Source: a virus. From it: a stretch of DNA of 64,000 nucleotides. The stretch lies in IMG/VR virus record IMGVR_UViG_3300025010_000055, positions 2,970 through 66,969 of that record; one strand, 5' to 3'. Shown piece after piece: positions 1 to 64,000 of the stretch (the stretch's first letter is position 1; each line of letters opens with the position of its first letter). Below the pieces are notes generated by a model, which had not been told where the DNA came from, ran no database searches, and saw only the letters and a list, made by a program, of their open reading frames with translations. The translations under genes and the position numbers were made by a program.

Positions 1-437
1 AAGCCATTATAGGGTATTTGTATAACTATTTTGGTGTTAGTAAGGAAATTATAACTCATACCGCTAGTGAGTTGCAGTATGAGCAGTTTATCGACAATAC
101 GATTAAACCGTATGCTTGGCAGATTGAGGAAGAACTTACTTACAAATTGTTTTCGGATACGGAGATATATCACGGCAACCGGGTTTATTCCGAACTGGTT
201 GACTTGGAAATTAGCACGTTATCAGCAAAAACAGCGTTTTACAAAGAAATGGTTTATGGAACAATAATGAGCCGTAACGAAATCAGAAAACGCCTGGGCC
301 TCCCTAAGGGCCCGCCTGAGTTGGACAAGTTTCTTGAAAATAAAAACTTCCAGGTGCTAGGTGCAGGGAGTTATATTGTTGAGGGAGGTGATACGGATGG
401 AGAAGGAAAAGAAGTCCCCGCTGGCACTGTTGAATAG
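1..437 (+). CDS. Phage portal protein, HK97 family, C-terminal part (5' end outside window)
   Basis: IKPYAWQIEEEL...MSRNEIRKRLGLP is a typical HK97 portal C-terminus; lies directly upstream of the protease and capsid genes. Confidence 0.85.
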   Translation, partial: AIIGYLYNYFGVSKEIITHTASELQYEQFIDNTIKPYAWQIEEELTYKLFSDTEIYHGNRVYSELVDLEISTLSAKTAFYKEMVYGTIMSRNEIRKRLGLPKGPPELDKFLENKNFQVLGAGSYIVEGGDTDGEGKEVPAGTVE

Positions 438-1020
438 AAAGCGGGTGCAGTTTGATGATGACAGGTCTAAATTCAGAGCGATAACAGAGGAAGTTGACGG
501 ACAGAATGTTAGACGGTTAAGGGGTTACCCGATTCTGTTTAATGTTCCAGGCAAGCCGCGCAGACAAAGCCCATGGGTAGAAATAGTTAATCAAAATGCT
601 TTAGTTGGCGTTGATTTGTCAAAGCTGGTTATGTTATTTGATCACAACACTACTTGGGTATTAGGTAGGGTAGGCAAGAACATGCGGGCCGAGGTGGACG
701 CTACCGGGTTGTTTGTTGAAGTAACTTTGGGCAACACATGGATCGATGACTATGTATTTGATAGGGTGAGTCGTGAGATTGTGGATGGAATGAGTTTTTG
801 GTTTGATAGCAAGGCTGTTATTGCAACCAACTGGGAAACCAAGACGGATATTATTATGCAGATAAATGAGATTTACGAGGTGTCTGTGCTGGTATTCCCT
901 GCCTACGAGGATACTATTGTAGTCGCACAGGACGAACCAGCTCCTGACCCGGTGCCTGACGATGCCGCAGAAATTGAGGCTAAGAAAATGGCTTTAATTA
1001 GCCTGATTAGCCAGTTATAA
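397..1020 (+). CDS. HK97-family prohead protease
   Basis: MLFDHN..VLGR, GLFVE, GMSFWF, IYEVSVLVFPAYEDT motifs; ATG at 397 follows RBS GGAGGTG. Confidence 0.9.
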   Translation: MEKEKKSPLALLNRKRVQFDDDRSKFRAITEEVDGQNVRRLRGYPILFNVPGKPRRQSPWVEIVNQNALVGVDLSKLVMLFDHNTTWVLGRVGKNMRAEVDATGLFVEVTLGNTWIDDYVFDRVSREIVDGMSFWFDSKAVIATNWETKTDIIMQINEIYEVSVLVFPAYEDTIVVAQDEPAPDPVPDDAAEIEAKKMALISLISQL

Positions 1021-1048
1021 AAAATTTAATCCACAGGAGGACAACGAA

Positions 1049-2272
1049 TTGCTTACAAAAATTAGCGCAAAAGAAGCCGCAGAACTTAAGCGGGAAAAAA
1101 CGATGATTGAAGAAAAACGGCTGGCCCTGAAAGAGCAGGTTAAGAATCACAGGGGCATGTCTACTGAGGAACTGAACGAAACAGCCGAGAACCTCAGAAG
1201 CCTGTCCGATCGTATGGATGAAATTAACGAAAAGCTGAAGGCTGGTCATCAGGAGCAGCAGCGCAGCAGACTGCCGGGTCCTGGTAGTAGGAATAACGAT
1301 ATCACCCAGGAAAACTTCCGTTCCAGCGCCCAATACCGGGATGCTTTCTACCGTAGTTACGTAAGCAGCAAGATCAGTGAAGCCGATGCAGAAATTATGT
1401 CCTTCGGTAAACGCGCAGTCACAGACATGAATGGTGGTAGCGTTACGAGTGGCGCCGAGTACCTTGTCCCCCAGACCACCCTTGACCGAGTATATGCAGT
1501 AATACAGCAGTATGGCCGTCTTTACTCTGCCATTACCAAATTTGGATTCACCGGTGACGTGTCTCTGCCTATTGGTACAACTGGGGCGCCGACAGAAAAT
1601 GCGGACGGAACAGTTACTCTTAACTTTACAATTACGGAAGTTAAAATTAACCAGCAGGCTGTTGTTGCTACTATCATTGTTAAGAACCTGTTACTCAAAA
1701 ACAGCATTCCAGCATTCGAACAGTATCTGGCAATGGAAATCGGTAAGTACATCGGGTTGCTACTTGAAAACTATGTTTTAAACGGATCGACAGTTACGTC
1801 CACTTTCCAGGGTATTATCACTGCGATCAAAGCGGCCAGCGCAGACAATGAATACACTAATATGGACTGGCGGCAACTATCCGAAATCCTTGCAGATGTT
1901 GAAAGCCCCTATGGTGATAACGGAAGTTGGGTAATGAAACGGTCAACTTTTTTCCGTGAATTTTTTGCCATGACTGATGCTGCAGGTAAACCGCTTGTAA
2001 CAATAAACCCGGTGCAAGGTGGACCTGGTCAGTCTAATTTCCTAATAGTTGGTCAGCCTGTCATTTTCACGTCTCAAATGCCTGATACTGACTCAATTCT
2101 GTACGGTGATCTTAGTACCTACGTCGTAAATGAGTCCGAGCAATTTATGATCGAGTCGAACACGTCTGAAAAGTTTAGTGAAGATAAGACGGTTTGGCGC
2201 GGCAAGGTATATTCAGGTGGTAAGCCGCTGTTTGCTACAGAAACATTCACTTACTACAAGAAAGCATCGTAA
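1049..2272 (+). CDS. Major capsid protein, HK97 fold, with N-terminal coiled-coil delta domain
   Basis: GAEYLVPQT, VLNGS, GQPVIFTSQMP, ILYGDLS motifs; TTG start after GGAGG. Confidence 0.9.
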   Translation: MLTKISAKEAAELKREKTMIEEKRLALKEQVKNHRGMSTEELNETAENLRSLSDRMDEINEKLKAGHQEQQRSRLPGPGSRNNDITQENFRSSAQYRDAFYRSYVSSKISEADAEIMSFGKRAVTDMNGGSVTSGAEYLVPQTTLDRVYAVIQQYGRLYSAITKFGFTGDVSLPIGTTGAPTENADGTVTLNFTITEVKINQQAVVATIIVKNLLLKNSIPAFEQYLAMEIGKYIGLLLENYVLNGSTVTSTFQGIITAIKAASADNEYTNMDWRQLSEILADVESPYGDNGSWVMKRSTFFREFFAMTDAAGKPLVTINPVQGGPGQSNFLIVGQPVIFTSQMPDTDSILYGDLSTYVVNESEQFMIESNTSEKFSEDKTVWRGKVYSGGKPLFATETFTYYKKAS

Positions 2273-2301
2273 GGAGGGGGTAAAACCCCTTCTTAGTTTT
2301 T
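2271..2301 (+). terminator. Intrinsic terminator after the capsid gene
   Basis: TAAGGAGGGG...CCCCTTCTTA stem followed by GTTTTT. Confidence 0.6.
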
Positions 2302-2322
2302 CAGTATACGAGGAGGTAAGGT

Positions 2323-3615
2323 ATGAGTAAATATCATCCAAAATTCGATAACTATATACCGTCCGATGTACCCGGAAGAAAAGTTGAAAGGTCGTATTTA
2401 GCCCACTTCCAAGTCTCTGCCGCCGACGCCGTTGCCGCAAGCGCAGCAGGCGTATTGACCGCGACTAATCTTGGCGCGGCGGCAGAGACAAAAACAACCG
2501 GAATAACTAACCCGGCAGTCCCACGGGGACTGTCGATAGTAGGTAATGTGTCCGGCATAACCGGGAATGTGGTGGTGACGGGTACTAACTACGCCAAAGA
2601 AGCTATGACAGAGACATTAGCGCTGAACGGTACTGCAACCACACACGGAAACAAAGCCTTTAAAACCGTAACCAGCGTTGCTTTGCCAGTGCAGGTGCAT
2701 ACACCGGTGGCTCAGGTAGAAACGGCCACAGCAGCCGGTACGGTAACCACAGCAGGTAATGCCTCCGTGGTAGTTACTGCCGCGGGGATGACTGGCTCGC
2801 CAAAAACAATAGCCGTCCCCGTGACTGGTACCTGCCAGGTTGAAACAGCAACCGTTGTCGGCACTATCGGCGCAGCCGGACAAGGTAATGCTACTGTTGT
2901 AGTGACTGCTGCAGGTATGACGGGATCGCCTGTCACTCTGGCTGTTGCTGTAGCCAATAACGACACCGCCGCGCAGGTGGCCGGTAAAATTAAGACAGCC
3001 ATGGGCCTTGACGCGGGCATAGCCGCATTTTTCACTGTTGGCGGATCTGACGCTGCAATTATCCTGACAAGAAAAGCCGCCACTGCTAACGATGCCACCA
3101 TGAACGTTGCGATAGACAACGGCACCTGTACCGGCCTGACTGCAGCGCCTACGTCCGAGAATACCACCGCTGGGGTAGTTGGTGACGATGCTTCGGGTAT
3201 TGCTGGTAAAATTAGAACTGCTTTAGCTGCTGATACAGCAGTAGCAGCGCTGTTTGCAGTATCCGGTGCCACAGATAAAGTTATCTTGACCAAGCTAACA
3301 CCTGCCGCAAACGATACCTCTCTAAATATCGCCATTGCGGATGACACATCTGTTGGCGTAACCACTGCCGCCAGCAGCGCAAATACTACGGCAGGGGTGC
3401 CGTATGACATTGTGAGCGTTGGTTGGAATGATAAGCTGGGACTGCCGTATCAGTTGACACGCAATACCATTATCCCGGGCCTGACGTTTTTGGATAATAC
3501 CAGGGAAGCCACGGAGCCAACAGTAACCGTAAGCGCGACGGCATTGGAGTCTAACGCAATAGATTTAAACAGCGCTCTTGATGGTACAGCGGTTGATGTC
3601 TACCTGGTGGTATAA
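2323..3615 (+). CDS. Ala/Thr/Val-rich virion protein, probable head decoration or fibre, with a nested duplicated domain
   Basis: Position after capsid; QVETAT...VVVTAAGMTGSP and ...NTTAGV each occur twice. Confidence 0.6.
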   Translation: MSKYHPKFDNYIPSDVPGRKVERSYLAHFQVSAADAVAASAAGVLTATNLGAAAETKTTGITNPAVPRGLSIVGNVSGITGNVVVTGTNYAKEAMTETLALNGTATTHGNKAFKTVTSVALPVQVHTPVAQVETATAAGTVTTAGNASVVVTAAGMTGSPKTIAVPVTGTCQVETATVVGTIGAAGQGNATVVVTAAGMTGSPVTLAVAVANNDTAAQVAGKIKTAMGLDAGIAAFFTVGGSDAAIILTRKAATANDATMNVAIDNGTCTGLTAAPTSENTTAGVVGDDASGIAGKIRTALAADTAVAALFAVSGATDKVILTKLTPAANDTSLNIAIADDTSVGVTTAASSANTTAGVPYDIVSVGWNDKLGLPYQLTRNTIIPGLTFLDNTREATEPTVTVSATALESNAIDLNSALDGTAVDVYLVV

Positions 3616-3884
3616 TGACAGACATGGAACTGCTAGAAAAGGTCAAGGCCGGGTTGGGTTTGTCTGGTGAGTATACGGATCCGGCCATACTGCCGAAGGT
3701 GTTGGCTACCAAAGGCTACATGGTCAACGCTGGGGTTACGGTAGAGCAGGTAGAATCGGATTTAGGCATAGTCTGCCTGACGGTGGGCGTGAATGACCTA
3801 TGGAACCTAACAAGCGGGGAAGTAAAATTTAGCCCCGCTTTTGATATTATTTTATGGCAATTGAAGGCGGTGAGTATGCCATAG
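3615..3884 (+). CDS. Head-tail connector (gp6/gp15-like)
   Basis: 89 aa helical protein starting LLEKVKAGLGL; synteny. Confidence 0.7.
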   Translation: MTDMELLEKVKAGLGLSGEYTDPAILPKVLATKGYMVNAGVTVEQVESDLGIVCLTVGVNDLWNLTSGEVKFSPAFDIILWQLKAVSMP

Positions 3885-5329
3885 CTAAGATTGATAACAT
3901 GACCCCTGGAACGGGCAGGAGATTGAAAGAAGACAGCACGACGGTTAACATTGCGGATAAGATAGAGGCCATAGCCGAGGCCTTGGATCTATCGACGCTG
4001 GCAACTAAGGATAACCAGGACGCTCAAACTTCTGCCCTAAACGATATACTGGAACAGCTTGAAATAGGTAATGCTCCTAACATATTAAGAAACACTGGTA
4101 AAAACCCTCCCGTTGGGGTTATTTTAGGCGCAGCCGGGACATATGAGTCAGACTCCATTGACAGACCAAATCAAAATATACCCGTAGGTCAAACAAGAGT
4201 ATGGGTATATGCAGATCAATCCGGTACTCTGAATCTTCGGGAATCGCATAATGGAACTAATTGGACGACAACTAATTCTTTGTCTATATCTGCCGGAATA
4301 ACCAATATAATGAACTGGTTTAAATTGACCCGTAGATATGCCAAGATTGAATACGTTAACGGTGGTGTAGCGCAAACAGAGTTTATTGTATTGCAATATT
4401 TCCTTGGCGTTGGAGTAACCATTATAAAAGCAGAGGATGGAGATATCGTCAGTATTGGTAGTAAAGCAGATGCTGCTGTTACAGATCCTACTTTGTCTGG
4501 TAGTGAGATTGCATTATTAAAGGGTTTGCTGACAAAAATAAATACTATTATCGACGGTACTACCCCTGCTACTACCGTACTAACGGCAGGAAATAATTTC
4601 GTTGGAACTGTTAGTATATCCCCTGAATCTGACGGGAATATCCTACAGGTGAATAGTGACGGTTCTATCAATGCCCAACTAATTGGTACAGACCCCAATA
4701 GTGGATCGTCTGTACAGCAGAGCATTGTCGATATGGAAGGATTTGGTGTTGCTCCTGTCCAGATCAGAGGGAGTAATCAAGTCGGGGGAACAATGGATGC
4801 CAGTGTTGTAGATGTTGACACAGACGCTGAAAATATACATGGTGCGGTATCTGTGTCGTGGAGAAAATCAGGTGTCGGCGCTCCAGAATTTGGTACAGAT
4901 GCTAACCCTGTCGCTATCAAACTAACTGGTAGTATACCTTCGGGAAATAATACGGTTGGAAATATCGGCATAAACGCTGGTTCTAATTTAATCGGAAAAA
5001 CTGCAAACAATTTTCAGGAAAGAGTGTTTAACTTGATTGTTGGGGCAGGTGCAACAGTAACAAGTGACACCTACCAACTTGAAGGAAGAAAATTAGTAGG
5101 AATTTTTATTACAACAGGAACGGGAACAACGTATACACTGAGAATACGATACCTGAAAGCAAATGAAGCAGCTCCATATGGTCAGACGGATGTTGTAACT
5201 TCAAAAACTGGAGCTAATTCATTTGATGTATATACTACAGGGTGGGAAGCTTCATTTTATCGTTTAGCTATTACTGATATTGGTGGTGCTGGTTTTACGG
5301 CAACAATTAACTTAAAGGAGAGAGATTAA
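3854..5329 (+). CDS. Putative virion accessory or fibre protein with an AT-rich, probably variable C-terminal domain (true start may be a few codons downstream)
   Basis: 491 aa ORF in the head-tail region; beta-rich; repeated xLxGS-like motifs. Confidence 0.5.
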   Translation: MAIEGGEYAIAKIDNMTPGTGRRLKEDSTTVNIADKIEAIAEALDLSTLATKDNQDAQTSALNDILEQLEIGNAPNILRNTGKNPPVGVILGAAGTYESDSIDRPNQNIPVGQTRVWVYADQSGTLNLRESHNGTNWTTTNSLSISAGITNIMNWFKLTRRYAKIEYVNGGVAQTEFIVLQYFLGVGVTIIKAEDGDIVSIGSKADAAVTDPTLSGSEIALLKGLLTKINTIIDGTTPATTVLTAGNNFVGTVSISPESDGNILQVNSDGSINAQLIGTDPNSGSSVQQSIVDMEGFGVAPVQIRGSNQVGGTMDASVVDVDTDAENIHGAVSVSWRKSGVGAPEFGTDANPVAIKLTGSIPSGNNTVGNIGINAGSNLIGKTANNFQERVFNLIVGAGATVTSDTYQLEGRKLVGIFITTGTGTTYTLRIRYLKANEAAPYGQTDVVTSKTGANSFDVYTTGWEASFYRLAITDIGGAGFTATINLKERD

Positions 5330-5330
5330 T

Positions 5331-5597
5331 TTGCAAATAATTGATAGTTTACCAAAAGATTTAATGGACGAAACACAAGTAATATTGCCGTGTGCAGGTA
5401 TAGATGATGAAGATAATTGCATGGAAGGTACAGCTAGTATTGATTTTATAGTTTTGAAATTTCAGATTGACGGAAAAGAAAAACCTCTTTCAGAAGATGA
5501 CTTGCAAAATATATATAATATTTGCGACAGTATGGGTGTATATGGAGAGCCGTGGAGTCGTAGTTGGTCAATTTGGAGAGAACAAGGACTTGCCTAA
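5331..5597 (+). CDS. Hypothetical acidic protein
   Basis: TTG start after AAGGAG; adjacent to the upstream gene. Confidence 0.6.
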   Translation: MQIIDSLPKDLMDETQVILPCAGIDDEDNCMEGTASIDFIVLKFQIDGKEKPLSEDDLQNIYNICDSMGVYGEPWSRSWSIWREQGLA

Positions 5598-5689
5598 CTA
5601 ACGAAGGTGCGAATTTTAGGTATATAGTTATTTAGTTAGTTGCGATAAGACTCGATATATGGTATAATTAATGACAAATAATCATAAAG

Positions 5690-6532
5690 GTGGTTTTTGT
5701 TATTAATATACTCGAATCGTGGCCTAGATATGAGAGAGATAAGAAATTTCTCAATTATTCGCCGCATACACTAAAGGCATATAAGATACAATGCCGACTT
5801 TTATTTTCAATGCGTTAGGTAAAAACCCCCGACTTCCAGTCGGGACAGCTTTAGCATAAATGGTTGGTGGTATAGTCCATGAAGCATCGGAAAAATCACT
5901 ACATGGTGAGTCCATGTGTTGTAGTTGGTTTTGCGGTAGAAATGCCACTAGGCTACTTATAGATGCTCGCTCTGAAATTGTGAGAAACCTCCCACTACTC
6001 GTAGAAATGCCACTAGGCTACGTATAGAGCCAAGCTTTAAAAATCTACCGATAACATACAGAGTTGCGGTTTAGTATGGTCTGCAAGTTTCAGTTGCAAG
6101 CTTAAGTCTGCTTTAGCAAGAGGACTTCCAGATGACTTTAGTCTTAATTGCGACTTCCAGTCGCTTTTCGAACCCCTGCACTTCTAGTGCAGGGTCGTTG
6201 AGTTTAATTCAAAATGTCTCTTTTGGCTTAAAAAATACGTCGAACTAAGAAACGATAATAGTCCTGCCCTATTTGTTACTGACCGCGCCCCAAGACGTAT
6301 GAGTATAGCGCGTATGAGAGAAATAATTAAGGCGGTTGCTATTCGTGCGGACATTGAAGCAAGTGTCTATCCCCACAGATTAAGACATTCTTATGCCACT
6401 CATTTATTGGACAATGGTGCCCCAATGGAGGCGATACAGCAACTTATGGGGCACGCCAAGCAGGAAACAACCCAAGTGTATGCTCAGCTTTCCGGTGAGC
6501 GCAGAAAAGAATTATATAAGAGGTATTTTTAG
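5690..6532 (+). pseudogene. XerD-like tyrosine recombinase, interrupted by a 398-bp element and lacking its central part
   Basis: N-terminal ESWPRYERDKKFLNYSPHTLKAYKIQCRL before 5805; FNSKCLFWLKKY...YPHRLRHSYATHLLDNG...LMGH...TQVY after 6202. Confidence 0.85.
5805..6202 (+). mobile_element. Non-autonomous IS200/IS605-type element (PATE/MITE-like), copy 1
   Basis: 398 bp; appears identical to the reverse complement of 38542-38939; preceded by TTTAT; subterminal hairpins CCCGACT-TCC-AGTCGGG and CCCTGCAC-TTCTA-GTGCAGGG; no terminal inverted repeats, no target duplication, no transposase. Confidence 0.8.
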
Positions 6533-6555
6533 CCGCCTTTGGGCAGCTGCGGGAG

Positions 6556-6897
6556 GTGAACACAGTGAAAGTAAAAAGACTTCCCCACGGAATCAAGCTA
6601 CAAAAACTAGCAACGCCAGCGACAAAAGGTAGGCTTGGCGGCGAAGTCAAGGTTTGGGAGGATTACGCGACTGTGCTGGCTTTCGTTCAGCCTCTCAATG
6701 GCCGTGAGTATTTTGCAGACAAACAGGTACAGGCCGAAACGTCGCACAAAGTAACTATGTGGTATCAGCCTGGTATCACCTCAGAGATGAGGGTAATTTT
6801 TGGCGGTAAGGTGCTTGAAATTGAATCTGTGATTAATATCGATGAGCGAAATATTGAACTGCAGTTGATGTGTGTCGATAAAGGTGGGGTTGTGTAA
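6556..6897 (+). CDS. Head-closure protein (SPP1 gp16-like)
   Basis: WEDYATVLAFVQPLNGREYF...MRVIFGGKVLEIESVINIDE. Confidence 0.85.
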   Translation: MNTVKVKRLPHGIKLQKLATPATKGRLGGEVKVWEDYATVLAFVQPLNGREYFADKQVQAETSHKVTMWYQPGITSEMRVIFGGKVLEIESVINIDERNIELQLMCVDKGGVV

Positions 6898-7376
6898 TGG
6901 CGCGTAGGAGAAGTAGGACAGGTGGCAGGGCCAGCACACAGGCGGTCATCACGGGTGAGTCTGAACTGATGGACAGACTAAACTCTATGTCCGACGATCT
7001 TAAAAAGAATATTACAAAAGAGGCACTCATGGCTGGTGCTAAAGTTGTTAAACGAGAAATGTCGGCAAAAGCAAGGGGTAGCATAGCGCAGTCCATCGAA
7101 ATTGAATTTTCTGACACTACAGGTATACCGACAATAAGAATAGGCCCGGACAAGGAGCACTGGTATGCTGCTTTTCAAGAGTTTGGCGCGGTGCCGCATA
7201 CAGTAAAAATTAACTCCAAGCAGATTTTATCCGATGGCGGAGATTTTTTTGGGCGCGAAATACGGCACCCGGGCCTAACAAAAAAACCTTTTGTCAGGCC
7301 CGCCATCGATGACCATGAAGCAGAAGTGAAAACGGCAATGATGGCAGTCATTCGCAGACGCCTGGGGGTGACGTAG
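6897..7376 (+). CDS. HK97 gp10-family tail completion protein
   Basis: WYAAFQEFG...KPFVRPA motif. Confidence 0.85.
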   Translation: MARRRSRTGGRASTQAVITGESELMDRLNSMSDDLKKNITKEALMAGAKVVKREMSAKARGSIAQSIEIEFSDTTGIPTIRIGPDKEHWYAAFQEFGAVPHTVKINSKQILSDGGDFFGREIRHPGLTKKPFVRPAIDDHEAEVKTAMMAVIRRRLGVT

Positions 7377-7753
7377 TGGGATTGATAGAGGATTTTTATA
7401 CCAGACTGTCAACGTATCCTGGTTTGGTTGCTCTGATAGGCGACAGGATATATCCCGTAGAAGCGCCACAGGGCGAGAAAAGGCAATATTGCGTATATGA
7501 GCAGGTTTCCGGTGGTAGAAGATACTCACACAGCGGATACAGCAACCTGCAACGGCCAAGGATGCAGGTTAGTTGCTATGCTGAGACATATGAAGCAGCG
7601 AAAGATATTGCTGCTCAGGTTACGGCAGCGCTGGAAAGTTGGTTTACCTTGAAAACTGGTGGAAACAGACAGCAAAATGAAATTGATATGATTGACCCGG
7701 CAACGGGTCTAAAAGTTGTCGTCGTCGATTTTTTTATTTGGTATAAGGGATAA
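7376..7753 (+). CDS. Tail terminator (DUF3168-like)
   Basis: LIGDRIYPVEAPQ...RMQVSCYA; synteny. Confidence 0.8.
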   Translation: MGLIEDFYTRLSTYPGLVALIGDRIYPVEAPQGEKRQYCVYEQVSGGRRYSHSGYSNLQRPRMQVSCYAETYEAAKDIAAQVTAALESWFTLKTGGNRQQNEIDMIDPATGLKVVVVDFFIWYKG

Positions 7754-7775
7754 AATTAAAGGAGTGATAAATCAG

Positions 7776-7964
7776 ATGGAAGGTAAAAAACCACCTAAAT
7801 TAATGTTTGTAAGCGAAGATGGTTTTAGGGCTGAATTATTTATTGACGGCATTAAGGTTACAGGAGCAAAGGCAATACGAATAAACGCCTGCTATAACGA
7901 TCCTGTAGAGCATGAAGTTACTTATGCATCAGCGCATTGTGGAGAAAAAGCATTTAAGGAGTGA
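7776..7964 (+). CDS. Small hypothetical protein
   Basis: ATG after AAGGAGTG; lies between tail terminator and tail tube. Confidence 0.5.
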   Translation: MEGKKPPKLMFVSEDGFRAELFIDGIKVTGAKAIRINACYNDPVEHEVTYASAHCGEKAFKE

Positions 7965-7971
7965 TACATAA

Positions 7972-8688
7972 ATGACAGAAGCTAACGCAGCTTTTGGAAC
8001 TGAACTATCAATTGACAGTGTAGATATAGCCGAGTTGACGAATATTGGCGGTGTAAATATTGCTATGGATACCATTGACGTCACGAACCATAACAGCGCT
8101 GATGCTTACCGAGAATTTATTGGCGGTTTGGTAGATGCCGGCGAGGTATCAGTGGAGGGTAATTTTTATCCTGGCGATGCAGGGCAAGTAGCACTGTTGA
8201 CAGCTTTAAATTCAAGAACAGCAAAGCCCTTTGTAGTAACTTTTCCGGAAACAGTTGGGGCAGCGTGGTCTTTTAATGCCCTAGTAACTAGCTTTATGGC
8301 TGCAGATGCTCCAATTGATAGTGCACTACCTTTTAGCGCAAGCTTAAAGATTACAGGAAAGCCGACATTAACCGTAAATGCATCAACAGGGTTGACAACG
8401 CCGTTCTTTGCAGTATCAGGTGCAGGTACAGTAATTGTTCCGGCAGCTTCTGGTAGTGTCTATGACTATGTGGTCAATATTGCTACCGGCGTAAGTTCCG
8501 TAACCATTACCCCGACCGCTGCAGCAGGAGTCATAACGGTAGACGGCAATGTAGTAGCAACGGGAGTGGCGTCTAGTGCTATTGCGTTGGGTGCAGCAGG
8601 TAGTATAACAGAGGCCGTTATTGTAGTGCAGGAAACTGGTAAAACAGCTAAGACATACACCTTGCAACTCGTCAGAGCTGCAGGTTAG
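7972..8688 (+). CDS. Major tail tube protein with a C-terminal Ig/cadherin-like domain
   Basis: DTIDVT...YREFIGGLVDAGEV, FSASLKITGKPT; C-terminal SSVTITPTA...KTYTL beta-sandwich. Confidence 0.85.
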   Translation: MTEANAAFGTELSIDSVDIAELTNIGGVNIAMDTIDVTNHNSADAYREFIGGLVDAGEVSVEGNFYPGDAGQVALLTALNSRTAKPFVVTFPETVGAAWSFNALVTSFMAADAPIDSALPFSASLKITGKPTLTVNASTGLTTPFFAVSGAGTVIVPAASGSVYDYVVNIATGVSSVTITPTAAAGVITVDGNVVATGVASSAIALGAAGSITEAVIVVQETGKTAKTYTLQLVRAAG

Positions 8689-8698
8689 GAGGTAAATC

Positions 8699-9052
8699 GT
8701 GAGTAAATTTTCAAAAAGTAAAACCGTTGCCGTTATTGACATTGAATTGGATAAACACAGGAAACTTAAATATACCAACGGAGCCTTGCGTAAATTCCAA
8801 GAAGTAACCGGCAGGAAAGCGCTTAAGTTAAAGCAGGATGAATTTGCTGACTATATTAGCGAACTCATTTGGTGTGGATTGCTGCATGAGGATAAGGAGT
8901 TGACCATTGAACAGGTTGACGAAATGATAGGTCCAAGTAATTCTCATTACGCTATGGGCAAGATGGCAGACGCTTGGGATGTGGCCATGCCGGAACCGAA
9001 GGAACCAGCGGAAGGAAACACAGACCCTTTACTGGAGAACCTCCCGACCTAG
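8699..9052 (+). CDS. Tail assembly chaperone (gpG-like)
   Basis: Position between tube and tape measure; slippery CCCTTTA at 9025-9031. Confidence 0.8.
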   Translation: MSKFSKSKTVAVIDIELDKHRKLKYTNGALRKFQEVTGRKALKLKQDEFADYISELIWCGLLHEDKELTIEQVDEMIGPSNSHYAMGKMADAWDVAMPEPKEPAEGNTDPLLENLPT

Positions 9053-9393
9053 ACGAACTTTGGGTATTTGGGAGGTATGACATCGGGTTGTCAGAGGAAG
9101 AATTTTGGGATTTAACGCCTGCACAGTTCGATTTGTTGGAGAAAAGATATATCGAATCGGAGAAGGCAAAAATACAGCTTGAAGAAGCAAAAATTAAGCG
9201 GTCTGATCAACAGACCGCTTTAATTTGTTGTGTGCTGGCGAACATTAACCGGGATAAGAAGAAAAAGCCTAAACCATTTACGGTTGATGATTTTATGCCT
9301 AAGGTAGTCGGGAGAAAGAAAAAACAGACACCGCAGCAGCAGTTTGAGATCGTAAAAATGCTTAATGCGGCGTTTGGTGGGAAGGTTATTTGA
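9031..9393 (+). CDS. Tail assembly chaperone -1 frameshift extension (gpGT-like)
   Basis: Overlapping -1 frame ORF (track 8974..9393) with GLSEEEFWDLTPAQF. Confidence 0.75.
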   Translation, partial: TGEPPDLDELWVFGRYDIGLSEEEFWDLTPAQFDLLEKRYIESEKAKIQLEEAKIKRSDQQTALICCVLANINRDKKKKPKPFTVDDFMPKVVGRKKKQTPQQQFEIVKMLNAAFGGKVI

Positions 9394-9835
9394 CGAAGTT
9401 AATGTCTTTAACCTTCCATCCATCTTTGCTGTATACAGGTTTACAGGAGAATCTTGCTAATACATTTTTCCCATCTCTATCTTGATAAGTAACATGAGAA
9501 TTAACAGAATACTCATTTTCTCCTATTCTGAATACTGTCTTATTTGTTGAGTATTCCTCAGGGAAAATTATTGTTGAATTTGGCCCAGTTGTATACTTGC
9601 TGATTTCGTATTTAGCAACTATCCATGCCGATACTTCATTGTTAGGCAATATTTCTGGTTTATCTTTTTTACCGCAACTATTCAACGCAAATACCACCAA
9701 AGAAAATATAATAAGCAGTACTAGGCATCCGACACAGCCATTTTTAGTTTCATTTGCGCTTATTTTATTTCTTACTTTATGTCTTTCTTCTTCATCGAGG
9801 CGTATTTTTTCTTTTTCTTCCGACGTCAACTCCAT
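9386..9835 (-). CDS. Antisense membrane-anchored or lipoprotein-like protein (moron)
   Basis: Single hydrophobic segment ending LNSC; AT-rich; opposite strand within the tail operon. Confidence 0.65.
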   Translation of the reverse strand: MELTSEEKEKIRLDEEERHKVRNKISANETKNGCVGCLVLLIIFSLVVFALNSCGKKDKPEILPNNEVSAWIVAKYEISKYTTGPNSTIIFPEEYSTNKTVFRIGENEYSVNSHVTYQDRDGKNVLARFSCKPVYSKDGWKVKDINFVK

Positions 9836-9895
9836 ACAATCACATCCTTTAATTTATAGTATATTTTAAGACTTAGCACTTAGCAATAATGTGAG

Positions 9896-11890
9896 GTGAA
9901 AAAAATGTCAGTTGGTCAACTAAATGTTGAATTACAACTAGATACATCCGGCATGGTCGCGGCTTTACGTGAGTCCCAGGAGCGTCTTGCATCGGTAGGG
10001 CGTGAAGCATCTCGGCAAATGACCATTGTTAGGTCAGAATTCAACACGGCAACGCTCAGGATGGATGAAAATTCCGACACTACCGAACGATTAACGGTAC
10101 AGCAAAGGTATTTAGGGCAACGATTAGAGCAGCAGCAGTCAGTTGTTTCCTTGCTAAACGATACATATGAAAGAAGTATTGCAGTTCATGGTCAGGACGC
10201 AGACGCCACACAACGCCTTGCCGTTAGGCTTGCCCGCGCGCGTGAGGAAGAAGCCCGCACCGAAAGCCAGATCCGAGATACTAACAGGCAACTACAGGAA
10301 CAGGCAGACGCCGCCGGTGATGCCGGAGATAGTTTTCAAGACTTTTCCCAAAGACTTAGCGGCATCGGGGAGAGAATGAAAGGCATCGGCGAAAAGTTGT
10401 CTATGGGTATATCTGCCCCAATAGCCGGATTTATGTTGATGGCTACGGAGGGCACAAAAGAATTACGCAAAGAACTTGCCCTGCTGCAAACCAATGCAGA
10501 AATGGCAGGAATAAGCGTAGAATCGGTAAACGAAGCATACCGAACCCTTAACGGTATCCGTGATGACTTAGGAGCTAATTCTGAAACCATCTCAGAGTTG
10601 ATAGCGTCTGGTTTTAAGGGTGAAGATTTACAAAAAGCGCTTGAAGGTGTCATGGGCGGAGGTATTAAATTTAAAGACACCTTGAATTTTGAAGGTATTG
10701 CAGACGGTATCCAGGAGACTTTAGGCACTGGAGCAGCAGCAGGTTCTTTCTTAGAACTACTTGAACGCATGGGTGTAAAAATAGATGACTTTAACGCTGG
10801 ATTAGTTACTGCAACATCAAATGGAACTGAATTGCAATATGTGCTTGATACTATGGCAAACCTTGGCCTGTCTGACGTCTACAATAAGTACGTAGAAATA
10901 AACGGAGCCATGGTTGACAGTGCAAAGGCTACGTATGACATGCAGGTTGCTATGGCTGAACTTGGGAAAACAGTACAACCAATCATAACCGATATAACTA
11001 CAAAAATAGCTAATATGATGGGTGAATTTAATAAACTGCCTAAAATATCACAGGATTTTGCATTAGCTATGGGAGGTATTCTTTTTGTTGTAGGCCCAAT
11101 ATTGTTTAGTTTGTCGCAAATTTTAATAATTGCTCCGAAAGTTATTACGGCTTTTAAGTGGCTTGCTGGATTACAAATAACAGGCACATTATGGACCGGG
11201 ATAAGACTAATAGCACTTACATTAACATCGCTTGCATCAGTAGTATTACCTGCCATTGGCGCCGCATTTGTCGCAACCTTTGAGATAGTAACAGCACCCA
11301 TAACGCTTATAGCCCTTGCAATTGCCGGGATTGTTGCTTTAGGCTATCAAGTATACAAAAACTGGGAAGAACTAAAAAAACTTGGCCTTGACGTCTGGAA
11401 AGGAATTTCCGACGCCTCTGGTATGGCAGTTGACTACATGAAAACAAAGTGGCAGGATTTCAGCCACTTTGTTATAAGCCTCTGGCAGTCAATCTGGGGC
11501 CCGGTTAAAGCAGTCCTAAACAGTATGATTGACGGCATTAACCACGTTATTTCCGGGCTAAATAAAATCAGCATATCAGCGCCAGATTGGGATATGCTGC
11601 CTGACAGTATCCAGGGTAAAAAATGGGGAGTAAATATCGGTAAAATACCGAAGCTGCATGACGGTGGAGTTTTTAAGGCTGAGCCTGGACAGAGCGAAGG
11701 ACTTGCTTTGCTTGCTGACGGCGAAAGAGTAACACCAGAAGGGCAGTCAACGAATTCCGGCATAGACTACAACCGCATGGCAGCGGCGATAGTACAGGGA
11801 TTAACTGGTGCTAAATTTGTGTCTGATATAAATACAGGTACGGTAGAAATGATTGTAGGCGGTATCCTTAGGCGGGAGGTGCGAATCTAG
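9896..11890 (+). CDS. Tape measure protein
   Basis: VGQLNVELQLDTS N-terminus, coiled coils, hydrophobic stretch, W-spaced repeats, IPKLHDGG...GERV C-terminus. Confidence 0.9.
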   Translation: MKKMSVGQLNVELQLDTSGMVAALRESQERLASVGREASRQMTIVRSEFNTATLRMDENSDTTERLTVQQRYLGQRLEQQQSVVSLLNDTYERSIAVHGQDADATQRLAVRLARAREEEARTESQIRDTNRQLQEQADAAGDAGDSFQDFSQRLSGIGERMKGIGEKLSMGISAPIAGFMLMATEGTKELRKELALLQTNAEMAGISVESVNEAYRTLNGIRDDLGANSETISELIASGFKGEDLQKALEGVMGGGIKFKDTLNFEGIADGIQETLGTGAAAGSFLELLERMGVKIDDFNAGLVTATSNGTELQYVLDTMANLGLSDVYNKYVEINGAMVDSAKATYDMQVAMAELGKTVQPIITDITTKIANMMGEFNKLPKISQDFALAMGGILFVVGPILFSLSQILIIAPKVITAFKWLAGLQITGTLWTGIRLIALTLTSLASVVLPAIGAAFVATFEIVTAPITLIALAIAGIVALGYQVYKNWEELKKLGLDVWKGISDASGMAVDYMKTKWQDFSHFVISLWQSIWGPVKAVLNSMIDGINHVISGLNKISISAPDWDMLPDSIQGKKWGVNIGKIPKLHDGGVFKAEPGQSEGLALLADGERVTPEGQSTNSGIDYNRMAAAIVQGLTGAKFVSDINTGTVEMIVGGILRREVRI

Positions 11891-12237
11891 TGGCAGCACT
11901 GTACACCACTGACGATGTGCTTATTACAGATCGCGTCACTTCTGTTATCCCTGACTGTGAAATCCAAGAGGTTGAAAATACACTACTTGACGGATCGCTG
12001 CACATCCAGACTATAGGCAGTCCAGCGAGGGTTTGCGACATTGCCTTAGTCGTTACTTCCGTAGCAGCCAAAAATAATATAGACACCTACAAGTCCCTAA
12101 AAACGCCTGTAAAAGTCACTGCCGATGGGATTTATTACACCGGCATAATTCGCGGCAGTCCGAAGTGGGAGAGGTTAGCGCCGGGAATCTATAAGACAAG
12201 CTTAACGTTGATTGTCTCAGAGGAGGGCACAGCATGA
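11890..12237 (+). CDS. Putative distal tail protein
   Basis: Immediately after the tape measure; LLDGSLHIQTIG. Confidence 0.6.
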   Translation: MAALYTTDDVLITDRVTSVIPDCEIQEVENTLLDGSLHIQTIGSPARVCDIALVVTSVAAKNNIDTYKSLKTPVKVTADGIYYTGIIRGSPKWERLAPGIYKTSLTLIVSEEGTA

Positions 12238-12698
12238 GGACTTTACCTTCCGATATCCAGGCCCGCATAAACATAGTGGCTCAGACACTATACAACAACG
12301 CTGATCCTCGTATGGAGGCCGTAATAGTCAAAGCCAATAGAACGCTTGACATACAAACAATACAGTCCGGCACTCTGGGCAGCATCGACTTGGCTCAGAA
12401 AATAGTTGATGCTGCTGTCACAGAGATATGGATCATCTCGGTAGTAGATGCTCAGGCCGTCGTAAACGTCTACGCCTATGCCGAAACAATAGATTTTGCT
12501 ACTCCCGGCAGGACTTTCACGCTGACAGCCGAGGAAGCAAGCGCGAAGGTCAGGGACGTGTCAATAGCCTTTGACGGCGAAGATCCCTGGCTATTTTGGG
12601 TAGAGCGAGGCGTTTCATATGACAAAATTTGGACTGTGCAGTGGGACGGAACCGGAACACAGCCGGCAGGTACAGAATTAGTTTCAGTGGCGAGGTGA
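12234..12698 (+). CDS. Putative tail tip protein
   Basis: Synteny; ATGA overlap with upstream gene. Confidence 0.55.
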   Translation: MRTLPSDIQARINIVAQTLYNNADPRMEAVIVKANRTLDIQTIQSGTLGSIDLAQKIVDAAVTEIWIISVVDAQAVVNVYAYAETIDFATPGRTFTLTAEEASAKVRDVSIAFDGEDPWLFWVERGVSYDKIWTVQWDGTGTQPAGTELVSVAR

Positions 12699-12702
12699 TA
12701 AT

Positions 12703-15700
12703 GTGGCAGTAACAATCCTAACACCGGCTGACCTGGACGACGTAAGAAATAACCTTGACGGTGATTATGTCCTTGGTGCCGATATTGATCTGATTGGATA
12801 CGCAAACTGGGTACCCATCGGAGATGAAGCAGATCCTTTCACTGGTAAGATAGACGGATCGATATACGAAATATCAAACCTGACGATAGATAGGTCAACT
12901 ACGGACAACGTGGGACTTTTTGGCGCTTGTCAGTCTAACGTTTTGGCAAATGCTCCTAACTTAAAAAACATAACTATCACAGGTGCATATGTCACCGGGC
13001 AGGATAATGTTGGAGTGCTTGCAGGTAAAATCACGACTGACAAATATACTACAGATGGTTTTAATCTCATAGAAAACTGCTCATCAACTGGAGTCATAGT
13101 GGGCAGAACTAACGTGGGCGGCCTTGTTGGTTGTGCCGAAGGCGTTGAGGCTGGGGTAGACTACGGCGACGAGGATTATTACCACATCGGCAGAATAGCG
13201 TCAAGTTACTCCTTAGTTGCCGTAACCGGATCTGGCGAGAATATCGGTGGTCTAGTCGGGTATTTGAAATATTTGAAAGCCTACCAGTTCCACGCAACTG
13301 GCACAGTCACGGGTGGCGACGTTGTCGGTGGTTTGGTCGGTTACTATTATGACTGCTCCTGTGAGTTTTGCTACGCGACAGGCAATGTCACCGGGGAAAA
13401 ATGTGTCGGTGGTTTGGTCGGTTACGCTGGCGATAGATCGCTAATCAGAAAATCCTATGCCGAGGGCGATGTAACTGGGACAGAGGCTATTTCTGAACCC
13501 GAAATTTGGAATACAAGTCATATCGGTGTCGGTGGCTTGGTCGGATTTATGGATTTTGAGCTAATAGATAGATGTTATGCGCTCGGTGATGTGGTCGGTA
13601 GTTACCGTGCTGGTGGTCTGGTTGGCGCTGGGAATGGTGGTGGGTACAGATCGCCCAACATAGCTAATTCCTTCGCCCAGGGCAATGTCAGTGCGATAGG
13701 GCATGTTGGCGGCGTAATAGGTTATGTATTCCCGTATTATCTGGACTTCCGGAATGTGTATTGCACAGGTTCTGTGACTGGCAATAGGAGAGGGGCGATT
13801 ATAGGCTATCGTGGCGCTCCATATTTTCCTGATGATCCGATAGGCACCATAACGTACGAGACCCCGGCATATTACAACAGTGACACAAATACCGCTACCA
13901 ATACCCATGGCGGCGAAGGCAAGACTACAAACGAACTTGGTATTGAAACAACGTACCAAGAAGACTGGTTTAGTTTCGACTACTATTTTGTGATCGACCA
14001 AGACGAAAGCGTTTATCCTATCCTGAAAATATTTTACGATCCGCTGGGAATAGTCATTTCAGCAGTAAAAGGTAGTGTAGCGCAGGGACTTGTTTGTGCT
14101 TATACGGTTGACGGGGTGACGTATTACCGAAAATTTGACGGTGCATCTTGGGCTGCTGCGTTTGAAGTGACTGAAGTGCCTCCCGGTACAGATACACTGA
14201 ATACGTTTAAAACAAACGATGACAGGATCGGATTTGCTGCCGATGTTGATGGAGTTATGACACTGTCTTTGACAGAGCAAGACAGTATGACTATTGAATA
14301 CATCAAAACCCTGCCGTCTGGGACATGCGGTAATTTGATTCAGACTATCGAGGACGTACCTAAGCTGTACTATGTCAACGCGGTTCAATCCATGAGTAAG
14401 AGTGAGGCTGTTTTTTCAGATGACTGGGGATCGCTTGCTTTTAGCAGCGCGATGAACATGGCTTCTGATAGCTATATCTCGCGACTGAAAGCAAAGTATT
14501 TTGACAGCAAAACCTGGCTTGCTTGGCGTTCGAGAGGGCAGCACAGGATATTCCCACAAATCGAAGCTGCAGAAGAGGAAGAAGCGTTGAAGTTGGCGAG
14601 TGGTAGTATAACGCTTAGGCAAGATACTCCTGTAGTTTCGGTCAGCCTTGAAGTTGATAGTTTCGACAGGACAGAAGAGGTTATACCTGAAACTCCGGAA
14701 GAAGTTACTGTTATCGGTTATCAGGGGGTTACGCCTTTAACCGAAGTACCGGAAGGATATACAGGTATTTATTCTGTTACTGACATGCTTGCCGTAACTG
14801 GTAATATGGCAGGAAATTACATTCAACTGGTTAATTTGGACATGTCGGCTTACCCTAATTGGGTACCATTAGTAGGAGATCCGAATGGATTATTAGAAGG
14901 AATATTTGACGGAAACGGTTATAAAATAACTGGATTTACGGGGGCTGGTCTTTTCGTAGGCACTCACCCAACTGGAATAATAAAAAATGTACGGCTTATT
15001 GACGTGAATATCAATAAGCCGTATGACGATGTTTCCGTCATTATAACCCAATATCACTCAGGTAAAATACAAAATTGTTATGTTAGTGGCAATATCATTG
15101 GGGATGATTGTAATGGTATTTCTGCTGGTACTTATTATGGAGATTCTGAAATAAGTAATTGCACAGTAGAGGCTACAATTGTAGCTTATGGACGTGCTTC
15201 TGGTATAGCTTCTAATTACGAGTCTAAAATAATTAATTGTACTGTAAGTGGTAATATATCAGCAATTGATTCAGTAGGTGGTATATGCCAATACAACAAT
15301 GGCAAGGTAGAAAATTGCATAGTATTGGCAAATGTTTCAGCTATTGGGAATGTAGGAGGCTTGATTCAAGGTAGCTTTTCCGATATTCCAATTAAAAATT
15401 GTTCTGTTTTTGGTAACGTATCATCCGTAGAAGGTGATGCTGGTGGGTTAATTCAATATGCTGGCTATGACGAAAATCAATCTTTAGCAGGCTTAGAGGA
15501 TTGTCACACCAGGGGCAATGTTAATTCATCTGGTGAAAATAATGTTAATGTGGGCGGTTTAGTATCGTTTTTAGAAATATCTACTCTAAGATGTTACGCT
15601 ACTGGAGATGTTACAGCCGTTAACGAAGATTATAACAGTGTAGGAGGATTCGCCGGTTTTATTGGAGGAGGCGACGTTGATGAGTGCTACTCCCTTGGTA

Positions 15701-17067
15701 ATGTCACAGGACAAGGTGCTGTAGGTGGGTTTGTTGGTGAACTGTGGAAATCCCCAGAAGGCAAGATAACTGATTGTTACGCTAAGGGAAATGTTTCAAA
15801 TGACTCAATCGCTGGTCAAACAGGTGGGTTTATTGGTATTGGTGATTATGAAATTGAAAATTGTTATTCTGTAGGTAAAGTCAACGGGCAGAATACAGAT
15901 ACGGGTGGCTTTGTAGGATGGAGTGTATTTTTATTACCTTACCCTGACGGTGGTGGAGGGATAGTTACTTCATGCTATTATGATTCCGAAACTTCAGGTC
16001 AAAGTGATACTCATGGAGGCATATCTAAAACAACAGCAGAAATGAAAACTCAGTCAACATTTGTTAATTGGGATTTTACTATATGGAAACTATCTAGTAT
16101 TACAGAAGGTTATCCGGCGCTGAAATGGCAAATGGGCAACGATGAAAACGTCCCAAACTATCCTCCTGCATCGAAAATAAAATTAAACTTCAAGGCAGGA
16201 GATTCCGATCCCTTACTCATGGGATCTTTTTACGTTGACAGGACAAGCTTCACAGTCGGTAGGGCGAATGTTGGCGTAGATGCGCGTAATAGCATAGGGA
16301 AGTATCTCAAAGACCAAACGTTCGACGAACGAAATATCTACGTCAAACAGCAGATACAGTTATTATTAGCTCAAATCCTTGCCAGTGCAGGCATAACTAA
16401 CTATTACGTAGGCCCGGAAACAGCCGAGCTGGGCATGGAGTTTTCGCCCAACCAGGACATCCTAAGCGGCATTAACGACGTCCTTACGACTATTCGAGAC
16501 TGGCAGGTAAGGGAAGAACCAGACGGCAAGGTAGTCATTGCAGAGCGTACAGATACAGCATTTACACAGCCTGGGACGTATACATTTTACCGTAATAGGG
16601 ACGTGTTTAGCCGGTCGGTAACTAAGGATGATAGCAACACGTATGGCCGGGTGTGTGTGCATACGTCGGATTTTTCGGTCAAAGCGTATAGGCCAGTGTC
16701 GTCAAATCTGGGTTGGTTGCCTCCTGCGCAGAAAACGCTATACCAGCAATGCCCGGATGGTACTACATCAATCCAGGCTGCGGCATTGGCGACTGAGATA
16801 GCGGAGAGGCTGAGTAATTCTGGAGAGGTTGAGGAATTTGTAGGACCAATCAGGCCACAGTTGATGCCGGGGGATGGGGCGCAGATTATTGACGAGGACG
16901 GACCTAACTTGCTTGGTACCATTACGACGGTTACGCATCGTTTCGGCAAAGATGGGTTTTATACGCAGTTTACGGTGGATAGTGGCGGTAAGATTAATAA
17001 GCCGCTATTGTCGGATTATCTAAAGCAGATTTCGGCAGGGACGGTAAAATCCAAGATAACCAGCTAA
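12703..17067 (+). CDS. Large tail-tip/host-recognition protein with two GLUG-repeat regions and a C-terminal baseplate-hub-like part
   Basis: Many VGGLVG/GxVxG repeats; two YVLGADIDL/YIQLVNLDM starts and YP.LK ends; C-terminal RPQLMPGD...VTHRFGKDGFYT. Confidence 0.8.
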   Translation: MAVTILTPADLDDVRNNLDGDYVLGADIDLIGYANWVPIGDEADPFTGKIDGSIYEISNLTIDRSTTDNVGLFGACQSNVLANAPNLKNITITGAYVTGQDNVGVLAGKITTDKYTTDGFNLIENCSSTGVIVGRTNVGGLVGCAEGVEAGVDYGDEDYYHIGRIASSYSLVAVTGSGENIGGLVGYLKYLKAYQFHATGTVTGGDVVGGLVGYYYDCSCEFCYATGNVTGEKCVGGLVGYAGDRSLIRKSYAEGDVTGTEAISEPEIWNTSHIGVGGLVGFMDFELIDRCYALGDVVGSYRAGGLVGAGNGGGYRSPNIANSFAQGNVSAIGHVGGVIGYVFPYYLDFRNVYCTGSVTGNRRGAIIGYRGAPYFPDDPIGTITYETPAYYNSDTNTATNTHGGEGKTTNELGIETTYQEDWFSFDYYFVIDQDESVYPILKIFYDPLGIVISAVKGSVAQGLVCAYTVDGVTYYRKFDGASWAAAFEVTEVPPGTDTLNTFKTNDDRIGFAADVDGVMTLSLTEQDSMTIEYIKTLPSGTCGNLIQTIEDVPKLYYVNAVQSMSKSEAVFSDDWGSLAFSSAMNMASDSYISRLKAKYFDSKTWLAWRSRGQHRIFPQIEAAEEEEALKLASGSITLRQDTPVVSVSLEVDSFDRTEEVIPETPEEVTVIGYQGVTPLTEVPEGYTGIYSVTDMLAVTGNMAGNYIQLVNLDMSAYPNWVPLVGDPNGLLEGIFDGNGYKITGFTGAGLFVGTHPTGIIKNVRLIDVNINKPYDDVSVIITQYHSGKIQNCYVSGNIIGDDCNGISAGTYYGDSEISNCTVEATIVAYGRASGIASNYESKIINCTVSGNISAIDSVGGICQYNNGKVENCIVLANVSAIGNVGGLIQGSFSDIPIKNCSVFGNVSSVEGDAGGLIQYAGYDENQSLAGLEDCHTRGNVNSSGENNVNVGGLVSFLEISTLRCYATGDVTAVNEDYNSVGGFAGFIGGGDVDECYSLGNVTGQGAVGGFVGELWKSPEGKITDCYAKGNVSNDSIAGQTGGFIGIGDYEIENCYSVGKVNGQNTDTGGFVGWSVFLLPYPDGGGGIVTSCYYDSETSGQSDTHGGISKTTAEMKTQSTFVNWDFTIWKLSSITEGYPALKWQMGNDENVPNYPPASKIKLNFKAGDSDPLLMGSFYVDRTSFTVGRANVGVDARNSIGKYLKDQTFDERNIYVKQQIQLLLAQILASAGITNYYVGPETAELGMEFSPNQDILSGINDVLTTIRDWQVREEPDGKVVIAERTDTAFTQPGTYTFYRNRDVFSRSVTKDDSNTYGRVCVHTSDFSVKAYRPVSSNLGWLPPAQKTLYQQCPDGTTSIQAAALATEIAERLSNSGEVEEFVGPIRPQLMPGDGAQIIDEDGPNLLGTITTVTHRFGKDGFYTQFTVDSGGKINKPLLSDYLKQISAGTVKSKITS

Positions 17068-17240
17068 TTATTCCACGTGAAATAAAGGTATACTTTTCGC
17101 TATTGGCGCACACTTAAAAAACCCAGTAAAATCAGCAGGTATACTTTTTGTATACAAGTATGCATGTGTATACCTCAGTAAAATCAAGGGTTAAAAGTAT
17201 GCCTCTTCGGATGTTATTTTATTGTGAGGGGTGAGAAAGC

Positions 17241-17531
17241 ATGAGCCAGAGACAGGGGCAGAGAATACGGGATGCTATTACGCATTGCGAGGAAGTAATT
17301 GCATCTACTACCTGCAAAGGATGCAGGGACGATCATCAGAATTTAAAGGAATGTCTCGAATTTACATTAGACACCATTACTCTTCTGGATGATGGGGGTA
17401 AAGTAGTAAAAATTGAATGTGGTAACGCAGATTGTCCCCATAACAAGAAATTTATTTGCTCAGAAAATGGAATCCGTATAGCATATCCTAGTTGTAAATG
17501 CATGGAGTATGGGGGCAGTAGAAAGTCTTAA
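17241..17531 (+). CDS. Cys-rich hypothetical protein
   Basis: RBS GAGGGGTGAG; several CxxC-like pairs. Confidence 0.55.
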   Translation: MSQRQGQRIRDAITHCEEVIASTTCKGCRDDHQNLKECLEFTLDTITLLDDGGKVVKIECGNADCPHNKKFICSENGIRIAYPSCKCMEYGGSRKS

Positions 17532-17576
17532 AACGCTTGGCAGGGTGTTTTTATTTTGGGTACCGGAGGTGTGGTG

Positions 17577-17846
17577 ATGGGGAATGAGGACATCAGTTTA
17601 ATCCGGCAGGATCTGAGTGACGTTAAAAAACAGCTTGGAGATCTTTCTGTAGCGCTAAGCGATCTTCGCGTTCTGATTGCTGGAAAGTATGTCACGAAGG
17701 AAGATTTTCAGAAGTGCCAGGAATGTGCCGAGGATAGGATTGTTGCGCTCCACAAAAAGGTTGATGGGCAATTTACAAAGCTACTGGCATACGCTACTTT
17801 TATATGCGTTGTCATCGGCGTTATTTTTAATTCCATGAATAGGTAG
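17577..17846 (+). CDS. Holin-associated (XhlA-like) protein
   Basis: Coiled coil plus C-terminal TM helix, upstream of the endolysin. Confidence 0.6.
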   Translation: MGNEDISLIRQDLSDVKKQLGDLSVALSDLRVLIAGKYVTKEDFQKCQECAEDRIVALHKKVDGQFTKLLAYATFICVVIGVIFNSMNR

Positions 17847-17856
17847 GTGTGGCGGA

Positions 17857-18063
17857 ATGAAAAAAGAGTTTACTAAGATGGATTGGTTCTTTGCGGCTTG
17901 TGTTGCTATGTGTCTTTTGGCATACCTTTATAGTTGCTTAAACGGTAAACCGATAGAGCAGATCAAGGATATGATGCAGTATTTCGGCCTTGGCCTTGGG
18001 CTGGGAGCCGGTAAGGTCATATATAATAATTTGGGCAGTGTGGAGGAAAAGAAAAATGCTTAA
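17857..18063 (+). CDS. Putative holin
   Basis: 68 aa, two hydrophobic segments, charged C-terminus, overlaps the endolysin start. Confidence 0.6.
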   Translation: MKKEFTKMDWFFAACVAMCLLAYLYSCLNGKPIEQIKDMMQYFGLGLGLGAGKVIYNNLGSVEEKKNA

Positions 18064-18805
18064 AATAACCATAGACCCAGGCCACGGCGGCAGAGATCCT
18101 GGCGCAATAGGACCGACGGGAGTGCAGGAAAAAGTGATTACGCTGGCAGTAGCTAAAAAAGTGGCGGCTATTCTGCAGCCGGTTATGGAAGTTATATTGA
18201 CCCGTTATGACGACATACAGCTAAGCACAAACTTGTCGGTAGACCTCACTAAGAGAGCAGAGTTAGCTAATTTCTCTCTATCTGACGTGCTTGTATCCAT
18301 ACACTGCAATGCAGCTACAGATCCGTCCGCACATGGTACCGAAACGCATTGCTACCCAAAGTCGGTACGCGGAAAAACCCTGGCTGGGATGATTCAAGGC
18401 CGGCTGATCCCGGCACTAGCCCTAACTAATCGGGGAGTCAAGGAGTCAAATTTTGCCGTACTAAGACAAAGTCAGATGCCAGCTGCTTTAGTAGAGCTAG
18501 CTTTTATATCTAATCCTGCCGAAGAGGCGTTATTGGGCAGCGAGGAATTTCAGGACAGGGCAGCCCTGGCTATAGCTCATGGGATATGTGACTTTTTGGG
18601 GGTTACAACGCCGGTTCAGGAAATATTGCCTCCGGACGGGAAAAGACAGTCTGACGATATCAGGATATTTATTTTTGGCAAGGAAGTGCCTGGTGTTCTG
18701 ATTGGGGATCGAGCTTATGCTCCCGTTAGGGATCTGGTTGATGCCATCGGCGCTAAGGAATCGGTGACATGGGATGCAGCAACAAGGACTATTACAGTAG
18801 AATAG
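18056..18805 (+). CDS. Endolysin, N-acetylmuramoyl-L-alanine amidase (Amidase_3) with a C-terminal cell-binding domain
   Basis: IDPGHGGRDPGA, EK, VSIHCNA, ALVELAFISN zinc-amidase motifs. Confidence 0.95.
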   Translation: MLKITIDPGHGGRDPGAIGPTGVQEKVITLAVAKKVAAILQPVMEVILTRYDDIQLSTNLSVDLTKRAELANFSLSDVLVSIHCNAATDPSAHGTETHCYPKSVRGKTLAGMIQGRLIPALALTNRGVKESNFAVLRQSQMPAALVELAFISNPAEEALLGSEEFQDRAALAIAHGICDFLGVTTPVQEILPPDGKRQSDDIRIFIFGKEVPGVLIGDRAYAPVRDLVDAIGAKESVTWDAATRTITVE

Positions 18806-18848
18806 TTCACTCCAAACCTGGTAAAAATAACATACGCGAATTAACTTA

Positions 18849-18899
18849 GCCTCGGAACTATCCGGAAATACCGGACGGTTGCCGGGGCTTTTTTATTTT
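18849..18899 (+). terminator. Terminator of the late operon
   Basis: Long GC hairpin GCCTCGG..TCCGG-AAATA-CCGGA..CCGGGGC followed by a T-run. Confidence 0.75.
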
Positions 18900-18954
18900 C
18901 CGCAGATAATGTATAATAGATGTAGCGCAAATTTGACAACGTGGGGGAACAAAA

Positions 18955-19131
18955 ATGGCAAAGAAAGACGCCGAAATAAGGGGGCGAATCTCGAAAAGAC
19001 TCAAAGAAAGGTTCGTGGCAGCACTCGAAAACGACGGCCTGACTGAATCAGACTGGATTATTGCCAACGTGGTCAGGTACGTAGAAGGGAGGGAGGGAAA
19101 GAAATTCTGGAAAATAAAACGCAAATTCTAA
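18955..19131 (+). CDS. Ribbon-helix-helix-like regulator heading the type IV operon (not in ORF track)
   Basis: MAKKDAEIRGRISKRLKERFVAALENDGLTESDWIIANVVRYVE: beta-alpha-alpha pattern; RBS GGGGG. Confidence 0.65.
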   Translation: MAKKDAEIRGRISKRLKERFVAALENDGLTESDWIIANVVRYVEGREGKKFWKIKRKF

Positions 19132-19817
19132 CGCCAACACAGCTAATTAGACAAGCTGCACTCAAAACCCCAGCTGTGCCCGTGGCTATGGGTAAAACCA
19201 TAGAGTATGCCGATGTGCCACTAGAAACCGTATCAGATCAAAGGTGCTGGCTATGTGGAGGTAAAACGGGGGGACAAGGACAGTCCATCAAGAAAGCTAT
19301 CAAGCCTACCTTTACTGACAGAGACAAGGCCCGCGTACCGCACAGCAATTCTATTTGCCCTGGTTGTGCTTTCTGCTTGTCATATTCACCGCTTAGGAAT
19401 TACAGCATTTTGGCGACGTTGGACGGCCTGAGACACCCTACAAGGCCGGAAGTCAAAGAATTGCTACTAGACCCACCAGAACCGCCTTTTGTGCTATGTA
19501 TTGCAGTGTCAGGGCAGAAGTGGCTACATTTCCGCTCGAAGGTTGCGTATTCAAGGGATGGGTTCCCGGCGCAGTTGGAGGAAACGCCGATATGTGTAGA
19601 GAGGACACTGCTCCGAGAATGGCTAGAAGCTATTGAACACCTTTATACCGTCTTTACCAAGGAGGAAATAAAGACAGGACACTACAGCCAGAACCGGATC
19701 AAGACTTTTGGCCTGTCAGAATTCCAGTTAGTTGACGGGAAAATATCGGGGGTGAGAGGGACAAGGCTTTTTGATTTAGCCGTCTTTGTTGCTCAGAAAA
19801 GAGAGGAGGAAAAATAG
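19107..19817 (+). CDS. csf1: Type IV CRISPR large subunit Csf1 (Cas8-like); probable CTG start at 19107
   Basis: CWLCGG...FTDRD...ICPGCAFC zinc motif, PPEPPFVLCIAVSGQKWLHF; in-frame upstream extension LTPTQLIRQAA after RBS GGAGGG. Confidence 0.85.
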   Translation: MENKTQILTPTQLIRQAALKTPAVPVAMGKTIEYADVPLETVSDQRCWLCGGKTGGQGQSIKKAIKPTFTDRDKARVPHSNSICPGCAFCLSYSPLRNYSILATLDGLRHPTRPEVKELLLDPPEPPFVLCIAVSGQKWLHFRSKVAYSRDGFPAQLEETPICVERTLLREWLEAIEHLYTVFTKEEIKTGHYSQNRIKTFGLSEFQLVDGKISGVRGTRLFDLAVFVAQKREEEK

Positions 19818-20284
19818 TGCATTACAATTTTGACACGACGGATGAGAACGCCGCCACTGCTGCCTTGATGGTGTACGCCGTTTATCGTAGCAGGGACGTT
19901 AAACGGTTTAAAATCAACCCGGAAATGTGGACAAGAATTGAAAACGCCGTGAAATCAGCTGCAAAGCGCGCCGGGGATCTTGGAGATTTCATTGAAAAAT
20001 TGAAACCAAAGCTGCAGTGCGGAACTATTCACCCGCGATGGGCAAAAACAATTCCCGATGGCATGGTAAGTATGCGTGTAATGCCGGACGGATCGGTTAT
20101 CGAAGTGGCAGACAGCGGAAAGAGGCAGTTCCTTACGGACGTTTTGAATGAAGTAGACCACAAAGCGGTTCTAGATCATCTATATCGAAAAACTGCAATT
20201 ACCGTACTATTAGTCAGAGATAGGCAAGAAAGAGAAAAACCTATTGAAGTAAAATTAGGGGAGGATTTTATAAATGTCGAATAG
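19817..20284 (+). CDS. cas11: Type IV small subunit (Cas11-like)
   Basis: 155 aa helical protein between csf1 and csf2; MWTRIENAVKSAA...FIEKLKPKL...LLVRDRQEREK. Confidence 0.7.
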   Translation: MHYNFDTTDENAATAALMVYAVYRSRDVKRFKINPEMWTRIENAVKSAAKRAGDLGDFIEKLKPKLQCGTIHPRWAKTIPDGMVSMRVMPDGSVIEVADSGKRQFLTDVLNEVDHKAVLDHLYRKTAITVLLVRDRQEREKPIEVKLGEDFINVE

Positions 20285-21257
20285 TATTAGATTAGACGGA
20301 AAAATCACATTATTGTCTCCTTTATCCCATATAGGTGAGTCGAGCGGAATTGACAGTTTTTTGTCAACAGATACCGTTATTGGCATGGATGGCAGACCTC
20401 TGGAAGTATTTACCTATAGCGGCAACGCTTTTCGTGGTCAACTCAGGGATCTTGGTGCCTCATATCTCACGGAAAAACTAGGGAATATTAAGTACAGCCC
20501 GGAGCTGTTTTACCTGCTGTTTTCTGGTGGTTCGCTTGGTGGTGCTCAGTCGGTGGACATTGACCAGGCCCGTATGTATCGCAGAAACATTCCGCTGTTA
20601 TCCGTGTTTGGCGGTGGCGTAGGAAATCAGATCCTAACTGGGAAAATAAAAGTTGGGGCTATGTACCCGCTCACGGAAGAATGTCAAAGGATCATCCCGG
20701 AACACCTCAGAGACGAAAATGCGCCAAGCTGGAAGCAATGGACGTTCGACAAGAGCTTTACCCGTATGGACGATGCGAAGAACGAGAATATGAGAAAATA
20801 CCTAACAGGTAGCGAAACAGACGGACTTGCTATAGCCGGACAAGTTGAAGCCGACAGCAAGAAAAAGAAGAAGGAAGATCCCCCGCAGCAAATGCGTTAC
20901 ACGGTGGAAATGCTGGCTGCCGGTGCGGTGATGTATCAGCGGATTGATTTATGCGATTTGTCCGATTTGGAGCTTGGAGCTTTTGTGTCAGCATTAACAA
21001 AATTGTCAGAACATGCCTATATTGGGGGAAAATCAGGTACGGGTCATGGACTTGTAGATATAGAATATACATGGAGAAAAGCCGGTCAAAAAGATTCGGA
21101 AGGTACTTTTTTGAAGATTTCCTCTGACTGTTTGTGGCTGTCGGAACCAGCGGAAGAAGCCAAGAAAACCTATGATCAGTTTTTGGTTGCGTTATACGAT
21201 CGTTATTTGGAGGACAACGCTCCTGAACTGACCAAGTTGTTGACTGGGGGAAAATAA
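20274..21257 (+). CDS. csf2: Type IV backbone protein Csf2 (Cas7 family)
   Basis: ITLLSPLSH, YSGNAFRGQLRD, LFSGGSL, PLLSVFGG, FTRMDD, IGGKSGTGHG RAMP motifs. Confidence 0.92.
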   Translation: MSNSIRLDGKITLLSPLSHIGESSGIDSFLSTDTVIGMDGRPLEVFTYSGNAFRGQLRDLGASYLTEKLGNIKYSPELFYLLFSGGSLGGAQSVDIDQARMYRRNIPLLSVFGGGVGNQILTGKIKVGAMYPLTEECQRIIPEHLRDENAPSWKQWTFDKSFTRMDDAKNENMRKYLTGSETDGLAIAGQVEADSKKKKKEDPPQQMRYTVEMLAAGAVMYQRIDLCDLSDLELGAFVSALTKLSEHAYIGGKSGTGHGLVDIEYTWRKAGQKDSEGTFLKISSDCLWLSEPAEEAKKTYDQFLVALYDRYLEDNAPELTKLLTGGK

Positions 21258-21947
21258 ATGCAGCCTTTGAAAATTACTGCAGTTTTGCAAGACGGCAGAA
21301 TAGCGGGAGTAGATCCATATTTTCCTTTAGATTCCATCATGGCAGCCGAATGGATGCGGAGAAACCATCCTGAAGCATATTACAATGCCAGTAGTCACCT
21401 GTTGACCAATGACATGATCATACCGGATCTGCCGCTGGAGCGTATTGGAGGCGGTGAGGATTGGTACTTTGCTTGTAGCTTCAATACGATCCCGCCAATC
21501 TCTGAATATGTCATGCACTGGCACAAGAGGTTTGACGATCAGCTTGAGCAGCATATCGACTTTGCGGGTAAGCGGGGCAAGGTGGACATTAAATCAGGCA
21601 AAAACAAGGCATACAGGATGCCTTTGGTGGTGCAGTTATTCGATAGGCTAGAATGGTTTGCTGTGGGTGATTTAGAGGCAGTACAGGATTTAGTCTTAGG
21701 CATTACCCACTTAGGAAAGAAAAGTAGCCAGGGGCTTGGAGCGGTAAATTATTGGACTGTTGAGGAATGGCCGGAGGATTGGAGCTTTGTCAGGGACGGT
21801 AAGCTGACCAGGGCCATACCGATCGGTCATGGATTTCCCGTTGGAGTGCAGGTAGCAAAGATGGCTTTGTACGGCATCAGGTCGCCTTACTGGCACACAG
21901 AAAATCAGATGGTTTGCATGATGCCGGAGGTGTTGCAACGTGATTAA
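21258..21947 (+). CDS. csf3: Type IV Csf3 (Cas5 family)
   Basis: PLKITAVL, PLDSIMAA, LPLE, SGKNKAYRMP, LGKKSSQGLGAV G-loop, R.PYW. Confidence 0.88.
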   Translation: MQPLKITAVLQDGRIAGVDPYFPLDSIMAAEWMRRNHPEAYYNASSHLLTNDMIIPDLPLERIGGGEDWYFACSFNTIPPISEYVMHWHKRFDDQLEQHIDFAGKRGKVDIKSGKNKAYRMPLVVQLFDRLEWFAVGDLEAVQDLVLGITHLGKKSSQGLGAVNYWTVEEWPEDWSFVRDGKLTRAIPIGHGFPVGVQVAKMALYGIRSPYWHTENQMVCMMPEVLQRD

Positions 21948-22593
21948 AATAGCTTTGCCCGTCGAATTTAACGACGGCAAACAACTGCATGACGCTACCT
22001 TAAAGCTTATAAGCATGGTATCACCGGCAATAGCAAAAATTATTCACTCAGATCATAATTATAAGCCATTTAGCGTACAATTGCCGAACATTGTTAATAT
22101 CCTTGATCCCGCTTTGGAATCTGTCGCTAATAGTTTTACAAACGTCAAGATACTAAAGCAGTTAAGTTTTGCGGAGTGCTTCGGCGGGGAGCCGGACAAG
22201 TTTCTCAATCTTATATTTAGCCGAACGCTTTTCAGGCATCCAGGTGCAAGCTATCCACTGCCGGATCCGTGGAATGTTATTACCTCTTGGAAAAATCGCT
22301 GGAATAGCATTTCACCCATAAAAGTAACCATTTCCTTACCGATAGCACAAGATCGTAAAAGTGCTCGGGTAGAAATACAGTATATGAAGATTGACACGGC
22401 TAAGATTCAAATTGCAGATTATCGGCCGGTTATTACTTTTAGTGGTCCTGTAAAAATAAAATGGCTCGGTGACGAAAAGGAGCTTCGAGAGCTTTGCGCT
22501 CTGGCCAAATTTGCAGAGTTTGCGGGAACTGGTTCAAAGACTACAATGGGGTGCGGGGTGACTAGCATTGCAGGATTGGCGGGAACTATATAG
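21940..22593 (+). CDS. cas6: Cas6-family endoribonuclease
   Basis: KPFS, PLPDPWNVITSWKNRWN, C-terminal G-rich loop FAEFAGTGSKTTMGCG. Confidence 0.85.
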   Translation: MIKIALPVEFNDGKQLHDATLKLISMVSPAIAKIIHSDHNYKPFSVQLPNIVNILDPALESVANSFTNVKILKQLSFAECFGGEPDKFLNLIFSRTLFRHPGASYPLPDPWNVITSWKNRWNSISPIKVTISLPIAQDRKSARVEIQYMKIDTAKIQIADYRPVITFSGPVKIKWLGDEKELRELCALAKFAEFAGTGSKTTMGCGVTSIAGLAGTI

Positions 22594-23335
22594 ACTGCAC
22601 GCAAAACTGCCAGCGTTCAGGAAACGGCTAGAAAAAACAAAAGCTATCATTTCCGAAGCGTTGCAGTCTATTTCAAAGCCCTACGTTGCAGTCTCCTTTG
22701 GGAAAGACTCTATTGTTCTGACACATCTACTTATTCAGCAGAAAAAAGATATTCCGATAGTCTGGTCAGACCGTGGCCCGGAAGCTGAACTGCCGGAAAC
22801 TTACCCGTACATAGAAAAAATAAAAGCTATGCACGGGATAAACCTGCAGGTTATTTATCCGTCAATGTCGATGTTTGAAATATACAGAAGGTACGGACTG
22901 CCTGAGATAGACGATGGAGTTACAAGGTCTATCGTGAAAGAGGTAAATCTTGTCCTTGCTTTCGCTGAATATGTTCGGATAAACGACATTGACGGGTATT
23001 TTCAAGGACTCAGAGCCGAGGAGAGCAACGGCCGGAGATGGTACGCCAAGAAATACGGACATATCCACTACAGAAAAAGGGACAATCTGATTGTCTGCAA
23101 CCCACTCCTGCACTGGTCAGCAAGGGACATTTGGGGGTATATTGTTAGTCATGACATACCCCACCATCCCGAATATGACAACGAAAGATTTAAAAACCGT
23201 GAAATGATACGGCTGAGCAATTGGAGCGGTCTATATTGGGCGCAAAACGGCAGGATGGCAGAGCTAAGATACTACCATCCTGAGCTTTATCGGCAGTTAG
23301 TTAATGAATTTCCGGAGGTAAAAACATTTGTATAA
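22568..23335 (+). CDS. cysH: PAPS-reductase/CysH-like PP-loop protein
   Basis: YVAVSFGKDS PP-loop, GLRAEESNGR, NPLLHWSARDIWGYI..HDIPHHPEYD. Confidence 0.85.
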   Translation: MQDWRELYRLHAKLPAFRKRLEKTKAIISEALQSISKPYVAVSFGKDSIVLTHLLIQQKKDIPIVWSDRGPEAELPETYPYIEKIKAMHGINLQVIYPSMSMFEIYRRYGLPEIDDGVTRSIVKEVNLVLAFAEYVRINDIDGYFQGLRAEESNGRRWYAKKYGHIHYRKRDNLIVCNPLLHWSARDIWGYIVSHDIPHHPEYDNERFKNREMIRLSNWSGLYWAQNGRMAELRYYHPELYRQLVNEFPEVKTFV

Positions 23336-24257
23336 TTTTTTGTACGGCAATCTAAGGCTAGGGAACTTCCAAAAAGGGATCACGTTGGCCGCGTCCTGGG
23401 CATGGGGAGTTTCTATTATAGTAGGGATGCAAATATTCCAGACAAAGGGTATTGAGTCGTTTGCGATTTGGGCAGCGGCAAACTCCCTTACTTTAGCACT
23501 GTTGGGATGGATATTTACAAAGGTACCTGCAGAAGTGTCAATGCTGTCGGAGCTTATGCCTGCATGGGGCATACCAATATATTCAGCACTCACTTATGCT
23601 ATTCAGTTTTTTTCTGTGCTGGTGAACATAACGGCAATAAAAACAGCGTTTAAGATGCTTGGTTTTGTGGATTATTGGCCCGTGTTCGTTGCCCTGGTAT
23701 TTGCTGGTGTCTTTCTGTGGGGTTTTAGTCATGCGGTTAAGGGGAATATAGTCAAATACTCTTTATGGATGGCTTTGCTTTTATATGTTTTGTGGGTGCC
23801 AGCGCAGGTTAGGCTTATCCAATCAACTACTGCTGACATAAATTTTGCACTGTACGGGGCTTTGATCCTGTTTTGTGCTCCAGTCCTTGATCAGCAGATG
23901 TGGCAACGTAGGAAGGCTTTTGGCGCTGGGATAAAGCCTTTCCTGTGGGCTAGTGGACTGTTTGCGCTTTACATGGTTATGGTAGGTCTGGCAGCTGCTG
24001 TTGGTGTCGGTGGTTATACTGTATCTTTGGTGATACTTCTGGTGGCCGGATCTACTCTGGCAAGTGCCTTGTCTGCTATATCTTGCTATCACAAAACAAA
24101 AAATAGTGCCAGGGTGGGTATGGTGTTAGTATTTTTTTTGGCTGCAACTTGCACTATTTTTAACCTGTCAGTCATTCAAATTTGGGTACTATACGGATCC
24201 CTGAGAATACCGTTTGCTTTGTTTGCTTTCTATAGAATACTTTCCAGGAAGTCTTAG
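23328..24257 (+). CDS. Multi-pass membrane protein resembling a shortened sodium:solute symporter
   Basis: About 10 hydrophobic segments; ITLAASWAWG and LDQQMWQR resemble SSS TM and DQxxxQR motifs; overlaps the cysH stop. Confidence 0.6.
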   Translation: MYNFLYGNLRLGNFQKGITLAASWAWGVSIIVGMQIFQTKGIESFAIWAAANSLTLALLGWIFTKVPAEVSMLSELMPAWGIPIYSALTYAIQFFSVLVNITAIKTAFKMLGFVDYWPVFVALVFAGVFLWGFSHAVKGNIVKYSLWMALLLYVLWVPAQVRLIQSTTADINFALYGALILFCAPVLDQQMWQRRKAFGAGIKPFLWASGLFALYMVMVGLAAAVGVGGYTVSLVILLVAGSTLASALSAISCYHKTKNSARVGMVLVFFLAATCTIFNLSVIQIWVLYGSLRIPFALFAFYRILSRKS

Positions 24258-24286
24258 CCTCCATCTACGGAGGCTTTTTTATTTTT
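24256..24286 (+). terminator. Terminator closing the type IV operon
   Basis: AGCCTCC-ATCTAC-GGAGGCT followed by a T-run. Confidence 0.85.
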
Positions 24287-24382
24287 CAGATTGTCAAATA
24301 TATTTTCAAAAGAATTTTCACGGAAAGCCTGAAAGCCTTGATTTTGCTAGGTTTTTTATTTTTAAAAACTATTGAAAAAGAG

Positions 24383-24411
24383 TTGACACGATTTCGAGAC
24401 TGTGGTAATAT
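24383..24411 (+). promoter_or_regulatory. Strong sigmaA promoter, cassette 1
   Basis: TTGACA-17 bp-TAATAT with extended TG and an A/T-rich UP element. Confidence 0.8.
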
Positions 24412-24476
24412 GTATTCAACGGAACGATAGCAGGACAGAAAATAAACGGCCACAGAGCCGAGAGGAGATAAATATT

Positions 24477-24983
24477 ATGACAAAGAAAATCAATTGGGTA
24501 GAAATTTTAGAGCAGAACGAAGAGGCCATTTTGGAGGCAGGACGCCAGGCTTACAGAAACTCTTGCCTAAGCAGTTACGACAACAGCTTCAGCAGCACGG
24601 AAGACGTTGTTATCGACAAGGACGGGGGCATCCGCACAGAGACACAACAGCAGAACTGGCAGAGCATGGACACCTACCACGGCAACGCGATTTGTGTTAT
24701 CAGCTTCAAGAGGTTTTATGTTTGGGAGAACGTGGAAGAAGAAACCGAGATTAAAACTATGTTGGAACCTTCTGAGCTAGAAGAATTCCAAGCCTACCTA
24801 GACGAGAACGAGATAACAAGTTGGGGTATAAGTACAGTACGCGATTGGAATTCAGCTATTGCCGATAGACTTGACAGCGAAATGGGGCAATACGATTATG
24901 ATGCGTATGTCGAGGAGCAGGTTGCTAGTCAGTACGAGCAATGCCTTGAGCGCACCAAAGCCGAAGCTGAATTTTCCGAATAG
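24477..24983 (+). CDS. Very acidic hypothetical protein
   Basis: ATG at 24477 after GAGGAG; D/E-rich; first gene behind the strong promoter. Confidence 0.7.
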   Translation: MTKKINWVEILEQNEEAILEAGRQAYRNSCLSSYDNSFSSTEDVVIDKDGGIRTETQQQNWQSMDTYHGNAICVISFKRFYVWENVEEETEIKTMLEPSELEEFQAYLDENEITSWGISTVRDWNSAIADRLDSEMGQYDYDAYVEEQVASQYEQCLERTKAEAEFSE

Positions 24984-25067
24984 TCCGCTAGGTACAGTCC
25001 CGTGCAGGCCGGGACCGGGGAGAAATCCCCGCTAAGCTTAAGGAGTAAATTAAAGGAGGAATTTTAG

Positions 25068-25232
25068 ATGGAAAAACAACTAGAAGCGGACAGGATAGTT
25101 AGTTTTCTGTCCTGGGAAGACTACCTCCGATTTAGCGCCGCTATCAGCGGTCCCGTGTCTTTAGAGGCGTTCGCTTGGTGGTCGCCGAAACTGTTTGAGC
25201 AGTACCGTGAATGGTACGCCAAAAACGCTTAG
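25068..25232 (+). CDS. Small hypothetical protein (not in ORF track)
   Basis: AAGGAGG RBS; MEKQLEADRIVSFLSWEDYLRF..., 54 aa. Confidence 0.6.
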   Translation: MEKQLEADRIVSFLSWEDYLRFSAAISGPVSLEAFAWWSPKLFEQYREWYAKNA

Positions 25233-25295
25233 TTTATCAGGCTTGGGGCCAGCCGAAAAAACCCCGCCAGGAAAATAAATTGAGGAGGGGTTAGG

Positions 25296-25637
25296 ATGGC
25301 AATATACTACCATCATGACAATTCTGGAGGCTTTAATCCCCAAGTAGTCAAGGAGTTGTTTTATGGGGATAAGAAAAACATATCTCTTACGCTCTCTATT
25401 ACACCTGAAATGCTGGTTATACGGTCATACGACCACGTTCTAGGGATTGGCATGGCAAAATCAGTTCTGCAGCAGAACTGGGAACGCAAACACTGCTGGG
25501 AAAACATTTCAGCAGACAAGTTTCTCCCCGGAGAGATGTTCTTCTCCTTCGGTGCTGGTCACGCTGAACGCACCGAAGAGTTCTGGGGGAAAGGAGGGTT
25601 CCTGAGACTAGAATCAACAGGGCCTCATTCAGCTTAG
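25296..25637 (+). CDS. Hypothetical protein
   Basis: RBS GAGGAGG; ORF track. Confidence 0.6.
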   Translation: MAIYYHHDNSGGFNPQVVKELFYGDKKNISLTLSITPEMLVIRSYDHVLGIGMAKSVLQQNWERKHCWENISADKFLPGEMFFSFGAGHAERTEEFWGKGGFLRLESTGPHSA

Positions 25638-25696
25638 TCCTTCGCGGTGCCCGGCTAGTCCGGGTAGTGTGAAAGATTATGAAGGGAGGAAACACA

Positions 25697-25990
25697 ATGG
25701 AACTAAGAGGTTATCCGAGCGAACACGTTATAGGTATTTACACCCAACCGCCAAGCGACAAGTCACTGCTTGCAAAAGCAAGACTGTACCTGCAAAAGCA
25801 GGAGGACAGGGAAAAGTCGCTGGAAGAAAAGCTGGATGAAGTTGTTAATCGCTTCGGAAGTGCAGACTTCGAGGCGCAGCGCATTAGAAAACAGTTGTCG
25901 GATATCGACAACGAAGCACACTACTTCGATGCGCACGGTCAGAAAGTTTGTGCCTTCCGAATTGACTTCGGAAAAGTTAGCAGGGTTTAA
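25697..25990 (+). CDS. Hypothetical protein
   Basis: RBS GGGAGG before ATG (MELRGYPSEH). Confidence 0.6.
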   Translation: MELRGYPSEHVIGIYTQPPSDKSLLAKARLYLQKQEDREKSLEEKLDEVVNRFGSADFEAQRIRKQLSDIDNEAHYFDAHGQKVCAFRIDFGKVSRV

Positions 25991-26048
25991 GCCCCTGCCG
26001 AGCGTCCAAGAGGGCGTTGGGTAGAGGATTGAAAACTAAGGAGGAGTT

Positions 26049-26675
26049 TTGATGCAATATAATGTAACCTGCGGTTTTATGCCGCACGAGGAACAATGTA
26101 ACCGTAACGGGCAGTGCGAAGGTTGCGAGTATGCCGAACCTGTGAAACCTGCCGAAAAGTACGCCTGCCCGTTATGCGGCGAAGTCCTGCATGACGAGGT
26201 GGGAGCGCCTAACTTCTACTGTGGGAAATGTCAGAATTTTGTGGAGGGGGTAAGGTCGTGAAACCACTAGAATGTCGCACGCTAGTTAGTATGGGCGCAC
26301 CTACTCAAATTGTACCGTCTTGTGTTTGCGCTATGTCAACCGACTGCCCAGGCCTTTGCGCTCAACCGGAATTTCGCGGCTGGTTGGGCGGTTACTGTCC
26401 GGAACTCTGCCCTTGGAAGAAAGGGCACTTAGACAAGGAGGCGAAAAACAATGATTAAGGTTGCTATCCTGACCGGACCGTTCGGCCACAAAACCCTTTT
26501 CCTTGGCAAAGATGCCGAGGACATGATCGCCTCCCACAAGGGCGACGACGAAAACGGCACCCTTGAAATTAGCGAGGTTCACGACACTGCCGGAAGTTTA
26601 GTAGTCAGACTCAACCAGTCCGAGGTTATTGCCTCAAATACTCGCATTTGCAATATACCGAACTGCGGAGTTTAG
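26049..26675 (+). CDS. Three overlapping small genes (26049-26261, about 26258-26458, 26451-26675); the first two are Cys-rich
   Basis: Each has an RBS; CxxC motifs; translational coupling. Confidence 0.55.
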
Positions 26676-26743
26676 TTTCTTGTAACTGCTCACGTCGCAT
26701 GTGGGCAGTGGTGGAAGGATTAAATTAAAAGGGGGATTTAAAA

Positions 26744-27817
26744 ATGACACAAAGAGTACAAAACATTTACTTAGTACCGACCAAGGAATTAGCGCAAAAC
26801 TTGCCGTTCGTTCCGGAAAGTTCCAGAGAATCAGCAGGAACGGCACATATTATGCCGCACTGCTGCATCGAAACAGAATACGGAGATTGGGCATTAGAGG
26901 GAACCATTTATACCGCAAACCACCACTTACCGAAGTACGCCGGGATGCCTGCGCCTTGCAATGTTGAACTGCCGTATAGGTATCACCTGACATTGCCGAT
27001 GGGGGTAAATATTATCGTATCTCATATAGACCTGGATACCGTTTTGGGAGTCATGGGACTCATGGGCGAATGGTATTTTGTGCCCAAGAAGTTCCGCGAG
27101 GTTGCCGAGTTTATCGACTTGAACGGACCGCACCATATTCACAAGTTTGACCAGGAAACACAGGATTTATTTAACGCTTATTGGGCATGGAACGCATTAC
27201 CGGAAAACCGCGCACCGAGGGCAACGGAGATTACCGACGTTACCGGGGTTATCTTTAAGTATATCCAGTTCTTCGAGTTACTGTTTGACCTGTACGCTCA
27301 CAACTCACCGCCGCTAATTGAAGCAGGGCGCGAATGGGCAGCGAATATCCAGCGCGAAACAGAATCAAAGTTACTCATGGAAACAGAAAACTACCGTGTT
27401 TTCAGCACTGATGGCGTTTTCTGTGGAGCAAGTTATTATTCTCCAACCCACCGCACGATTGCCAAAGTTTGCATTAGTTTCAACGAAAAATTCAAGGCGA
27501 TCACGGTTTCCTGCTCAGATGGATCGCTAGACTGCCGCGCACTGGTACAGTCACTTTGGGGACCGGAGGCAGGGGGACATAAGGGGATCGCCGGAAGTCC
27601 TCGCGGCATGAGTATGGGCGAAACAGAACTGAAGCGCGCTGTCCATACCGTTAAGCGTGCAATACTCAAACCTAAAGTATACGCCTGCATGGAATATACG
27701 GGCGAATGTTACTATGACTGGCAATGCTACCCCTTATGCCCAGCACTCAAAAAGTGCGTTGAAGGTGTGCTAGAGTGGGGTAATATTGTTACTGTCGATC
27801 AGGTTGATTGGGAGTAA
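26744..27817 (+). CDS. DHH/DHHA1-like phosphoesterase-fold protein with a Cys-rich C-terminus
   Basis: NHH, SHIDLD and GGH..IAG motifs. Confidence 0.55.
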   Translation: MTQRVQNIYLVPTKELAQNLPFVPESSRESAGTAHIMPHCCIETEYGDWALEGTIYTANHHLPKYAGMPAPCNVELPYRYHLTLPMGVNIIVSHIDLDTVLGVMGLMGEWYFVPKKFREVAEFIDLNGPHHIHKFDQETQDLFNAYWAWNALPENRAPRATEITDVTGVIFKYIQFFELLFDLYAHNSPPLIEAGREWAANIQRETESKLLMETENYRVFSTDGVFCGASYYSPTHRTIAKVCISFNEKFKAITVSCSDGSLDCRALVQSLWGPEAGGHKGIAGSPRGMSMGETELKRAVHTVKRAILKPKVYACMEYTGECYYDWQCYPLCPALKKCVEGVLEWGNIVTVDQVDWE

Positions 27818-27863
27818 TCAAAACGGTTCGGGGTGAACCTTAAACCCCTAGGGAGGAATAAAG

Positions 27864-28058
27864 ATGAACGCTATTGACAGAGAAAAAGCAAGAAAACAGC
27901 AAGCAAACTACTGTCACCCAACCCAGGGAACCTGCCAAAAATACAGCGGTGAGGAAATATCCCGCTGTATCGAAAAGGCAAAAGGTAGGCAAATAGGTAC
28001 CGGAAACACCTGGAACTGTAAGTGTCCGTATTCGGACGCACAGGATTCTTTCATGTAG
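27864..28058 (+). CDS. Small Cys-rich hypothetical protein
   Basis: RBS GGGAGG; ORF track. Confidence 0.55.
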   Translation: MNAIDREKARKQQANYCHPTQGTCQKYSGEEISRCIEKAKGRQIGTGNTWNCKCPYSDAQDSFM

Positions 28059-28086
28059 TTAAGACGTACAATTAGGAGGCGTAGAG

Positions 28087-28653
28087 TTGAGAAAACCAAT
28101 CATGATCAACACCTCAACCCTGCATTTTCGCCTGTTAGACCTGCAGCAACTGGGTGCCAAAAGCGCCCACCTTGTCGGGTCTGTGACAAAAGGCACTTCT
28201 ACCGAAAAGTCTGACTTAGATATCTTTGTTGTCACCGGGGGCAGTCGCATTGATGACAAATATCTGATGTCGCGTCCGGTTACGGAGTACGAGGGCAAAA
28301 AACTACCCATTGCACGTTCTGACGAAAGAAATTATTTTAACCTGCCATTCCAGCGCGGTTTGGTCAAGAAAGGATGGATAAGTATGTCAGATACAACTTG
28401 CCCGGAGTGTGGAGCCAAACTTCACACTCCTAACCCACTCGAAGAAGTTTTAATCCTGTCAGAAGCTGCGGCAATGTACGGCTTTGCTGATTCTGGAAGT
28501 TTGCGCAAAATAATAATGCGTGGACTCCAGAACCCGGAGAAAAGCAAGTTCAGGCCGGAGGAAATCAGGAAGTCAGAGCCGGGTGGAAACTGGAAAATAC
28601 TCAAATCCGCCATGGACAGAGTTTATCCTGATCGTCTAATCAAAAATACTTAA
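28087..28653 (+). CDS. Minimal nucleotidyltransferase domain in frame with a CxxC and HTH domain
   Basis: LVGSVTKGTSTEKSDLDIFV (GS...DxD); EVLILSEAAAMYG...WKILKSAMDRVY HTH. Confidence 0.65.
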   Translation: MRKPIMINTSTLHFRLLDLQQLGAKSAHLVGSVTKGTSTEKSDLDIFVVTGGSRIDDKYLMSRPVTEYEGKKLPIARSDERNYFNLPFQRGLVKKGWISMSDTTCPECGAKLHTPNPLEEVLILSEAAAMYGFADSGSLRKIIMRGLQNPEKSKFRPEEIRKSEPGGNWKILKSAMDRVYPDRLIKNT

Positions 28654-28702
28654 AAAGCTGTGCTAAAACTAGCATGGCTAATTGCTTTAGGGGGAATCGG
28701 TA

Positions 28703-30100
28703 TTGGTAACAATGCACATCGTAACGCATTTAGAGCGTTACTGCAAAAGATGCAAGAAAAATATCTCCGTGAGGGTGCAAGATTACGGAGAATGTAGTTG
28801 GGAGGAGATGGACGAAAAGCTAGACAAAAGCTTGTATCAGGTTACTAAATCTAAGTGTTCTGGATGTGGGGTCGAGGAGTGGCCTGAGCATATAGTTATG
28901 TACGACATATCCGGCAAGAAAATGCAAGAGATAGTCAAAAAGAAAATAGGATCGGAAGATATGCCAGTTGTTGGTGTTGGCGATGCCCCGTATGCTGTTT
29001 CGCGTTCTCCAGAAGAGGAGTCCGAGTATAATCGCGGTCTGGCGAAGGCTAAGGAAAATTATCTAGAGAAAGCAGAAGAATTCTGGCATGGGTACAATGC
29101 TTTTGCGCTGGAAAAGTGGGCAAGTTTGCTTAAGGATCTGACTGACAAGGAATTTGCTTTTGCTTATGCACAGCTTGGTTTGCCGTTGCCGTCTAGTTCA
29201 GCAGTTATTAGCGTTGCCGCATGGCGAAAGGATGCGGAGAAGTTGCTTAGGACGGAAGAACAACAGTTAGCCTTTTGGCGGGAGGCTAACCGATATATTG
29301 CCGAGGAAGAGTTTATTTGGTCACCTATCGACCAATGGCCCATGGAAGAGTGGATCAAAATGTATGGCCGGGAGCGGGTAACTTACTTAACTCTAAATGT
29401 GCCACTGCCGGAGGAATTGGAAACCTACAGAACTAAAGCACTGGCCAAGGTCATCAAAAAGAGATCCGGTGAGACCGGTGTGCTGTTCATGCGGATCGGG
29501 CAGTTGGGTAAGGAGCTGGACAAACAGCGTAATCGGTCGATGGAGCTATCACGACAACTGCAGCAGGAGAGGCAGGATAGTTCGGCTTTAACTATTCAGG
29601 TCGTGAAATTGAAGCAGGAGATCGCGTCTTTGCGTAATAAACCTGCAGAAGTTATCCGGGATCCTGGCGATGCAAGGAAAATTAAATCCCTTAAGGGGTT
29701 AGTTGTAGAGCTGCGTGCTGAGGTAGAGAGGCTTGCAGGGTTATTGCCGGTTAAAGTTATAATCCAAGAACCAGATTATATAATAGAAGAAACTAAAATT
29801 GAAGTCCAGGAACCTGTCATTAATCTGATCGGCAAGACAGTCCTTATCGTTGGTTGGCCAAGGGAAGCCGTAGATGCTGAATGTCGGATACTATGGCATG
29901 ACGGTGACAGTGTTGATGTGCAGCTGAAGACCCTGACCACGGAGGCAGATATATTTGTTGTGCTAACTCGTTTCATTAGTCATCAGGCCATGTGGTGGTT
30001 GAAGGCGGAAGCGGTAGAGCAGGACAAGAAGATCCTTTTCGTCAGGGAAACCAACGCCGATCGTATTTTGGACATTGCGAGATCATATCTAGCCAGGTGA
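28703..30100 (+). CDS. Zn-ribbon, coiled-coil and C-terminal DUF2325-like domain protein
   Basis: CKRC/CSGC; GKTVLIVG...ADIFVVLTRFISHQAMW. Confidence 0.65.
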   Translation: MVTMHIVTHLERYCKRCKKNISVRVQDYGECSWEEMDEKLDKSLYQVTKSKCSGCGVEEWPEHIVMYDISGKKMQEIVKKKIGSEDMPVVGVGDAPYAVSRSPEEESEYNRGLAKAKENYLEKAEEFWHGYNAFALEKWASLLKDLTDKEFAFAYAQLGLPLPSSSAVISVAAWRKDAEKLLRTEEQQLAFWREANRYIAEEEFIWSPIDQWPMEEWIKMYGRERVTYLTLNVPLPEELETYRTKALAKVIKKRSGETGVLFMRIGQLGKELDKQRNRSMELSRQLQQERQDSSALTIQVVKLKQEIASLRNKPAEVIRDPGDARKIKSLKGLVVELRAEVERLAGLLPVKVIIQEPDYIIEETKIEVQEPVINLIGKTVLIVGWPREAVDAECRILWHDGDSVDVQLKTLTTEADIFVVLTRFISHQAMWWLKAEAVEQDKKILFVRETNADRILDIARSYLAR

Positions 30101-30141
30101 AAGCCTGGTTTTTGTTTCTAAAAATATATCTTTGTATGATG

Positions 30142-30170
30142 TTGGCAACAATATTAAAATAGTGTATGAT
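30142..30170 (+). promoter_or_regulatory. sigmaA promoter, cassette 2
   Basis: TTGGCA-17 bp-TATGAT; palindrome GTTG-G-CAAC over the -35; TGTATGAT twice. Confidence 0.6.
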
Positions 30171-30206
30171 AAATACATCAAATAGATAACGAGAGGGGAT
30201 AATAAA

Positions 30207-30449
30207 ATGCTAGAAATTAGAAATGGCAAGGTTTGTGAAGTAAGCGAGGTAACCGGGAGAATGCTATACAGCAAGGGGCGCATCCTGAGCCAGGGAGCGC
30301 AGCACATCCTAACGAATAACGCATACAAGATAAGCAAGCACTCTGCAAACTACAGGCTTTTCGAGGTGCAGGACGGATGCATCGTGAAGCTTGATCTGAG
30401 ACTTAAGGATAACCGCAAAATCAAATCTCAGCTGCTAGGAGGTAGATAA
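30207..30449 (+). CDS. Hypothetical protein
   Basis: RBS GAGAGGGG; ORF track. Confidence 0.6.
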   Translation: MLEIRNGKVCEVSEVTGRMLYSKGRILSQGAQHILTNNAYKISKHSANYRLFEVQDGCIVKLDLRLKDNRKIKSQLLGGR

Positions 30450-30450
30450 T

Positions 30451-30882
30451 ATGAAATTCAGCAAGCCCGTACAGCAGGTCACTGAAGCAGGAATAGTTTA
30501 TCTTATCCGCACCACTGAGCAGGTTGAGTCAGACCTGCTCGGACTAAAGGAGGCTTACGGAAATATAGCAGACGCTGATTTTTTAGTATATTGGAGAAAG
30601 ATGCTGTCAGCAAAGATTCCAGTTTGCCCTTTGTGCGGTCAGTCTGGCGGGCCAATTCGCCGGACTCGTGACGGTTCGGTAATGGGATGCGACAGGTGCC
30701 TTGAAATCCAGGGACAAAATATAGACCTGGTGGGGGTGAAAGAAGCAGCCGCCATCCTCGGCTGGGACGTTCGCCGGGTAACAACATACCGTAGTCGCGG
30801 AAGTTTCCCTGTGCCGGTCGCAGAGTTGGCCATGGGTCCTTTGTGGACAAAAAGCCAGATCGAGGCGTACAAAAATGGATAG
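30451..30882 (+). CDS. Zn-ribbon plus AlpA/Xis-like HTH protein
   Basis: CPLC..CDRC; LVGVKEAAAILG...FPVPVAELAMGPLW. Confidence 0.7.
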   Translation: MKFSKPVQQVTEAGIVYLIRTTEQVESDLLGLKEAYGNIADADFLVYWRKMLSAKIPVCPLCGQSGGPIRRTRDGSVMGCDRCLEIQGQNIDLVGVKEAAAILGWDVRRVTTYRSRGSFPVPVAELAMGPLWTKSQIEAYKNG

Positions 30883-31264
30883 AATATGCCCGTTCTGTAA
30901 CACTCTCCCAGTATCAAAGCACAGGGGCGTCATAGGCGTCACCTGTGCAAGCCCCGAATGTCTAGCTGAGTACATACGACAAAAACACGCGTGTATGTAC
31001 GAGGTAGTAACTGCAGAAGGTCTGTGCAGGTTGTGCAAAAAAGTCCCTGTTACCGAAGGGGGTATTTGTATTCCCTGTAAAAACAAAAACAAAGAAAGGT
31101 ACGAAAAACACAAGGAACGCCTTAAAAAAGGCGGAAAAATGCAAATATCCATAGATATGCCAGTAGCTTTAATGTACGGCTTTGACAATAAAGCCTACAG
31201 TAATGATAAAACTAGGCAGGAAGCCATGGAGGAAGCATTTTTGGATTATATTTTAAAAAAATAA
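30875..31264 (+). CDS. Zn-finger hypothetical protein
   Basis: Multiple CxxC motifs. Confidence 0.55.
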   Translation: MDRICPFCNTLPVSKHRGVIGVTCASPECLAEYIRQKHACMYEVVTAEGLCRLCKKVPVTEGGICIPCKNKNKERYEKHKERLKKGGKMQISIDMPVALMYGFDNKAYSNDKTRQEAMEEAFLDYILKK

Positions 31265-31288
31265 TTTAAACTTTCTTTGATTTATGTA

Positions 31289-31317
31289 TTGCATTATTCA
31301 GTAGATTCCTGTATAAT
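31289..31317 (+). promoter_or_regulatory. sigmaA promoter, cassette 3
   Basis: TTGCAT-17 bp-TATAAT. Confidence 0.7.
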
Positions 31318-31363
31318 AAGATTCAAGGAAAGCAAATAAAAAACCAGCCGGGAGGGCGAACAA

Positions 31364-31876
31364 ATGAAAAACATCAATCGCAAAGCCATTATGCAGAGAG
31401 CACACGAAATAGCCAAGAAGTGCACAGGCGATTATTATGCAAGGTTGAGTTTGGGCCTCTCCCAGGCTTGGATGGAGGCTAAAAAAGTGGTAAAGGTGAT
31501 TGTAAACACATACAGAGAGTTAATTGGCAAATATACTATTGCCCTGCACGCAAACGGCCAGTTGATAGTGCCGAACAATAGCAAGTTATCAGACAAGGAA
31601 AGAAACATGCTTGTAGCCGCAAAACCCCGCTTAATTGCGGAGCTGAAACTCATCAATAGGGAAAAGGAAGAGGAAGCAAGAAGAAGAATTAACCCTAACT
31701 ACGACGCAAACAGAAAAGCTAAGTTTGACGAAGCTAAGGCAACAGGCGAACCCGTGTTGCTACGTCGCTGGAGTACAGGATGCTGCGACAGCAGGGAAGA
31801 ATGCAGTATGGATATCCACTATGAGTGGGCAATGCCGGACGGAACCACCAAGCACGACTGGAACCACACCTGGTAG
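31364..31876 (+). CDS. Hypothetical phage protein
   Basis: RBS GGGAGG; IMQRAHEIAK...LSQAWMEAK N-terminus; EECSMD..YEWAMPDG C-terminus. Confidence 0.65.
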   Translation: MKNINRKAIMQRAHEIAKKCTGDYYARLSLGLSQAWMEAKKVVKVIVNTYRELIGKYTIALHANGQLIVPNNSKLSDKERNMLVAAKPRLIAELKLINREKEEEARRRINPNYDANRKAKFDEAKATGEPVLLRRWSTGCCDSREECSMDIHYEWAMPDGTTKHDWNHTW

Positions 31877-31936
31877 AAAGCAAAAGTTAGGTCGGGCGGG
31901 TTGCCTGACCTAATAAAATAAAAGGCGGTAAAAACC

Positions 31937-32221
31937 ATGACAGCAATAGAAAAACTCGAAGAAATCGCAACTGAAATAGCTGAGCAACACGCGAACGGAA
32001 TATGCAACCACCACGGATCGTGCGAACTGGTTTATTCGTTCATTCAGTACCTGCAGGCCAAACCGGAAGATATCCAGGACGTTGAGGACTGGATTGACGG
32101 AGATTATGAAGAGCTGTATGACAGAATTTTCTCAGGCAATTTCAATATTGCAGATGCACCAGAAGAACACGTTTCTGACGTGGAACTCTGGAAGAAAATT
32201 GTTGCCGAGACAAATGCCTAG
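31937..32221 (+). CDS. Acidic hypothetical protein
   Basis: ORF track; RBS AAGGCGG. Confidence 0.6.
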   Translation: MTAIEKLEEIATEIAEQHANGICNHHGSCELVYSFIQYLQAKPEDIQDVEDWIDGDYEELYDRIFSGNFNIADAPEEHVSDVELWKKIVAETNA

Positions 32222-33038
32222 AAAGCCACCACCCGTCAACCGAAAGTACAATACGCAGGAGGACGTTGTCCGGGCTCTCAAGAAGTCTGTTGAGTCACTA
32301 GATCATGTACCGTCCCTGAACGAGTACAACAGACTCAACCTGAAACCTCGCATCACAACCATTAGGCGTTTTGGCCTCTCTTGGAGGGAAGCCATACGTC
32401 AAGCAGGATACGAAGTGCTGGAAGTCAATTTCCTCTCAAAAGATGAGATTTTGGAAGAGTTGACTAGGTATTCAAAACTTCGCGAAGGAGTTTTAAACTA
32501 CTCCGTGTACGAAGCAGAGTACAGGGAAAAGGGACTTCCGAGCCCAACCGCAATACTGAACTGTTTCGGCTCATGGCTAGTTGCGGCAAAGGAAGTTGGC
32601 GCCGAAACAGTTAATCAAAGGTGGTATTGCACAGAGAGTGAGCTCCTTGAGCACCTACAGCAGTATCACAAGGAGTTCGATGAAACGCCAAATATGAGAG
32701 CATGGAAGGAATACGCCAAGCAGCGCGGACTTCCTGACAAAGGAGTATATCAAAGAGTTTTCGGTAGCTGGAATGCTGCAGTTGAAAAGGCAGGGCTGAA
32801 ACCGAATACCCTCGCACAAAAGAAGTGGACGCGCGCGGGCGTGATGCGGTCGCTTCAAGAAAACTTCTTGGAAATACCAGACCGGGATGAGTACCTGAAG
32901 CTGAAGAAAGGGAAGAAACATCTGCCTTCGACAACAATTATTGCACATCTTTTCGGGTCTTTCTATGAGGGATTCAAATCTGCAGGCTTTGTCGGTGAGA
33001 AGAAAAAAACCGGGAGACCGAAGAAGGGGGGAAAATAG
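32214..33038 (+). CDS. Homing-endonuclease-associated repeat protein (about 4 repeats, no nuclease domain seen)
   Basis: Repeated P(S)xxxxxxxFG(S)WxxA..AG units; ATG at 32214. Confidence 0.7.
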   Translation: MPRKPPPVNRKYNTQEDVVRALKKSVESLDHVPSLNEYNRLNLKPRITTIRRFGLSWREAIRQAGYEVLEVNFLSKDEILEELTRYSKLREGVLNYSVYEAEYREKGLPSPTAILNCFGSWLVAAKEVGAETVNQRWYCTESELLEHLQQYHKEFDETPNMRAWKEYAKQRGLPDKGVYQRVFGSWNAAVEKAGLKPNTLAQKKWTRAGVMRSLQENFLEIPDRDEYLKLKKGKKHLPSTTIIAHLFGSFYEGFKSAGFVGEKKKTGRPKKGGK

Positions 33039-33260
33039 ATGCCCAGAGGTGGCAAGCGCGAAGGAGCCGGGCGACCGGAAGCAGCAGACAAATTGATCAC
33101 CAAGACCTACAGACTTCTCCAGTCGGACATAGACATATTGGAGAAGTTGGCAGGAAATCAGGGAATAACCGCGTCAGAGGTGATGCGGAATTTAATAAGA
33201 AAAGAGGAAGTGCCTAATGAAACAGAGACTAGAACCGCAAGACCTGGAGGGACTGACTGA
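33039..33260 (+). CDS. RGGKREGAGRP-motif plus RHH DNA-binding protein
   Basis: MPRGGKREGAGRP...KTYRL...GITASEVMRNLI. Confidence 0.75.
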   Translation: MPRGGKREGAGRPEAADKLITKTYRLLQSDIDILEKLAGNQGITASEVMRNLIRKEEVPNETETRTARPGGTD

Positions 33261-33295
33261 AGAGCAGAGAAGTAGAGGTAGGGAGTTGTGGGGGG

Positions 33296-33577
33296 GTGCG
33301 TACAGGCGACTTTTATGTAAAGCATTTTACATTTACCGACACTTACGGTGAAACTCTTGTTGTCACCGAGCAAAATATTAACTATCTCAATCTAAATTCT
33401 GCCGTTCCCCTCTTAAGTATCGGGCAGATGATTGAGATATTACAGAAATCCGGCAAGGTTGAGCATGACCCGCACGAGTCAAACTACTTTAGCGTGCTGG
33501 GGGAAGATTATTTTCTCAGCATACTTGATGGAAAACTTTGTGACGCTCTTTGGTTGGCAGTCAAAAAAATATTATAG
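33296..33577 (+). CDS. Hypothetical protein (start uncertain)
   Basis: PLLSIGQMIEIL...LCDALWLAVKKIL resembles a common phage family. Confidence 0.5.
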   Translation: MRTGDFYVKHFTFTDTYGETLVVTEQNINYLNLNSAVPLLSIGQMIEILQKSGKVEHDPHESNYFSVLGEDYFLSILDGKLCDALWLAVKKIL

Positions 33578-33685
33578 CACTCCTTCGGGGGTGTTTATTT
33601 TTTCGCTATACGATACTTCCTAAACTTACCAAGCAGTTATTTTACTAAAAACACGCATATTCATAAACGTTACTGAATAGCTTTT

Positions 33686-33741
33686 GAGTAACGCATTAAC
33701 GAAGTTAAGAGTAACGCATTAACGAAGTTAAGAGTAACGCA
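33686..33741. repeat. Tandem 23-bp repeat GAGTAACGCATTAACGAAGTTAA x2.4
   Basis: Read directly: 33686-33708, 33709-33731, partial 33732-33741. Confidence 0.95.
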
Positions 33742-33792
33742 AAAAGCAGTAGGGCAATTGTGGCCTTACTGCAAATAAGGTATAATATACCT

Positions 33793-33845
33793 AACAGATC
33801 CTCCCGCGCCTCTTAGCAATGCGTACCAGGGGAGGACATTTTATA
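33793..33845 (+). ncRNA. Candidate small structured RNA (resembles the skipping-rope motif, from memory)
   Basis: Own promoter TTGTGG-17 bp-TATAAT (33758-33786); stem TCCTCCC/GGGAGGA enclosing GCGC..GCGT; T-run after. Confidence 0.5.
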
Positions 33846-33856
33846 TACATAGGAAG

Positions 33857-34039
33857 GTGATTGGTTTGGCAGATTCAAAACTATTTCACGTCCAATTGAC
33901 GGTATTCTGCTCCACCTGTAGTAAATGGGAATACTTAGAAAATAAGAAAACTTTAGAAGCTATTAAAGAGTGTAAATCTAAAGGATGGAAACTAAAAAAT
34001 CGTCAGGATTGGATATGTCCTGACTGTAAACATAAATAA
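33857..34039 (+). CDS. Small Zn-ribbon protein
   Basis: CSTC...KGWK...WICPDC. Confidence 0.65.
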   Translation: MIGLADSKLFHVQLTVFCSTCSKWEYLENKKTLEAIKECKSKGWKLKNRQDWICPDCKHK

Positions 34040-34071
34040 ACGGGCTGGATATGATCCTAGCCCGTTTATTT
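34034..34071. terminator. Bidirectional terminator
   Basis: AAATAAACGGGCT...AGCCCGTTTATTT between convergent ORFs. Confidence 0.8.
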
Positions 34072-34188
34072 CTTTTCTTGAGCGGCTTTCTTGGTTTTAT
34101 CGGCTATATCCTTGGCGGCGCGGTTAATGTCGTAGCTGTCCCTATCATAATTTCTATCCTTATTAGTTTTATCCAACAACTTAAGCAT
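34066..34188 (-). CDS. 40-aa hydrophilic peptide (not in ORF track)
   Basis: RBS GGAGGTG; MLKLLDKTNKDRNYDRDSYDINRAAKDIADKTKKAAQEKK; ends in the terminator. Confidence 0.55.
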   Translation of the reverse strand: MLKLLDKTNKDRNYDRDSYDINRAAKDIADKTKKAAQEKK

Positions 34189-34254
34189 AAAAACACCTCC
34201 AGGCAGTATTATTACCGCTTGGCTGATACATATACTTACCAAGGGGTGGTATTT

Positions 34255-34644
34255 ATGTTTGAGTACGTCAAGCTGCCGGTTGATATGGCCGAGACTTTGA
34301 CAGCTATTTTTACGAAAGCTAAAAAAGTAAATCCGGAAATAACAGAAGAAGAATTCATAGAACGTGCCTTGAAAGAATGGTTGAAGCCATACAAACGGGC
34401 CGAATGCAAGCCGGTACCAAGAAATAGCGTTGCATTGCGTAACCGGCTTAAAAACGCAATACAGTTTTGTGGTAAATCACAAACGCAATTAGCCAAAGAA
34501 GTAGGGGTAAGTAGAACATATTTAGGCCACGTTATAAGCGGCAAGTGTGAGCCATCAGTGGCACTGGCTTTACTAATCACCGAGGCTATTGGGTACCCGC
34601 TTGAAAAACTACATGAAGTGTTTTACTTAGAGCCTGTGGAATAA
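34255..34644 (+). CDS. Regulator with a C-terminal XRE-family HTH
   Basis: SQTQLAKEVGVSRTYLGHVISGKCEPSVALALLI; ATG at 34255 after GGGGTGG. Confidence 0.8.
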   Translation: MFEYVKLPVDMAETLTAIFTKAKKVNPEITEEEFIERALKEWLKPYKRAECKPVPRNSVALRNRLKNAIQFCGKSQTQLAKEVGVSRTYLGHVISGKCEPSVALALLITEAIGYPLEKLHEVFYLEPVE

Positions 34645-34738
34645 TTTACATTCTGCAGGCTCTATTTTTTTGTCATAATGGACAACCAGTAGCTGATACA
34701 TATATAGCACAGGTTTAGATACATTTATTTAGCGGGAG

Positions 34739-35944
34739 GTGAGCGAGATAGGCAAAAAGCAAGAAAACGTCCTGGAGGAGGCCTTTCAGGATATCGGAAA
34801 TAGTTTAAAAACCATGTTCCGTCACAGAGACGGATTAAAGATTAACGGTAAGCGGTATGACAGTATAAAAATCCCTTTTCTCAACAAAACAATTTACCTG
34901 GATAATCATATTCCTGGAGCCATCCTTGACACCATCGACAATCTTAATTTGACAGCAAAGGACGGCAGGAAGCCCGCATTAACCAGTAAAAAACGTACTG
35001 AAAACGGTTGGCACCTAACCTTTAGTTTGCCGCCTGGAATCAGCTTTAACCGGGTTAAGCGGTACCGCGAATATTTTGCTGATGCGGTTAATGGGTGGAT
35101 TGATATTACTTGGAATGGAGCGTTGCAAATGAGTATTCACACAGGCCGATTACCTCAAAAGCTAGCTTATTGCTGGGATCCCGGTGATTATACAAGGCTT
35201 TCACTGCCTATACCGGTTGGAGTGAGTCATGGCGGGCCGGTGGTATTTGACCTAACCGAAAGCCCACATTTGCTTGTTGCTGGTGTGCCCGGCTTTGGGA
35301 AGTCGAATTTTTTGCACGTGTTAATCCATAGCCTACTGCCGGTTGCACAGGTGGCCATCGTTGACCTAAAGAGGTTGGAGTTTGCATATCTGCAGGGCCA
35401 TGCTGCACTTGCCAAAACAGAAGCCGATGCCCTAGCGCTGATGCAGGCGCTTAACAGAGAGATGGAAAAGCGGATCGGCATCCTAGAGGCGGCAGGAGTA
35501 GTAAAAATTCAGGACTATAAAGGCAATGACATGCCTTACATCGTCACTGTAATTGATGAATTGGCAGAAATACGAGATGAAAATATAATGGCACTGATAG
35601 ACCGTATAACCAGGTTAGCGCGGGCCGTAGGCATATCAGTGGTGGCTGCAACACAGAGGCCCAGCACTAAGGTTTTGCCTGGTGATACGCGGGCCATGTT
35701 TCAGGCAAGGATCTGTTTTCAGGTAGCGGATGAGCTAAACAGCAGGATGGTCCTGGGTGAAAGTTGCCCATTAGCTGCACAACTGCCCGGCATAAAAGGG
35801 CGTGCCATCTGGAAATTTGGCATAGAGGAAAAGGAAGTGCAGACTATGTTTCTGCCGCTCAAGCAGGCCAAGAAAATGCTGAATAAAAACCCAGTCAGGA
35901 CGTGGGGCTATGAATATGAGACAAAAAGGCTGCCTCCGAGATAA
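34739..35944 (+). CDS. FtsK/SpoIIIE-domain ATPase
   Basis: PHLLVAGVPGFGKS Walker A, VDLK..EF, VIDE Walker B, RAVGI..VAATQRP. Confidence 0.9.
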   Translation: MSEIGKKQENVLEEAFQDIGNSLKTMFRHRDGLKINGKRYDSIKIPFLNKTIYLDNHIPGAILDTIDNLNLTAKDGRKPALTSKKRTENGWHLTFSLPPGISFNRVKRYREYFADAVNGWIDITWNGALQMSIHTGRLPQKLAYCWDPGDYTRLSLPIPVGVSHGGPVVFDLTESPHLLVAGVPGFGKSNFLHVLIHSLLPVAQVAIVDLKRLEFAYLQGHAALAKTEADALALMQALNREMEKRIGILEAAGVVKIQDYKGNDMPYIVTVIDELAEIRDENIMALIDRITRLARAVGISVVAATQRPSTKVLPGDTRAMFQARICFQVADELNSRMVLGESCPLAAQLPGIKGRAIWKFGIEEKEVQTMFLPLKQAKKMLNKNPVRTWGYEYETKRLPPR

Positions 35945-36554
35945 AGCCGTCCTGGAGGCTATAGAAACAAGGAAAGCGCTTAACACTGACCAGATAGCCG
36001 CACTTCTATTCAAAGATGTTACGCACAGCAGGAGAAAAGCACAGGAGCGACTTCTTAAACTATTCAAAGGCGGGAGGGTGAAGAGATGCAGAACGGCACT
36101 GACAGAGCCCTATTGTTATTTCACGGGAAAAAAGAACGGCAGATTAGAACATCTTTTAGCTTTAAATTGGGTTTACGTATGGTTTACGGTTGGCTTAAAA
36201 GCATGGGAGCTGGTGCACTGCTTTAGTTATGAGGCTAACTATAAAATACTGCAGGCAGATGCGTTTGCCGGGATCCGCAATACAGTCACCGGCAAGTTTA
36301 AGTTTTATTTTGTGGAGCTTGACCGGAGTAGTAACGACTTTGACAAGGTACTGAAATACAATCAGCTGTACCATGACGGCGGGCATGGCGGCCAGTGGTG
36401 GGTTAAGTTGTCTGAGCGCTTTCCTGTTGTACTGGTGGTTACTACTACAGCCAAACGGGCCGCACATATACAGCAGCGGGTAAAAAACGAGAATGCTGCG
36501 GGTTTAGAATTTAAGGTTATATTGCTGGATAAAATCAAGGAGGGGTTACTTTGA
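35910..36554 (+). CDS. Replication-relaxation family protein (wHTH plus PD-(D/E)XK-like nuclease)
   Basis: LNTDQIAALLF...AQERLLKL, H.L, ADAF, FVELDRS, K..KY. Confidence 0.8.
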   Translation: MNMRQKGCLRDKAVLEAIETRKALNTDQIAALLFKDVTHSRRKAQERLLKLFKGGRVKRCRTALTEPYCYFTGKKNGRLEHLLALNWVYVWFTVGLKAWELVHCFSYEANYKILQADAFAGIRNTVTGKFKFYFVELDRSSNDFDKVLKYNQLYHDGGHGGQWWVKLSERFPVVLVVTTTAKRAAHIQQRVKNENAAGLEFKVILLDKIKEGLL

Positions 36555-36907
36555 TAGTTACAGGTTTTTACGTTAGACCGCAAACTATGGGCATCAAGAA
36601 GGCCCGCAAACTGCAGTTATTTTGCGCTGGTGCTTATATGGCTATGACTGCAGCACCGGCATATGCAGACAGCGGAGCCATAGCCAAAGCGGCGGCCGCT
36701 ACATTCGGAGCCAGCGGACCGGGGCTGGTTATTGTGCAGCTACTATTAATAGCTTGTGTCGGGTGGCTGTCTGGTTATATCGCTCAGGCGGTAGGTCAGA
36801 GCCAGATCGCCAGTATGATTAAAATAACTACTGTATTTTCCTGTATCTCGCTGGTTGCAGGTACAGCGTTCAAGGCCATAAACACCGTGGCAAAATTCTT
36901 AGGCTAG
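36551..36907 (+). CDS. Small membrane protein (pilin-like or SpoIIIAC-like)
   Basis: Signal-like AAPAYA followed by two TM helices. Confidence 0.55.
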   Translation: MIVTGFYVRPQTMGIKKARKLQLFCAGAYMAMTAAPAYADSGAIAKAAAATFGASGPGLVIVQLLLIACVGWLSGYIAQAVGQSQIASMIKITTVFSCISLVAGTAFKAINTVAKFLG

Positions 36908-36920
36908 GGAGGGATAGATT

Positions 36921-37127
36921 GTGAAAAGAAAGGAATACAAAGAAAGTTTACGGCTTATCGGTGAACAGTTAAATAGTTTAGATGACTATGAAATGGATGT
37001 TGAGGATAAATACGATAGAGTGGTTGACGCGTGTTTTGCTCTACTTGCCATGTGTGAAGTTTTTATCGGGCTTATGCCGGATAAGGGAGGGGTAGATTGT
37101 GTTAGTACAGTTACCAGCAGCGACTAA
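36921..37127 (+). CDS. Hypothetical protein
   Basis: RBS GGGAGG; ORF track. Confidence 0.5.
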   Translation: MKRKEYKESLRLIGEQLNSLDDYEMDVEDKYDRVVDACFALLAMCEVFIGLMPDKGGVDCVSTVTSSD

Positions 37128-37749
37128 AATTGTTGGATTGCTACTTTGTGGTATTTTGATGATGGGGAACGCGGTTAGTGGGGTTATTGGCATGGTCACC
37201 GGTGGACCAGTTATAAAAGACATTGGCGACTATTACGAGATTACAGAACGTGTCGGCAATGAATTGGTGTCCGTTATTATTCCCCAGCACCCTACCATAT
37301 GGGATGACGGGGTGGATGAAGTAATCATCAGAGATGAGGCAGGTAAAAAGATAAAAGAGTGGAGATATGACCAGGCTAAATATAAAGCGTTTTATGAAGG
37401 ACTGTCAGAGAAAGAAAAGGCTATTATAGATAAATACAATAACCTGACAGATAGTAAGGAGTCATACCGAAAACTCTTAGAAGACTGCAGGTATCATGCC
37501 TCAGAGGTGGAAATTGAAAAGTATGAAAACGGTTACGTTAAAGGGTATTTTAACGAATATAAATTCTCAGGTAGGGTTTTTGATGCACCGAGCAAAATGG
37601 GTATTGATAATAGCAGGATATCAAAATTAACCATAACCAGGGACGGAGTGACTGAAGTTAACTATGATAGGGGTTGGGATGTGCGGCCGCAGCGCAATAA
37701 CCTAACTGTATACAACGAGATAAAAGAAAAGTTGGAGCACTTGAAATAA
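37099..37749 (+). CDS. Membrane-anchored protein with a C-terminal RISKL...NYDRGWD domain
   Basis: N-terminal hydrophobic helix; C-terminal motif common in mobile elements. Confidence 0.6.
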   Translation: MLVQLPAATKIVGLLLCGILMMGNAVSGVIGMVTGGPVIKDIGDYYEITERVGNELVSVIIPQHPTIWDDGVDEVIIRDEAGKKIKEWRYDQAKYKAFYEGLSEKEKAIIDKYNNLTDSKESYRKLLEDCRYHASEVEIEKYENGYVKGYFNEYKFSGRVFDAPSKMGIDNSRISKLTITRDGVTEVNYDRGWDVRPQRNNLTVYNEIKEKLEHLK

Positions 37750-37774
37750 CCCGAAAGGGTTTATTTTTTTTGTG

Positions 37775-37803
37775 TTGACGTTATCAAAGTAAACGTATAT
37801 ACT
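37775..37803 (+). promoter_or_regulatory. sigmaA promoter with palindromic operator TTGACGTTATCAA
   Basis: TTGACG-17 bp-TATACT; same 13-mer at 38046. Confidence 0.75.
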
Positions 37804-37825
37804 GAATCAAAAGGAGGTTGATAAT

Positions 37826-37996
37826 ATGTGGGGAGGTAAAAGGAATAACGCGGGTCGTAAACAACCAGATGAAAGCGGAATAAGAAAAAACCACAGCATA
37901 AAATTTTCAGATCAAGAGTGGGAAAAGATTGCTAAAAAAGCTGAAGAGAATGGAATAACTACAAGCGAATATATCAGAAGAAAAACCCTTGAATGA
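37826..37996 (+). CDS. GGKR..AGR-motif RHH regulator (not in ORF track)
   Basis: MWGGKRNNAGRK...SIKFSDQEWEKIAKKAEENGITTSEYIRRKTLE; RBS AAGGAGG. Confidence 0.8.
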   Translation: MWGGKRNNAGRKQPDESGIRKNHSIKFSDQEWEKIAKKAEENGITTSEYIRRKTLE

Positions 37997-38045
37997 TAGA
38001 CTATTCGGGGTTTTTCTTATTTTAAAAATAATAGTTAAAAAGGTA

Positions 38046-38074
38046 TTGACGTTATCAAGATACTATGGTAATAT
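38046..38074 (+). promoter_or_regulatory. sigmaA promoter with operator TTGACGTTATCAA
   Basis: TTGACG-17 bp-TAATAT with extended TG. Confidence 0.75.
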
Positions 38075-38122
38075 TAGAACAAGAAAACATACATACGAAA
38101 TCAAAATAAGGAGGACAAGAAT

Positions 38123-38497
38123 ATGAACACACAGTTAACAGAAATTAAAAATAGGTTACCCAAAATGGTTATTATGATGGCAGGGCAGGCAGTAGAAAGC
38201 GGTATTAGGGCATACCGCAAAGCTGAGGAAGAGGCCAGTAAACAAGTAAACCTCCGCGACAGTGGAAAGCCCTACAACTTTACATTAAGACACGCTTATT
38301 ATGACTCAGTAGGAGTTGCCGCAAGTGTGCTCTGGAGAATTTTCTGGTCATGTGAAGCTGACTGTCAGAGTGCTATTGAGAAGGTTGCTGAAAGCACCGG
38401 AAGTTACTACGGATACCCGGAAAAACGCTTTGATGAATTCGTAGTGGCACTGGGCGAGAGATTGGGCGGTAATATAAGAGTAAGAGAAACGTATTAA
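38123..38497 (+). CDS. Hypothetical protein
   Basis: RBS AAGGAGG; ORF track. Confidence 0.65.
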   Translation: MNTQLTEIKNRLPKMVIMMAGQAVESGIRAYRKAEEEASKQVNLRDSGKPYNFTLRHAYYDSVGVAASVLWRIFWSCEADCQSAIEKVAESTGSYYGYPEKRFDEFVVALGERLGGNIRVRETY

Positions 38498-38541
38498 TTA
38501 AAATCAGACTTGGCCGTGCGCGTTGCTCGGTCAAGTGAAAA

Positions 38542-38939
38542 CTCAACGACCCTGCACTAGAAGTGCAGGGGTTCGAAAAGCGACTGGAAGTCGCAATTAA
38601 GACTAAAGTCATCTGGAAGTCCTCTTGCTAAAGCAGACTTAAGCTTGCAACTGAAACTTGCAGACCATACTAAACCGCAACTCTGTATGTTATCGGTAGA
38701 TTTTTAAAGCTTGGCTCTATACGTAGCCTAGTGGCATTTCTACGAGTAGTGGGAGGTTTCTCACAATTTCAGAGCGAGCATCTATAAGTAGCCTAGTGGC
38801 ATTTCTACCGCAAAACCAACTACAACACATGGACTCACCATGTAGTGATTTTTCCGATGCTTCATGGACTATACCACCAACCATTTATGCTAAAGCTGTC
38901 CCGACTGGAAGTCGGGGGTTTTTACCTAACGCATTGAAA
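38542..38939 (-). mobile_element. Non-autonomous IS200/IS605-type element, copy 2 (inverted relative to copy 1)
   Basis: Reverse complement of 5805-6202; flanked by ATAAA (TTTAT on the - strand) at 38940-38944. Confidence 0.8.
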
Positions 38940-38964
38940 ATAAAAATTATGGAGGCCAAAACAC

Positions 38965-39201
38965 ATGAAAACTAGATTAGACGAAGTAATCGCCCAGGTG
39001 CAGGAAAAAATTAAAGCTGAAAACTTACGCATTGCCTACTGCCAGCGTAAAGTTGAAGAAACTATGAAAAGCGGGTTAGACGGCGTTACGGTAGCGGATA
39101 CAATTAGAGTTTATAATCAGCTAATGCGGGAAATAGAAAATGGAATAGATGCTCTTGATACGCAACTATCAGACCTAAAATACATAAGGGGTGATGTTTA
39201 A
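38965..39201 (+). CDS. Coiled-coil hypothetical protein
   Basis: RBS GGAGG; ORF track. Confidence 0.6.
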   Translation: MKTRLDEVIAQVQEKIKAENLRIAYCQRKVEETMKSGLDGVTVADTIRVYNQLMREIENGIDALDTQLSDLKYIRGDV

Positions 39202-39597
39202 GTGGCAATCTGAACGGCTAAAGATGTTCACGGACATACTGGAAGAGCACGGCATAGAAATCACAGACACAGACAGTTGGTTCCTGGAGTGGATAGCTAG
39301 ACAGGATATGGACACGGCAGAGGCCTTGGTTAGTTTACTGAAAAAATGCATCAAGACATGATTATTTATTATGCTACGGGTACCGGAATCCATACGCCAA
39401 CCAGTACGTTAATCCATACGCCGGACCATACGCGCGAACGCTTGTATTAAGCCTGTCAGGTTAGAAAATACGGGTGGTCGCGCCGGGGTTAAAAGGGTTT
39501 GGGAAATGTGCCAGCGCCGGTGGGACTAGCTGTGACTGAAAGATAAGATTACTTAAAACCCCATATTTTTGAGATGGGGTTTTGTTTTTCCTCGTTT

Positions 39598-39792
39598 CTA
39601 ATCCGGCCAAAGATAGTCTACGCTTTTATCTAATGCCTTTGCTATTCTTTTTGCGGTAGAGAGGTATATATTCTTTTGATCGTTCATGATTTTACTAATA
39701 TCACATTGAGGTATTCCTGTCCTTTTTGAAAGTTCAGCCTGTGAAATTCTCTTAAGTAACATAACCTCTCTCATTCTATTCATTAATATCAC
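39598..39792 (-). CDS. XRE-family HTH regulator
   Basis: ISQAELSKRTGIPQCDISKI...AKRIAKALDKSVDYL. Confidence 0.85.
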   Translation of the reverse strand: MILMNRMREVMLLKRISQAELSKRTGIPQCDISKIMNDQKNIYLSTAKRIAKALDKSVDYLWPD

Positions 39793-40010
39793 CGAAATAA
39801 AATTTCTATTATTTGTGGCACATTTCCTTTTAAATAATGTGGGCGCGAAAATTATATGCGAACACGTATAATTATTTGTCGAAAGGTATATGTGTTCACA
39901 TATAAAAAACTATAAAATAGTCAATATGTCGCAAGAGATGTAGTTTTTAAGGAGTTATTATTACAATTTTCGACAAGCCTTTAGGTGTATACTGAAAGGG
40001 AGCGCAATTA

Positions 40011-40214
40011 TTGGGAATAGGAGGAAATATAAAAAAATTTCGTAGGGGTAAGAGATGGACACAGGCTAATTTAGCCGAAGCTACAGGACTAAGCCGTGGA
40101 TATATAGCCGCTATTGAGCAAGAAAATCGTCACCCAAGAACAAAAACATTGGCGATTATTGCCGCAAAACTAGGGGTATGGATAGATGATCTCAGAAAAG
40201 GGGAGGAAGATTAA
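40011..40214 (+). CDS. XRE-family HTH regulator
   Basis: WTQANLAEATGLSRGYIAAIE...P..KTL..IA..LGV. Confidence 0.85.
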   Translation: MGIGGNIKKFRRGKRWTQANLAEATGLSRGYIAAIEQENRHPRTKTLAIIAAKLGVWIDDLRKGEED

Positions 40215-40492
40215 TGACAGAAGTAGAAGAACGTATATTTGTAACTGCATATGATGATGTTAGAAGAATTTCGGAATACACAAACCACACGGGTAGAATA
40301 ATTGAGCTTGGACTGGAAATAATGAGACACTTAGGTCCTCGCTACTCATTACTTTTAAAATATGATATACTTGTTGGCTTATGTCAAGGTCTATATATGG
40401 AGAACGTCTATAGACTTGGGTTTGAAGATGGGGTAAAATGTACTGGGCAGGGGGTTAGCCCGCCCAACAAAATGCATAACAGAAAATTTTGA
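40214..40492 (+). CDS. Hypothetical protein
   Basis: Coupled to the XRE gene; Y..GFEDG motif. Confidence 0.55.
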   Translation: MTEVEERIFVTAYDDVRRISEYTNHTGRIIELGLEIMRHLGPRYSLLLKYDILVGLCQGLYMENVYRLGFEDGVKCTGQGVSPPNKMHNRKF

Positions 40493-40737
40493 TTCATAAT
40501 AACATTGCAAATATACATCTAAACAATACGCCAAAAGCAACAGCACCACTGGGTTTATTGTTGGTGCTGAAATAGCACCGTTACTGAGTTTGCAAAATGC
40601 TGCTTAAAACGTAATAAATCACTATCGAGGGGTAGTTACCTAGATTTATTATATTCCTCTGTATCCCTTTAGTATCAAGGATTACATGGTTTTATGTTGG
40701 GCTTGAAAACTTACAAATGCCCAACAAATGCCCAACA
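40460..40737. other. Putative attP region
   Basis: Arm-type repeats ATGCCCAACA (40717, 40728), inverted TGTTGGGC (40695), CCGCCCAACA (40460), ATGCATAACA (40472), downstream of the integrase. Confidence 0.6.
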
Positions 40738-40760
40738 GAATACTTAAAAAAATAGGCCGC

Positions 40761-41840
40761 CTAATTGGTGGTCTTTTTGTTTTTCTTTTTAGGGGGACCG
40801 TCAAACATATTTCTAATGTTGTCATCAATCTCAATCTGTCTATCTAGTCCCAGGTGCTGGTACACAGTTTTGAGGATGTTTATATCATGGCCGAGTCTTT
40901 GGGCGGCGTATTGGTCCGGCACTCCTCTGCTGTATAGCCAGCTGGCATGATAGTGCCGGAGATCATGGAAACGTATGTCGGGCAGTTTTTTACGATCAAT
41001 TAGTTCCCCGAAATATCCCGAATAATAGTCAGGCCTTAAATTAAAAATTCGCTGAGTTATAGCGGTTTGATTTTTCCTGAGCGTATCCAAAATACCAAGC
41101 AAGTAGGCGGGAATAACAACATCACGTATACCGTTATCCGACTTAGGCGCCTTGTCCTCGTATTCCTTTTTATCGTTTATGCTGTAACTCTCATCTACCC
41201 TGAGCTTGCCCCTATCCCAGTCAATGTCATTCCACTTAAGCGCAAATATTTCACCCCGGCGAAGTCCGCACCAAGCAGCCAGCAGTACAATAGGTTCGTC
41301 TCTGGTATCCTTTACGGCATCGTGAATTATTTGCATCTCTGTATCTGTTGGTACTTTAGGGACGTGTTTATTTGCCTTAGGTAGTTTTATATCCTTGGCA
41401 GGGCTTTTGCCTTTTAAAGCATCCTCTAGGATACATTTTAGGTTAGACATTATCCGCCTAACGGTGGAATTAGCCTTATCCTTTTGTAGCTCGTTCATAA
41501 ACTGCCTAATGTGGATTTCGGTTATTTGATTAAGTTTAAGTTGGCCGAAATACGGGATATAGTGCGCTGTATAGTAAAACTTATACAGCACGAAGGTACC
41601 GGGAGAAAACCTATTTTTATTAAGCTCTAGCCATTTTTCGCACCAGGCTACCACCCGAATGTTTTCTACGTGCACAAAGGTTCCTTCCTCGATCTCCTGT
41701 TCAATCACTCTGGCAGCCGCCTTGCATTCTTTTAGGGTGGGCTTGGTCACGTACTTAAAAAGCTGCTTACCGTTCGCATCCCTGCCTATAAATATTGTAG
41801 CCTGGTATGTTCCGTTTGGACGTTTTTTAATACTAGCCAT
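40761..41840 (-). CDS. int: Tyrosine integrase
   Basis: GLRRGEIFALKW, FHDLRHYHAS, RLGH...VYQH catalytic motifs; N-terminal arm-binding domain. Confidence 0.95.
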   Translation of the reverse strand: MASIKKRPNGTYQATIFIGRDANGKQLFKYVTKPTLKECKAAARVIEQEIEEGTFVHVENIRVVAWCEKWLELNKNRFSPGTFVLYKFYYTAHYIPYFGQLKLNQITEIHIRQFMNELQKDKANSTVRRIMSNLKCILEDALKGKSPAKDIKLPKANKHVPKVPTDTEMQIIHDAVKDTRDEPIVLLAAWCGLRRGEIFALKWNDIDWDRGKLRVDESYSINDKKEYEDKAPKSDNGIRDVVIPAYLLGILDTLRKNQTAITQRIFNLRPDYYSGYFGELIDRKKLPDIRFHDLRHYHASWLYSRGVPDQYAAQRLGHDINILKTVYQHLGLDRQIEIDDNIRNMFDGPPKKKNKKTTN

Positions 41841-42478
41841 TACCTCACCTCCGACTTAAAGCAAATGGCTTTACCGATAATATGAACCGTTTTAGCGTCT
41901 TTTTTAGTAATTATAATGTCTTGGTAGGATGGGTTTTCAGCTCGTAGGATTATGGATCCGTTAAGCTTGTACACCCGTTTTAAGGTTGCATCCTGCTTGT
42001 CTATTAGTACAGCGGCAATCTCACCATTTTCAATGTCGGGCTGCTTACGAATATAAACAAGGTCACCGTCTAGGATCCTGGCGTTAATCATGCTGTCACC
42101 TTTAACCCTTAAGCAGAAATCAACATTTTTATACTCAGAAACATACTCGTAATCTTCTATGTATTCCTGAGCTAATATAGGTTGTCCAGCGGCAATTGTG
42201 CCTACGACTGGAATGCGCTTATACTCTACCTTACTTCCTTCCAGATATCTTTCTATACCCTCTGCGCCCATCAGCCATGCAGGGTTAACATTAAAATACT
42301 TAGCCAATACTTCTACCGTACTTCTTTTAGGCTCCATCTTAGCGTTAACGTACCTGGAAATAGTTGCGGGGGCTAAAAATACGGCTTCGGCAAGTGTGTA
42401 AGTATTTAAATTAAATTCCTCCATTAAATAACCAAGTCTTTCGCCAAATTTCTCTATACTAAAAAATTTCTCTGACAT
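41840..42478 (-). CDS. CI/LexA-like repressor (XRE HTH plus S24 peptidase)
   Basis: IAAGQP Ala-Gly cleavage site, VKGDSM, ATLKR. Confidence 0.92.
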   Translation of the reverse strand: MSEKFFSIEKFGERLGYLMEEFNLNTYTLAEAVFLAPATISRYVNAKMEPKRSTVEVLAKYFNVNPAWLMGAEGIERYLEGSKVEYKRIPVVGTIAAGQPILAQEYIEDYEYVSEYKNVDFCLRVKGDSMINARILDGDLVYIRKQPDIENGEIAAVLIDKQDATLKRVYKLNGSIILRAENPSYQDIIITKKDAKTVHIIGKAICFKSEVR

Positions 42479-42515
42479 AAAAATACCTCCCTTAGATTGT
42501 TATTATATATCTAAA

Positions 42516-42879
42516 CGTTTACCTGTGCAACATTTTTTATTAGTTTTTTATTAATATTGTTTCGCTATGTATTGACATTTTATTTAATTAGCTTTAAAAT
42601 GAACATTAGTTATTACCTCACGCAACATTGAAAGGTGGTGAGAACTTGAACAAAAAAACAGTTCCCCTAATGGCTCTTAAGGGTAAGATTAGAGAAGAAG
42701 GAACCTCTATTCGTAAGCTCGCGCCAGTTGTAGGTATCGCTCCAGCCACTCTCTGCCTTAAAATCAACAGTCATTATGATTTTACCTGTGGCGAAATATC
42801 TAAGATTTGCGAAAGACTTGACATTAAAGCCAATGACATTCCTAAATATTTTTTTCCGTCGATGTTGCGTAGCGAAACA
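42516..42879. promoter_or_regulatory. Lysis-lysogeny switch: four 17-bp operator-like sites and the lytic promoter
   Basis: CGTTTACCTGTGCAACA 42516, TGTTTCGCTATGTATTG 42558, TATTACCTCACGCAACA 42611, TGTTGCGTAGCGAAACA 42863; TTGACA(42572)-17 bp-TAAAAT. Confidence 0.65.
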
Positions 42880-42888
42880 TCGAGTTAA
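42628..42888 (+). CDS. Cro-like HTH (DUF739-like)
   Basis: LKGKIREEG...KINSHYDFTCGEI..IC..LDI...IPKYFF; divergent from CI. Confidence 0.85.
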   Translation: MKGGENLNKKTVPLMALKGKIREEGTSIRKLAPVVGIAPATLCLKINSHYDFTCGEISKICERLDIKANDIPKYFFPSMLRSETSS

Positions 42889-43000
42889 TTAATTGTTCGA
42901 CCAGTCATAAATTTACCACAACTCAGATTTTAATTCTGTAACCGTCGTCACAAAAACGGTGTGAATTTGACCACATTTTCGAAGGGAGGTGAGAAACGAG

Positions 43001-43186
43001 ATGGCTAACATGAGAGCAACAGCCAAGAACGAAAAAACAGCAAGAGACATTATTAACGTCCTTGCTGAGAATGGATGTACTGTAGGTGAATCTAATGTGA
43101 TTTTAAATTTTGTTAAGGCTACAATTGAAAACCGTACCACTGTAACAAAATTAGAATCAAAGCTTTTTGAAACCGAAAAGGATTAA
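43001..43186 (+). CDS. Small hypothetical protein
   Basis: RBS GGGAGGTG within a duplicated leader. Confidence 0.55.
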   Translation: MANMRATAKNEKTARDIINVLAENGCTVGESNVILNFVKATIENRTTVTKLESKLFETEKD

Positions 43187-43380
43187 TTTTTATTGAGGTA
43201 CTCAAGCACTTTAATTAAAACGTCGTGGGTCAATCCGCTAATGTCGGTAAGTTTTATAGCAATAAGGCAATTATAAAGAACGTTGTCGTCAGTGACTACT
43301 ATAAATGTTCTAAAAACGCAGTCATCACGACATTTATCCTTTAGGAATGGACAGAATTGTTTTTCGATAATCGGTATCAA
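43183..43380 (-). CDS. Small antisense Cys-rich protein with a sigmaH-like promoter
   Basis: TTG after GGGAGGTG; CPFLKDKCRDDCVF; upstream AAGGAATTT-N-GTCGAAT on the - strand. Confidence 0.55.
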   Translation of the reverse strand: MIPIIEKQFCPFLKDKCRDDCVFRTFIVVTDDNVLYNCLIAIKLTDISGLTHDVLIKVLEYLNKN

Positions 43381-43459
43381 ATGTTTCACCTCCCTTCCTG
43401 TAGATTGGTAATCTGAACATTTACCGTATTCGACACAAAGGGAGGAAATTCCTTGAAAG

Positions 43460-44425
43460 GTGGTGTTAAAAATTAACGACTTGGTTCTAGTCAAGCAAGA
43501 AAACTTTGGAGCAGTGCAGTGTGATTTCTGGCGTGACCAACAGAATGACATTCTTATGACCAGGGATCAGATTGGCAGTGCTTTGGAATATGCAGATCCT
43601 CAGAAGGCCATAGCAACCATACACGAAAGAAATAAAGACAGACTGGATAAATTCTCAGTGTTCCTCAAACTGAGGGGTACTGACGGCAAACTTTACGACA
43701 CATACGTTTATACTGCCAGGGGTGTTTATGAAATCTGTCGTTTCTCCAGACAGCCAAAAGCTGACGCATTTATGGACTGGGCATGGGATGTTATAGAGTC
43801 CATACGCAAAACCGGCAGTTACACCAAGCCAACCAAATTCCCCTGGGCCGACGATATGAACAAAGCCCTGAGACAAAACGCCAAACTGACCAAGAATCTT
43901 TCTAAGACAGCAAGTATCCGCTTAAATGCCAGCACGCTTCGGCAGGTGCAGGAAAATACCGGCCACAACTACAGCGAGTTAATTTCCATACTCGAAGCCG
44001 ATGCCGAAGCCCAGGAACAAAAACTCGCACAAGCAACCATCAGAGCAGAACAAAAACGCATCCAGGCCGAAGCCAAGGCCGAGAGCAAAGAGGCCAAGGC
44101 ACTAGCCAGCACTCCGATGGGACAAGCTCAACAGGCCTTGGAGTGGATACGCCAGGAATACGCCAAGCAGGGGGACAAGCTAGCACACATACACGAGGAC
44201 TGGTTGTTAGTCCGTTCAGACTTATGGAAAATGTGGGCAGGAAAACGCAAACTAAACCTGACCATGATATGCAGAGAACTGCACAGTCAGGGAATCGTTG
44301 AAAAACATTCCGAGAGTGGTCGCGAACGTTACGGAATTGGTAAGCGGATTGACGGCAAGGCTTACACTTTTATCTGGCTTAAGAGGGACAAGCTAGACTG
44401 GCCGAAACGTCTGGAGGTGGTCTAG
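43460..44425 (+). CDS. BRO-N domain antirepressor-like protein
   Basis: MTRDQIGSALEYADP, GVYEICRFSRQPKADAFMDW...IRKTGSY. Confidence 0.85.
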   Translation: MVLKINDLVLVKQENFGAVQCDFWRDQQNDILMTRDQIGSALEYADPQKAIATIHERNKDRLDKFSVFLKLRGTDGKLYDTYVYTARGVYEICRFSRQPKADAFMDWAWDVIESIRKTGSYTKPTKFPWADDMNKALRQNAKLTKNLSKTASIRLNASTLRQVQENTGHNYSELISILEADAEAQEQKLAQATIRAEQKRIQAEAKAESKEAKALASTPMGQAQQALEWIRQEYAKQGDKLAHIHEDWLLVRSDLWKMWAGKRKLNLTMICRELHSQGIVEKHSESGRERYGIGKRIDGKAYTFIWLKRDKLDWPKRLEVV

Positions 44426-44482
44426 TGGCTAAATCAGGCATCGTAATCACAGAGCGCACCTACAGCACAGACCCGGCAGACC

Positions 44483-45961
44483 ATGACCGCGCCATTAAGG
44501 CGTTGGCTGCCTATATCAAAAAACGTATTGCAAGGACGCAGAAGGAGGCTGGAAACACTGCAGATAGTAAGATTTCAAGCGGAAAACTTCAAGCGAATTA
44601 AAGCCATTGAGATCATCCCGGATGGCAACACGGTTATCATTAGCGGAGCAAATGAACAGGGTAAAACATCTGTGCTGGACGCCATTTGGGTGGCTTTAGG
44701 CGGGGCAGATGCCATAAAAGGTACTAATACAATTATGCCGATACGTCAGGGTGAGAAACGGGCCAGTGTAACGCTTGACCTGGGCGACATAATAGTTACC
44801 CGGGCATGGACAAGCAATGACGGTAAACCCACACTGAAAGTTGAAAACGATCAGGGGGCCAAGTTTTCAAGTCCACAAAAAATGCTTGATAAATTAGTCG
44901 GTAGGTTGTCATTTGACCCTCTGGCATTTGCTCAGCAGGAGGACAAGGATCAGCTTGGTACGCTTATAGGACTAATAGAACTGCCTGTTGACCCTAAAGA
45001 ACTTGAAAGGCAGAAGAAGCAAATATTTGATCTTAGGACATTGGTTAACCGCGAGACAAAGCAGCTTGAAGGACAGTTGGCAGGCATGACTGAGCCTGAT
45101 ACAGACACACCGGAAAAGGAAGTTTCTGCAGTCGATATTATGACCCAGATGCAGGAAGCTAGCGAGACTCTAACGGCTAACAATTTGAAGCGGCAGGAAT
45201 TACAAAGCCTTGGGTTTAGAATAAATCAGCTTGAGGGTGATATTAAATCTATTGATGGTCAGATAGATGAATTACTCAAGAGAATTGATTCATTAAAAGA
45301 AGGCCGATCTAAAGCACAAGAATTACTGGATGATGTAATCTCGAAGGGTATAACGCTACAGTCCGAAGTCAAGGAATTAAAAGACCCCGACACCTTAGAT
45401 TTACAGCAGCAAATGACGGACGTTGAAAAAATCAATAAGTCAGTTAGGGATGCCAAGTCATACCGCGAGGTAGAGCAGAAGCTTAAAACCTCGAAGGGTG
45501 AAAGCGAAAAACTGACCAAGCAGATTGAGGACATTGATAATCAGAAAGAAAACATGCTCAAAGAGGCTAAGTTACCAATTGATGGGTTGGGATTTAATGA
45601 GCAGGGAGTAACCTTCAACGGAATTCCATTTAAGCAGTGTTCGTCAGCCGAGAGGCTAAAAGTTTCAATGGCTATGGCAATGGCTTTAAATCCTGACCTA
45701 AGGGTAATCAGGGCAACTGATGGTAGTCTTTTAGATAGTGCCAGTATGGCGATAGTTAAGCAGATGGCGAAGGACAATGATTTTCAGGTATGGCTTGAGG
45801 TTGTCGATGAAAGCGGAAGTATGGGCGTTTACATCGAGGACGGGGGAATAGCTGAGAAATTGACTGTACCAGCAGTGCAGGTAGGGATGATACCAGAACC
45901 ACCAAAAGTAAAGTCAATAGACGACATACTTTCAGGATTAGGGGAAGAACCTTTATTTTAG
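44483..45961 (+). CDS. SMC/SbcC-like ABC ATPase (true start probably about 44558)
   Basis: ENFKRIK, GANEQGKTS Walker A, long coiled coil, CSSAE signature. Confidence 0.8.
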   Translation: MTAPLRRWLPISKNVLQGRRRRLETLQIVRFQAENFKRIKAIEIIPDGNTVIISGANEQGKTSVLDAIWVALGGADAIKGTNTIMPIRQGEKRASVTLDLGDIIVTRAWTSNDGKPTLKVENDQGAKFSSPQKMLDKLVGRLSFDPLAFAQQEDKDQLGTLIGLIELPVDPKELERQKKQIFDLRTLVNRETKQLEGQLAGMTEPDTDTPEKEVSAVDIMTQMQEASETLTANNLKRQELQSLGFRINQLEGDIKSIDGQIDELLKRIDSLKEGRSKAQELLDDVISKGITLQSEVKELKDPDTLDLQQQMTDVEKINKSVRDAKSYREVEQKLKTSKGESEKLTKQIEDIDNQKENMLKEAKLPIDGLGFNEQGVTFNGIPFKQCSSAERLKVSMAMAMALNPDLRVIRATDGSLLDSASMAIVKQMAKDNDFQVWLEVVDESGSMGVYIEDGGIAEKLTVPAVQVGMIPEPPKVKSIDDILSGLGEEPLF

Positions 45962-45964
45962 GGG

Positions 45965-46237
45965 GTGGACAGAATAAATAATCTAGCCAATGAGTTAGCC
46001 ATTATGAACGAAACGCTGGGAATCATTAAAAAAACCACAGGCTGTTTCGGGGCCATGCAGGGGATTAAATTCAATCCAGACGGTAACCGCGAGGGCCAGA
46101 TCCTACAGTTCCAGCTTGGCGAGGATGCTTTTCAGAACCTGGTTTCTGAGTTAGACCTGATAGATAGCGTTTTTTATCAAGATATTTACGGCGTTGTAGA
46201 CTATGCCGGGTGTCAGTTCTTTTATCTGACCAAGTAG
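45965..46237 (+). CDS. Hypothetical protein
   Basis: ORF track; operon position. Confidence 0.5.
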   Translation: MDRINNLANELAIMNETLGIIKKTTGCFGAMQGIKFNPDGNREGQILQFQLGEDAFQNLVSELDLIDSVFYQDIYGVVDYAGCQFFYLTK

Positions 46238-46403
46238 CCCGGCACTGCATTTTAAGGTTTTGTCCGACGAGTTTCCTGCCAGAAACCCGCCGAACCGGAG
46301 TTAACTGGATAACTGTAATATATCACACATTTTTAAGAAAGTCTGTGCGCGTGATCACAAAAACGGTGTGAATTTCACCACATTTTTGAGGGAGGTAGCC
46401 ATA

Positions 46404-46789
46404 ATGGAAGGACAGGAAGAGGAAGTCTTAGTTGCGCGTTGCTGCCTGCACTGCATCAAGTATGGTTGGTGCGATATGCCGTGTCACCGCATAGGCAGTA
46501 TAGATAAGATATTCGTCAGGTATTGCCGTCATGGTGAGTGTTTGGACGATCCTTGCAGTAAATTCAAACCAGAATCACAAACCAGCTAGGAGGGAATCAG
46601 TTGAAATATACAACTATACATCTAGGAAGCGGTTACTGCTGTCTTAGATGCGTCAACCATGGAGCAAGTGAGGATAATTGTGGGGTTGCTGCTTGTGGAT
46701 CAGATAACTGTGAGCACTATAAGGGTAACTGCAGGGATTGTAGCAGCGAACCATGCCCTGACTTCGCGCCAGAATCACAAACTGACTAA
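46404..46789 (+). CDS. Two tandem paralogous Cys-rich microproteins (46404-46589, 46601-46789)
   Basis: CCLHC...PCSKFKPESQTS and CCLRC...PCPDFAPESQTD. Confidence 0.65.
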
Positions 46790-46981
46790 TGAGACACACA
46801 ACATTCCCCAACCACAAACCCAGGAAATGCCCTGACTGTGGGCTGATTTTTAAGCCGTTGTCGGGCAACCAGGTTAGGTGTGGGCATTGTGCGGCGGAGA
46901 TTAGACGGATTAGATACCAGGAGAGGAAGGCGAGAGAGTGCCAGAAATAGACATTAAGGCTCACGCGCTGGGTGACTGTTA

Positions 46982-47763
46982 ATGACACCAGCAGAGCGCG
47001 AGACGTTACTAAAAGGCATGTATGAGTTGCATATCCTTGTGGCCTCAGATGACAAACAGGCAGCCATATTCGCCATAGCCGAAAGCCACAGAAACATCAA
47101 GGACATGCAGCAATGTGACCAGTGCAAGGATTTTTTCCAGCACTCTGATATGGATGGGCGGTTTTGTCAGAGGTGTGTAGCAGTACAGGAGAGTATCTCA
47201 GGTTTTGGGCAGGATGATATTAGGTTTTAGGAGGGATTTTATGACACAGGTAAACATCGAGACAGTACAGCTAGGCGACATCGTTAACGGCAAGGAAGTA
47301 GTTACCATACACGATACAGGCGAGCAGGTTACTTTACATCTGGATGGCGGTTACAGTATCCGCGCTTTACATGGCAGTACGGTAACCGTACTTAAGGAGG
47401 TTTGAACGTGGCCTTAGTAATACTGAGATTTTCGGGTAAGGTTAAGGAATTCAGGGAGTGGTTAAGGACAGTGGTCGAGGTAGAGGGCCACTTTAAAAAT
47501 ACCCTGGAACACTGGAAAAATACACACTAGGAGGTAGATTTATGAATCAATTGGTTTTTGATTATAGTCGTTGGGGTGGTAAAACTACACTTTTAAAAGG
47601 CCACAAAGCACCGAAAGGTCTTAAATTCAGCGACAATGGCGACGATTTAGGAACCGGTGAAACACCGCCACAGAACGTATATTTACCGTGCAAATACGCA
47701 GACCCGCGTAAGAAACGTAAGCGCAAACTGACACAGGAATCCAAGCGAAAGAACAGGAGGTAA
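46982..47763 (+). CDS. Cluster of small hypothetical genes (46982-47230, about 47241-47405, 47542-47763)
   Basis: ORF track with RBSs; early-operon position. Confidence 0.5.
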
Positions 47764-47770
47764 CGAATAC

Positions 47771-48271
47771 ATGGGATTTAATTTATACCAATTAACCGCA
47801 GGTTTTAATGAAATTTTTGACCTTTTGGAATATGAGGAAGCCATTGACTTGGCAGTGCTGGAAGATACCCTACAGTCAATCGAGGCCGCGATTGAAGTTA
47901 AGTTCGGCAATGTGGCTAAGATTATCAAAACTTTGGAGGCAGAAGCTAAGGCATATGAAGCCGAGGCAAAACGCTTATCTTCCAAGAAATCTGCGGCAGA
48001 GACCCGCATAACGTGGCTGAAAAACTACTTACTGCAGTCACTGGAACAGACCAAGAAAGACAAAATAGCTACCGACATTGGCACCGTCAGGAGGCAGAAA
48101 AATCCTGGTAGCGTGAACGTTTTGGACGCTGATAAAATCCCGGCAGAGTTTTATTTTACGCCGGTACCGGTTAAGCAACTGCTTAAACAGGAGTTATTGG
48201 ACAAGCTCAAAGCAGGCGAAAAAATCGCTGGTGCTGAGTTAAAGCAGGGGTATCACATCAGGATCCAGTAG
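47771..48271 (+). CDS. Siphovirus Gp157-family protein
   Basis: LYQL...DTLQSIE...KF.N.AK.IK...QKNPGSV...GAEL. Confidence 0.85.
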   Translation: MGFNLYQLTAGFNEIFDLLEYEEAIDLAVLEDTLQSIEAAIEVKFGNVAKIIKTLEAEAKAYEAEAKRLSSKKSAAETRITWLKNYLLQSLEQTKKDKIATDIGTVRRQKNPGSVNVLDADKIPAEFYFTPVPVKQLLKQELLDKLKAGEKIAGAELKQGYHIRIQ

Positions 48272-48282
48272 GAGTTGATAGG

Positions 48283-48957
48283 ATGTCACAACTAAAATCC
48301 ATAGCCGCCAAACTCGTTTTAATAGCTAAGGATTGCCCGTATGCACAAAAGGACGCGCAAAACGAAAAACAAAAATACAAATACGTTTCAGCGGCCCACA
48401 TCCTTGGCAAGGTCAACGAATCGCTGGCAGTGCACAACGTCTGCAGTGTGCCGGAATTTGCGATAGTTGACACTAAGGAAACAAAAACATCCAGTGGTGC
48501 TATTTGGCAGCTAGTCACCGTGAAATGTAGCCTGCAGATTATCGACGCAGATACAGGAGAATCGGTTGTAGTGACCAGTCTAGGCAGCGGTACAGACCCA
48601 GGCGACAAAGCGGTGGCAAAGGCTCAGACTATGGCTATAAAGTACGCCTGGCTGACGGCTCTGAACATCGAAACGGGCAATGACCCGGAGGCGGACCCGA
48701 GGACGGATAACACAGAGTTTACCGGACAGGCGCAGCAGGGACAACCCGGACAGCGCACAGCCCAGCAGATACTTGTAGACCAGAAACTTACCCAATTGGC
48801 TCAGCTTTGGAAACAGGCCGGTTGGGATACCAGCGGAATAGCTAACTATTTCACGCAGCGTTTTAATAAGCCGTTTGAGCAAGTAACAGCACCTGAGATA
48901 GACGCGTTTATTGCAGAGGCCCAGGACTACATCCAGAAACAAACAGTAACCTACTAG
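48283..48957 (+). CDS. ERF-family single-strand annealing protein
   Basis: KDAQN..QKYKY, GSGTDPGDKAVAKAQTMAIKY, DPEAD. Confidence 0.85.
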   Translation: MSQLKSIAAKLVLIAKDCPYAQKDAQNEKQKYKYVSAAHILGKVNESLAVHNVCSVPEFAIVDTKETKTSSGAIWQLVTVKCSLQIIDADTGESVVVTSLGSGTDPGDKAVAKAQTMAIKYAWLTALNIETGNDPEADPRTDNTEFTGQAQQGQPGQRTAQQILVDQKLTQLAQLWKQAGWDTSGIANYFTQRFNKPFEQVTAPEIDAFIAEAQDYIQKQTVTY

Positions 48958-48968
48958 GGGGTTTTAGA

Positions 48969-49655
48969 GTGCTAAACAAAGTTATTTTAATTGGTCGATT
49001 AACTAGAGACCCAGAAATGAGATATACACAGTCAGGTACTGCAGTTGGTAAGTTTTGTATCGCGGTAGACAGGGATTTTAAAACCCAGTCAGGAGAAAAA
49101 GAAACCGACTTCGTGGACATCGTTACATGGCAGAAACTAGCCGAGACTTGCAATACAAACTTACAAAAAGGCAGACTGGTAGCAGTAGATGGCAGGCTGC
49201 AGATTAGGTCATACGAGGACAATCAAGGGCAAAAACGGAAGGCCACTGAGGTAATTGCTAACAGTGTAAATTTCCTGGATTGGCCGAAGGATGGACAGGG
49301 CAGCGGTGGTGGTAACGGTGGTGGTAACGGTGGTGGTAACGCTGGTGGTAACAGACCGCCAAATAATCCACCACCTAACAACCCGCCACCCAGCAACGGG
49401 TACAGTGCTCCTAACGGAGGCTATGGAGGGCCGCCTGGTGGATATAATCAACCGCCTAATAACGGGTATAATCAACCGCCTGCTAACGGATATGGTGGTC
49501 CACCTAATAACGGCTATAATCAGTATCCTGGCGGACAACCTAACAACGGTTACAATGCCCCGCCTGCCGGTGGCGGGCAGAATCAGGGTGGTTATAATGC
49601 CCCGACTACTGGAAACGGTAATTCAAACTGGGATGATGGAGATATCCCGTTCTAG
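48969..49655 (+). CDS. ssb: Single-stranded DNA-binding protein with a long G/N/P/Y low-complexity linker
   Basis: NKVILIGRLTRDPE OB fold; acidic DDGDIPF tip. Confidence 0.95.
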   Translation: MLNKVILIGRLTRDPEMRYTQSGTAVGKFCIAVDRDFKTQSGEKETDFVDIVTWQKLAETCNTNLQKGRLVAVDGRLQIRSYEDNQGQKRKATEVIANSVNFLDWPKDGQGSGGGNGGGNGGGNAGGNRPPNNPPPNNPPPSNGYSAPNGGYGGPPGGYNQPPNNGYNQPPANGYGGPPNNGYNQYPGGQPNNGYNAPPAGGGQNQGGYNAPTTGNGNSNWDDGDIPF

Positions 49656-49735
49656 GATAATCAAGCCTAATTAATAGAGGAGCTCCAATACACCTGATAA
49701 TGTCGGGCTCCTCCAGAAAGAAAGGGGTTGATTAA

Positions 49736-50419
49736 ATGCCAGCCTTTATTGATATTACAGGGCAGAAATACGGAAGATTGACAGCTATTAAAATAGTATC
49801 CACTGGAAGTAGAAAGAAAAAAGGCAAATGGCTTTTTAGATGTGACTGTGGAAATGAAATTGTCTGTGCCGCTTGCGGGGTTAAAAGTGGAAATACAAAA
49901 AGTTGTGGATGCTTGAAGCGTGAAAAGTCCCACAAAACCGGAGTAAGAACTATTAAATTAATACATCAAAATCAAATAACTCATAACATGACAGGTAAAC
50001 GTATATACCGAATCTATAAAAATATGAAAACTAGATGCTACAACCCCAAAACAAAGTGTTATCCACATTACGGGGGCAAAGGAATTAAAATTTGTAATGA
50101 ATGGCTTAATGATCCATGCACTTTTATTAATTGGGCACTTAGTCATGGATATAATGATTCTTTAACAATTGACCGTATTGACTCTGACGGTGATTATTGT
50201 CCAGAGAATTGCCGCTTTATAACACAGGCAATGCAAACACAAAATACCTCTCGCAATCGCTTCATTGAGCTAAACGGGGTAAAGAAAACAGTATCTCAGT
50301 GGGCAAGGGAATATGGCATTTCCCCCGATCCGATTTATGAATTAATTGGTAAGGGTATTAGTCCAGTTGATGCAATGTTAAAAAAAATACCCCAGGAGAA
50401 AAACATTGTTACAACTTAG
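49736..50419 (+). CDS. Free-standing HNH-type homing endonuclease
   Basis: DITGQKYGRLT, CDCG, SCGC, YGGKGIKICNEW, TIDRIDSDGDYCPENCR. Confidence 0.85.
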   Translation: MPAFIDITGQKYGRLTAIKIVSTGSRKKKGKWLFRCDCGNEIVCAACGVKSGNTKSCGCLKREKSHKTGVRTIKLIHQNQITHNMTGKRIYRIYKNMKTRCYNPKTKCYPHYGGKGIKICNEWLNDPCTFINWALSHGYNDSLTIDRIDSDGDYCPENCRFITQAMQTQNTSRNRFIELNGVKKTVSQWAREYGISPDPIYELIGKGISPVDAMLKKIPQEKNIVTT

Positions 50420-51770
50420 AGCGTATCAAGAAACATTGATTGAAGGTTCCCGCATTGAATTTAAAAACAATAGAAAGCGTGTCTGCTTAGTGAGTCCATG
50501 CGGGAGTGGAAAAACAATAGTTATGGTTTATATGGCAATGCAGGCAATGTTACGAGGCAACAGCGTGCTCTTTGTGGTGCATCGGCAGGAATTAATTGAA
50601 CAATCTTCAGAAGCATTCAATGACTTTTCTGTGTCACATGGTATTATCGCTGCTGGTTATTCAATGAATGTTTCCGAAAAAATACAGATTGCAAGCATAC
50701 AAACAGTTATTCGTAGATTAAATAAGATAAATGTGCCTAACATTATTATCCTTGATGAGTGCCAGCACAGCCCGGCTGGAACCTGGAGAAAATTATTGGA
50801 TTACTTTCCAAACGCTTTTGTTATTGGGTTGACAGCAACCCCCTGGAGGATGGGTGGTCATGGACTTGGCGATATTTTTGAATCACTTATTATTGGTCCC
50901 AGCGTTAAAGAATTGATTGCGATGGGCAATTTAGCACCTTATCGCTACTACGCTCCTCCTATTGCTGCTGACCTTAATGGTATAAAAGTTAAGTATGGAG
51001 AATTCGATAAAGCCGAAACTTCTTTAAGAATGGATAAGCCTGAAATTATAGGTGATTTGATAGGTAACTATAAAAAACTGGCTCCAAATGCCAGGGCTGT
51101 ATGCTATTGTGCTAGTCGCGCTCATAGCAAACACACAGCTGAAATGTTTAGGCAATATAATATTAGTGCTATTCATATTGATGGAGAAACACCAGCAATT
51201 ATTCGCAAAGCCGCTATTGATGACTTTAGAAACGGCAATATCAAAATATTATGTAATGTTGATTTGGTTAGTGAGGGGCTAAATATTCCCGCTATGGACG
51301 CAGTTATTTTAGCTAGGCCGACTCAAAGTTTAACATTATACATTCAACAAGCAATGCGGTGCTTACGAGCAGACAGCGAGAACCCCACGAAAACCGCTGT
51401 GATAATTGACCATGTGGGCAACTGCTACCGACATGGACTGCCCGACGAGGATCGGGAATGGACGCTGGAAAGTAAGCCGAAAAAGCAGCAGGACAGGTTG
51501 GTTAGTCTGAGGACCTGCCCGAAGTGTTACGGGGCACATAGACCCTGCCCGAAATGTCCTTTGTGCGGCTATGTGTATGTAGCAGAGCGCGAAGGGCCAA
51601 CGCAGAGGAAGGGCAGTCTGGTGGAGATTGACGAACTGGAACGGATACGCAGGAAACAGGAAGTGGGCAGGGCTAGGAGCAGAAAAGACTTGGAGAAGAT
51701 AGCGATTGACCGGGGGTATAAATTAAACTGGATTAATCGCATGGTTGACGTAAAACGAATTAGGGACTAG
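50406..51770 (+). CDS. SF2 DEAD/DEAH-like helicase with a C-terminal Zn ribbon
   Basis: PCGSGKT, DECQH, GLTATP, RPTQS..LYIQQAMR, CPKC..CPLCG. Confidence 0.9.
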   Translation: MLQLRAYQETLIEGSRIEFKNNRKRVCLVSPCGSGKTIVMVYMAMQAMLRGNSVLFVVHRQELIEQSSEAFNDFSVSHGIIAAGYSMNVSEKIQIASIQTVIRRLNKINVPNIIILDECQHSPAGTWRKLLDYFPNAFVIGLTATPWRMGGHGLGDIFESLIIGPSVKELIAMGNLAPYRYYAPPIAADLNGIKVKYGEFDKAETSLRMDKPEIIGDLIGNYKKLAPNARAVCYCASRAHSKHTAEMFRQYNISAIHIDGETPAIIRKAAIDDFRNGNIKILCNVDLVSEGLNIPAMDAVILARPTQSLTLYIQQAMRCLRADSENPTKTAVIIDHVGNCYRHGLPDEDREWTLESKPKKQQDRLVSLRTCPKCYGAHRPCPKCPLCGYVYVAEREGPTQRKGSLVEIDELERIRRKQEVGRARSRKDLEKIAIDRGYKLNWINRMVDVKRIRD

Positions 51771-51793
51771 GACTGTAAGGAGGAGGGGGCGGG

Positions 51794-52645
51794 GTGAACG
51801 GATATCGCCGATACAAAGTGGAACTAACAAGTCACGCTTACAATCGTTACCGTGTGCGGGGCGGGTATAGAAACCACAAGAAACTGCATAACAAGGCGGT
51901 AAGTCTGGTTAACGACACAATCAGATCCGCTGAGGGGATAAAATTCAGCAGGAATGGTACTGCCCTGTTAAACTTGGGCGGAGGATTCCTTGCAGCTTTG
52001 CGGATAGAACGCGGAATGCTGTCGATTCGAACGATTATTATGCGGGGCGGAAAATTTAGAGGGGAGGGCTAACAGTGAAAAACAGAAAATCACGAGTCCA
52101 GCGCATGGAAGTAGAACTCAGGCAAGCCAGGCGCGAAATTAAACGCCTGAACGAGATTGCCGAATTTCATGCTGATACTCTGGTAATACTTGGAGACACC
52201 TTGACGAGTCAGGGTAATCTATTATCTATACTCAGCCACACAGTCAAAACCGACATTGCTCGTGTTTCTAACAGCGTACGAGTGACAAACATTTGGCAGA
52301 AAGCTTTACAGTGCAGGATATATAAACTGGAGCAGGGTGGATTTTGGAAGTGGCTGTTTGGACGGAAGTATAGGAGGAAGATTAAGACTGCCGGTGAGGT
52401 GGTTAAGGATGCCTAGACCTAAGGTAAATGCCACGGACTTGGTAATACAGGCCATCCATGAGGCTGGGACCACAGACCCCAGCGTAATCAGCCTCCAGAT
52501 TGAGGATATCGTAAGTCGTAAAATAGCCAACAGATTAGCAAAAGGCAGGGTAACGTTTTGTTTGTATCAGGAGATTGGTCGTTACGGTATCAAAAAATAC
52601 TCAGACGTGGTCAGGTTGGTGGAGAAGGTTAGGAGGGCTATATAA
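51794..52645 (+). CDS. Three hypothetical genes (51794-52072, 52075-52416, about 52409-52645)
   Basis: Coupled ORFs; the first has an HAYNRY..R motif. Confidence 0.5.
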
Positions 52646-52803
52646 TGCCATATATCGGAAAAATCCTAGCCGACATTGAACGCGAGAAACTTAAGCTGTC
52701 TGAAATGCCTCTTGGTAGTGCCGGGATACTGCAACAGAGCGAGGTTGTGGACAAGCTGATTAACGAATATTACCGGGCTTTGGCTCAGGGAGGTGCGGCA
52801 TGA
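52645..52803 (+). CDS. Spo0E-like aspartyl-phosphate phosphatase (not in ORF track)
   Basis: IEREK.KL...ILQQSEVVDKLINEYYR resembles the SQELD signature; 52 aa; RBS AGGAGG. Confidence 0.55.
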   Translation: MPYIGKILADIEREKLKLSEMPLGSAGILQQSEVVDKLINEYYRALAQGGAA

Positions 52804-52952
52804 AACAGGGCAAAAACCCCACCCGGAGGCAACAACTCATACTGCTTAGGTGCAGGTTAAAACCGGATGACTGGTTAGTGACAAAATTCTTGATTGATGA
52901 AATGCACGTAGTTAATCGGGAGTCTGATAAAGCCAAGGTGATTAGATATTAG
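52800..52952 (+). CDS. Small conserved phage protein (MKQGKNPTRRQ...DWLV)
   Basis: ATGA overlap; RBS GGAGG; not in ORF track. Confidence 0.6.
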   Translation: MKQGKNPTRRQQLILLRCRLKPDDWLVTKFLIDEMHVVNRESDKAKVIRY

Positions 52953-53199
52953 CCAGGAAGAACATGACGAACTGCTAGCAGAATACCGCAGACGTAGCAC
53001 AGAGAAAACAGCAAAATGTTATCGCTGTGGTCAGTCATGCGCGGCTTGGTTTTGTAAGCAGCAGTACAGGTATGCACCAATACCAAACCATCCAACCAGG
53101 ATAGAAAACGCAAGGACACTATACTTTTGCCCGCAGTGCTGGGGTAAGGACAGTTATCCGATACTACCGGCACTGCCCGAGTCAAGGAGGCTAACTGAG

Positions 53200-53592
53200 A
53201 TGGAAAGACAGGCAGTAATTAAACTACAGAACGAAATGGATCAGCACAGCGCAAACCCATACGTGCAGGCAGTTGGAACTATGCTGCAACAGTGCAATAT
53301 GGAAGTCAGCGCTGAGGCATTGGAAGATATTTTGTCAGGAAAGAAAACGCTGTTAGGTAGTCTGGAGGCAATGCGCAAGGTAGCGGAGGGTAAGAAGGTC
53401 GGCAATTGTGCCGTCCTGACAGATGCTGAGGGGTTTGACATTGTACGCAGGTATTTCGGGATTGTCGGAGAGGATTTACCGACCATTACGGTACCGGTAC
53501 CAGTCCAGACTATGCCAGTGCATCCGGTACCAGCTCAGAAACCCAGCACTGATTTTAACGTTAGCCTGGATGACCTGCTCGAAGACCTATGA
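53200..53592 (+). CDS. PcfK-like protein
   Basis: AVLTDAEGFDIVRRYF and SLDDLL tail; upstream of a PcfJ-like gene. Confidence 0.65.
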   Translation: MERQAVIKLQNEMDQHSANPYVQAVGTMLQQCNMEVSAEALEDILSGKKTLLGSLEAMRKVAEGKKVGNCAVLTDAEGFDIVRRYFGIVGEDLPTITVPVPVQTMPVHPVPAQKPSTDFNVSLDDLLEDL

Positions 53593-55109
53593 ACATAGAG
53601 GAGTGCTTCAGGCACATACCAAACCGGTTAACTCCGGACATGAAAATTTTCGCTCACGATGTAGTTTTTAAACATTATATTTTTTACAGCAGGGAGGGTA
53701 AGCAGCAGCATTGTTATTGTACCCACTGTAGGAGTTATTTTACGGAAACCAGACTCAGGCACAAACAGCCGATTACCTGTCCACACTGTGGAGTTATCTG
53801 CACTGCCAGATCGAATGGCATGGGTAGAAAACACCTGATAGACGAAGCCTACTTTGTGTACTATCTTAAATCATCCGTAGACCCACAGTGCATCACGGCG
53901 GTAGGCACCTATGCTGTCAGGGATTACTCCAGAGATGTTCGCACGGTAGAAACTAAGTTTATTGACCAGGATATGTTTGTTTTTGCGCCTGGGATTGGTG
54001 GCGTAGCGTTCCATCGTTACGCGTATTATTCCAAGGCGCGGACCATGGAGGGCAGCAAGTTAATCATGGCTGGTGCTGTGAAGTGCCAGTGGTTCCGAGA
54101 CCATAACGCTAATATACACTGCACGCATAGCAGGGACAGTATAGCCCAAGCGGTTAAGGACACGCCATACCAGTACAGTACGTGGGAAAAATACAGCCAC
54201 TTTGATATGGTGGAGTTCTTTGATTTAGCAAGCAAATACGCGTGTATCGAATATTTGACAAAGCTTGGGTTTAAGCATCTAGTACAGGATAAGCTGGAAG
54301 GTGAACGCACGTATAGCGCGGTTAACTGGAGAGGAAAAACACCCTTGGCAGTGCTGGGGCTCACGAAGCAGGAGCTTAATGATATCAGAAAAAATGATAT
54401 CGACATGATGTTTATTGACCTAAAAATACTAAAGTTAGGACGGAAAGACGGTTCAAACCTTACCCCTGCCGAAGCTGTGGATATAGCTGGACACTGGGGT
54501 TATATGTTGGACGTTTGGCAGAAGCTAAAACGTCATGGCAACCTTAGGAAAATGCACAGCTATTTTGCCAAGCAGCTAACTAAGGGCAAGATAAAGAAGT
54601 ACTTGGATTGCTTGCATCTTTGGAGAGATTACTTGAACGATTGTGTAGAGCTTGGAATGGATTTATCCAGGGAAACTATAGTTTTTCCCCGCAACCTGCA
54701 CAGAGCGCACCAGAACACAATAAAACTGGTTAAGCATAAAACAGACGAAATTCTAGACCGTAAGATTGGAGTCAGGTCTGAAAATTTAAGCGGTATGTAT
54801 TTTGAGCATAACGGTTTATTAATCAGACCTGCCGCATCAACAGGGGAGATAATCGCAGAGGGTGTGTATTTAAAACATTGCATAGGTGGTTATTGTGGTG
54901 GTTACGCGCGCGGTGATTATGATTTATTTTTTATCCGTAAAGTAGAGGAACCGGAAGATCCGTTTTACAGCATAGAGGTAAGGCGCGGCGAGTTAATGCA
55001 GTGCTATGGATATAATCACGCAACGGCAACACCTGAGGTAGCAGAGTTTTTAGAAGTTTTTATGGATGTTAAGTATGGAAAACAGAGCAGGAAGGAGGCG
55101 GCAATTTGA
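53589..55109 (+). CDS. PcfJ-domain protein
   Basis: CTHC..CPHC; WRDYL..C..LG.D...FP.NL..AH; EG..LKHCIGGY; FFIRK..EP..PF. Confidence 0.85.
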   Translation: MNIEECFRHIPNRLTPDMKIFAHDVVFKHYIFYSREGKQQHCYCTHCRSYFTETRLRHKQPITCPHCGVICTARSNGMGRKHLIDEAYFVYYLKSSVDPQCITAVGTYAVRDYSRDVRTVETKFIDQDMFVFAPGIGGVAFHRYAYYSKARTMEGSKLIMAGAVKCQWFRDHNANIHCTHSRDSIAQAVKDTPYQYSTWEKYSHFDMVEFFDLASKYACIEYLTKLGFKHLVQDKLEGERTYSAVNWRGKTPLAVLGLTKQELNDIRKNDIDMMFIDLKILKLGRKDGSNLTPAEAVDIAGHWGYMLDVWQKLKRHGNLRKMHSYFAKQLTKGKIKKYLDCLHLWRDYLNDCVELGMDLSRETIVFPRNLHRAHQNTIKLVKHKTDEILDRKIGVRSENLSGMYFEHNGLLIRPAASTGEIIAEGVYLKHCIGGYCGGYARGDYDLFFIRKVEEPEDPFYSIEVRRGELMQCYGYNHATATPEVAEFLEVFMDVKYGKQSRKEAAI

Positions 55110-56254
55110 GCAAGAAAAAACCAGTGGACACGGCAGAATCAACGGAAAATATCCCAGGGAATATGCCAGAACTGCCGACAGACACACAGACCGAGGGCAT
55201 CAATACGCTGTCTATAGCCCGCACCCCAGAACATGTAGCGGCAGAAATTTGCGCCATCAAATCACAGACACAGGCAATAGTTTTACATGCCAGCGTAGAG
55301 ATAGGGCGCAGGTTAGTAGAGGCTAAAAATATGCTAGACCATGGATTGTGGGGTAATTGGCTCAGTGTTTATGTTGATTATTCCCAGCGTACAGCAACAA
55401 ACCTTATGAAGCTGTATGAGGAATATAAAGATAAATTAAATCAGCAATCGCTTGCCAATTTGACGTATACAAGAGCTGTCTTATTGCTGGGTATTGCTCC
55501 GGAGGAGCGCGAGCAGTTTGCCGAGCAGAACGATGTTGAAAATATGTCAACTAGGGAGTTGCAGCAGGCCATCAAGGAACGCGACGAACTGGAACGTAAA
55601 TTAGCCATAGCTCAGGATAATTTAACCGAGAAGGCCGAAGAATCCAGAAAAAATCTGGAAGCCAAGCAGCAACTAGAATCTGATGCAAGAATCACGGATC
55701 GAGCATTTAAGGAATCTCAATCTACCGTGAAGATGTTACAGAATGAACTAACCGAGAAGCGCAAAACGGCTAAGGCAGATGTCGAGGCAGTGCAGGAGGT
55801 TTTAGCTGAGACGAAACGTCAGCTTGCCGAGGCGCAGAGTTCCGGAAACGAAACACTGGTGGAAACCCTGCAAATGACCCTAGGTATAGCTGAAAAAAAT
55901 TTAAAGCAGTCCCTGGATAAAATCACAGAGTTAGAAAAACAACTTTTGGAAAAACCCATCGAGACCACGGCAGCGGAGATTATCGAAAAGGTACCCGCCG
56001 AGGTAGAGCAAGAACTGTCAGACCTAAAACGGCAGGTGCAGGAACTGCAGCAGCAACCAGTCCAGCAGATTACCGAGAGCGAGGCAGTGCTGAAATTCAG
56101 GATGTATTTTGAGCAGCTAAACAAAGGTTTTGCGGATATCCTAACAGTGCTTGGAGAGATAGAGCAGACAGATACAGAGCGTCACGGAAAGCTCAAAAAC
56201 GCCTTAGGTAAGTTTTTGGGCAGGATGACGGACGGGCTGAATGGGGAGGGATAG
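55106..56254 (+). CDS. DUF3102-domain coiled-coil protein
   Basis: EIGRRLVEAK..L.HG.WG.WL...YSQRTATNLMK; MSTRELQQAIKE. Confidence 0.85.
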   Translation: MSKKKPVDTAESTENIPGNMPELPTDTQTEGINTLSIARTPEHVAAEICAIKSQTQAIVLHASVEIGRRLVEAKNMLDHGLWGNWLSVYVDYSQRTATNLMKLYEEYKDKLNQQSLANLTYTRAVLLLGIAPEEREQFAEQNDVENMSTRELQQAIKERDELERKLAIAQDNLTEKAEESRKNLEAKQQLESDARITDRAFKESQSTVKMLQNELTEKRKTAKADVEAVQEVLAETKRQLAEAQSSGNETLVETLQMTLGIAEKNLKQSLDKITELEKQLLEKPIETTAAEIIEKVPAEVEQELSDLKRQVQELQQQPVQQITESEAVLKFRMYFEQLNKGFADILTVLGEIEQTDTERHGKLKNALGKFLGRMTDGLNGEG

Positions 56255-56274
56255 AGCCATGAAAGATTGTCGCT

Positions 56275-56739
56275 TTGACTGTCAGGAATGCAAAGCCGAC
56301 TGCCCGTGTCGTGGATGCGGGGAGTTATGTGAGGAAAAATGTGACCAGGGAGGCGAGCAAAATTAGAGAGCAAGAAATCCAGAACGCTATCAGAGAGCAC
56401 GTCAGCAAAACCGGTCTAGGAGTATTATTCCGCGCCAACGTCGGCGAGGCTTGGACGGGTGACGTTAAAGACATCTGTTACAACACGGCGGCGAATGTTC
56501 TTACCATTAAAAACCCGCGCAGACTCAGGACAGGGCTTCCGAAGGGTTTCAGTGACCTGTTTGGAGTAGGTCAGGACGGCAAATCAGTCTTTGTCGAAGT
56601 TAAATCAGTCAAAGGCAAACCCACCCCAGAACAGATTAATTTCCTGCAGCGGATGCAGAGTCAAGGAGCGCACGCAGGGACGGCCCGAAGTATTGCTGAT
56701 GCTGAACTTATTTTTAACGGGTTCGGGAGGATAACTTGA
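56275..56739 (+). CDS. VRR-NUC nuclease (true start likely about 56360)
   Basis: E.EIQNAIR, LFRANVG, GFSDLFG, FVEVK...G.PTPEQ..F. Confidence 0.88.
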   Translation: MTVRNAKPTARVVDAGSYVRKNVTREASKIREQEIQNAIREHVSKTGLGVLFRANVGEAWTGDVKDICYNTAANVLTIKNPRRLRTGLPKGFSDLFGVGQDGKSVFVEVKSVKGKPTPEQINFLQRMQSQGAHAGTARSIADAELIFNGFGRIT

Positions 56740-56948
56740 TGAGTAAACCAATACCCGTAGATTGGGTAGAAGAACTTAATCGCAAAGCAAGGATTTTGAG
56801 TAAACATATAGCTATTGCAGATGCAGCCCGTGATTTACTATCAGCCATTTACGGCATGGGGCCACCTGGGGAGATACAGACGTATAGTTGTTACGATGAA
56901 ATTGAAGACCTGGAACTAGCACTAACAGCACTACACGACGGAGATTAA
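56736..56948 (+). CDS. Hypothetical protein
   Basis: ORF track. Confidence 0.5.
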   Translation: MMSKPIPVDWVEELNRKARILSKHIAIADAARDLLSAIYGMGPPGEIQTYSCYDEIEDLELALTALHDGD

Positions 56949-56968
56949 AACCGGGAGGGGAAGGATAA

Positions 56969-57999
56969 TTGCACATATTTTACCTTGGAAATACTCTTGA
57001 CGTACTAAAGCAACTCCCCGAAAAATCAGTACAATGTTGCCCGACTTCTCCGCCATACTTTGGACTTCGGGATTACGGGTTACCCTCTACAGATTGGCCG
57101 GAGATTGAATATACTCCGATGGCAGGATTATCGTCCGTGGTAGTGCCTGCCTGGAGTGGATGCTTAGGACTTGAACCAACACCTGAGTTATATATTGCTC
57201 ATATAGTTCTGATTTACCGCGAGGTGTGGCGAGTTTTACGGGATGATGGGACATGCTTTTTGAATGTCGGGGATAGTTATTGTTCGCCTAATGGCAGAAG
57301 TCATGGCAATACTTATACAAATAAAGGGCCAAATTCACAGTTAAAGCACATGGCAAATGCTCAGGATATAGGGATTATTAGAAAATGGCCGGCATTAAAA
57401 CCCAAAGACTTACTAGGCATACCTTGGCGTTTAGCGTTCGCACTACAGGCAGACGGTTGGTATTTGCGTTCAGACATAATTTGGGAAAAGCCTAACGCAA
57501 TGCCCGAATCGGTAACCGATAGACCAACAAAATCACATGAGTACCTTTTTTTTTGTTGGCTAAGTCGAAAAAGTATTACTACGATGCGGACGCAATACGA
57601 CAACCCTACGCAGAAAAGACAAAGACTGCTTGGGGGTGTCAATTTAAGGGGCATGGTGATGGAACTGGTCTTATAGCAGCTGAAAATTTATCAAATAACA
57701 TAAAAGAACACAGGCCGCACCCAAAAGGAGCTAATAAGCGCACAGTCTGGCACATACCAACAAAACCATTTAAGGGCGCACATTACGCAGTATTTCCTCC
57801 CGGCTTAATAGAACCTTGTATTTTGGCGGGGAGTCGCGCAGGAGATACCGTCCTTGACCCGTTTGGCGGTAGCGGAACAGTAGCAATGGTCGCCAACCAA
57901 TTAAATATGGATAGCATCTACATTGATATGTCACCAAACTATCTAGGGGATGCACTTAGACGAGGTAATTATAATCCTGCTGAATACGACATTTTATAA
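56969..57999 (+). pseudogene. N4C/N6A DNA methyltransferase (beta class) split by a frameshift in a T9 tract
   Basis: TSPPY in the 5' ORF, VLDPFGGSGT in the 3' ORF; frame change at T9 (57546-57554) inside HEYLF|LLAKS. Confidence 0.85.
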
Positions 58000-58020
58000 A
58001 CCAAGAAAGGGGAGGGCAAC

Positions 58021-60975
58021 TTGATACTTAGTTTTCTAACCTCCCTGTATCAATATTTAGACGAAAAATTTAACTTGTATCTTTGGACATTGCCAGGCCG
58101 CAAAACCAGCCCATTCCAGGCTAACGACCTGGTAACGATGTCCAAGTTAGCTAGTCAATTAGACGGCGACATATATTTTGGGCTTGGGGCTACTACCAGG
58201 CAACTAACCGACTACGAACGTCCCAAAAATGAGGAAATACAGGCCATACCTGGCTTGTGGGTTGACATAGACATACAAAACCCACAAGCGCATAAATCCA
58301 GCGATTTACCCGCTGATATAGCAGAGGCTATGGCTATTTTGCCGGACAATTTACAACCGTCTCTGGTGGTCTGGAGCGGTTACGGGATACATGCCTACTG
58401 GCTGTTTCGTGAGCCGTGGGAATTCGACAGTCAGGAAGAACGCAACGAGGCAACCGAGCTACTCAGATCACTGCAAGCGACGGTTAAACACAACGCGTCC
58501 CTGAGGGGATGGAAAGTAGATACCACTGCAGACTTGGCCAGGGTGCTAAGACTTCCAGGAACACAGAACCACAAACTACAAACACCAGTTCTTTGTAAAA
58601 TTATAGAGCAAACTGACATTCGCTACAATCCAGGGGACATCGAATCGCTACTGCCTGCAGTGCCGGAAACTATCCGAACGAATACCGACAGAAAAACCAG
58701 TTTCGAGCGCAGGCCTACTGATGGACAAGCTGATCTGATGCTTAGAAACTGCCGGTTTATGCAGCACTGTCAGCTGAATACATCAAAGCTGAGTTATTCA
58801 GAGAAACTGGCTGCAGCTACAAACATAGTCAGAGCCAGTGACGGAGTAGAGGCGGCACACGCTCTGTTTTCGCTGGATAAAGACCGGTATAACTATAAAT
58901 TCACAGACGCAAAAATCAACGAAGCCCTTGAAAAAATGAACCCGCAGACTTGCGAGTATATACGCGGTGTGATTGGATTTCAAGGCTGCCCTCAGAACGG
59001 CTGTGCAGTGCAGGCGCCTTGTGGATGGTCACTGTCCAGAGTAGCACAGGCCAGGGCCACTGTAAGGGCTATTCCTGCACCTACCCAAGATACGGTAATG
59101 GTTCCCGAGGTGCTTGGAGCATTGGCAGTTTTGAAGAAGGAAGACGCTCAGGAATATGCACGTTTTAGGGGTATGTGCAAGGGCAAGGTTAATTTAAACG
59201 ATTTAGAAAGGGCAGTTAATCAGCACAAAAAACAGGCCAAAACAGACCACCTGCACATAGTTCAGGACGGGGAAAAACCCGGCAAGCGGATGCTCAAAGA
59301 CACTGTTTCAGACTGCCCGATTGACCTGTTTTTACCTCCAAATTTTAAATTCGAACGCAGCGGAATTTTATTTACCAAGGAAAACAGTAACGGTGACACG
59401 ATGGTTTGTAAAGCAGCAGGTTGCCCGGTAGTAATAACCGAACGGGTATTTAACGTAGACACCGAAAAAGAAAAACTTGAAATATGCTTCAAATATCTTA
59501 AAGGTTGGCGTCGTATTATACTTCCAAGGTCAACAATTTTCGATGGGCGCAGGGTGATGCAACTAGCTGATTTTGGAGTACCCATATCGTCTGAAACATC
59601 AAAATGGATGGTCAAATGGTTTGACGCTTTATCTGACTACAACCAGGATCGCATACCTGTGACATATGCAGTTTCAAAGTTAGGTTGGCGTGGGGAACGA
59701 GAGTTTGTCCTACCCAACTTAGATAATAAATATAGGGTTGATATGGATGATGATGGCAGTCAAAACACCGTTTCCGGGTTTACCACTACAGGCAATTTTC
59801 AGGAATGGATTACTAAAATGCAATACCTGAGACAATCACCAAAGGCCCGCTTTATCTTGTCAGCTAGTTTTGCAGCTCCACTGCTCCGGATATTAGGGCA
59901 ACGTAATTTCATAATTCACAACTGGGGAACCAGTCAGGACGGTAAAACATCTACTTTATGGGCAGCGATGTCGGCTTGGGGGAACCCAGACAAAATAATT
60001 AGCACATTTGATGTTACATCAACCAATATAGAGCGCAAAGCAGCCCTGTTTTCAGACCTACCGCTTGCCATTAATGAGCGAGAGGTGCTCAGTCAGAACA
60101 AGCGCAACGACATATCACCGCTCCTATACATGATGGGTGAAGGGCGCGGCAGAGGTCGGGGAGATAAAAAAGGCTTACAAGTAACCCAGACCTGGAGAAC
60201 AATTACCCTGACTACTGGAGAGGGAACACTGTCAACATCGGGATCCTTCGATGGGGTAATGACCAGAGTGCTGGAAATCTCAGACGGGCCATTAGCACAT
60301 GACCGAGAGTTTGCCAGACAACTATATTATTTTCTTCCAAGATGTCACGGACACGCAGGACCTGGATTCCTTACACAGCTACTACAAGCAGACTATGGCA
60401 TTATATTTAGTACATATAAGGATTTCCAGGTCCTATTTAAGTCACTTTTCCCAGACAGGATTGACAGTCATATAGACGCCGTGGCATGTGTCGCCACTGC
60501 TGATTACTTATCCTCAGCATGGATATTTGGAGAGTCATGGGAAATGGCAAGGGTAGGGGCCACAGCAACAGGCCAGCACGTTTTAGGGTGTCTGGTGGCA
60601 CGTTCTGAGGCCAGCGAGTCGGGCAGGGCATGGAATGCCTTTATTGACTGGATAGCAGAAAACAGAAGCCGCCTATCGGAGCACAGTTCACCTTGCATTG
60701 GATATATAGACAAGCCTTCTCCTCAGGACACAGGAGGAACTTACATTATCCGCAGCGTCATAGACCAGTTTTTGTCAGAGAGATTTTCAAGCAGCAGGAA
60801 AATAATAAGGGAGTGGGCATTGGACGGAAAAATAGTTTCCTACCAGGAAGGTAAAAATACCCGCTGTGATTTTCGCGGAAGGACGCTCAGCGGAGGGATA
60901 AGGCCGAGAGTAATTAAAATAAAAGATTCTGGGACAGGACTGGGACAGACTGGGCAGGGACTGGGACAGGCTTAA
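58021..60975 (+). CDS. Primase-helicase (RepB-like primase, Cys-rich domain, DUF927, helicase ATPase)
   Basis: WVDID, SG.GIHAYW, DLARVLRLPGT.N.K; GTSQDGKTS Walker A; G.GRGRG. Confidence 0.88.
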   Translation: MILSFLTSLYQYLDEKFNLYLWTLPGRKTSPFQANDLVTMSKLASQLDGDIYFGLGATTRQLTDYERPKNEEIQAIPGLWVDIDIQNPQAHKSSDLPADIAEAMAILPDNLQPSLVVWSGYGIHAYWLFREPWEFDSQEERNEATELLRSLQATVKHNASLRGWKVDTTADLARVLRLPGTQNHKLQTPVLCKIIEQTDIRYNPGDIESLLPAVPETIRTNTDRKTSFERRPTDGQADLMLRNCRFMQHCQLNTSKLSYSEKLAAATNIVRASDGVEAAHALFSLDKDRYNYKFTDAKINEALEKMNPQTCEYIRGVIGFQGCPQNGCAVQAPCGWSLSRVAQARATVRAIPAPTQDTVMVPEVLGALAVLKKEDAQEYARFRGMCKGKVNLNDLERAVNQHKKQAKTDHLHIVQDGEKPGKRMLKDTVSDCPIDLFLPPNFKFERSGILFTKENSNGDTMVCKAAGCPVVITERVFNVDTEKEKLEICFKYLKGWRRIILPRSTIFDGRRVMQLADFGVPISSETSKWMVKWFDALSDYNQDRIPVTYAVSKLGWRGEREFVLPNLDNKYRVDMDDDGSQNTVSGFTTTGNFQEWITKMQYLRQSPKARFILSASFAAPLLRILGQRNFIIHNWGTSQDGKTSTLWAAMSAWGNPDKIISTFDVTSTNIERKAALFSDLPLAINEREVLSQNKRNDISPLLYMMGEGRGRGRGDKKGLQVTQTWRTITLTTGEGTLSTSGSFDGVMTRVLEISDGPLAHDREFARQLYYFLPRCHGHAGPGFLTQLLQADYGIIFSTYKDFQVLFKSLFPDRIDSHIDAVACVATADYLSSAWIFGESWEMARVGATATGQHVLGCLVARSEASESGRAWNAFIDWIAENRSRLSEHSSPCIGYIDKPSPQDTGGTYIIRSVIDQFLSERFSSSRKIIREWALDGKIVSYQEGKNTRCDFRGRTLSGGIRPRVIKIKDSGTGLGQTGQGLGQA

Positions 60976-61202
60976 AGCCACAGGGTGTAAGGGTTTATAT
61001 ATATATTGTCCCAGTGCCCAGTAATTATATATATGTTTTATAAAGAATTTACCCCTACCATTTAAGGGGTATAGGGTAATGGGGGGGGTAAAAAAGATGT
61101 CATACCATTCGCAATTTACTGGGCAGTTATCTGACAATTTACCAAAGCATGATTCTGTAAGGCTTGAATGGTTTTAGGATTGTCCCAGACCTACTGGGCA
61201 GA
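60929..61202. repeat. Iteron cluster CTGGG(A)CAG around an AT-rich tract: probable replication origin
   Basis: Direct copies at 60929, 60940, 60950, 60961, 61119, 61195; inverted copies at 61007, 61015, 61181. Confidence 0.75.
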
Positions 61203-61222
61203 ATGAAGGAGGCTAGTTTATC

Positions 61223-61777
61223 GTGGCTTCTAGTCAGTCAGAAACACTCTCAGAACTAATAGAAAAACGTGGCGGGGTAGTGGTCCTTTACTCACAACTG
61301 CTCCAAGATACAATCTACTTTGTCAGAGACCAACAAGCAGCCTCACGAGTGTCAGGTGGTATCTGGTTTACTCTCAGGGAACTGCACGTATTATTTGCAG
61401 ACGGCGAACTAACAAACCCTGAATCAGTCATGAGAATCAGCGTTATTAAAAAACAGTTTCCGGGCTTAGAGTTCGTAGACGCTCCAACTCAGGACGTGTT
61501 AAAACCGACAGACCCGAGGCCGGATCTGACTGAGGACCATGTCCAGTGGAATCGGTTTCTACGGATAGCATGGGAACAGAATTCAGCCATTGCAAAAATC
61601 CTGTACGGGTTTCGGGAGAACGGCCTGAGGTTAACCAGGGGTAACGCTGGATGGGTGCTTAGACCTGAGGTTTCAGAGCGGTGTTTTGAATCGCTGGAAT
61701 GTTACGAGACGTTGAAGAGTAAGTGGCTGGTGCCGTATGGGCAGCAGATAACTAACTGGTTAGCTAGACTAGGATAG
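61223..61777 (+). CDS. Hypothetical protein
   Basis: RBS AAGGAGG; ORF track. Confidence 0.6.
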   Translation: MASSQSETLSELIEKRGGVVVLYSQLLQDTIYFVRDQQAASRVSGGIWFTLRELHVLFADGELTNPESVMRISVIKKQFPGLEFVDAPTQDVLKPTDPRPDLTEDHVQWNRFLRIAWEQNSAIAKILYGFRENGLRLTRGNAGWVLRPEVSERCFESLECYETLKSKWLVPYGQQITNWLARLG

Positions 61778-61788
61778 GAGGAAAACTA

Positions 61789-62313
61789 TTGGACGCTAAT
61801 TTACTAACCGTCAAAGACTGGAAAGGTAAATTTCAAATCAACGAGGCCTATAGACCTATAGCCAAGGCATTATGCAAAAAATTCCCTGAACTAAAACACA
61901 TACCAGTAGACAGTATTATTTTTCTTGATGATACAGAGTCTAAGGGTAAAACAGCTAACAAAGTCAAGAACGCTCAAATAGGCAAAATCAGCGATAAGTG
62001 GCATGAAATCATATATCAGTTAACGGGCAGACGGTTTATGTATTTCATGGAGTTTTTTAAGCGTAATACGGGCCACATGTCTAGTGAGCAGATAATCCTA
62101 TTAGTATATCACGAGTTAAGACACATCGGTCCAGATGGTGATCTGGTTCATCACGACATTGAGGAATGGGCCAACATATACACCAGACTGGGCGTTGATT
62201 GGTCAGCAACAAAACGTCAACTGCCAGACCTGCTAGCCGCAGATGTTGACTGGGATAGCATCAAACTTACTAACCTGTTTACGTTCCCGAAGGGAGGCAA
62301 TCACAATAGCTAA
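61789..62313 (+). CDS. Putative phage metallopeptidase
   Basis: LVYHELRHI...HDIEEW (HExxH). Confidence 0.75.
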   Translation: MDANLLTVKDWKGKFQINEAYRPIAKALCKKFPELKHIPVDSIIFLDDTESKGKTANKVKNAQIGKISDKWHEIIYQLTGRRFMYFMEFFKRNTGHMSSEQIILLVYHELRHIGPDGDLVHHDIEEWANIYTRLGVDWSATKRQLPDLLAADVDWDSIKLTNLFTFPKGGNHNS

Positions 62314-62894
62314 ACAAGCCAGAACACTAACAGACGATGAAATAAATTATCTTAAAAACAATTTAACTAACTGTAAAATAGAATCTATTGGAACGCAGAT
62401 TAATCTTAGCCGCAGCACTATTTGTAAAGTGGCTAAGGCAATGAATCTAACGATACCTAAGGGCAAGCACAGAGGCACTGCTCCGGTATTCACGGGCAAG
62501 AGTTCTTACACAGATAAGTGCTATGATCTTAAACTGCCGAGGCAGAAGCTAACAGACGGACTTACTCCAAGGCAGGAGAAACAACTGGAAGAGTTATTCG
62601 CTAAGCTGCTGATAAAAGTCAGTGTTGAGTTTAACCGTATCGAGATAGATAGGCTAGACGATTATTGGGCCAGTATGTAATATATAAAGGGTGGTGGCTT
62701 GTGTGCATAGTAAGCTACTTAAATCTACATCAGAAGAGTTTTGGGCTATATGGGGACGTACAAGCCCACCAGATAACAACCAGAAGGATTATAATTGTCC
62801 TCTTCCTGCTCCTCCTACTAAACGCGGAGGAAGTAAGTCAGCAGGACGTAAGAAGCCTAAGAAGAAGCCACAGCAAGCAGATTTCATTATCTGA
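62306..62894 (+). CDS. Two hypothetical genes (HTH-like ORF ending at 62680; basic ORF 62691-62894); starts uncertain
   Basis: IESIGTQINLSRSTICKVAK is HTH-like; late-regulator position. Confidence 0.45.
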
Positions 62895-62935
62895 CCGTTT
62901 ACAAACTATTGACATATGTGATATACTAGCGACGT

Positions 62936-63000
62936 AGTCGTATACCTAACGGAACGACTACACTCATAGATTATTCAGCGCCTGAGCAGGGCGCTTTTCT
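62936..63000 (+). promoter_or_regulatory. Late-promoter leader: hairpin plus terminator-like stem
   Basis: TG-A-TATACT at 62919-62927; GTAGTCGT/ACGACTAC stem; AGCGCC..GGCGCT-TTT. Confidence 0.5.
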
Positions 63001-63031
63001 TATGCCTATTACCAGGGAGAAGGTGGTGACT

Positions 63032-63307
63032 TTGGCCAGGCATCCAGAAGTATACCGTAACAAACAGTGGCCTAAGTCCAGGGCGTTTGTCATATCACGG
63101 GCTAACGGTCTATGCGAACATTGCAGGACCAAGGGCATCTTTAAGGCGGGCCGAGAGGTTGACCATATTGTGGAGCTTACTGACAGCAACAAACACGACT
63201 GGAACGTAGCTTATAATCCTGAGAACCTTCAGTATCTTTGCAGCGATTGACACAACCATAAATCCGGTAGGTCTACTGGATTACAGGACTTCTTAACTCC
63301 ACCATAA
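63032..63307 (+). CDS. Packaging-type HNH endonuclease (HK97 gp74-like) with an in-frame TGA at a zinc-ligand Cys; candidate selenoprotein
   Basis: LCEHC...EVDHI...NLQYLCSD*HNHKS; TGA at 63248-63250; frame stays open to TAA at 63307; SECIS-like hairpin at 63261-63282. Confidence 0.75.
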
Positions 63308-63421
63308 ACGATTATATTTTACGTGAGAATAGGGTCTGCAGCCCGATAAGAGACGGTTTTCTCCACCGTCTCTTTCTTATGTTTTAAAAAAGGAGAAATA
63401 AAACACTGGGAGAGGTGTTAT

Positions 63422-63919
63422 ATGATAGAGATATGGAAAGATGTCAAAGGATACGAGGGGTTATATCAAGTTAGTAATATGAGTAGGATTAGAAATCAAA
63501 AAGGACACATATTATCACCAGCGGATAACGGTAATGGATACCTTCGCTTTAGTTTGTCTAGTGGTAATAGAGCGTATAAAACCAACTATTTGCACCGTCT
63601 TGTTGCGGTAGCGTTTATTCCCAATCCTAATAATTTACCTGAAGTAAACCATAAAGACGAGGATAAAAGTAATAACTGGATAGATAATCTTGAATGGTGT
63701 AACGTATCTTATAATCGTTCGTATGGAACGAGAAAAGAAAGATGTGGCATCGTTAAAAGAAAAATAGTGCGTGGTAGAAATATATTAGACGGAAGCGTTG
63801 TTGTGTTAGATAAAGTTGCTGACGCAGAAAAGTTTGGATTTAGCAAATCATCTGTGTCTAAGTGTTTATGTGGTCGGGCTAAGGCTACTGGCGGTTATGT
63901 ATGGGAGTATGCACAGTAA
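63422..63919 (+). CDS. NUMOD4-HNH homing endonuclease
   Basis: EIWKDVKGYEGLYQVSN, HRLVA.AFIPNP..LPEVNHKDEDK.NN...NLEW, GGYVWEY. Confidence 0.92.
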   Translation: MIEIWKDVKGYEGLYQVSNMSRIRNQKGHILSPADNGNGYLRFSLSSGNRAYKTNYLHRLVAVAFIPNPNNLPEVNHKDEDKSNNWIDNLEWCNVSYNRSYGTRKERCGIVKRKIVRGRNILDGSVVVLDKVADAEKFGFSKSSVSKCLCGRAKATGGYVWEYAQ

Positions 63920-63977
63920 CCACAAGTCTGGCAGGTCAACAGGTTTACAGGAATTTCTAACCCCCCCCGGTTGTTAA
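63918..63977 (+). repeat. Recoded duplicate of the HNH gene 3' end, next to the probable cos region
   Basis: Encodes NHKSGRSTGLQEFLTPPGC* versus NHKSGRSTGLQDFLTPP* at 63254-63307. Confidence 0.9.
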
Positions 63978-64000
63978 ATAACTACTGAAAAACTACAGAC

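What the first reader, a model, noticed from the sequence alone, without database searches (positions are those of the whole stretch)
18955..24286. Phage-borne, array-less type IV CRISPR-Cas operon: RHH-csf1-cas11-csf2-csf3-cas6-cysH-transporter
Seen: eight overlapping or abutting genes between two terminators, with no cas1/cas2, dinG, nuclease or CRISPR array in the window. Known: subtype IV-B (csf1, cas11, csf2, csf3, cysH-like) occurs on plasmids and prophages, typically without cas6 or arrays, and its function is unresolved. This locus adds an apparently intact Cas6, a dedicated regulator and a membrane transporter. Inference: a distinct IV-B-like variant that could capture host crRNAs (anti-CRISPR sink or retargeting) or steer the CysH-like enzyme to nucleic acid as an RNA-guided modifier.
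Basis: partly seen in the sequence, partly recalled or inferred. Interest (0 to 1): 0.88.

Follow-up and report, generated by a model that had tools for sequence, protein, structure and literature searches.

The report
Phage type IV-B cassette with Cas6, transporter
A groundwater phage carries a nuclease-free type IV-B CRISPR-like gene set that unusually also has an RNA-cutting Cas6 and a membrane transporter next to the system's unexplained CysH-like enzyme, and that enzyme-transporter pairing recurs in many phages, hinting that the enzyme uses an imported small molecule.

Summary
The operon is real. Window 18955-24257 (+) holds csf1, cas11, csf2, csf3, cas6, a CysH-like PP-loop gene and a 10-helix LeuT/SSS-fold transporter, between two strong terminators. 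It lies in a temperate siphovirus (66,969-bp virus record, groundwater). The leading 58-aa "RHH" ORF is weak and was not found in relatives.

It is a type IV-B variant, not a new type. IV-B with Cas6 is in print as a rare exception (12 instances, PMC7038947). This scan has also reported phage IV-B cassettes with Cas6 on other DNA (e1-6121403).

What I add:
- The compact Cas6 lineage is rare: 4 clusters at E<=1e-30 among 1.84 billion representatives.
- The transporter family lies within about 2.5 kb of a PAPS-reductase-like gene in 27 of 31 phage loci, mostly without any csf gene. So CysH-like enzyme plus transporter is an older module.
- "Array-less" needs a caveat. A 28-nt repeat / 37-nt spacer / repeat unit occurs twice, but as cargo of a 407-bp IS200-type non-autonomous element. 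A copy elsewhere keeps 35 of 37 spacer bases and has no csf genes nearby, so a link to the operon is unproven.

Function remains inferred: an RNA-loaded Csf filament presenting nucleic acid to the CysH-like enzyme.

The parts
18848..18889 (+). intrinsic terminator after the endolysin gene; upstream boundary of the cassette
   Evidence: -26.8 kcal/mol, z -5.3, 0 of 200 shuffles as stable, followed by a U-run (sequence)
18906..18917 (+). promoter-like TG-TATAAT element about 40 nt before the first ORF
   Evidence: read directly. The scan did not list it, so this is inference only.
18955..19131 (+). 58-aa ORF, possible RHH/RelB-like DNA-binding protein (weak)
   Evidence: RelB E 0.0039, below cut-off. 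RelB/DinJ E 0.0057. No homologue in relatives.
19176..19817 (+). csf1 (type IV Cas8-like large subunit) with two Cys-x2-Cys pairs
   Evidence: PDLC01721 5.1e-36. TIGR03114 2e-18. Cys pairs read from the translation.
19817..20284 (+). cas11 (type IV small subunit)
   Evidence: PDLC01696 9.6e-44
20274..21257 (+). csf2 (type IV Cas7 backbone)
   Evidence: PDLC01724 2.1e-69. PDB 7jhy Csf2 (IV-B) 9.9e-17, against IV-A Csf2 entries at 2e-4 to 2e-3.
21258..21947 (+). csf3 (type IV Cas5)
   Evidence: PDLC01727 2.1e-48. TIGR03116 1.4e-15.
21940..22593 (+). compact Cas6 (217 aa) with a G-rich loop and an invariant His36
   Evidence: PF10040 2.4e-12; model pLDDT 83; Foldseek top hits are T. thermophilus Cas6 (1.2e-12, TMq 0.70-0.74). 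H36 and the G-rich loop are invariant in 8 sequences; only 4 clusters at E<=1e-30.
22568..23335 (+). CysH-like PP-loop enzyme (CasCysH type). It has an SFGKDS loop, no C-terminal cysteine and an invariant Cys177.
   Evidence: PF01507 8.9e-23. BrxP 1.8e-16; alignment of 10.
23328..24257 (+). 309-aa, 10-helix LeuT/SSS-fold transporter. It overlaps the cysH-like gene by 8 nt.
   Evidence: pLDDT 94.2. CHT1 8j74 E 3.2e-5, TMq 0.80, then SiaT, AdiC, SGLT2, CodB; atlas rows; linked to PAPS-reductase-like ORFs in 27 of 31 loci.
24256..24275 (+). intrinsic terminator; downstream boundary
   Evidence: -12.7 kcal/mol, z -4.0, U-run
5799..6205 (+). 407-bp non-autonomous IS200/IS605-type element, copy 1, inside a broken tyrosine recombinase gene. 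It carries a 28-nt repeat / 37-nt spacer / 28-nt repeat unit at 5936-6028. Whether it belongs to the system is uncertain.
38539..38945 (-). copy 2 of the same element, 100% identical and inverted, in an intergenic region. The repeat unit lies at 38716-38808.

Best explanation
WHAT IT IS (shown). The cassette is a self-contained accessory ('moron') unit in a temperate siphovirus. It sits between the lysis genes and the lysogeny module, with its own promoter-like element and flanking terminators. It encodes a subtype IV-B effector (Csf1, Cas11, Csf2, Csf3), a lineage-specific compact Cas6, a CasCysH-type PP-loop enzyme that lacks the sulfonucleotide-reductase cysteine, and a minimal LeuT/SSS-fold transporter. 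The cassette moves between otherwise unrelated phages. The CysH-like/transporter pair belongs to a wider phage module.

HOW IT LIKELY WORKS (inferred).
1. Csf2 and Cas11 assemble a filament on RNA, as in the solved IV-B complex.
2. Cas6 supplies or caps that RNA by cutting hairpin-bearing transcripts whose source is not identified.
3. The filament acts as the nucleic-acid-holding partner for the CysH-like enzyme. In most phages that carry the same transporter, ParB-N-domain proteins appear to take this place.
4. The enzyme uses ATP to activate and chemically modify the bound nucleic acid with, or into, a compound derived from a small molecule imported by the transporter.
5. This benefits the prophage or its lysogen in conflicts with host defences or rival elements.
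For: IDENTITY. Family, fold and PDB matches.

PHAGE CONTEXT. Prohead protease, HK97-type capsid, tail tube, amidase, integrase, S24 repressor, ERF and SSB.

BOUNDARIES. Two terminators.

MOBILITY. G000 and G001 share only 6 blastn segments of at least 150 nt, and 4 of them are in or next to the cassette at 71-80% identity. G001 and G002 are one phage of at least 89 kb.

RECURRENCE. The order csf1-cas11-csf2-csf3-cas6-cysH is found in L005/L006, L029, L030, L032, L033 and L036. L034 has cas6 first.

CAS6.
- Full-length relatives form only 4 clusters at E<=1e-30 among 1.84 billion representatives. There is then a gap to 1e-20, where ordinary Cas6 proteins match only the C-terminal half.
- His36 and the G-rich loop are invariant.

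CYSH-LIKE ENZYME. The PP-loop and GxRxxES motif are invariant and there is no C-terminal cysteine. This matches the published CasCysH description (PMC8175902, passages read).

MODULE.
- A transporter homologue lies within about 2.5 kb of a PAPS-reductase-like ORF in 27 of 31 viral loci, and 22 of those also have ParB-like ORFs.
- Pfam confirmed PAPS_reduct (with or without DUF3440) and ParB_N in the 3 loci checked.
- Five of the 31 loci, from 3 lineages, carry or adjoin csf genes.
- The gene order is cysH-transporter here and transporter-cysH in L088/L089.
Against: - No experiment or RNA data bears on any mechanistic step.
- The solved IV-B complex bound heterogeneous RNA without Cas6 (PMC7937560, abstract). 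So guide specificity is not established.
- Three complete relatives with cas6 (G006, G007, G008) have no array-like unit. Cas6 therefore has no visible cognate substrate.
- cas6 and the transporter are each absent from some IV-B lineages (L007, L012; L029-L036), so neither is essential to IV-B function.
- Linkage of the transporter and the PAPS-reductase-like genes is gene-neighbourhood evidence only, and the loci come from one collection with many from one sample series.
- The substrate is unknown, and no Pfam transporter family matched.
Confidence: 0.4

Rival explanations
1. Self-contained RNA-guided silencing. The repeat-spacer-repeat unit on the IS200-type element is the cognate mini-array. 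Cas6 cuts it, and the Csf complex uses the single guide to silence a competitor or host gene, as IV-A systems do by transcriptional repression.
For: - It is the only array-like unit in a phage that encodes Cas6.
- The 28-nt repeat and 37-nt spacer have canonical sizes, and the repeat has a small hairpin followed by 7-8 nt.
- It is non-coding and lies downstream of what corresponds to the tnpA promoter region of full-length elements, and upstream of a hairpin with a U-run.
- There is a precedent for IV-B with a two-repeat mini-array in archaeal viruses (PMC10541130).
Against: - The unit is cargo of a mobile element 13-14 kb from the operon.
- A 93%-identical copy in another contig keeps 35 of 37 spacer bases, and the 9.2 kb held around it has no csf genes. 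So there is no spacer turnover and no linkage.
- No protospacer was found in G000, in 1.6 Mb of fetched loci, or in viral contigs for the 22-nt core.
- The 5' likeness to the repeat beside the nearest cellular Cas6 relatives is at chance level (28% of shuffles).
- Three complete cas6-bearing relatives lack any such unit.
Confidence: 0.15
2. crRNA sponge or hijack. Cas6 and the Csf complex capture host pre-crRNA or crRNA, either blocking host CRISPR immunity or retargeting it. The CysH-like enzyme and the transporter are bystanders or inactivate the captured RNA.
For: - There is no cognate array in most relatives.
- The idea has been proposed in the literature (PMC7038947, PMC8175902; passages read).
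- The host of one relative carries Cas1 (G010).
Against: - The authors of PMC7038947 themselves call it unlikely.
- It does not explain the near-invariant CysH-like partner or its transporter linkage.
- The relative's host G010 has no other Cas6 of this family, and no host repeat was matched.
- The solved IV-B complex did not take up co-expressed I-E crRNA (PMC8175902, passage).
Confidence: 0.15
3. The repeat unit is a viral crRNA-like regulatory RNA (Cracr type). It loads host Cas proteins and represses host cas or toxin genes, independently of the phage's IV-B genes.
For: - The class is published (bioRxiv 10.1101/2024.10.29.618823, abstract read).
- It is a one-spacer unit with a conserved 'spacer' between copies.
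- An earlier scan report reached this reading for a Heyndrickxia phage (e1-5343625; not checked here).
Against: - No host array with this repeat was found. The exact 21-mer gave 0 hits in viral contigs and metagenome contigs.
- In 401 genomes of the phylum of a Desulfotomaculum MAG there were 5 single hits at 3 mismatches, against 12 control hits by my count.
- No target was identified.
Confidence: 0.15
4. Two independent cargoes. The CysH-like/transporter pair is a metabolic or DNA-modification moron that merely sits beside the Csf genes, and the Csf/Cas6 set works without it.
For: The pair occurs without csf genes in most loci. The transporter is absent from the Bacillaceae-phage clade.
Against: - cysH-like is 'nearly invariant' with IV-B in the literature (PMC7038947).
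- Here it overlaps cas6 by 26 nt and the transporter by 8 nt within one terminator-bounded unit.
- In L088/L089 the transporter sits between csf3 and cysH.
Confidence: 0.15

Closest known systems
Subtype IV-B CRISPR-Cas (Mycobacterium sp. JS623 plasmid system, PDB 7jhy; Zhou et al. 2021, PMC7937560; Taylor et al. 2021, PMC8175902)
   Same: csf1, cas11, csf2, csf3 and a CysH-like PP-loop gene without the catalytic cysteine. There is no helicase, nuclease or adaptation genes. It is carried on a mobile element. Csf2 matches 7jhy at 9.9e-17.
   Different: It has a Cas6, a LeuT-fold transporter and a small upstream ORF, and it is carried by a temperate siphovirus rather than a plasmid. The NCBIfam equivalog cut-offs are not reached.
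The 12 Cas6-bearing IV-B loci noted by Pinilla-Redondo et al. 2020 (PMC7038947)
   Same: A IV-B gene set that exceptionally encodes Cas6.
   Different: I could not see their list (Supplementary Data S1; supplements are closed), so I cannot say whether this compact Cas6 lineage is among them. No transporter is mentioned in the passages read.
Fuxiviridae (Bathyarchaeia viruses) type IV-B with a mini-array (PMC10541130)
   Same: Virus-borne IV-B with CysH-like, plus a two-repeat, one-spacer unit in the genome and no protospacer found.
   Different: There the mini-array lies in the cas locus. Here it rides on an IS200-type element 13-14 kb away, in two copies. The host domain differs.
Phage PAPS-reductase/ParB-N modules (IbrA/IbrB-like; the name is recalled, not from a call)
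   Same: A PAPS_reduct-domain enzyme encoded next to the same transporter family.
   Different: Those loci pair the enzyme with ParB_N proteins and often DUF3440. Here the neighbours are Csf proteins and Cas6. Sequence similarity between the two enzyme groups is low (no tblastn hit at 1e-3).
Type IV-A CRISPR-Cas (Csf5/Cas6, DinG, array)
   Same: A type IV effector with a Cas6-family RNase.
   Different: No DinG and no adjacent array; Cas11 and CysH-like are present. Csf2 is far closer to IV-B/IV-C structures than to IV-A. The IV-A Cas6 (6njy) is only rank 10 by fold.

Membership tests
Subtype IV-B CRISPR-Cas | csf1, csf2 and csf3 effector genes | tested here: met
   PADLOC 5.1e-36, 2.1e-69 and 2.1e-48. 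NCBIfam hits are significant but under the equivalog cut-offs.
Subtype IV-B CRISPR-Cas | cas11-like small subunit | tested here: met
   PDLC01696 9.6e-44
Subtype IV-B CRISPR-Cas | adjacent cysH-like gene with a PP-loop and no catalytic C-terminal cysteine | tested here: met
   PF01507 8.9e-23. SFGKDS loop, with the only Cys at position 177. Criterion taken from PMC8175902.
Subtype IV-B CRISPR-Cas | no DinG/RecD helicase, Cas10-HD or adaptation genes | tested here: met
   None in the operon or in 40 other window ORFs. The SNF2-type helicase at 50406-51770 belongs to the replication module.
Subtype IV-B CRISPR-Cas | typical absence of cas6 and of any CRISPR array | tested here: not met
   cas6 is present. 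A two-repeat unit is present elsewhere in the genome. Hence a variant, not a typical member.
Subtype IV-B CRISPR-Cas | Csf2 falls in the IV-B clade of a Csf2 tree | not tested
   Only PDB E-values are available: IV-B 7jhy 9.9e-17, Cas7c 11fs 1.5e-16, IV-A 2e-4 or weaker. No reference set was at hand for a tree.
Cas6 endoribonuclease | double-RRM Cas6 fold with a C-terminal G-rich loop | tested here: met
   37 PDB matches at E<=0.001, with Cas6 chains on top. GxGxKxxMGxG is invariant.
Cas6 endoribonuclease | catalytic histidine | tested here: inconclusive
   His36 is invariant in 8 of 8 sequences. A top fold match is titled 'H37A mutant', but no residue-level superposition was available.
Cas6 endoribonuclease | a cognate repeat next to or co-varying with the gene | tested here: not met
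   No array within 10 kb in any relative. The repeat likeness to the L039 array is at chance level.
Sodium:solute symporter / LeuT-fold (APC) transporters | 5+5 inverted-repeat helical core | tested here: met
   Model pLDDT 94.2. CHT1 TMq 0.80, then SiaT, SGLT2, AdiC, CodB and Mhp1.
Sodium:solute symporter / LeuT-fold (APC) transporters | sequence membership of Pfam SSF (PF00474) | tested here: not met
   No Pfam or NCBIfam hit at E<=1. There is only an atlas row in which 36% of members carry SSF.
IS200/IS605-type non-autonomous element (the 407-bp arms) | ends shared with elements that encode a Y1 transposase; subterminal hairpins; insertion 3' of a fixed short motif; no terminal inverted repeats | tested here: met
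   - Six roughly 700-bp relatives share the left 60 nt and the right 70-170 nt, and the three I read (L118, L119, L120) carry an IS200-type TnpA ORF.
- TTTAT precedes 5 of 6 distinct copies read; L123 has CTTAT.
- There is no Y1_Tnp in G000.
Mini-CRISPR array / crRNA-like RNA | two or more repeats of CRISPR size around a spacer, in non-coding DNA | tested here: met
   28-nt repeats at 65-nt spacing, with 0 chance matches expected.
Mini-CRISPR array / crRNA-like RNA | repeat shared with a bona fide array or a cas-adjacent position; spacer differs between copies or matches a target | tested here: not met
   No array with this repeat was found. The spacer is 35/37 identical in L123. No target was found.
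RHH / RelB-DinJ DNA-binding proteins (58-aa ORF) | profile match above threshold | tested here: inconclusive
   17.5 bits against a cut-off of 22.4. Not conserved upstream of csf1 in L005.

The most novel reading that the evidence does not exclude
Type IV-B systems descend from, or plug into, an older phage module in which a PAPS-reductase-like PP-loop enzyme modifies nucleic acid using a compound imported by a dedicated LeuT-fold transporter. In that module the Csf filament has taken the place of ParB-like proteins as the part that holds the target. In the Cas6-bearing lineage the filament is programmed by Cas6-cut RNAs. Here one such guide is supplied by a crRNA-like unit that travels on an IS200-type element. 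That would make this an RNA-guided nucleic-acid modification system whose guide is itself mobile.
Probability: 0.12. Interest if true: 0.9.

Novelty: new variant of a known kind. Interest (0 to 1): 0.55.

Why it matters
What subtype IV-B does has been open since it was defined. The published reviews point to the CysH-like gene as the key (PMC7038947, PMC8175902).

Two handles come out of this locus. The first is a rare, compact Cas6 that should mark which RNAs the complex is meant to carry. The second is a transporter that is linked to PAPS-reductase-like genes in 27 of 31 phage loci, with or without Csf genes. That linkage predicts that the enzyme needs an imported small molecule.

Both predictions can be tested with ordinary expression, RNP pull-down, uptake and LC-MS experiments.

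The search for IV-B, cysH, transporter and CRISPR together returned no paper. That search covers open-access text only.

Tried and rejected
REPEAT AND SPACER SEARCHES.
- The exact 21-nt repeat core gave 0 hits in viral contigs and 0 in metagenome contigs. The L123 copy differs by one base in each repeat, so exact search was too strict.
- The 22-nt spacer core gave 0 hits in viral contigs.
- The 407-bp arm against GenBank phages in distant mode gave no match.
- An Rfam E-value scan of the arm and of the G002 repeat cluster gave nothing relevant.
- In 401 genomes of one phylum, 5 had single 3-mismatch hits, against 12 control hits by my count. This is chance level.

LIKENESS TO A CELLULAR CAS6 ARRAY. 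The 5' likeness of the repeat to the array repeat beside the nearest cellular Cas6 relatives (L039) looked striking. It was rejected because 28% of shuffled repeats score as well.

LIKENESS TO THE G002 CLUSTER. I considered that the G000 repeats and the six degenerate repeats of G002 form one family. I do not rely on this. The alignment is weak, and the G002 cluster has no relative in any locus held.

OTHER CAS6 AND TRANSPOSASE SEARCHES.
- The Cas6 single-sequence scan of viral contigs found no relative. The alignment-based scan did.
- The Y1 transposase family was not found in G000.

SEQUENCING RUNS.
- No RNA holder was listed; there were 4 DNA rows from one groundwater study.
- In read laying the contigs stop 30 letters into the arm on both sides, so by the tool's 31-letter rule none bridges a junction.
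- Loose ends show the flanks of the second copy and, at 5853, a continuation that matches the full-length IS. I use this only as a sign that both contexts and the autonomous element are in the samples.

COMPLEX PREDICTION. Complex prediction for the CysH-like enzyme with the transporter gave no verdict (score 0.00 against a mark of 0.32; controls not run).

LITERATURE. The searches for IbrA/IbrB and for DUF3440 with ParB gave nothing usable. The IbrA/IbrB name in this report is recalled.

- Supplements were closed, so the list of 12 Cas6-bearing IV-B loci in PMC7038947 was not seen.

Full report
WHAT IS THERE

Window 18955-24257 carries eight + strand ORFs that abut or overlap.
- Profile searches identify csf1, cas11, csf2 and csf3 of type IV with PADLOC E-values of 5e-36 to 2e-69.
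- They also identify a Cas6 (PF10040, 2.4e-12) and a PAPS-reductase-family gene (PF01507, 8.9e-23).
- The NCBIfam Csf models hit at 1e-15 to 2e-18, below their equivalog cut-offs. So this is a diverged lineage.
- Csf2 matches the solved IV-B Csf2 (7jhy, 9.9e-17) and a Cas7c chain (11fs, 1.5e-16) far better than IV-A Csf2 chains (2e-4 or weaker).
- The first ORF (58 aa) has only a sub-threshold RelB-like hit. It has no counterpart upstream of csf1 in any relative.
- Both flanking terminators fold well beyond shuffled controls. A TG-TATAAT element and a GGGGGA ribosome-binding site precede the first ORF (read by eye).

THE LAST GENE

It has no family hit. Its model, built from 36 homologues, is confident (pLDDT 94.2).
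- The model matches LeuT-fold transporters, with sodium:solute symporter members first (CHT1 TMq 0.80; SiaT, SGLT2, NIS), followed by AdiC, CodB and Mhp1.
- The atlas places it among phage 'putative transporter' clusters.
It is not shown at family level.

THE CAS6

The model (pLDDT 83) matches Thermus thermophilus Cas6A/B and Streptococcus thermophilus Cas6 (E about 1e-12). The IV-A Cas6 ranks tenth.
- His36 and the glycine-rich loop are invariant in eight sequences.
- A profile search of 1.84 billion representatives found only 4 clusters at E<=1e-30. There is then a gap to 1e-20, where ordinary, longer Cas6 proteins align only with the C-terminal half.
- This is a rare, compact Cas6 lineage.

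THE CYSH-LIKE PROTEIN

It has the PP-loop SFGKDS and the GxRxxES motif, and no cysteine near the C-terminus. That matches the published description of CasCysH (PMC8175902). Cys177 is invariant in ten sequences. I have no explanation for it.

CONTEXT

The window is almost all of a 66,969-bp virus record rated 83% complete.
- Pfam shows a temperate siphovirus: prohead protease, HK97-type capsid, tail tube, Amidase_3 endolysin, integrase, S24 repressor, Bro-N, ERF, SSB, an SNF2-type helicase, a DUF927 primase, methylase, VRR-NUC and HNH.
- None of the 40 ORFs scanned has a Cas1, Cas2, DinG, Cas3 or Cas10 domain.
- The cassette follows the endolysin, a usual place for accessory genes.
- The amidase's best named relatives are from Desulforamulus, Heliobacterium and Peptococcaceae. 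The DNA was found in four rows of one groundwater study.

RELATIVES

A Csf2 scan of viral contigs gave 9 loci from 17 candidates. A Cas6-alignment scan gave 8 from 141 candidates. A genome scan gave 35 from 105 candidates, of which three are close (L034 at 52% identity; Heyndrickxia coagulans and Weizmannia acidilactici at 36-38%).

The gene orders are as follows.
- G001/G002, which are one phage of at least 89 kb, have the same seven genes. Identity is 81-91% for most proteins but only 55% for Cas6 and 54% for the transporter.
- L034 (also L011 and L090) has cas6 first, then csf1-cas11-csf2-csf3, a second csf1/csf3 pair, cysH and the transporter.
- The Bacillaceae-phage clade (L029, L030, L032, L033, L036, and partly L013 and L035) has csf1-cas11-csf2-csf3-cas6-cysH without the transporter.
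- L007 and L012 go from csf3 straight to cysH.
- L088/L089 have the transporter between csf3 and cysH and no cas6.

G000 and G001 share almost nothing at nucleotide level except the cassette, so the cassette moves as a unit. Only 1 of 50,697 GenBank phage records has a Csf2 match (Skermania phage SPI1, 28%).

THE TRANSPORTER AND THE ENZYME

An alignment-based scan found the transporter family in 31 viral loci, from 58 candidates.
- I used phmmer with three Pfam-verified PAPS_reduct ORFs plus the window's own, against stop-to-stop ORFs of 70 aa or more. A PAPS-reductase-like ORF lies within about 2.5 kb in 27 of the 31 loci.
- Of the 4 without one, two end at the contig edge right after the transporter (L075, L083), one is a fragment (L098), and one has none in 14 kb (L080).
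- ParB-like ORFs flank in 22 loci, typically in the order transporter-ParB-PAPS-ParB. Pfam confirmed PAPS_reduct (once with DUF3440) and ParB_N in the three loci checked.
- Only five of the 31 loci, from three lineages, carry or adjoin csf genes.

So the CysH-like enzyme and this transporter form a pair that exists independently of type IV genes. The simplest reading is that the transporter brings in what the enzyme uses. This rests on neighbourhood evidence from one collection.

IS IT ARRAY-LESS?

No multi-repeat array exists in the record. A 407-bp perfect inverted repeat does exist, with arms at 5799-6205 and 38539-38945. Each arm holds two 28-nt repeats 65 nt apart around a 37-nt unique stretch.
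I tested that proposal.
- A scan for the left-end hairpin found 11 metagenome loci.
- Six of them are roughly 700-bp elements with the same ends around an IS200-type Y1 transposase ORF.
- One, L123, is a 93%-identical 407-bp copy in unrelated flanks.
- Copy 1 in the phage sits inside a truncated tyrosine recombinase gene.
- The arms are therefore a non-autonomous IS200-type element in which the transposase gene is replaced by the repeat-spacer-repeat unit.

The L123 copy keeps 35 of 37 spacer bases, and the 9.2 kb held around it has no csf genes.
- No protospacer was found.
- No array with this repeat was found.
- The likeness to a cellular Cas6-associated repeat is at chance level.
- Three complete cas6-bearing relatives have no such unit.

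The unit has the form of a mini-array, but nothing ties it to this operon. It could equally be a crRNA-like regulatory RNA aimed at host Cas proteins (bioRxiv 10.1101/2024.10.29.618823, abstract), or simply passenger sequence.

HOW IT LIKELY WORKS

Shown: the parts list, the operon boundaries, the cassette's mobility, the rarity of the Cas6 lineage and the enzyme-transporter linkage.

Inferred, at about 40% for the outline:
- A Csf2/Cas11 filament forms on RNA, as in 7jhy (PMC7937560, abstract).
- Cas6 supplies or caps that RNA.
- The CysH-like ATP-using enzyme acts on the nucleic acid held by the filament, using a compound imported by the transporter.
- The Csf complex takes the place that ParB-like proteins appear to hold in the csf-less modules.

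The rivals are a self-contained guide from the mobile unit, a crRNA sponge or hijack, an independent Cracr-like RNA, and unrelated neighbouring cargoes. Each keeps about 15%.

COMPARISON AND NOVELTY

By its defining genes this is subtype IV-B. It departs from the typical member by having Cas6.
- Cas6 in IV-B is in print as a rare exception (12 instances, PMC7038947). I could not see the list.
- Virus-borne IV-B and IV-B with a mini-array are also in print (PMC10541130).
- This scan has already reported phage IV-B cassettes, one of them with Cas6, on other DNA (e1-6121403 and others).
- New, as far as my searches reach, are the transporter linkage and the delimitation of the compact Cas6 lineage.

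I class it as a new variant of a known kind, with moderate interest.

Noticed in passing
window 24980-25050 (+): Twister-sister ribozyme match (RF02681, 40.5 bits against a gathering score of 34, E 1.7e-5). It lies at the end of ORF 24402-24983, about 0.7 kb downstream of the cassette.
   Followed up: no
window 5675-5798 and 6206-6532 (+): A tyrosine recombinase gene is split by IS-element copy 1. Only about 40 N-terminal and 114 C-terminal residues remain. The C-terminal piece matches PF00589 positions 67-169 of 172, so roughly 130 codons are missing. A second, intact integrase lies at 40761-41840 (-).
   Followed up: partly
L020 7461-7870 (the G002 record, 4.7 kb downstream of its IV-B cassette): Six degenerate CRISPR-like repeats of 37-43 nt lie in a 680-bp non-coding gap. 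They have GTTGCA/GTTACA/GTAGC starts, a hairpin whose stem changes in a compensatory way, and GAAAC/GGAAC ends. The spacers are irregular (16, 29, 42, 9 and 72 nt). No relative was found in any locus held. Unexplained.
   Followed up: partly
L071-L099 (viral contigs): The recurrent phage module transporter - ParB_N - PAPS_reduct (with or without DUF3440) - ParB_N was seen in 22 loci, without any csf gene. Its function is not known to me.
   Followed up: partly
L034 10305-11598 and L011 10503-11976: A second, diverged csf1/csf3 pair (41% and 34% identity to the window's proteins) directly follows csf3 in this lineage. cas6 lies upstream of csf1. L034's record is labelled as a Saccharibacteria MAG, but the contig looks phage-like.
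   Followed up: no
window 34739-36554 (+): FtsK/SpoIIIE-family ATPase and Replic_Relax genes, which are typical of conjugative or plasmid-like elements (recalled), lie inside the phage's accessory region.
   Followed up: no
window 33686-33741 (+) and L020 14216-14258: A perfect 23-nt tandem repeat (2.4 copies) in G000 has a near-identical 20-nt repeat in the otherwise unrelated G002 phage. It may be a shared operator or origin element.
   Followed up: no
window 22568-23335, residue 177: Cys177 of the CysH-like protein (a C-x-P motif) is invariant in 10 of 10 IV-B-linked homologues, although the canonical C-terminal catalytic cysteine is absent.
   Followed up: no
window 5853 (read laying loose end): In the same groundwater runs a contig shares the element's left end up to 5853. 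It then continues with sequence that matches the full-length, transposase-bearing IS seen in L118.
   Followed up: partly

Follow-up and report, generated by a model that had tools for sequence, protein, structure and literature searches.

The window analysed here, namely the whole stretch of 64,000 nucleotides corresponding to positions 2,970 to 66,969 of IMG/VR virus record IMGVR_UViG_3300025010_000055, contains a phage type IV-B operon in which csf1, cas11, csf2, csf3, a cas6-like gene, a cysH-like gene and a gene encoding a membrane protein of a family termed here F0 follow one another in this order, the last two genes closing the operon. The features of this unit, together with two CRISPR-like mini-arrays found elsewhere in the genome, are as follows.

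5936..6028, + strand: CRISPR-like mini-array, one 37-nt spacer between two repeats of ~28 nt; candidate substrate for Cas6
18955..19131, + strand: small basic ORF (58 aa) opening the unit, taken from the ORF list; possible regulator, a guess from position only
19176..19817, + strand: csf1, type IV large subunit, Cas8-like (PADLOC typeIV_Cas8, 5.1e-36; NCBIfam cas8u_csf1, 2e-18, below cut-off)
19817..20284, + strand: cas11, type IV small subunit (PADLOC typeIV_Cas11, 9.6e-44)
20274..21257, + strand: csf2, Cas7 (PADLOC typeIV_Cas7, 2.1e-69; PHROG 22746, 2.2e-52)
21258..21947, + strand: csf3, Cas5 (PADLOC typeIV_Cas5, 2.1e-48; NCBIfam cas5_csf3, 1.4e-15)
21940..22593, + strand: cas6-like gene, atypical of IV-B (Pfam CRISPR_Cas6, 2.4e-12, exceeding the cut-off; PADLOC Cas6d/Cas6, 1.7e-13)
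22568..23335, + strand: IV-B CysH-like PP-loop protein of the PAPS-reductase fold, lacking the redox Cys (255 aa, TTG start)
23328..24257, + strand: F0, an SSS-derived (LeuT-fold) transporter with 10 TM helices (309 aa, TTG start)
24256..24285, + strand: intrinsic terminator closing the unit (7-bp stem at 24256-24275 with five GC pairs, followed by a T-run)
38716..38808, - strand: second mini-array, identical to the first; the two lie in opposite arms of a 407-nt inverted repeat

The locus unites csf1, csf2 and csf3 with genes resembling cas11 and cysH, which corresponds to the gene set of a type IV-B system. Whereas such systems typically contain neither cas6 nor a CRISPR array, with rare exceptions, according to passages of bioRxiv 780106, the present genome contains both the cas6-like gene and the two single-spacer mini-arrays. 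Relative to type IV-B loci with CasCysH, such as that of Mycobacterium sp. JS623, with which it has in common csf1, cas11, csf2, csf3 and a cysH-like gene that presents a PP-loop-like motif and no catalytic Cys (described in passages of PMC8175902), the phage adds the cas6-like gene, the two mini-arrays and a transporter gene within the operon. At the other end of the unit, the 58-aa ORF matched nothing in PHROGs or PADLOC.

The unit had been presented in a preliminary description as being bounded by terminators. Downstream, this held, in that the stem at 24256-24275, found directly 3' of F0, is the best terminator-like site in the region 18500-24700. The upstream boundary, by contrast, relies on signals recognized by eye, namely, a T-run following short GC palindromes (~18862-18899) and TGTATAAT at 18910-17, neither of which was called by the terminator scan.

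The mini-arrays presumably belong with this IV-B operon, where their transcripts would be candidate substrates for the Cas6-like protein. Their spacer found no further match in the window when up to three mismatches were allowed and no match in phages, while one weak match (E 0.4) was obtained against plasmids. The 21-nt core of the repeat was absent from four related virus records, and the predicted fold of the repeat RNA was no better than that of shuffled sequences (z -0.33).

In the protein encoded by the cysH-like gene, the sequences SFGKDS and GLRAEES are found at residues 43-48 and 147-153, respectively. The protein contains a single Cys, C177, the sole conserved Cys in an alignment of seven cas-linked CysH proteins, and no Cys motif at the C-terminus. 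Pfam PAPS_reduct matched the ORF (E 8.9e-23), and a profile search of PDB sequences yielded PAPS reductase (6vpu; 2.9e-25) and CysD (1zun; 6.7e-23), while the AF2 model (pLDDT 95.1) was matched by Foldseek to 6vpu, 1sur and 2o8v with TMq values of 0.62-0.65. By contrast, scores against the NCBIfam cysH/PAPS/APS-reductase models were all far under the respective cut-offs (79.1 vs 154, 71.2 vs 165 and 57 vs 254 bits). The protein thus presents the PAPS-reductase fold and its nucleotide-binding motifs without the C-terminal catalytic Cys motif of assimilatory PAPS/APS reductases, as had been claimed earlier from the two motifs and the missing redox motif. IV-B CasCysH proteins without the redox Cys have already been described (in passages of PMC8175902), and the function of IV-B CysH is still termed unclear in passages of a 2026 paper (PMC13676074); new here is the membrane partner.

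The same fold family includes DndC, SspD and BrxP, proteins of DNA phosphorothioation, and the CysH-like protein was indeed matched by the PADLOC models for BrxP (1.8e-16) and SspD (3.2e-6), with no match to PADLOC DndC. No cysteine desulfurase and no other Dnd (DndD/E), Ssp or BREX partner was found among the ORFs of the operon, and the Cys residues that serve in sulfur transfer are absent, according to passages of PMC8175902.

Upstream of the F0 start codon lies GGAGG (23314-18; spacer, 9 nt), and the gene overlaps cysH, the stop codon of which lies at 23333-35, by 8 nt. The limits of the F0 ORF are supported by homologues that span residues 1-307 or more. The protein from the window was matched by no Pfam, NCBIfam (E ≤0.01), PHROG or PADLOC model, and thus by no SSS family model directly; likewise, the family profile found nothing among PDB sequences at E ≤10, and tblastn with the protein (E ≤1e-3) found no match in 50,697 GenBank phage records or in 72,556 plasmids. 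The AF2 model (pLDDT 94.8; pTM 0.92) contains a total of 10 TM helices, two of which, TM1 and TM6, are broken (at residues 24-27 and 183-189, respectively), as in the LeuT-type inverted 5+5 repeat with its unwound TM1 and TM6. Foldseek aligned the model with CHT1 (8j74_A; TMq 0.77), and VIA-align placed SLC5/SSS proteins in the lead, with Z values of 26.0 for CHT1, 25.9 for SiaT, 23.6 for SMCT1 and 23.3 for DUR3. All 44 PDB representatives reaching Z values of at least 8 are LeuT-fold transporters, with the next fold appearing at Z 7.9.

Homology to bona fide SSS members was also evident at the level of profiles. The F0-family profile (alignment A1) retrieved 436 representative clusters at E ≤1e-3, and Pfam SSF was detected at E ≤0.01 in 11 of the 44 distant F0 relatives scanned, seven of these 44 scoring above the gathering score (best, 73.6 bits). 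Comparison by hhalign of F0 with one SSF-positive relative (P0171) gave a probability of 99.0 and an E value of 2.3e-18 over 305 columns, with the TM1, TM6 and TM8 motifs being common to both. F0 is, therefore, a protein of the LeuT/SSS fold that is remotely homologous to Pfam SSF proteins, in agreement with the earlier view of a gene encoding roughly 10 TM helices of SSS-like character that overlaps cysH. Like members of SSS/SLC5 (PF00474, TC 2.A.21; CHT1, SiaT, SMCT1, DUR3, SGLT, PutP/PanF), F0 adopts the LeuT 5+5 fold (Z 23-26 over about 295-302 residues), although its identity to solved members is only 11-15%. F0 further differs from these proteins in its nearly exclusive occurrence in uncultivated phages and prophages, and in its architecture, since typical SSS members contain 13-15 TM helices, as compared to the 10 helices within the 309 residues of F0.

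A total of 138 F0 loci were fetched, with the 113 loci that contain an intact copy (at least 250 aa) serving as the base for the locus counts; the collections overlap, and some of the contigs counted are related or identical. Neighbours were classed using HMMs built from clusters, the cluster representatives being the sequences checked against Pfam or PHROGs. A PP-loop enzyme was found within two genes of F0 on either side in 66 of the 113 loci, comprising 19 with IV-B CysH, 36 with phage PAPS-reductase/ParB modules and 11 with AsnB-like or other PP-loop enzymes. Another 20 loci present a clostridial ligase cluster (HisRS-like, PanC-like, PurD-like) within the same distance, while no partner was found within two genes in 27 loci or within five genes in 18, several of which end at contig ends. 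When F0 was clustered at 60% identity, the 31 clusters obtained were divided between IV-B CysH (11), phage PAPS-reductase (8), AsnB-like enzymes (6), the ligase cluster (1) and no partner (5). The PP-loop motif was seen in 37 of the 467 ORFs within four genes of F0 on either side (F0 ORFs counted) vs 4 of 517 ORFs in the remainder of these loci, corresponding to an odds ratio of 11 (Fisher p 6e-9) for loci that are not independent of each other.

In the paired genes, overlaps of 4-11 nt are usual, with CysH>F0 pairs showing a spacing of -8 nt in 7 of 12 cases, and both gene orders, i.e., CysH>F0 and F0>CysH, were found. In the isolate Clostridium lapidicellarium MT-113 (locus L060), csf1, csf2, F0, cysH and csf3 lie in a row. 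Linkage to cysH elsewhere, which the preliminary description had made a condition of its reading, is thus seen: F0 directly adjoins an IV-B-type CysH gene in 19 loci out of the 113, with both orders represented and with one case inside the effector genes. The proposed comparison of loci with and without cas genes likewise showed F0 beside IV-B CysH and, in loci devoid of any cas genes, beside other PP-loop enzymes. In 36 of the 113 loci, F0 precedes (within two genes) phage modules that pair a PAPS-reductase (DUF3440) with a ParB-like protein, presumably IbrA-like and IbrB-like, respectively. These enzymes belong to the same superfamily as IV-B CysH, but the modules differ in having no cas genes and in encoding enzymes that contain SGGKDS, are often assigned to DUF3440 and are 355-447 aa long; no function for DUF3440 was reported among the matches listed. 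In sum, F0 recurs in tight adjacency with three kinds of PAPS-reductase-fold enzymes and with an AsnB-like PP-loop enzyme. In many phages, F0 is located between lysis and packaging genes, where unrelated accessory genes also gather.

Seen from the side of the enzyme, F0 was present in only 3 of the 28 viral IV-B loci (csf plus cysH) that were found through CysH; most IV-B CysH enzymes therefore work without F0, which is an accessory of one IV-B sub-lineage. Indeed, the CysH proteins linked to F0 group as a single clade within the IV-B CysH tree, such that the IV-B association of F0 traces to one clade and may reflect one acquisition. Pairwise distances of F0 and CysH were correlated (Mantel r 0.65, a value reached in 0 of 5,000 permutations; 16 distinct pairs, F0 p-distance ≤0.78), although simple joint inheritance of the two genes within these phage genomes would be expected to give such a correlation as well. 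The earlier suggestion that the transporter offers a clue to what IV-B CysH does is accordingly upheld as far as linkage of the two genes is concerned, yet, given the single clade and the 3 of 28 loci, the clue applies directly to one sub-lineage.

Across 91 distinct F0 sequences, W24, W26, N52, Q190, W192, Q193, S242, T243, W286 and R293 are nearly or fully invariant, which fits the presence of a working binding site, as predicted from the alignment. The Ser/Thr pair of TM8, a candidate for the Na2 (Na+) site of SSS proteins, is highly conserved (S242 in 85 and T243 in 90 of the 91 sequences) and aligns in sequence with S-S-T-I-D-S of an SSF-positive relative. D245, also in TM8, is kept in 81 of the 91 sequences; nine of the ten sequences from which it is absent are IV-B-linked and the tenth (L144) comes from a one-gene contig, while other IV-B-linked copies, e.g., L024/L025 and L135, retain the residue. 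In TM6, D188 and R194 are replaced in the F0 copies of the ligase cluster. Putative binding-site residues of F0 thus appear to track the partner enzyme.

Taken together, F0 is somewhat more probably than otherwise a Na+-coupled importer that feeds the neighbouring PP-loop enzyme, with the nature of the substrate and its attachment to nucleic acid being presumed parts of this reading. F0 would represent a stripped-down, 10-helix core of the sodium:solute symporter lineage, its gene likely sharing a transcript and coupled translation with that of the IV-B CysH-like PP-loop enzyme. Transport, its direction and its coupling to Na+ all being predicted, F0 would bring in a small solute, probably together with Na+, and this solute would be required by the PP-loop enzyme, whether as its adenylation substrate or as a nucleophile by which an adenylated intermediate is resolved. 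Our guess is that the solute resembles an amine or an amino acid. Target selection would come from the Csf1/Cas11/Csf2/Csf3 complex, possibly with Cas6-processed crRNA of the two mini-arrays. That F0 relatives usually adjoin PP-loop enzymes suggests that, in this IV-B subset, the CysH-like enzyme acts on a small molecule that is imported. Joint structure prediction of F0 and CysH (alignments A1 and A3), performed without controls, gave a score of 0.00 against a mark of 0.32 and is uninformative either way on binding. As for other cargoes, a 7-deazaguanine or queuosine precursor, prompted by weak QueC-like matches, was considered and dropped, with Pfam and PHROG scans of the neighbouring genes having named no other family of such a pathway.

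The adjacency could instead reflect co-location only, with F0 being an independent 'moron' in an insertion-tolerant region that it shares with PAPS-reductase, ParB and IV-B modules. Many F0 loci do lie between endolysin/HNH genes and the terminase gene, or beside integrase and holin genes, and both the 27 loci with no partner enzyme within two genes and the absence of F0 from 25 of the 28 IV-B loci are in line with this explanation. Nonetheless, adjacency is found repeatedly, with four families of PP-loop enzymes and on either side of an F0 tree built with MAFFT and FastTree, the genes overlap by 4-11 nt, the pair of MT-113 lies inside the csf genes and F0 co-diversifies with CysH down to ~25% identity, such that co-location only is considered unlikely. 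Were F0 a transporter working in the opposite direction, it could remove the product or a toxic by-product of the partner enzyme, or secrete a compound made by neighbouring ligases. The clostridial chromosomal clusters (LD-carboxypeptidase, F0, HisRS-like, PanC-like, PurD-like) resemble small biosynthetic clusters, whose transporters often export, and the structural matches of F0 include LeuT-fold antiporters, e.g., AdiC. The best structural and sequence relatives of F0 are, however, Na+-coupled SSS importers, and the Ser/Thr pair of TM8, at which SSS proteins bind Na+, is conserved, so that we accord export or exchange little probability.

A similarly small chance is given to F0 being a membrane effector or sensor, in which case CysH would make an adenylated signal or mark a target and F0 would respond, for instance through a change in membrane permeability, by analogy with membrane effectors in type III CRISPR signalling. 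The conserved residues of F0 make up the transport core (TM1, TM6, TM8 and TM10), the 309 residues leave no extra cytoplasmic ligand-binding domain, the family is also found in cas-free phage modules and in the chromosomal ligase cluster, and a self-harming effector is hard to reconcile with a late operon of a phage. On the other side stand proposals that CasCysH may AMPylate substrates or make second messengers (in passages of PMC8175902 and PMC13676074), and the known theme of CRISPR-linked membrane proteins (in passages of bioRxiv 270033). Very improbable, finally, is that F0 is an ordinary auxiliary gene for nutrient uptake that accompanies a CysH of sulfate assimilation, by which the phage would boost the sulfur or amino-acid supply of the host. 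PHROGs does file the enzyme as an 'auxiliary metabolic gene' PAPS reductase, and its closest solved relatives are PAPS reductase and CysD; yet the enzyme is without the C-terminal catalytic cysteine, scores far under every NCBIfam cysH cut-off and belongs to the cas-linked CysH clade, inside a csf operon. Moreover, SSS proteins are not known to carry sulfate.

Beyond the preferred reading of F0 as an importer that feeds its neighbouring enzyme, a broader scheme can be imagined, although it is rather unlikely. Here, an 'import-and-ligate' phage module would comprise a Na+ carrier that brings in an amine- or amino-acid-like metabolite and PP-loop enzymes (IV-B CysH, IbrA-like, AsnB-like) that attach it to DNA or RNA via an adenylate, with the IV-B version corresponding to modification guided by Csf-crRNA. 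If true, such a IV-B system would perform RNA-guided modification of nucleic acid and would require a compound supplied by the medium. A search of the literature on type IV-B systems together with symporters returned nothing relevant, and the literature passages covered contain no mention of a transporter partner for IV-B CysH, though neighbours of this kind could appear in supplementary tables of loci such as those of bioRxiv 780106 and bioRxiv 270033.

A dedicated carrier offers an entry point for experiments that is lacking for an orphan enzyme. Its substrates can be screened by uptake, counter-flow and thermal-shift assays, and a match would name a candidate co-substrate of the enzyme. As F0 also accompanies the widespread, uncharacterised phage PAPS-reductase/ParB modules and an AsnB-like enzyme, one result could inform several unexplained gene sets of phages, while the cultured isolate MT-113, with its F0 and cysH genes lying between csf2 and csf3, makes genetics possible.

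The linear virus record is 66,969 nt long (the window being bases 2970-66969) and is estimated to be 83% complete, with nearly all genes in the window lying on the + strand. The IV-B unit and the gene directly preceding it are arranged as follows.

17990-18805: Amidase_3 endolysin, directly upstream of the IV-B unit
18955-19131: basic ORF of 58 aa, first in the unit
19176-19817: csf1
19817-20284: cas11
20274-21257: csf2
21258-21947: csf3
21940-22593: cas6-like gene
22568-23335: cysH-like gene
23328-24257 (+): membrane gene (family F0), last in the unit

From csf1 through the membrane gene, each neighbouring gene pair abuts or overlaps, and the unit is closed by the region's strongest terminator-like hairpin (24256-24275, plus a T-run), downstream of which lies a new promoter-like site (24383-24411). 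The preliminary description had the cysH-like and membrane genes overlapping in one terminator-bounded unit. This was confirmed, with the overlap being 8 nt and the hairpin forming the 3' limit of a compact unit that holds both genes. Also as described, the cysH-like protein contains SFGKDS (residues 43-48) and GLRAEES (residues 147-153), while its C-terminus, with no Cys beyond residue 177, lacks the redox Cys motif. The membrane gene has a TTG start, with GGAGG found 9 nt before. The presence of a cas6-like gene (21940-22593) inside the operon was also noted; passages of bioRxiv 780106 describe cas6 as missing from IV-B, with rare exceptions, and phmmer with the window's cas6-like protein as query revealed a homologue in 6 of 28 viral IV-B loci (L066, L067, L069, L070, L073 and L074).

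The cysH-like protein matched Pfam PAPS_reduct (8.9e-23) and scored far under all curated NCBIfam cut-offs for cysH, PAPS reductase and APS reductase. A profile built from 34 cas-linked relatives matched PDB entries for PAPS reductases (6vpu, 2.9e-25; 1sur) and CysD (1zun, 6.7e-23), as well as APS reductase, FAD synthase, TtuA and GMP synthase. The first ~200 residues of the AF2 model (pLDDT 95.1) align with PAPS reductases (TMq 0.62-0.65, ~24% identity). Loss of the catalytic cysteine and a PP-loop-like motif in 'CasCysH' were previously reported (PMC8175902, section 7), and parts of PMC13676074, bioRxiv 780106, bioRxiv 270033, PMC11656645 and PMC12669027 treat this protein as well.

The window membrane protein was unmatched in curated libraries (Pfam, NCBIfam, PHROGs and PADLOC), and the family sequence profile yielded no matches in the PDB. 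When modeled by AF2 with a 44-sequence family alignment (A1), the protein was predicted with high scores (pLDDT 94.8, pTM 0.92) as ten helices, with TM1 interrupted at 24-27 and TM6 at 183-189. Foldseek against the PDB (E<=0.001) gave 17 matches, all 17 secondary-transporter entries, comprising SLC5/SSS members (CHT1, SiaT, NIS), APC-type amino-acid carriers (AdiC, ApcT, LAT1) and the cytosine carrier CodB, with CHT1 on top (8j74_A, TMq 0.77). A second, independent structural alignment against all representatives returned CHT1 at Z 26.0 (294 residues, rmsd 3.4), SiaT at Z 25.9 (302 residues, rmsd 3.1), SMCT1 at 23.6, DUR3 at 23.3, LeuT at 23.2 and SGLT1 at 21.9; at Z>=8, 44/44 chains were of the LeuT fold, the following fold reaching Z 7.9. 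The symporter-like appearance originally remarked upon is thus borne out as a LeuT fold, with SLC5/SSS on top.

Profile searches point the same way. Searching 1.84 billion proteins with the A1 profile retrieved 436 representative clusters (E<=1e-3); of 44 longer, distant matches scanned, 11 contained Pfam SSF at E<=0.01 and seven passed its gathering score (best, 73.6 bits). In hhalign, A1 and the best SSF-positive protein aligned over 305 columns (probability 99.0, E 2.3e-18), with the TM1, TM6 and TM8 motifs lining up, and an ESM Atlas feature search agreed, with values of 0.96 for viral 'putative transporter' clusters and 0.93 for a cluster bearing SSF. Q193, W286 and R293 do not vary across the 91 distinct sequences of the family, and T243, W24, W26, N52, W192 and Q190 hardly do. 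On the basis of profiles and models, it was concluded that the protein belongs to the sodium:solute symporter lineage, as a branch that is both minimal and divergent; it presumably transports, and Na+ would presumably be used. One representative from the profile search (P0116, 483 aa) carries an N-terminal N6_Mtase fragment (Pfam, 2.3e-6) followed by a transporter-like domain (181-473), and is either a true fusion or a gene-calling artefact. At L007, an N6_Mtase gene lies three genes upstream of the transporter.

Fold and family of the membrane protein, like the features of IV-B CysH, are known already. In the portions of the literature consulted, no mention was found of a dedicated SSS-type carrier built into IV-B operons, nor of an F0-type carrier paired with phage PP-loop enzymes; supplementary locus tables may list either. 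The gene was found in none of the cultured phages and plasmids in the collections searched and in one bacterial isolate, Clostridium lapidicellarium MT-113 (L060), where the F0/CysH pair lies between csf2 and csf3.

To describe the neighbours of F0, the family profile was used to fetch 138 loci (viral, 38; genomic, 27; metagenomic, 73), neighbouring ORFs were clustered, cluster representatives were labelled by Pfam and PHROGs, and all neighbours were classed with cluster-built HMMs. With 25 loci holding a fragmentary F0 copy left out, 113 were counted.

Neighbours within two genes of F0 (113 loci)
IV-B-type CysH, directly adjacent every time: 19
Phage PAPS-reductase module: 36
AsnB-like or other PP-loop protein: 11
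Clostridial chromosomal cluster (LD-carboxypeptidase > F0 > HisRS-like > PanC-like > PurD-like): 20
None of the four classes: 27

The linkage to cysH therefore holds elsewhere. Extending to five genes left 18/113 loci with no listed class, several of which reach contig edges. Because the collections overlap and the phages are related, F0 was also counted by cluster at 60% identity (n=31), giving 11 with IV-B CysH, eight with phage PAPS reductase, six AsnB-like, one with the ligase cluster and five with none. Gene junctions are mainly overlaps, some exaggerated by longest-ORF calling. The usual phage module reads F0 > [270-aa PAPS reductase] > ParB-like > 364-aa PAPS reductase > ParB-like > terminase, with DUF3440 in some 364-aa proteins. 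In gut-type phages (L004, L006-L008, L010, L013, L014, L016, L017, L038 and others), this five-gene PAPS-reductase/ParB module was seen within the packaging region, with an HNH endonuclease on one side and the large terminase on the other. In the AsnB-like protein, WSGGVDST is invariant; its Pfam matches to Asn_synthase, QueC and PP-loop are weak, and it has Atlas structural matches to Asn_synthase clusters (TM 0.62-0.64). Its length (370 aa) suggests that it may be without a glutaminase domain. The chromosomal cluster, conserved in Clostridia genome bins with one or two HisRS-like genes (L045, L046, L049-L052, L054, L055, L058, L061, L147, L148, L152, L153, L155, L156, L159, L162, L163, L165 and L187), makes up an uncharacterised ligase pathway equipped with a carrier.

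In the midpoint-rooted transporter tree, IV-B-linked copies and L064 fall on one side and the remaining contexts opposite; the L064 neighbour, a 579-aa protein with an SGGLDS PP-loop motif at residue 247, was taken as AsnB-like from this motif and its length only. Transporter-linked CysH forms one clade in a tree of 56 sequences, with one unlinked member inside (L071) and one contig-end case (L121). Its two subclades correspond to the two gene orders, and each supplies one CysH to the CysH > F0 > CysH arrangement of L123 and L124, where the transporter is flanked by two divergent cysH genes. These two loci and L040 also have an additional csf1-csf3 pair. Searching from the CysH side yielded 50 viral loci, 28 with csf genes. 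Adjacency of the transporter to PP-loop enzymes recurs with and without cas genes. Among the 28 csf loci, F0 appears in only three, which correspond to contigs L001, L002 and L025. F0 thus belongs to a single IV-B branch as an accessory and is not a general IV-B component.

It is somewhat more probable than otherwise that F0 is an importer feeding the PP-loop enzyme, such that F0 would bring in a solute which the neighbouring enzyme would use. Co-location by chance, in an accessory-gene hot spot, is unlikely. The PP-loop motif occurs in 37/467 ORFs within four genes of F0 (F0 ORFs included) vs 4/517 in the remainder of these loci (odds ratio 11, p 6e-9, from samples that are not independent). 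Distances of 16 F0/CysH pairs are correlated (Mantel r 0.65, 0/5000 permutations), which shows long co-inheritance and falls short of proving functional coupling. Residues vary with partner as well. D245 (TM8) is kept in 81/91 sequences; of the ten lacking it, nine are IV-B-linked (Ala in the window copy) and the tenth is a one-gene contig (L144), while other IV-B-linked copies, e.g., L024/L025 and L135, retain it. In clostridial ligase-cluster copies, TM6 D188 is replaced by Cys/Ser and R194 by Met. Charged positions in LeuT-fold binding-site helices thus appear to shift with the class of neighbouring enzyme, which may be read as expected if carrier substrate were tied to enzyme chemistry. 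That F0 is an exporter, or else a membrane effector or sensor, is in each case improbable, and a plain sulfur or nutrient auxiliary gene is very improbable.

Were F0 an importer, its partners would offer a hint of the solute. The partner types (PAPS-reductase-fold, AsnB-like, HisRS-like, PanC-like and PurD-like) all cleave ATP to give adenylated or phosphorylated acyl intermediates, and since in most of them an amine is joined to a carboxylate or carbonyl, the favoured guess is that the solute resembles an amine or amino acid. The product being placed on nucleic acid, as originally proposed, is no more than a possibility; the full reading, RNA-guided, metabolite-dependent modification, is doubtful.

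Elsewhere in the window, a perfect inverted repeat of 407 nt (5799-6205 and 38539-38945, 32.3 kb apart) flanks a segment containing the IV-B operon. A CRISPR-like mini-array sits in each arm, with one 37-nt spacer between two ~28-nt repeats whose starts are 65 nt apart; an IV-B mini-array carried by a virus is described in part of PMC10848311. The repeat could mark a segment able to invert, stem from assembly, or represent guide loci that were duplicated. Additionally, a 23-nt perfect tandem duplication lies at 33686-33731, and the gene pair at 28087-30100 encodes a nucleotidyltransferase + HTH_59 protein (28087-28653) and a protein of 465 aa whose C-terminal region is DUF2325-like, scoring slightly below the Pfam cut-off.

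What the first reader, a model, noticed from the sequence alone, without database searches (positions are those of the whole stretch)
63032..63307. Candidate phage selenoprotein: packaging HNH with UGA at a zinc-ligand Cys and an fdhF-like SECIS
Seen: the HNH motif LCxxCHN reads L-C-S-D-TGA-H-N-H-K, and the frame continues 18 more codons. Ten nt after the UGA a 9-bp hairpin starts, AAUCCGGUA-GGUC-UACUGGAUU, with its loop 20 nt from the UGA. Known: the E. coli fdhF SECIS has the same A-GGUC-U apical loop at almost the same distance, bacterial SECIS models require an apical G(U) at this range, and gp74-type HNH proteins are terminase cofactors for cos cleavage. Inference: Sec replaces Cys in a CxxU zinc site, which would tie DNA packaging to host SelAB/tRNA-Sec and selenium supply. 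I know of no described phage packaging selenoprotein.
Basis: partly seen in the sequence, partly recalled or inferred. Interest (0 to 1): 0.85.

Follow-up and report, generated by a model that had tools for sequence, protein, structure and literature searches.

The report
Stop codon inside phage packaging nuclease
A groundwater phage's DNA-packaging nuclease gene has a UGA stop where its relatives encode a zinc-binding cysteine, followed by a hairpin that fits the bacterial selenocysteine signal, so it is a live but unproven candidate for a phage selenoprotein.

Summary
TGA (63248-63250) replaces an invariant Cys of a terminase-associated HNH gene (63032-63307). The frame continues intact for 18 codons. 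A 9-bp hairpin with a GGUC loop starts 10 nt downstream. The TGA is identical in assemblies of two samples from one study, at depths 138 and 7.5.

For selenocysteine:
- The hairpin meets all four published bacterial SECIS constraints; only 1.6% of UGA triplets in the window and 0 of 20 homolog tails do.
- It mirrors the fdhA SECIS of seven Sec-using genomes in the likely host class (loop at +23 versus +22).
- The genome with the closest terminase has selA, selB, selD and tRNA-Sec.
- The contig ends are cos ends, so packaging works.

Against:
- No other homolog carries TGA.
- Rfam and my fdhA-based model do not score the hairpin.
- Sec genes are rare in the likely host order (5 of 331 genomes).
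- A homing endonuclease sits downstream, followed by a second diverged copy of the HNH tail that begins at this same codon.

Odds: ordinary opal codon, rescued by leak or helper, about 0.58; selenocysteine about 0.33. Earlier notes from this scan flag similar UGA-in-HNH cases in other genomes; I did not test them.

The parts
62898..62927 (+). promoter-like site upstream of the HNH gene (TTTACA, 18 nt, TATACT)
   Evidence: consensus scan only, 10 of 12 matches
62977..62995 (+). terminator-like hairpin with T tail just before the HNH ribosome site; this piece is shared with other phages of the same samples
   Evidence: short related contigs match 62977-63036
63032..63307 (+). terminase-associated HNH endonuclease gene. 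The likely start is TTG 63032, because homologs begin MARHPE; ATG 63002 is also in frame. The gene is interrupted by TGA.
   Evidence: PDB 5h0m HNH endonuclease E 5.7e-13
63248..63250 (+). in-frame TGA at the fourth zinc-ligand Cys codon (residue 83 from the ATG, 73 from the TTG)
63261..63282 (+). 9-bp hairpin with GGUC tetraloop (loop 63270-63273); SECIS-like
63251..63307 (+). HNH tail, copy A (HNHKSGRSTGLQDFLTPP, then stop). All 10 family-conserved residues listed after position 83 are kept. Its Pro codons (CCA CCA) do not form the C-run seen at the cos end.
63348..63374 (+). intrinsic-terminator-like hairpin (10 pairs, T tail) between the HNH gene and the homing endonuclease
63422..63919 (+). 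intact I-HmuI-like HNH homing endonuclease (NUMOD4 + HNH_3 + NUMOD-like), 165 aa
   Evidence: on 12 contigs; 75 relatives at 58% identity or less in IMG/VR
63912..63977 (+). HNH tail, copy B (HSNHKSGRSTGLQEFLTPPGC, then stop), a remnant. Its homology to the HNH family begins at the codon aligned with the TGA. It has the same peptide as copy A (17 of 18 residues) but only 33% identity at third codon positions.
   Evidence: (profile positions 73-91, E 2.4e-4)
63961..64000 (+). right cos end: C-run motif CCCCCCCCGG, then 30 nt to the physical end
   Evidence: Six related contig ends (five distinct sequences, since L012 and L013 are identical) stop 31-35 nt after the same motif. The window end plus the contig start are colinear with the uninterrupted cos region of integrated or internal relatives.

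Best explanation
The TGA is a real, fixed, ordinary opal codon produced by one TGY-to-TGA change. It lies in an otherwise intact and until recently functional packaging HNH gene, at the codon where the neighbouring homing-endonuclease cassette has its junction.

Most ribosomes stop there. The 72/82-residue product lacks the fourth zinc ligand and the last catalytic His, so it should be inactive.

The phage still makes cos-cut DNA. The small amount of HNH it needs would come either from SECIS-independent near-cognate read-through of the weak UGA-C stop (about 0.33), or from related phages in the same community, or from tolerance of the loss (about 0.25). On this reading the hairpin comes from the K-S-G-R-S-T-G-L codons and chance.

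Shown: the TGA, its fixation, the intact tail, the endonuclease and the second tail, and the cos ends. Inferred: how the TGA arose and how the phage copes.
For: No TGA in any relative:
- 22 of 22 aligned proteins have Cys.
- 17 distinct DNA tails have TGA in none.
- 11 IMG/VR contigs match the motif with TGH and 0 match with TGA.
- A family-wide TGA pattern gave 1 match, which is not an ORF.
- The best 120 of 386 profile hits are all 90-165 aa long.

Homing-endonuclease context:
- The second HNH tail starts its homology at the same codon.
- The affinity of the gene seems to switch there: the N-part is 88% identical in protein to L012 but the tail only 72%, while L014 gives 75% and 94%. The tail is only 18 residues, so this is weak.

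Hairpin and SECIS models:
- No Rfam family, SECIS or other, matches the region at E<=10.
- A covariance model built from seven fdhA SECIS elements does not recover the hairpin among its 15 matches at E<=10.
- By MFE the hairpin is not unusual for this peptide: 24% of synonymous resamples fold as well. GGTC arises in 38% of resamples.
- The closest relative, L012, and tail B have 7-bp stems at the same place.

Host:
- selA is found in only 5 of 331 genomes of the order of the nearest named relative, a Paenibacillaceae MAG.
- Named HNH homologs are from Paenibacillus and Cohnella.

Leak and helpers:
- UGA is the leakiest stop, read through at 10^-2 to 10^-3 (PMC4989110, passage read).
- Short contigs of related sequence lie in the same runs at depths 5-44.
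Against: - A null allele of a gene whose homolog is essential in Skunavirus sk1 (PMC12967558, abstract) should not be the only allele seen at depth 138 in DNA whose ends are cos-cut.
- The tail after the TGA shows no decay: all 10 conserved positions are kept.
- A 9-bp stem is rare: 0.43% of resamples. The simplified bSECIS test is met by 0 of 20 homolog tails and 1.6% of UGA triplets.
- Trp at a zinc-ligand position may not give an active enzyme.
- Only contigs were laid, not raw reads, so a minority TGY allele cannot be excluded or shown.
Confidence: 0.58

Rival explanations
1. Selenocysteine. The host's SelB binds the GGUC hairpin 10 nt after the UGA and delivers Sec-tRNA(Sec). This gives a full-length HNH with a Cys3-Sec zinc site and ties cos cleavage to the host's Sec machinery and selenium supply.
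For: - The hairpin meets all four constraints of the bacterial SECIS model as given in PMC13188914 (Fig. 2 legend, passage read). Loop is 4 nt (3-9 allowed), stem 9 bp (4-16), G in the first two loop positions, 19 nt from UGA to loop (16-37), and hairpin energy -9.1 kcal/mol, at or below -7.5.
- Seven fdhA genes with in-frame TGA, from genomes of the class of the nearest relative, have UGA-CAY, a 7-bp stem and a GGUCU loop starting at +22. The phage has UGA-CAC, a 9-bp stem and GGUC at +23.
- The hairpin occurs only in the TGA-bearing gene: 0 of 20 homolog tails pass.
- G155, the genome with the closest TerL (74%), has selA (574.9 bits), selB (392.3), tRNA-Sec (63.2), and selD and fdhA each with one in-frame TGA.
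- The phage is packaging-competent and the tail is intact.
Against: - It is a singleton: no other TGA at this codon.
- The host is unknown. G001, G002, G683 and G542 lack selA and selB over cut-off, and selA is in 5 of 331 genomes of the order.
- G155's own prophage HNH has TGC.
- No Rfam SECIS hit, and my model R1 does not score the hairpin, although that model is over-fitted to fdhA coding sequence.
- The review passages I read describe Sec as lying in selenoprotein active sites, with predicted metal-ligand roles in some families. I saw no structural zinc-finger case.
- The coincidence with the endonuclease junction is unexplained by this reading.
Confidence: 0.33
2. A group I intron. Exon 1 would end at GAT (63247) and be spliced to tail B at CAC (63912), removing tail A, the terminator and the endonuclease gene.
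For: - The last exon base would be U and the last intron base G.
- I-HmuI-type enzymes are often intron-encoded (recalled).
- The joined product would have the family's length and would read ..LCSD-HSNHK.., which resembles L006's LCSDHHNAK.
Against: - No intron family matches in Rfam at E<=10.
- A strong terminator lies inside the supposed intron.
- The endonuclease ORF would run 8 nt into exon 2, leaving no room for the 3' core.
- The product would lose the invariant His84.
- I saw no P1 pairing partner for the exon end when reading 63248-63420.
Confidence: 0.03
3. A sequencing or assembly artefact, or a chimera of two strains.
For: The contig is metagenome-assembled, and related phages coexist in the samples.
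Against: - Identical sequence in two samples at depths 137.7 and 7.48, with one contig spanning 61175-63999 and no other letters.
- The truncated protein is on 12 contigs from three assembly sources.
Confidence: 0.02

Closest known systems
Terminase-associated HNH endonucleases (HK97 gp74, recalled; Skunavirus sk1 HrdP, PMC12967558; phage HNH structure PDB 5h0m)
   Same: It has the same fold family (PF01844; 5h0m E 5.7e-13) and the [CxxC]2 zinc site plus His-Asn-His motif (PMC3592412, abstract seen in the listing). It lies next to cos, terS and terL. It is 47.6% identical to the Lactococcus phage 936 HNH.
   Different: The fourth zinc-ligand codon is TGA. A homing endonuclease and a remnant of the gene's own 3' end lie between the gene and cos.
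Bacterial SECIS of formate dehydrogenase genes (E. coli fdhF, recalled; fdhA of seven Sec-using genomes)
   Same: UGA-CAY, a stem of 7-9 bp, a GGUC(U) apical loop at +22/+23, and location inside the ORF.
   Different: The loop is shifted by 1 nt, is a tetraloop rather than a 5-nt loop, and has a different reading frame across it. The stem lacks the bulged U that E. coli SelB needs (recalled). The element is not recovered by a model built from the seven fdhA elements.
Viral selenoproteins (glutathione peroxidases of molluscum contagiosum and fowlpox viruses; PMC8310308, passages read)
   Same: A virus-borne gene with UGA read as Sec, if the Sec reading is right.
   Different: Those are captured eukaryotic redox enzymes with eukaryotic SECIS elements. 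This is a phage nuclease with a metal-ligand position. The passages I read in that review name no phage case.
Free-standing I-HmuI-like HNH homing endonucleases that disrupt or split their target genes (such as mobE splitting nrdA in phage Aeh1, recalled)
   Same: A NUMOD4 + HNH_3 + NUMOD-like endonuclease inserted at the most conserved motif of an essential gene, leaving a target-gene piece downstream.
   Different: Here a complete, recoded copy of the target's 3' end lies upstream of the endonuclease. The downstream remnant coincides with a cis-acting cos motif.
Programmed UGA read-through in phage Qbeta (A1 protein, recalled)
   Same: A phage gene product that needs near-cognate decoding of UGA.
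   Different: In Qbeta the read-through adds a C-terminal extension. Here it would be needed to complete a catalytic domain.

Membership tests
HNH endonuclease (Pfam PF01844), terminase-associated type | HNH domain match over the curated cut-off | tested here: met
   35.8 bits against a cut-off of 21.4, with the TGA read through. It is the only PF01844 match in the contig.
HNH endonuclease (Pfam PF01844), terminase-associated type | Gene next to cos and the terminase genes | tested here: met
   terS, terL, portal, protease and capsid genes are at the contig start. The HNH gene is at the contig end. The ends are colinear with the cos region of prophage relatives.
HNH endonuclease (Pfam PF01844), terminase-associated type | Complete [CxxC]2 zinc site and His-Asn-His in one polypeptide | tested here: not met
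   By the standard code the product ends before the fourth Cys and the last His. The site is complete only if the UGA is decoded.
Bacterial SECIS (consensus model, PMC13188914 Fig. 2 legend) | Apical loop of 3-9 nt, upper stem of 4-16 bp, G in the first two loop positions, 16-37 nt from UGA to loop, MFE <= -7.5 kcal/mol | tested here: met
   Loop 4 nt (GGUC), stem 9 bp, spacing 19 nt, hairpin energy -9.1. The false-positive rate of my ungapped version is 1.6% of UGA triplets, and 4.9% of synonymous resamples and 0 of 20 homolog tails.
Bacterial SECIS (curated RNA families) | Match to an Rfam SECIS covariance model | tested here: not met
   There are 6 matches at E<=10 in 62500-64000 and none is a SECIS family.
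fdhA-type SECIS of Sec-using genomes of the class of G001 | Match to a covariance model built from seven such elements | tested here: not met
   Model R1 gave 15 matches at E<=10 in the window and none at 63248-63290. The model includes conserved fdhA coding sequence, so the test is harsh.
Selenoprotein gene | In-frame UGA aligned with Cys in homologs, with conservation continuing after it | tested here: met
   All 10 conserved positions after the UGA are kept.
Selenoprotein gene | Sec (TGA) orthologs in other genomes with a conserved hairpin | tested here: not met
   None was found. One 73-aa protein, P0091, ends at the same codon, but it lies on a 622-nt contig that I could not read.
Selenoprotein gene | Host has selA, selB, selC and selD | tested here: inconclusive
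   The host is unidentified. G155 (closest TerL) has all four. G001, G002, G683 and G542 have none over cut-off. selA is in 5 of 331 genomes of G001's order.
Selenoprotein gene | Selenium in the protein | not testable with these tools
   Needs 75Se labelling or mass spectrometry.
Group I intron | Match to the intron core model | tested here: not met
   No Rfam intron match at E<=10.
I-HmuI-like homing endonuclease (the neighbouring gene) | NUMOD4 + HNH_3 + I-HmuI NUMOD-like domains | tested here: met
   52.3 bits (cut-off 23.4), 29.0 bits (24.8) and 26.7 bits (cut-off 27; just below).

The most novel reading that the evidence does not exclude
This would be the first natural selenoprotein of a bacteriophage. 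A terminase-cofactor HNH nuclease would have its fourth zinc ligand as selenocysteine, inserted by the host's SelB through an fdhA-like SECIS that arose from the Lys-Ser-Gly-Arg-Ser-Thr-Gly-Leu codons. Genome packaging would then depend on the host's Sec machinery and selenium. The TGA may also have been kept because it alters the homing site of the resident endonuclease.
Probability: 0.33. Interest if true: 0.9.

Novelty: new variant of a known kind. Interest (0 to 1): 0.62.

Why it matters
If the UGA is read as Sec, a phage would use the 21st amino acid in a metal-binding rather than a redox position. Virion production would also be coupled to a host trait that is rare in the likely host order. 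In the papers I searched and the review passages I read (PMC8310308; PMC13188914 has no occurrence of 'phage' or 'virus'), I found no phage selenoprotein.

If it is not Sec, the locus is still a clear example of a homing endonuclease invading the catalytic motif of an essential packaging gene, of a gene tail retained because it doubles as a cos element, and of a phage that packages DNA with an apparently broken HNH gene. Each of these can be tested with a reporter and a complementation assay.

Tried and rejected
Artefact: rejected.

Genome-wide TGA reassignment: rejected. TGA ends 4 of 29 long ORFs, and a scan for ORFs interrupted by TGA showed nothing convincing. The window has no tRNA gene, so there is no phage suppressor or tRNA-Sec.

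Second intact HNH elsewhere in the contig: none.

Group I intron: no support.

Host identification:
- The 398-bp repeat at 5805-6202 found nothing in 401 genomes of the class of G001.
- A 'family of G001' search held only G001 itself.
- The TerL scan of genome contigs gave two MAGs, at 70% and 66% identity.
- The phage collection gave only hits below 60% identity.

Looking for tail-B-type genes (pattern for HSNHKSGRSTGLQ) in IMG/VR: 0 matches.

Exact 35-nt pattern around the TGA in IMG/VR: 0 matches, the window's own record being left out.

P0091 relatives: of 58 loci, none shows a stop at the aligned codon. Seventeen were counted as TGY by my regular expression. The other 41 I read from the printed translations, because the expression was too narrow.

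Covariance model R1: over-fitted, negative.

No RNA holder was listed for this stretch, so nothing can be said about expression. Only Logan contigs were laid, not raw reads, so minor alleles are invisible.

The idea that the inverted repeat is a cos element is not supported. Its distance from the end differs among relatives.

I opened no supplementary files. Supplements of PMC13188914 may list selenoprotein families that I did not see.

Full report
WHAT IS THERE. The window is bases 2970-66969 of a 66,969-base linear IMG/VR virus record. The record starts with terS, terL, portal, protease and capsid genes.

Its last kilobase holds, in order:
- a promoter-like site and a terminator-like hairpin (62898-62995);
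- an HNH gene (63032-63307);
- a strong terminator-like hairpin (63348-63374);
- an intact 165-aa I-HmuI-like homing endonuclease (63422-63919; NUMOD4, HNH_3 and NUMOD-like domains);
- a second, partial copy of the HNH 3' end (63912-63977);
- 23 bases later, the end of the contig.

THE OBSERVATION. L-C-S-D-TGA-H-N-H-K is present, with the TGA at 63248-63250, followed by 18 further in-frame codons to TAA. A 9-bp hairpin spans 63261-63282 and its GGUC loop begins 20 nt after the UGA.

The read-through product is an HNH domain (PF01844). It aligns with a solved phage-type HNH endonuclease (5h0m).

The TGA column is Cys in 22 of 22 aligned homologs. In 17 distinct homolog DNA sequences it is TGT/TGC in 16 and CAT in 1.

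The TGA is not an assembly error. Contigs from four runs, of two samples from one groundwater study that may be the window's own source, carry the identical 2.8 kb at word depths 137.7 and 7.48. The truncated 82-aa protein is recorded on 12 contigs.

THE SURROUNDINGS CHANGE THE PICTURE.

First, the contig ends are physical cos ends. Six related contig ends (five distinct sequences, since L012 and L013 are identical) and the window all stop 30-35 nt after a conserved CCCCCCGG motif. The window's right end plus the record's left end are colinear with the uninterrupted HNH-terS spacer of integrated or internal relatives. In the simple arrangement (L014, L018) the C-run is the Pro-Pro-Gly end of the HNH gene itself.

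Where something is inserted between the HNH gene and cos, a remnant carrying the motif stays at the end and the HNH gene has its own tail. The window has the endonuclease there. L016 has a 470-aa gene whose C-terminus reads ..YLIPPGSII. L017 has 380 nt there. Tail B is therefore best read as the cos-proximal remnant of an HNH gene.

Tails A and B encode nearly the same peptide (17 of 18 residues). They agree at 97% of first and second codon positions but at only 33% of third positions. Both were therefore under protein-level selection until recently.

Second, the homology of tail B to the HNH family starts at the very codon that is TGA in the upstream gene (profile positions 73-91). The endonuclease's junction and the only lesion of the gene thus coincide. 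By chance that would happen about 3% of the time, taking one codon either side out of about 90; this figure is my estimate.

Third, because the DNA was cos-cut, the phage that was sequenced packages its genome. The HNH homolog of Skunavirus sk1 is essential for infective virions (PMC12967558, abstract). There is no second HNH of this family in the contig.

TESTS OF THE SELENOCYSTEINE READING.

In favour:
- The hairpin meets every constraint of the published bacterial SECIS model (PMC13188914, Fig. 2 legend).
- In my ungapped implementation only 31 of 1,917 UGA triplets of the window pass. None of 20 homolog tails passes, and 4.9% of synonymous recodings of the same peptide pass.
- A stem of 9 bp or more arises in 0.43% of recodings.
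- Hairpins with a GGUC(N) loop and a stem of 7 bp or more number two on the + strand and none on the - strand of the window, against 0.26 per strand in shuffles.
- Seven fdhA genes with an in-frame TGA, from genomes of the class of the nearest named relative, have UGA-CAY, a 7-bp stem and a GGUCU loop at +22. The phage has GGUC at +23.
- G155, the genome with the closest large terminase (74%), has selA, selB, tRNA-Sec, and selD and fdhA each with one in-frame TGA.

Against:
- No other sequence has TGA at this codon. This holds for 22 proteins, 17 DNA tails, 11 IMG/VR contigs with the motif, a family-wide pattern whose single match is not a gene, and the best 120 of 386 profile hits, all full length.
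- Among the best 150 of 354 hits in 1.84 billion representatives, one 73-aa protein (P0091) ends at the same codon. It lies on a single 622-nt contig that I could not read.
- Rfam gives no SECIS match, and my model built from the seven fdhA elements does not find the hairpin. That model is dominated by fdhA coding sequence, so the test is harsh.
- By folding energy the hairpin is ordinary for this peptide: 24% of recodings fold as well. Arg-Ser codons yield GGTC in 38%. L012 and tail B have 7-bp stems at the same place.
- The host is unknown. The next closest genomes (G001 at 71%, G002 at 66%) have no selA or selB over cut-off. Only 5 of 331 genomes of G001's order have selA. The named HNH homologs are prophages of Paenibacillus and Cohnella.
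- G155's own prophage HNH has TGC.

WEIGHING. I considered three readings of a real TGA.

(a) Sec. This explains the hairpin, the working packaging and the intact tail. It must treat the endonuclease junction as a coincidence or as protection of the homing site, and it needs a rare host trait and a role for Sec that I saw described nowhere.

(b) Leak. This is SECIS-independent read-through of a weak opal codon. UGA is the leakiest stop, at 10^-2 to 10^-3 (PMC4989110, passage). That UGA-C is a weak context and that Bacillus reads UGA as Trp at a few percent are recalled, not checked. This reading explains working packaging if little HNH is needed and Trp is tolerated. It treats the hairpin as a 2-5% chance event.

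(c) A dead allele, created at or selected by the endonuclease's homing site and rescued by co-resident relatives. Short related contigs lie in the same runs at depths 5-44. This explains the junction coincidence, but it sits badly with the allele being the only one seen at depth 138 in cos-cut DNA.

My rough odds are 0.33 for (a), 0.33 for (b) and 0.25 for (c), with 0.05 for an intron or an artefact. Readings (b) and (c) share the claim that this is an ordinary opal codon with no dedicated recoding. Together they form the best-supported statement (0.58), and Sec is the most novel reading still standing.

COMPARISON WITH WHAT IS KNOWN. The gene is a member of the terminase-associated HNH family in fold and position, but as written it fails the 'complete zinc site in one polypeptide' feature. 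The hairpin works like, and passes the consensus test for, a bacterial SECIS, but it fails both covariance-model tests and lacks Sec orthologs. I therefore do not file the gene as a selenoprotein.

The viral selenoproteins named in the review passages I read are the poxvirus glutathione peroxidases (PMC8310308). The 2026 review of prokaryotic selenoproteomes has no occurrence of 'phage' or 'virus'. The listings of two searches showed no paper on a phage selenoprotein.

Earlier notes of this scan flag UGA at a zinc Cys of phage HNH genes, with hairpins, in other genomes. They are not look-alikes of this window. I could not test them and do not count them as evidence.

VERDICT. It sits in a homing-endonuclease and cos context that supplies a credible ordinary origin for the TGA.

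Noticed in passing
window 63961-64000; L012, L013, L014, L016, L017 and L018 ends; L129, L005 and L006 internal: There is a conserved cos right end: a C-run motif (CCCCCCGG), then 30-35 nt ending in ..GGGAC, ..CAGAC or ..GTAAC, at which seven contig ends stop. In the simple arrangement the motif is the Pro-Pro-Gly end of the HNH gene, so the gene's 3' end doubles as a cis packaging element.
   Followed up: partly
L016 3318-4730: A related 71.7-kb phage has a 470-aa gene inserted between its HNH gene and cos. Its C-terminus (..FDYLIPPGSII) is a remnant of an HNH tail carrying the cos C-run. I did not look up its family.
   Followed up: no
window 62898-63031: A promoter-like site, an 8-bp hairpin and a terminator-like hairpin lie directly before the HNH ribosome site. 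This could be a regulated leader. The stretch 62977-63036 is shared with other, lower-depth contigs in the same runs.
   Followed up: no
window 63907-63921: The endonuclease ORF ends 8 nt inside tail B. Tail B has one extra codon (AGT) compared with tail A, and this supplies the TAA stop of the endonuclease. Without it the ORF would run on for 24 codons, by my reading.
   Followed up: partly
run X1/X4, record 7 (853-nt contig, depth 5): A second phage in the same sample matches 63251-63285, which is tail A including the hairpin, with 2 differences. The match starts right after the TGA codon and lies 50 nt from that contig's end. It seems to be a relative with an A-type tail next to its own cos end. 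I could not see its codon 83.
   Followed up: no
P0091 (73 aa, one 622-nt ENA contig): A distant HNH (39% identity) ends exactly at ..LLCRD, the same codon as the window's TGA.
   Followed up: partly
G155: C102 21520-22449 (selD), C84 8525-10534 (fdhA), C51 2540-5312 (tRNA-Sec and selB): The genome with the closest prophage terminase is a Sec user. At least 8 of 401 sampled genomes of its class showed an fdhA with one in-frame TGA, all with a GGUCU-loop SECIS.
   Followed up: partly
window 61789-62313: A putative phage metallopeptidase (PF18894, E 1.3e-23) lies three genes upstream of the HNH gene. The ORFs at 61223-61777, 62243-62680 and 62691-62894 have no Pfam match.
   Followed up: no
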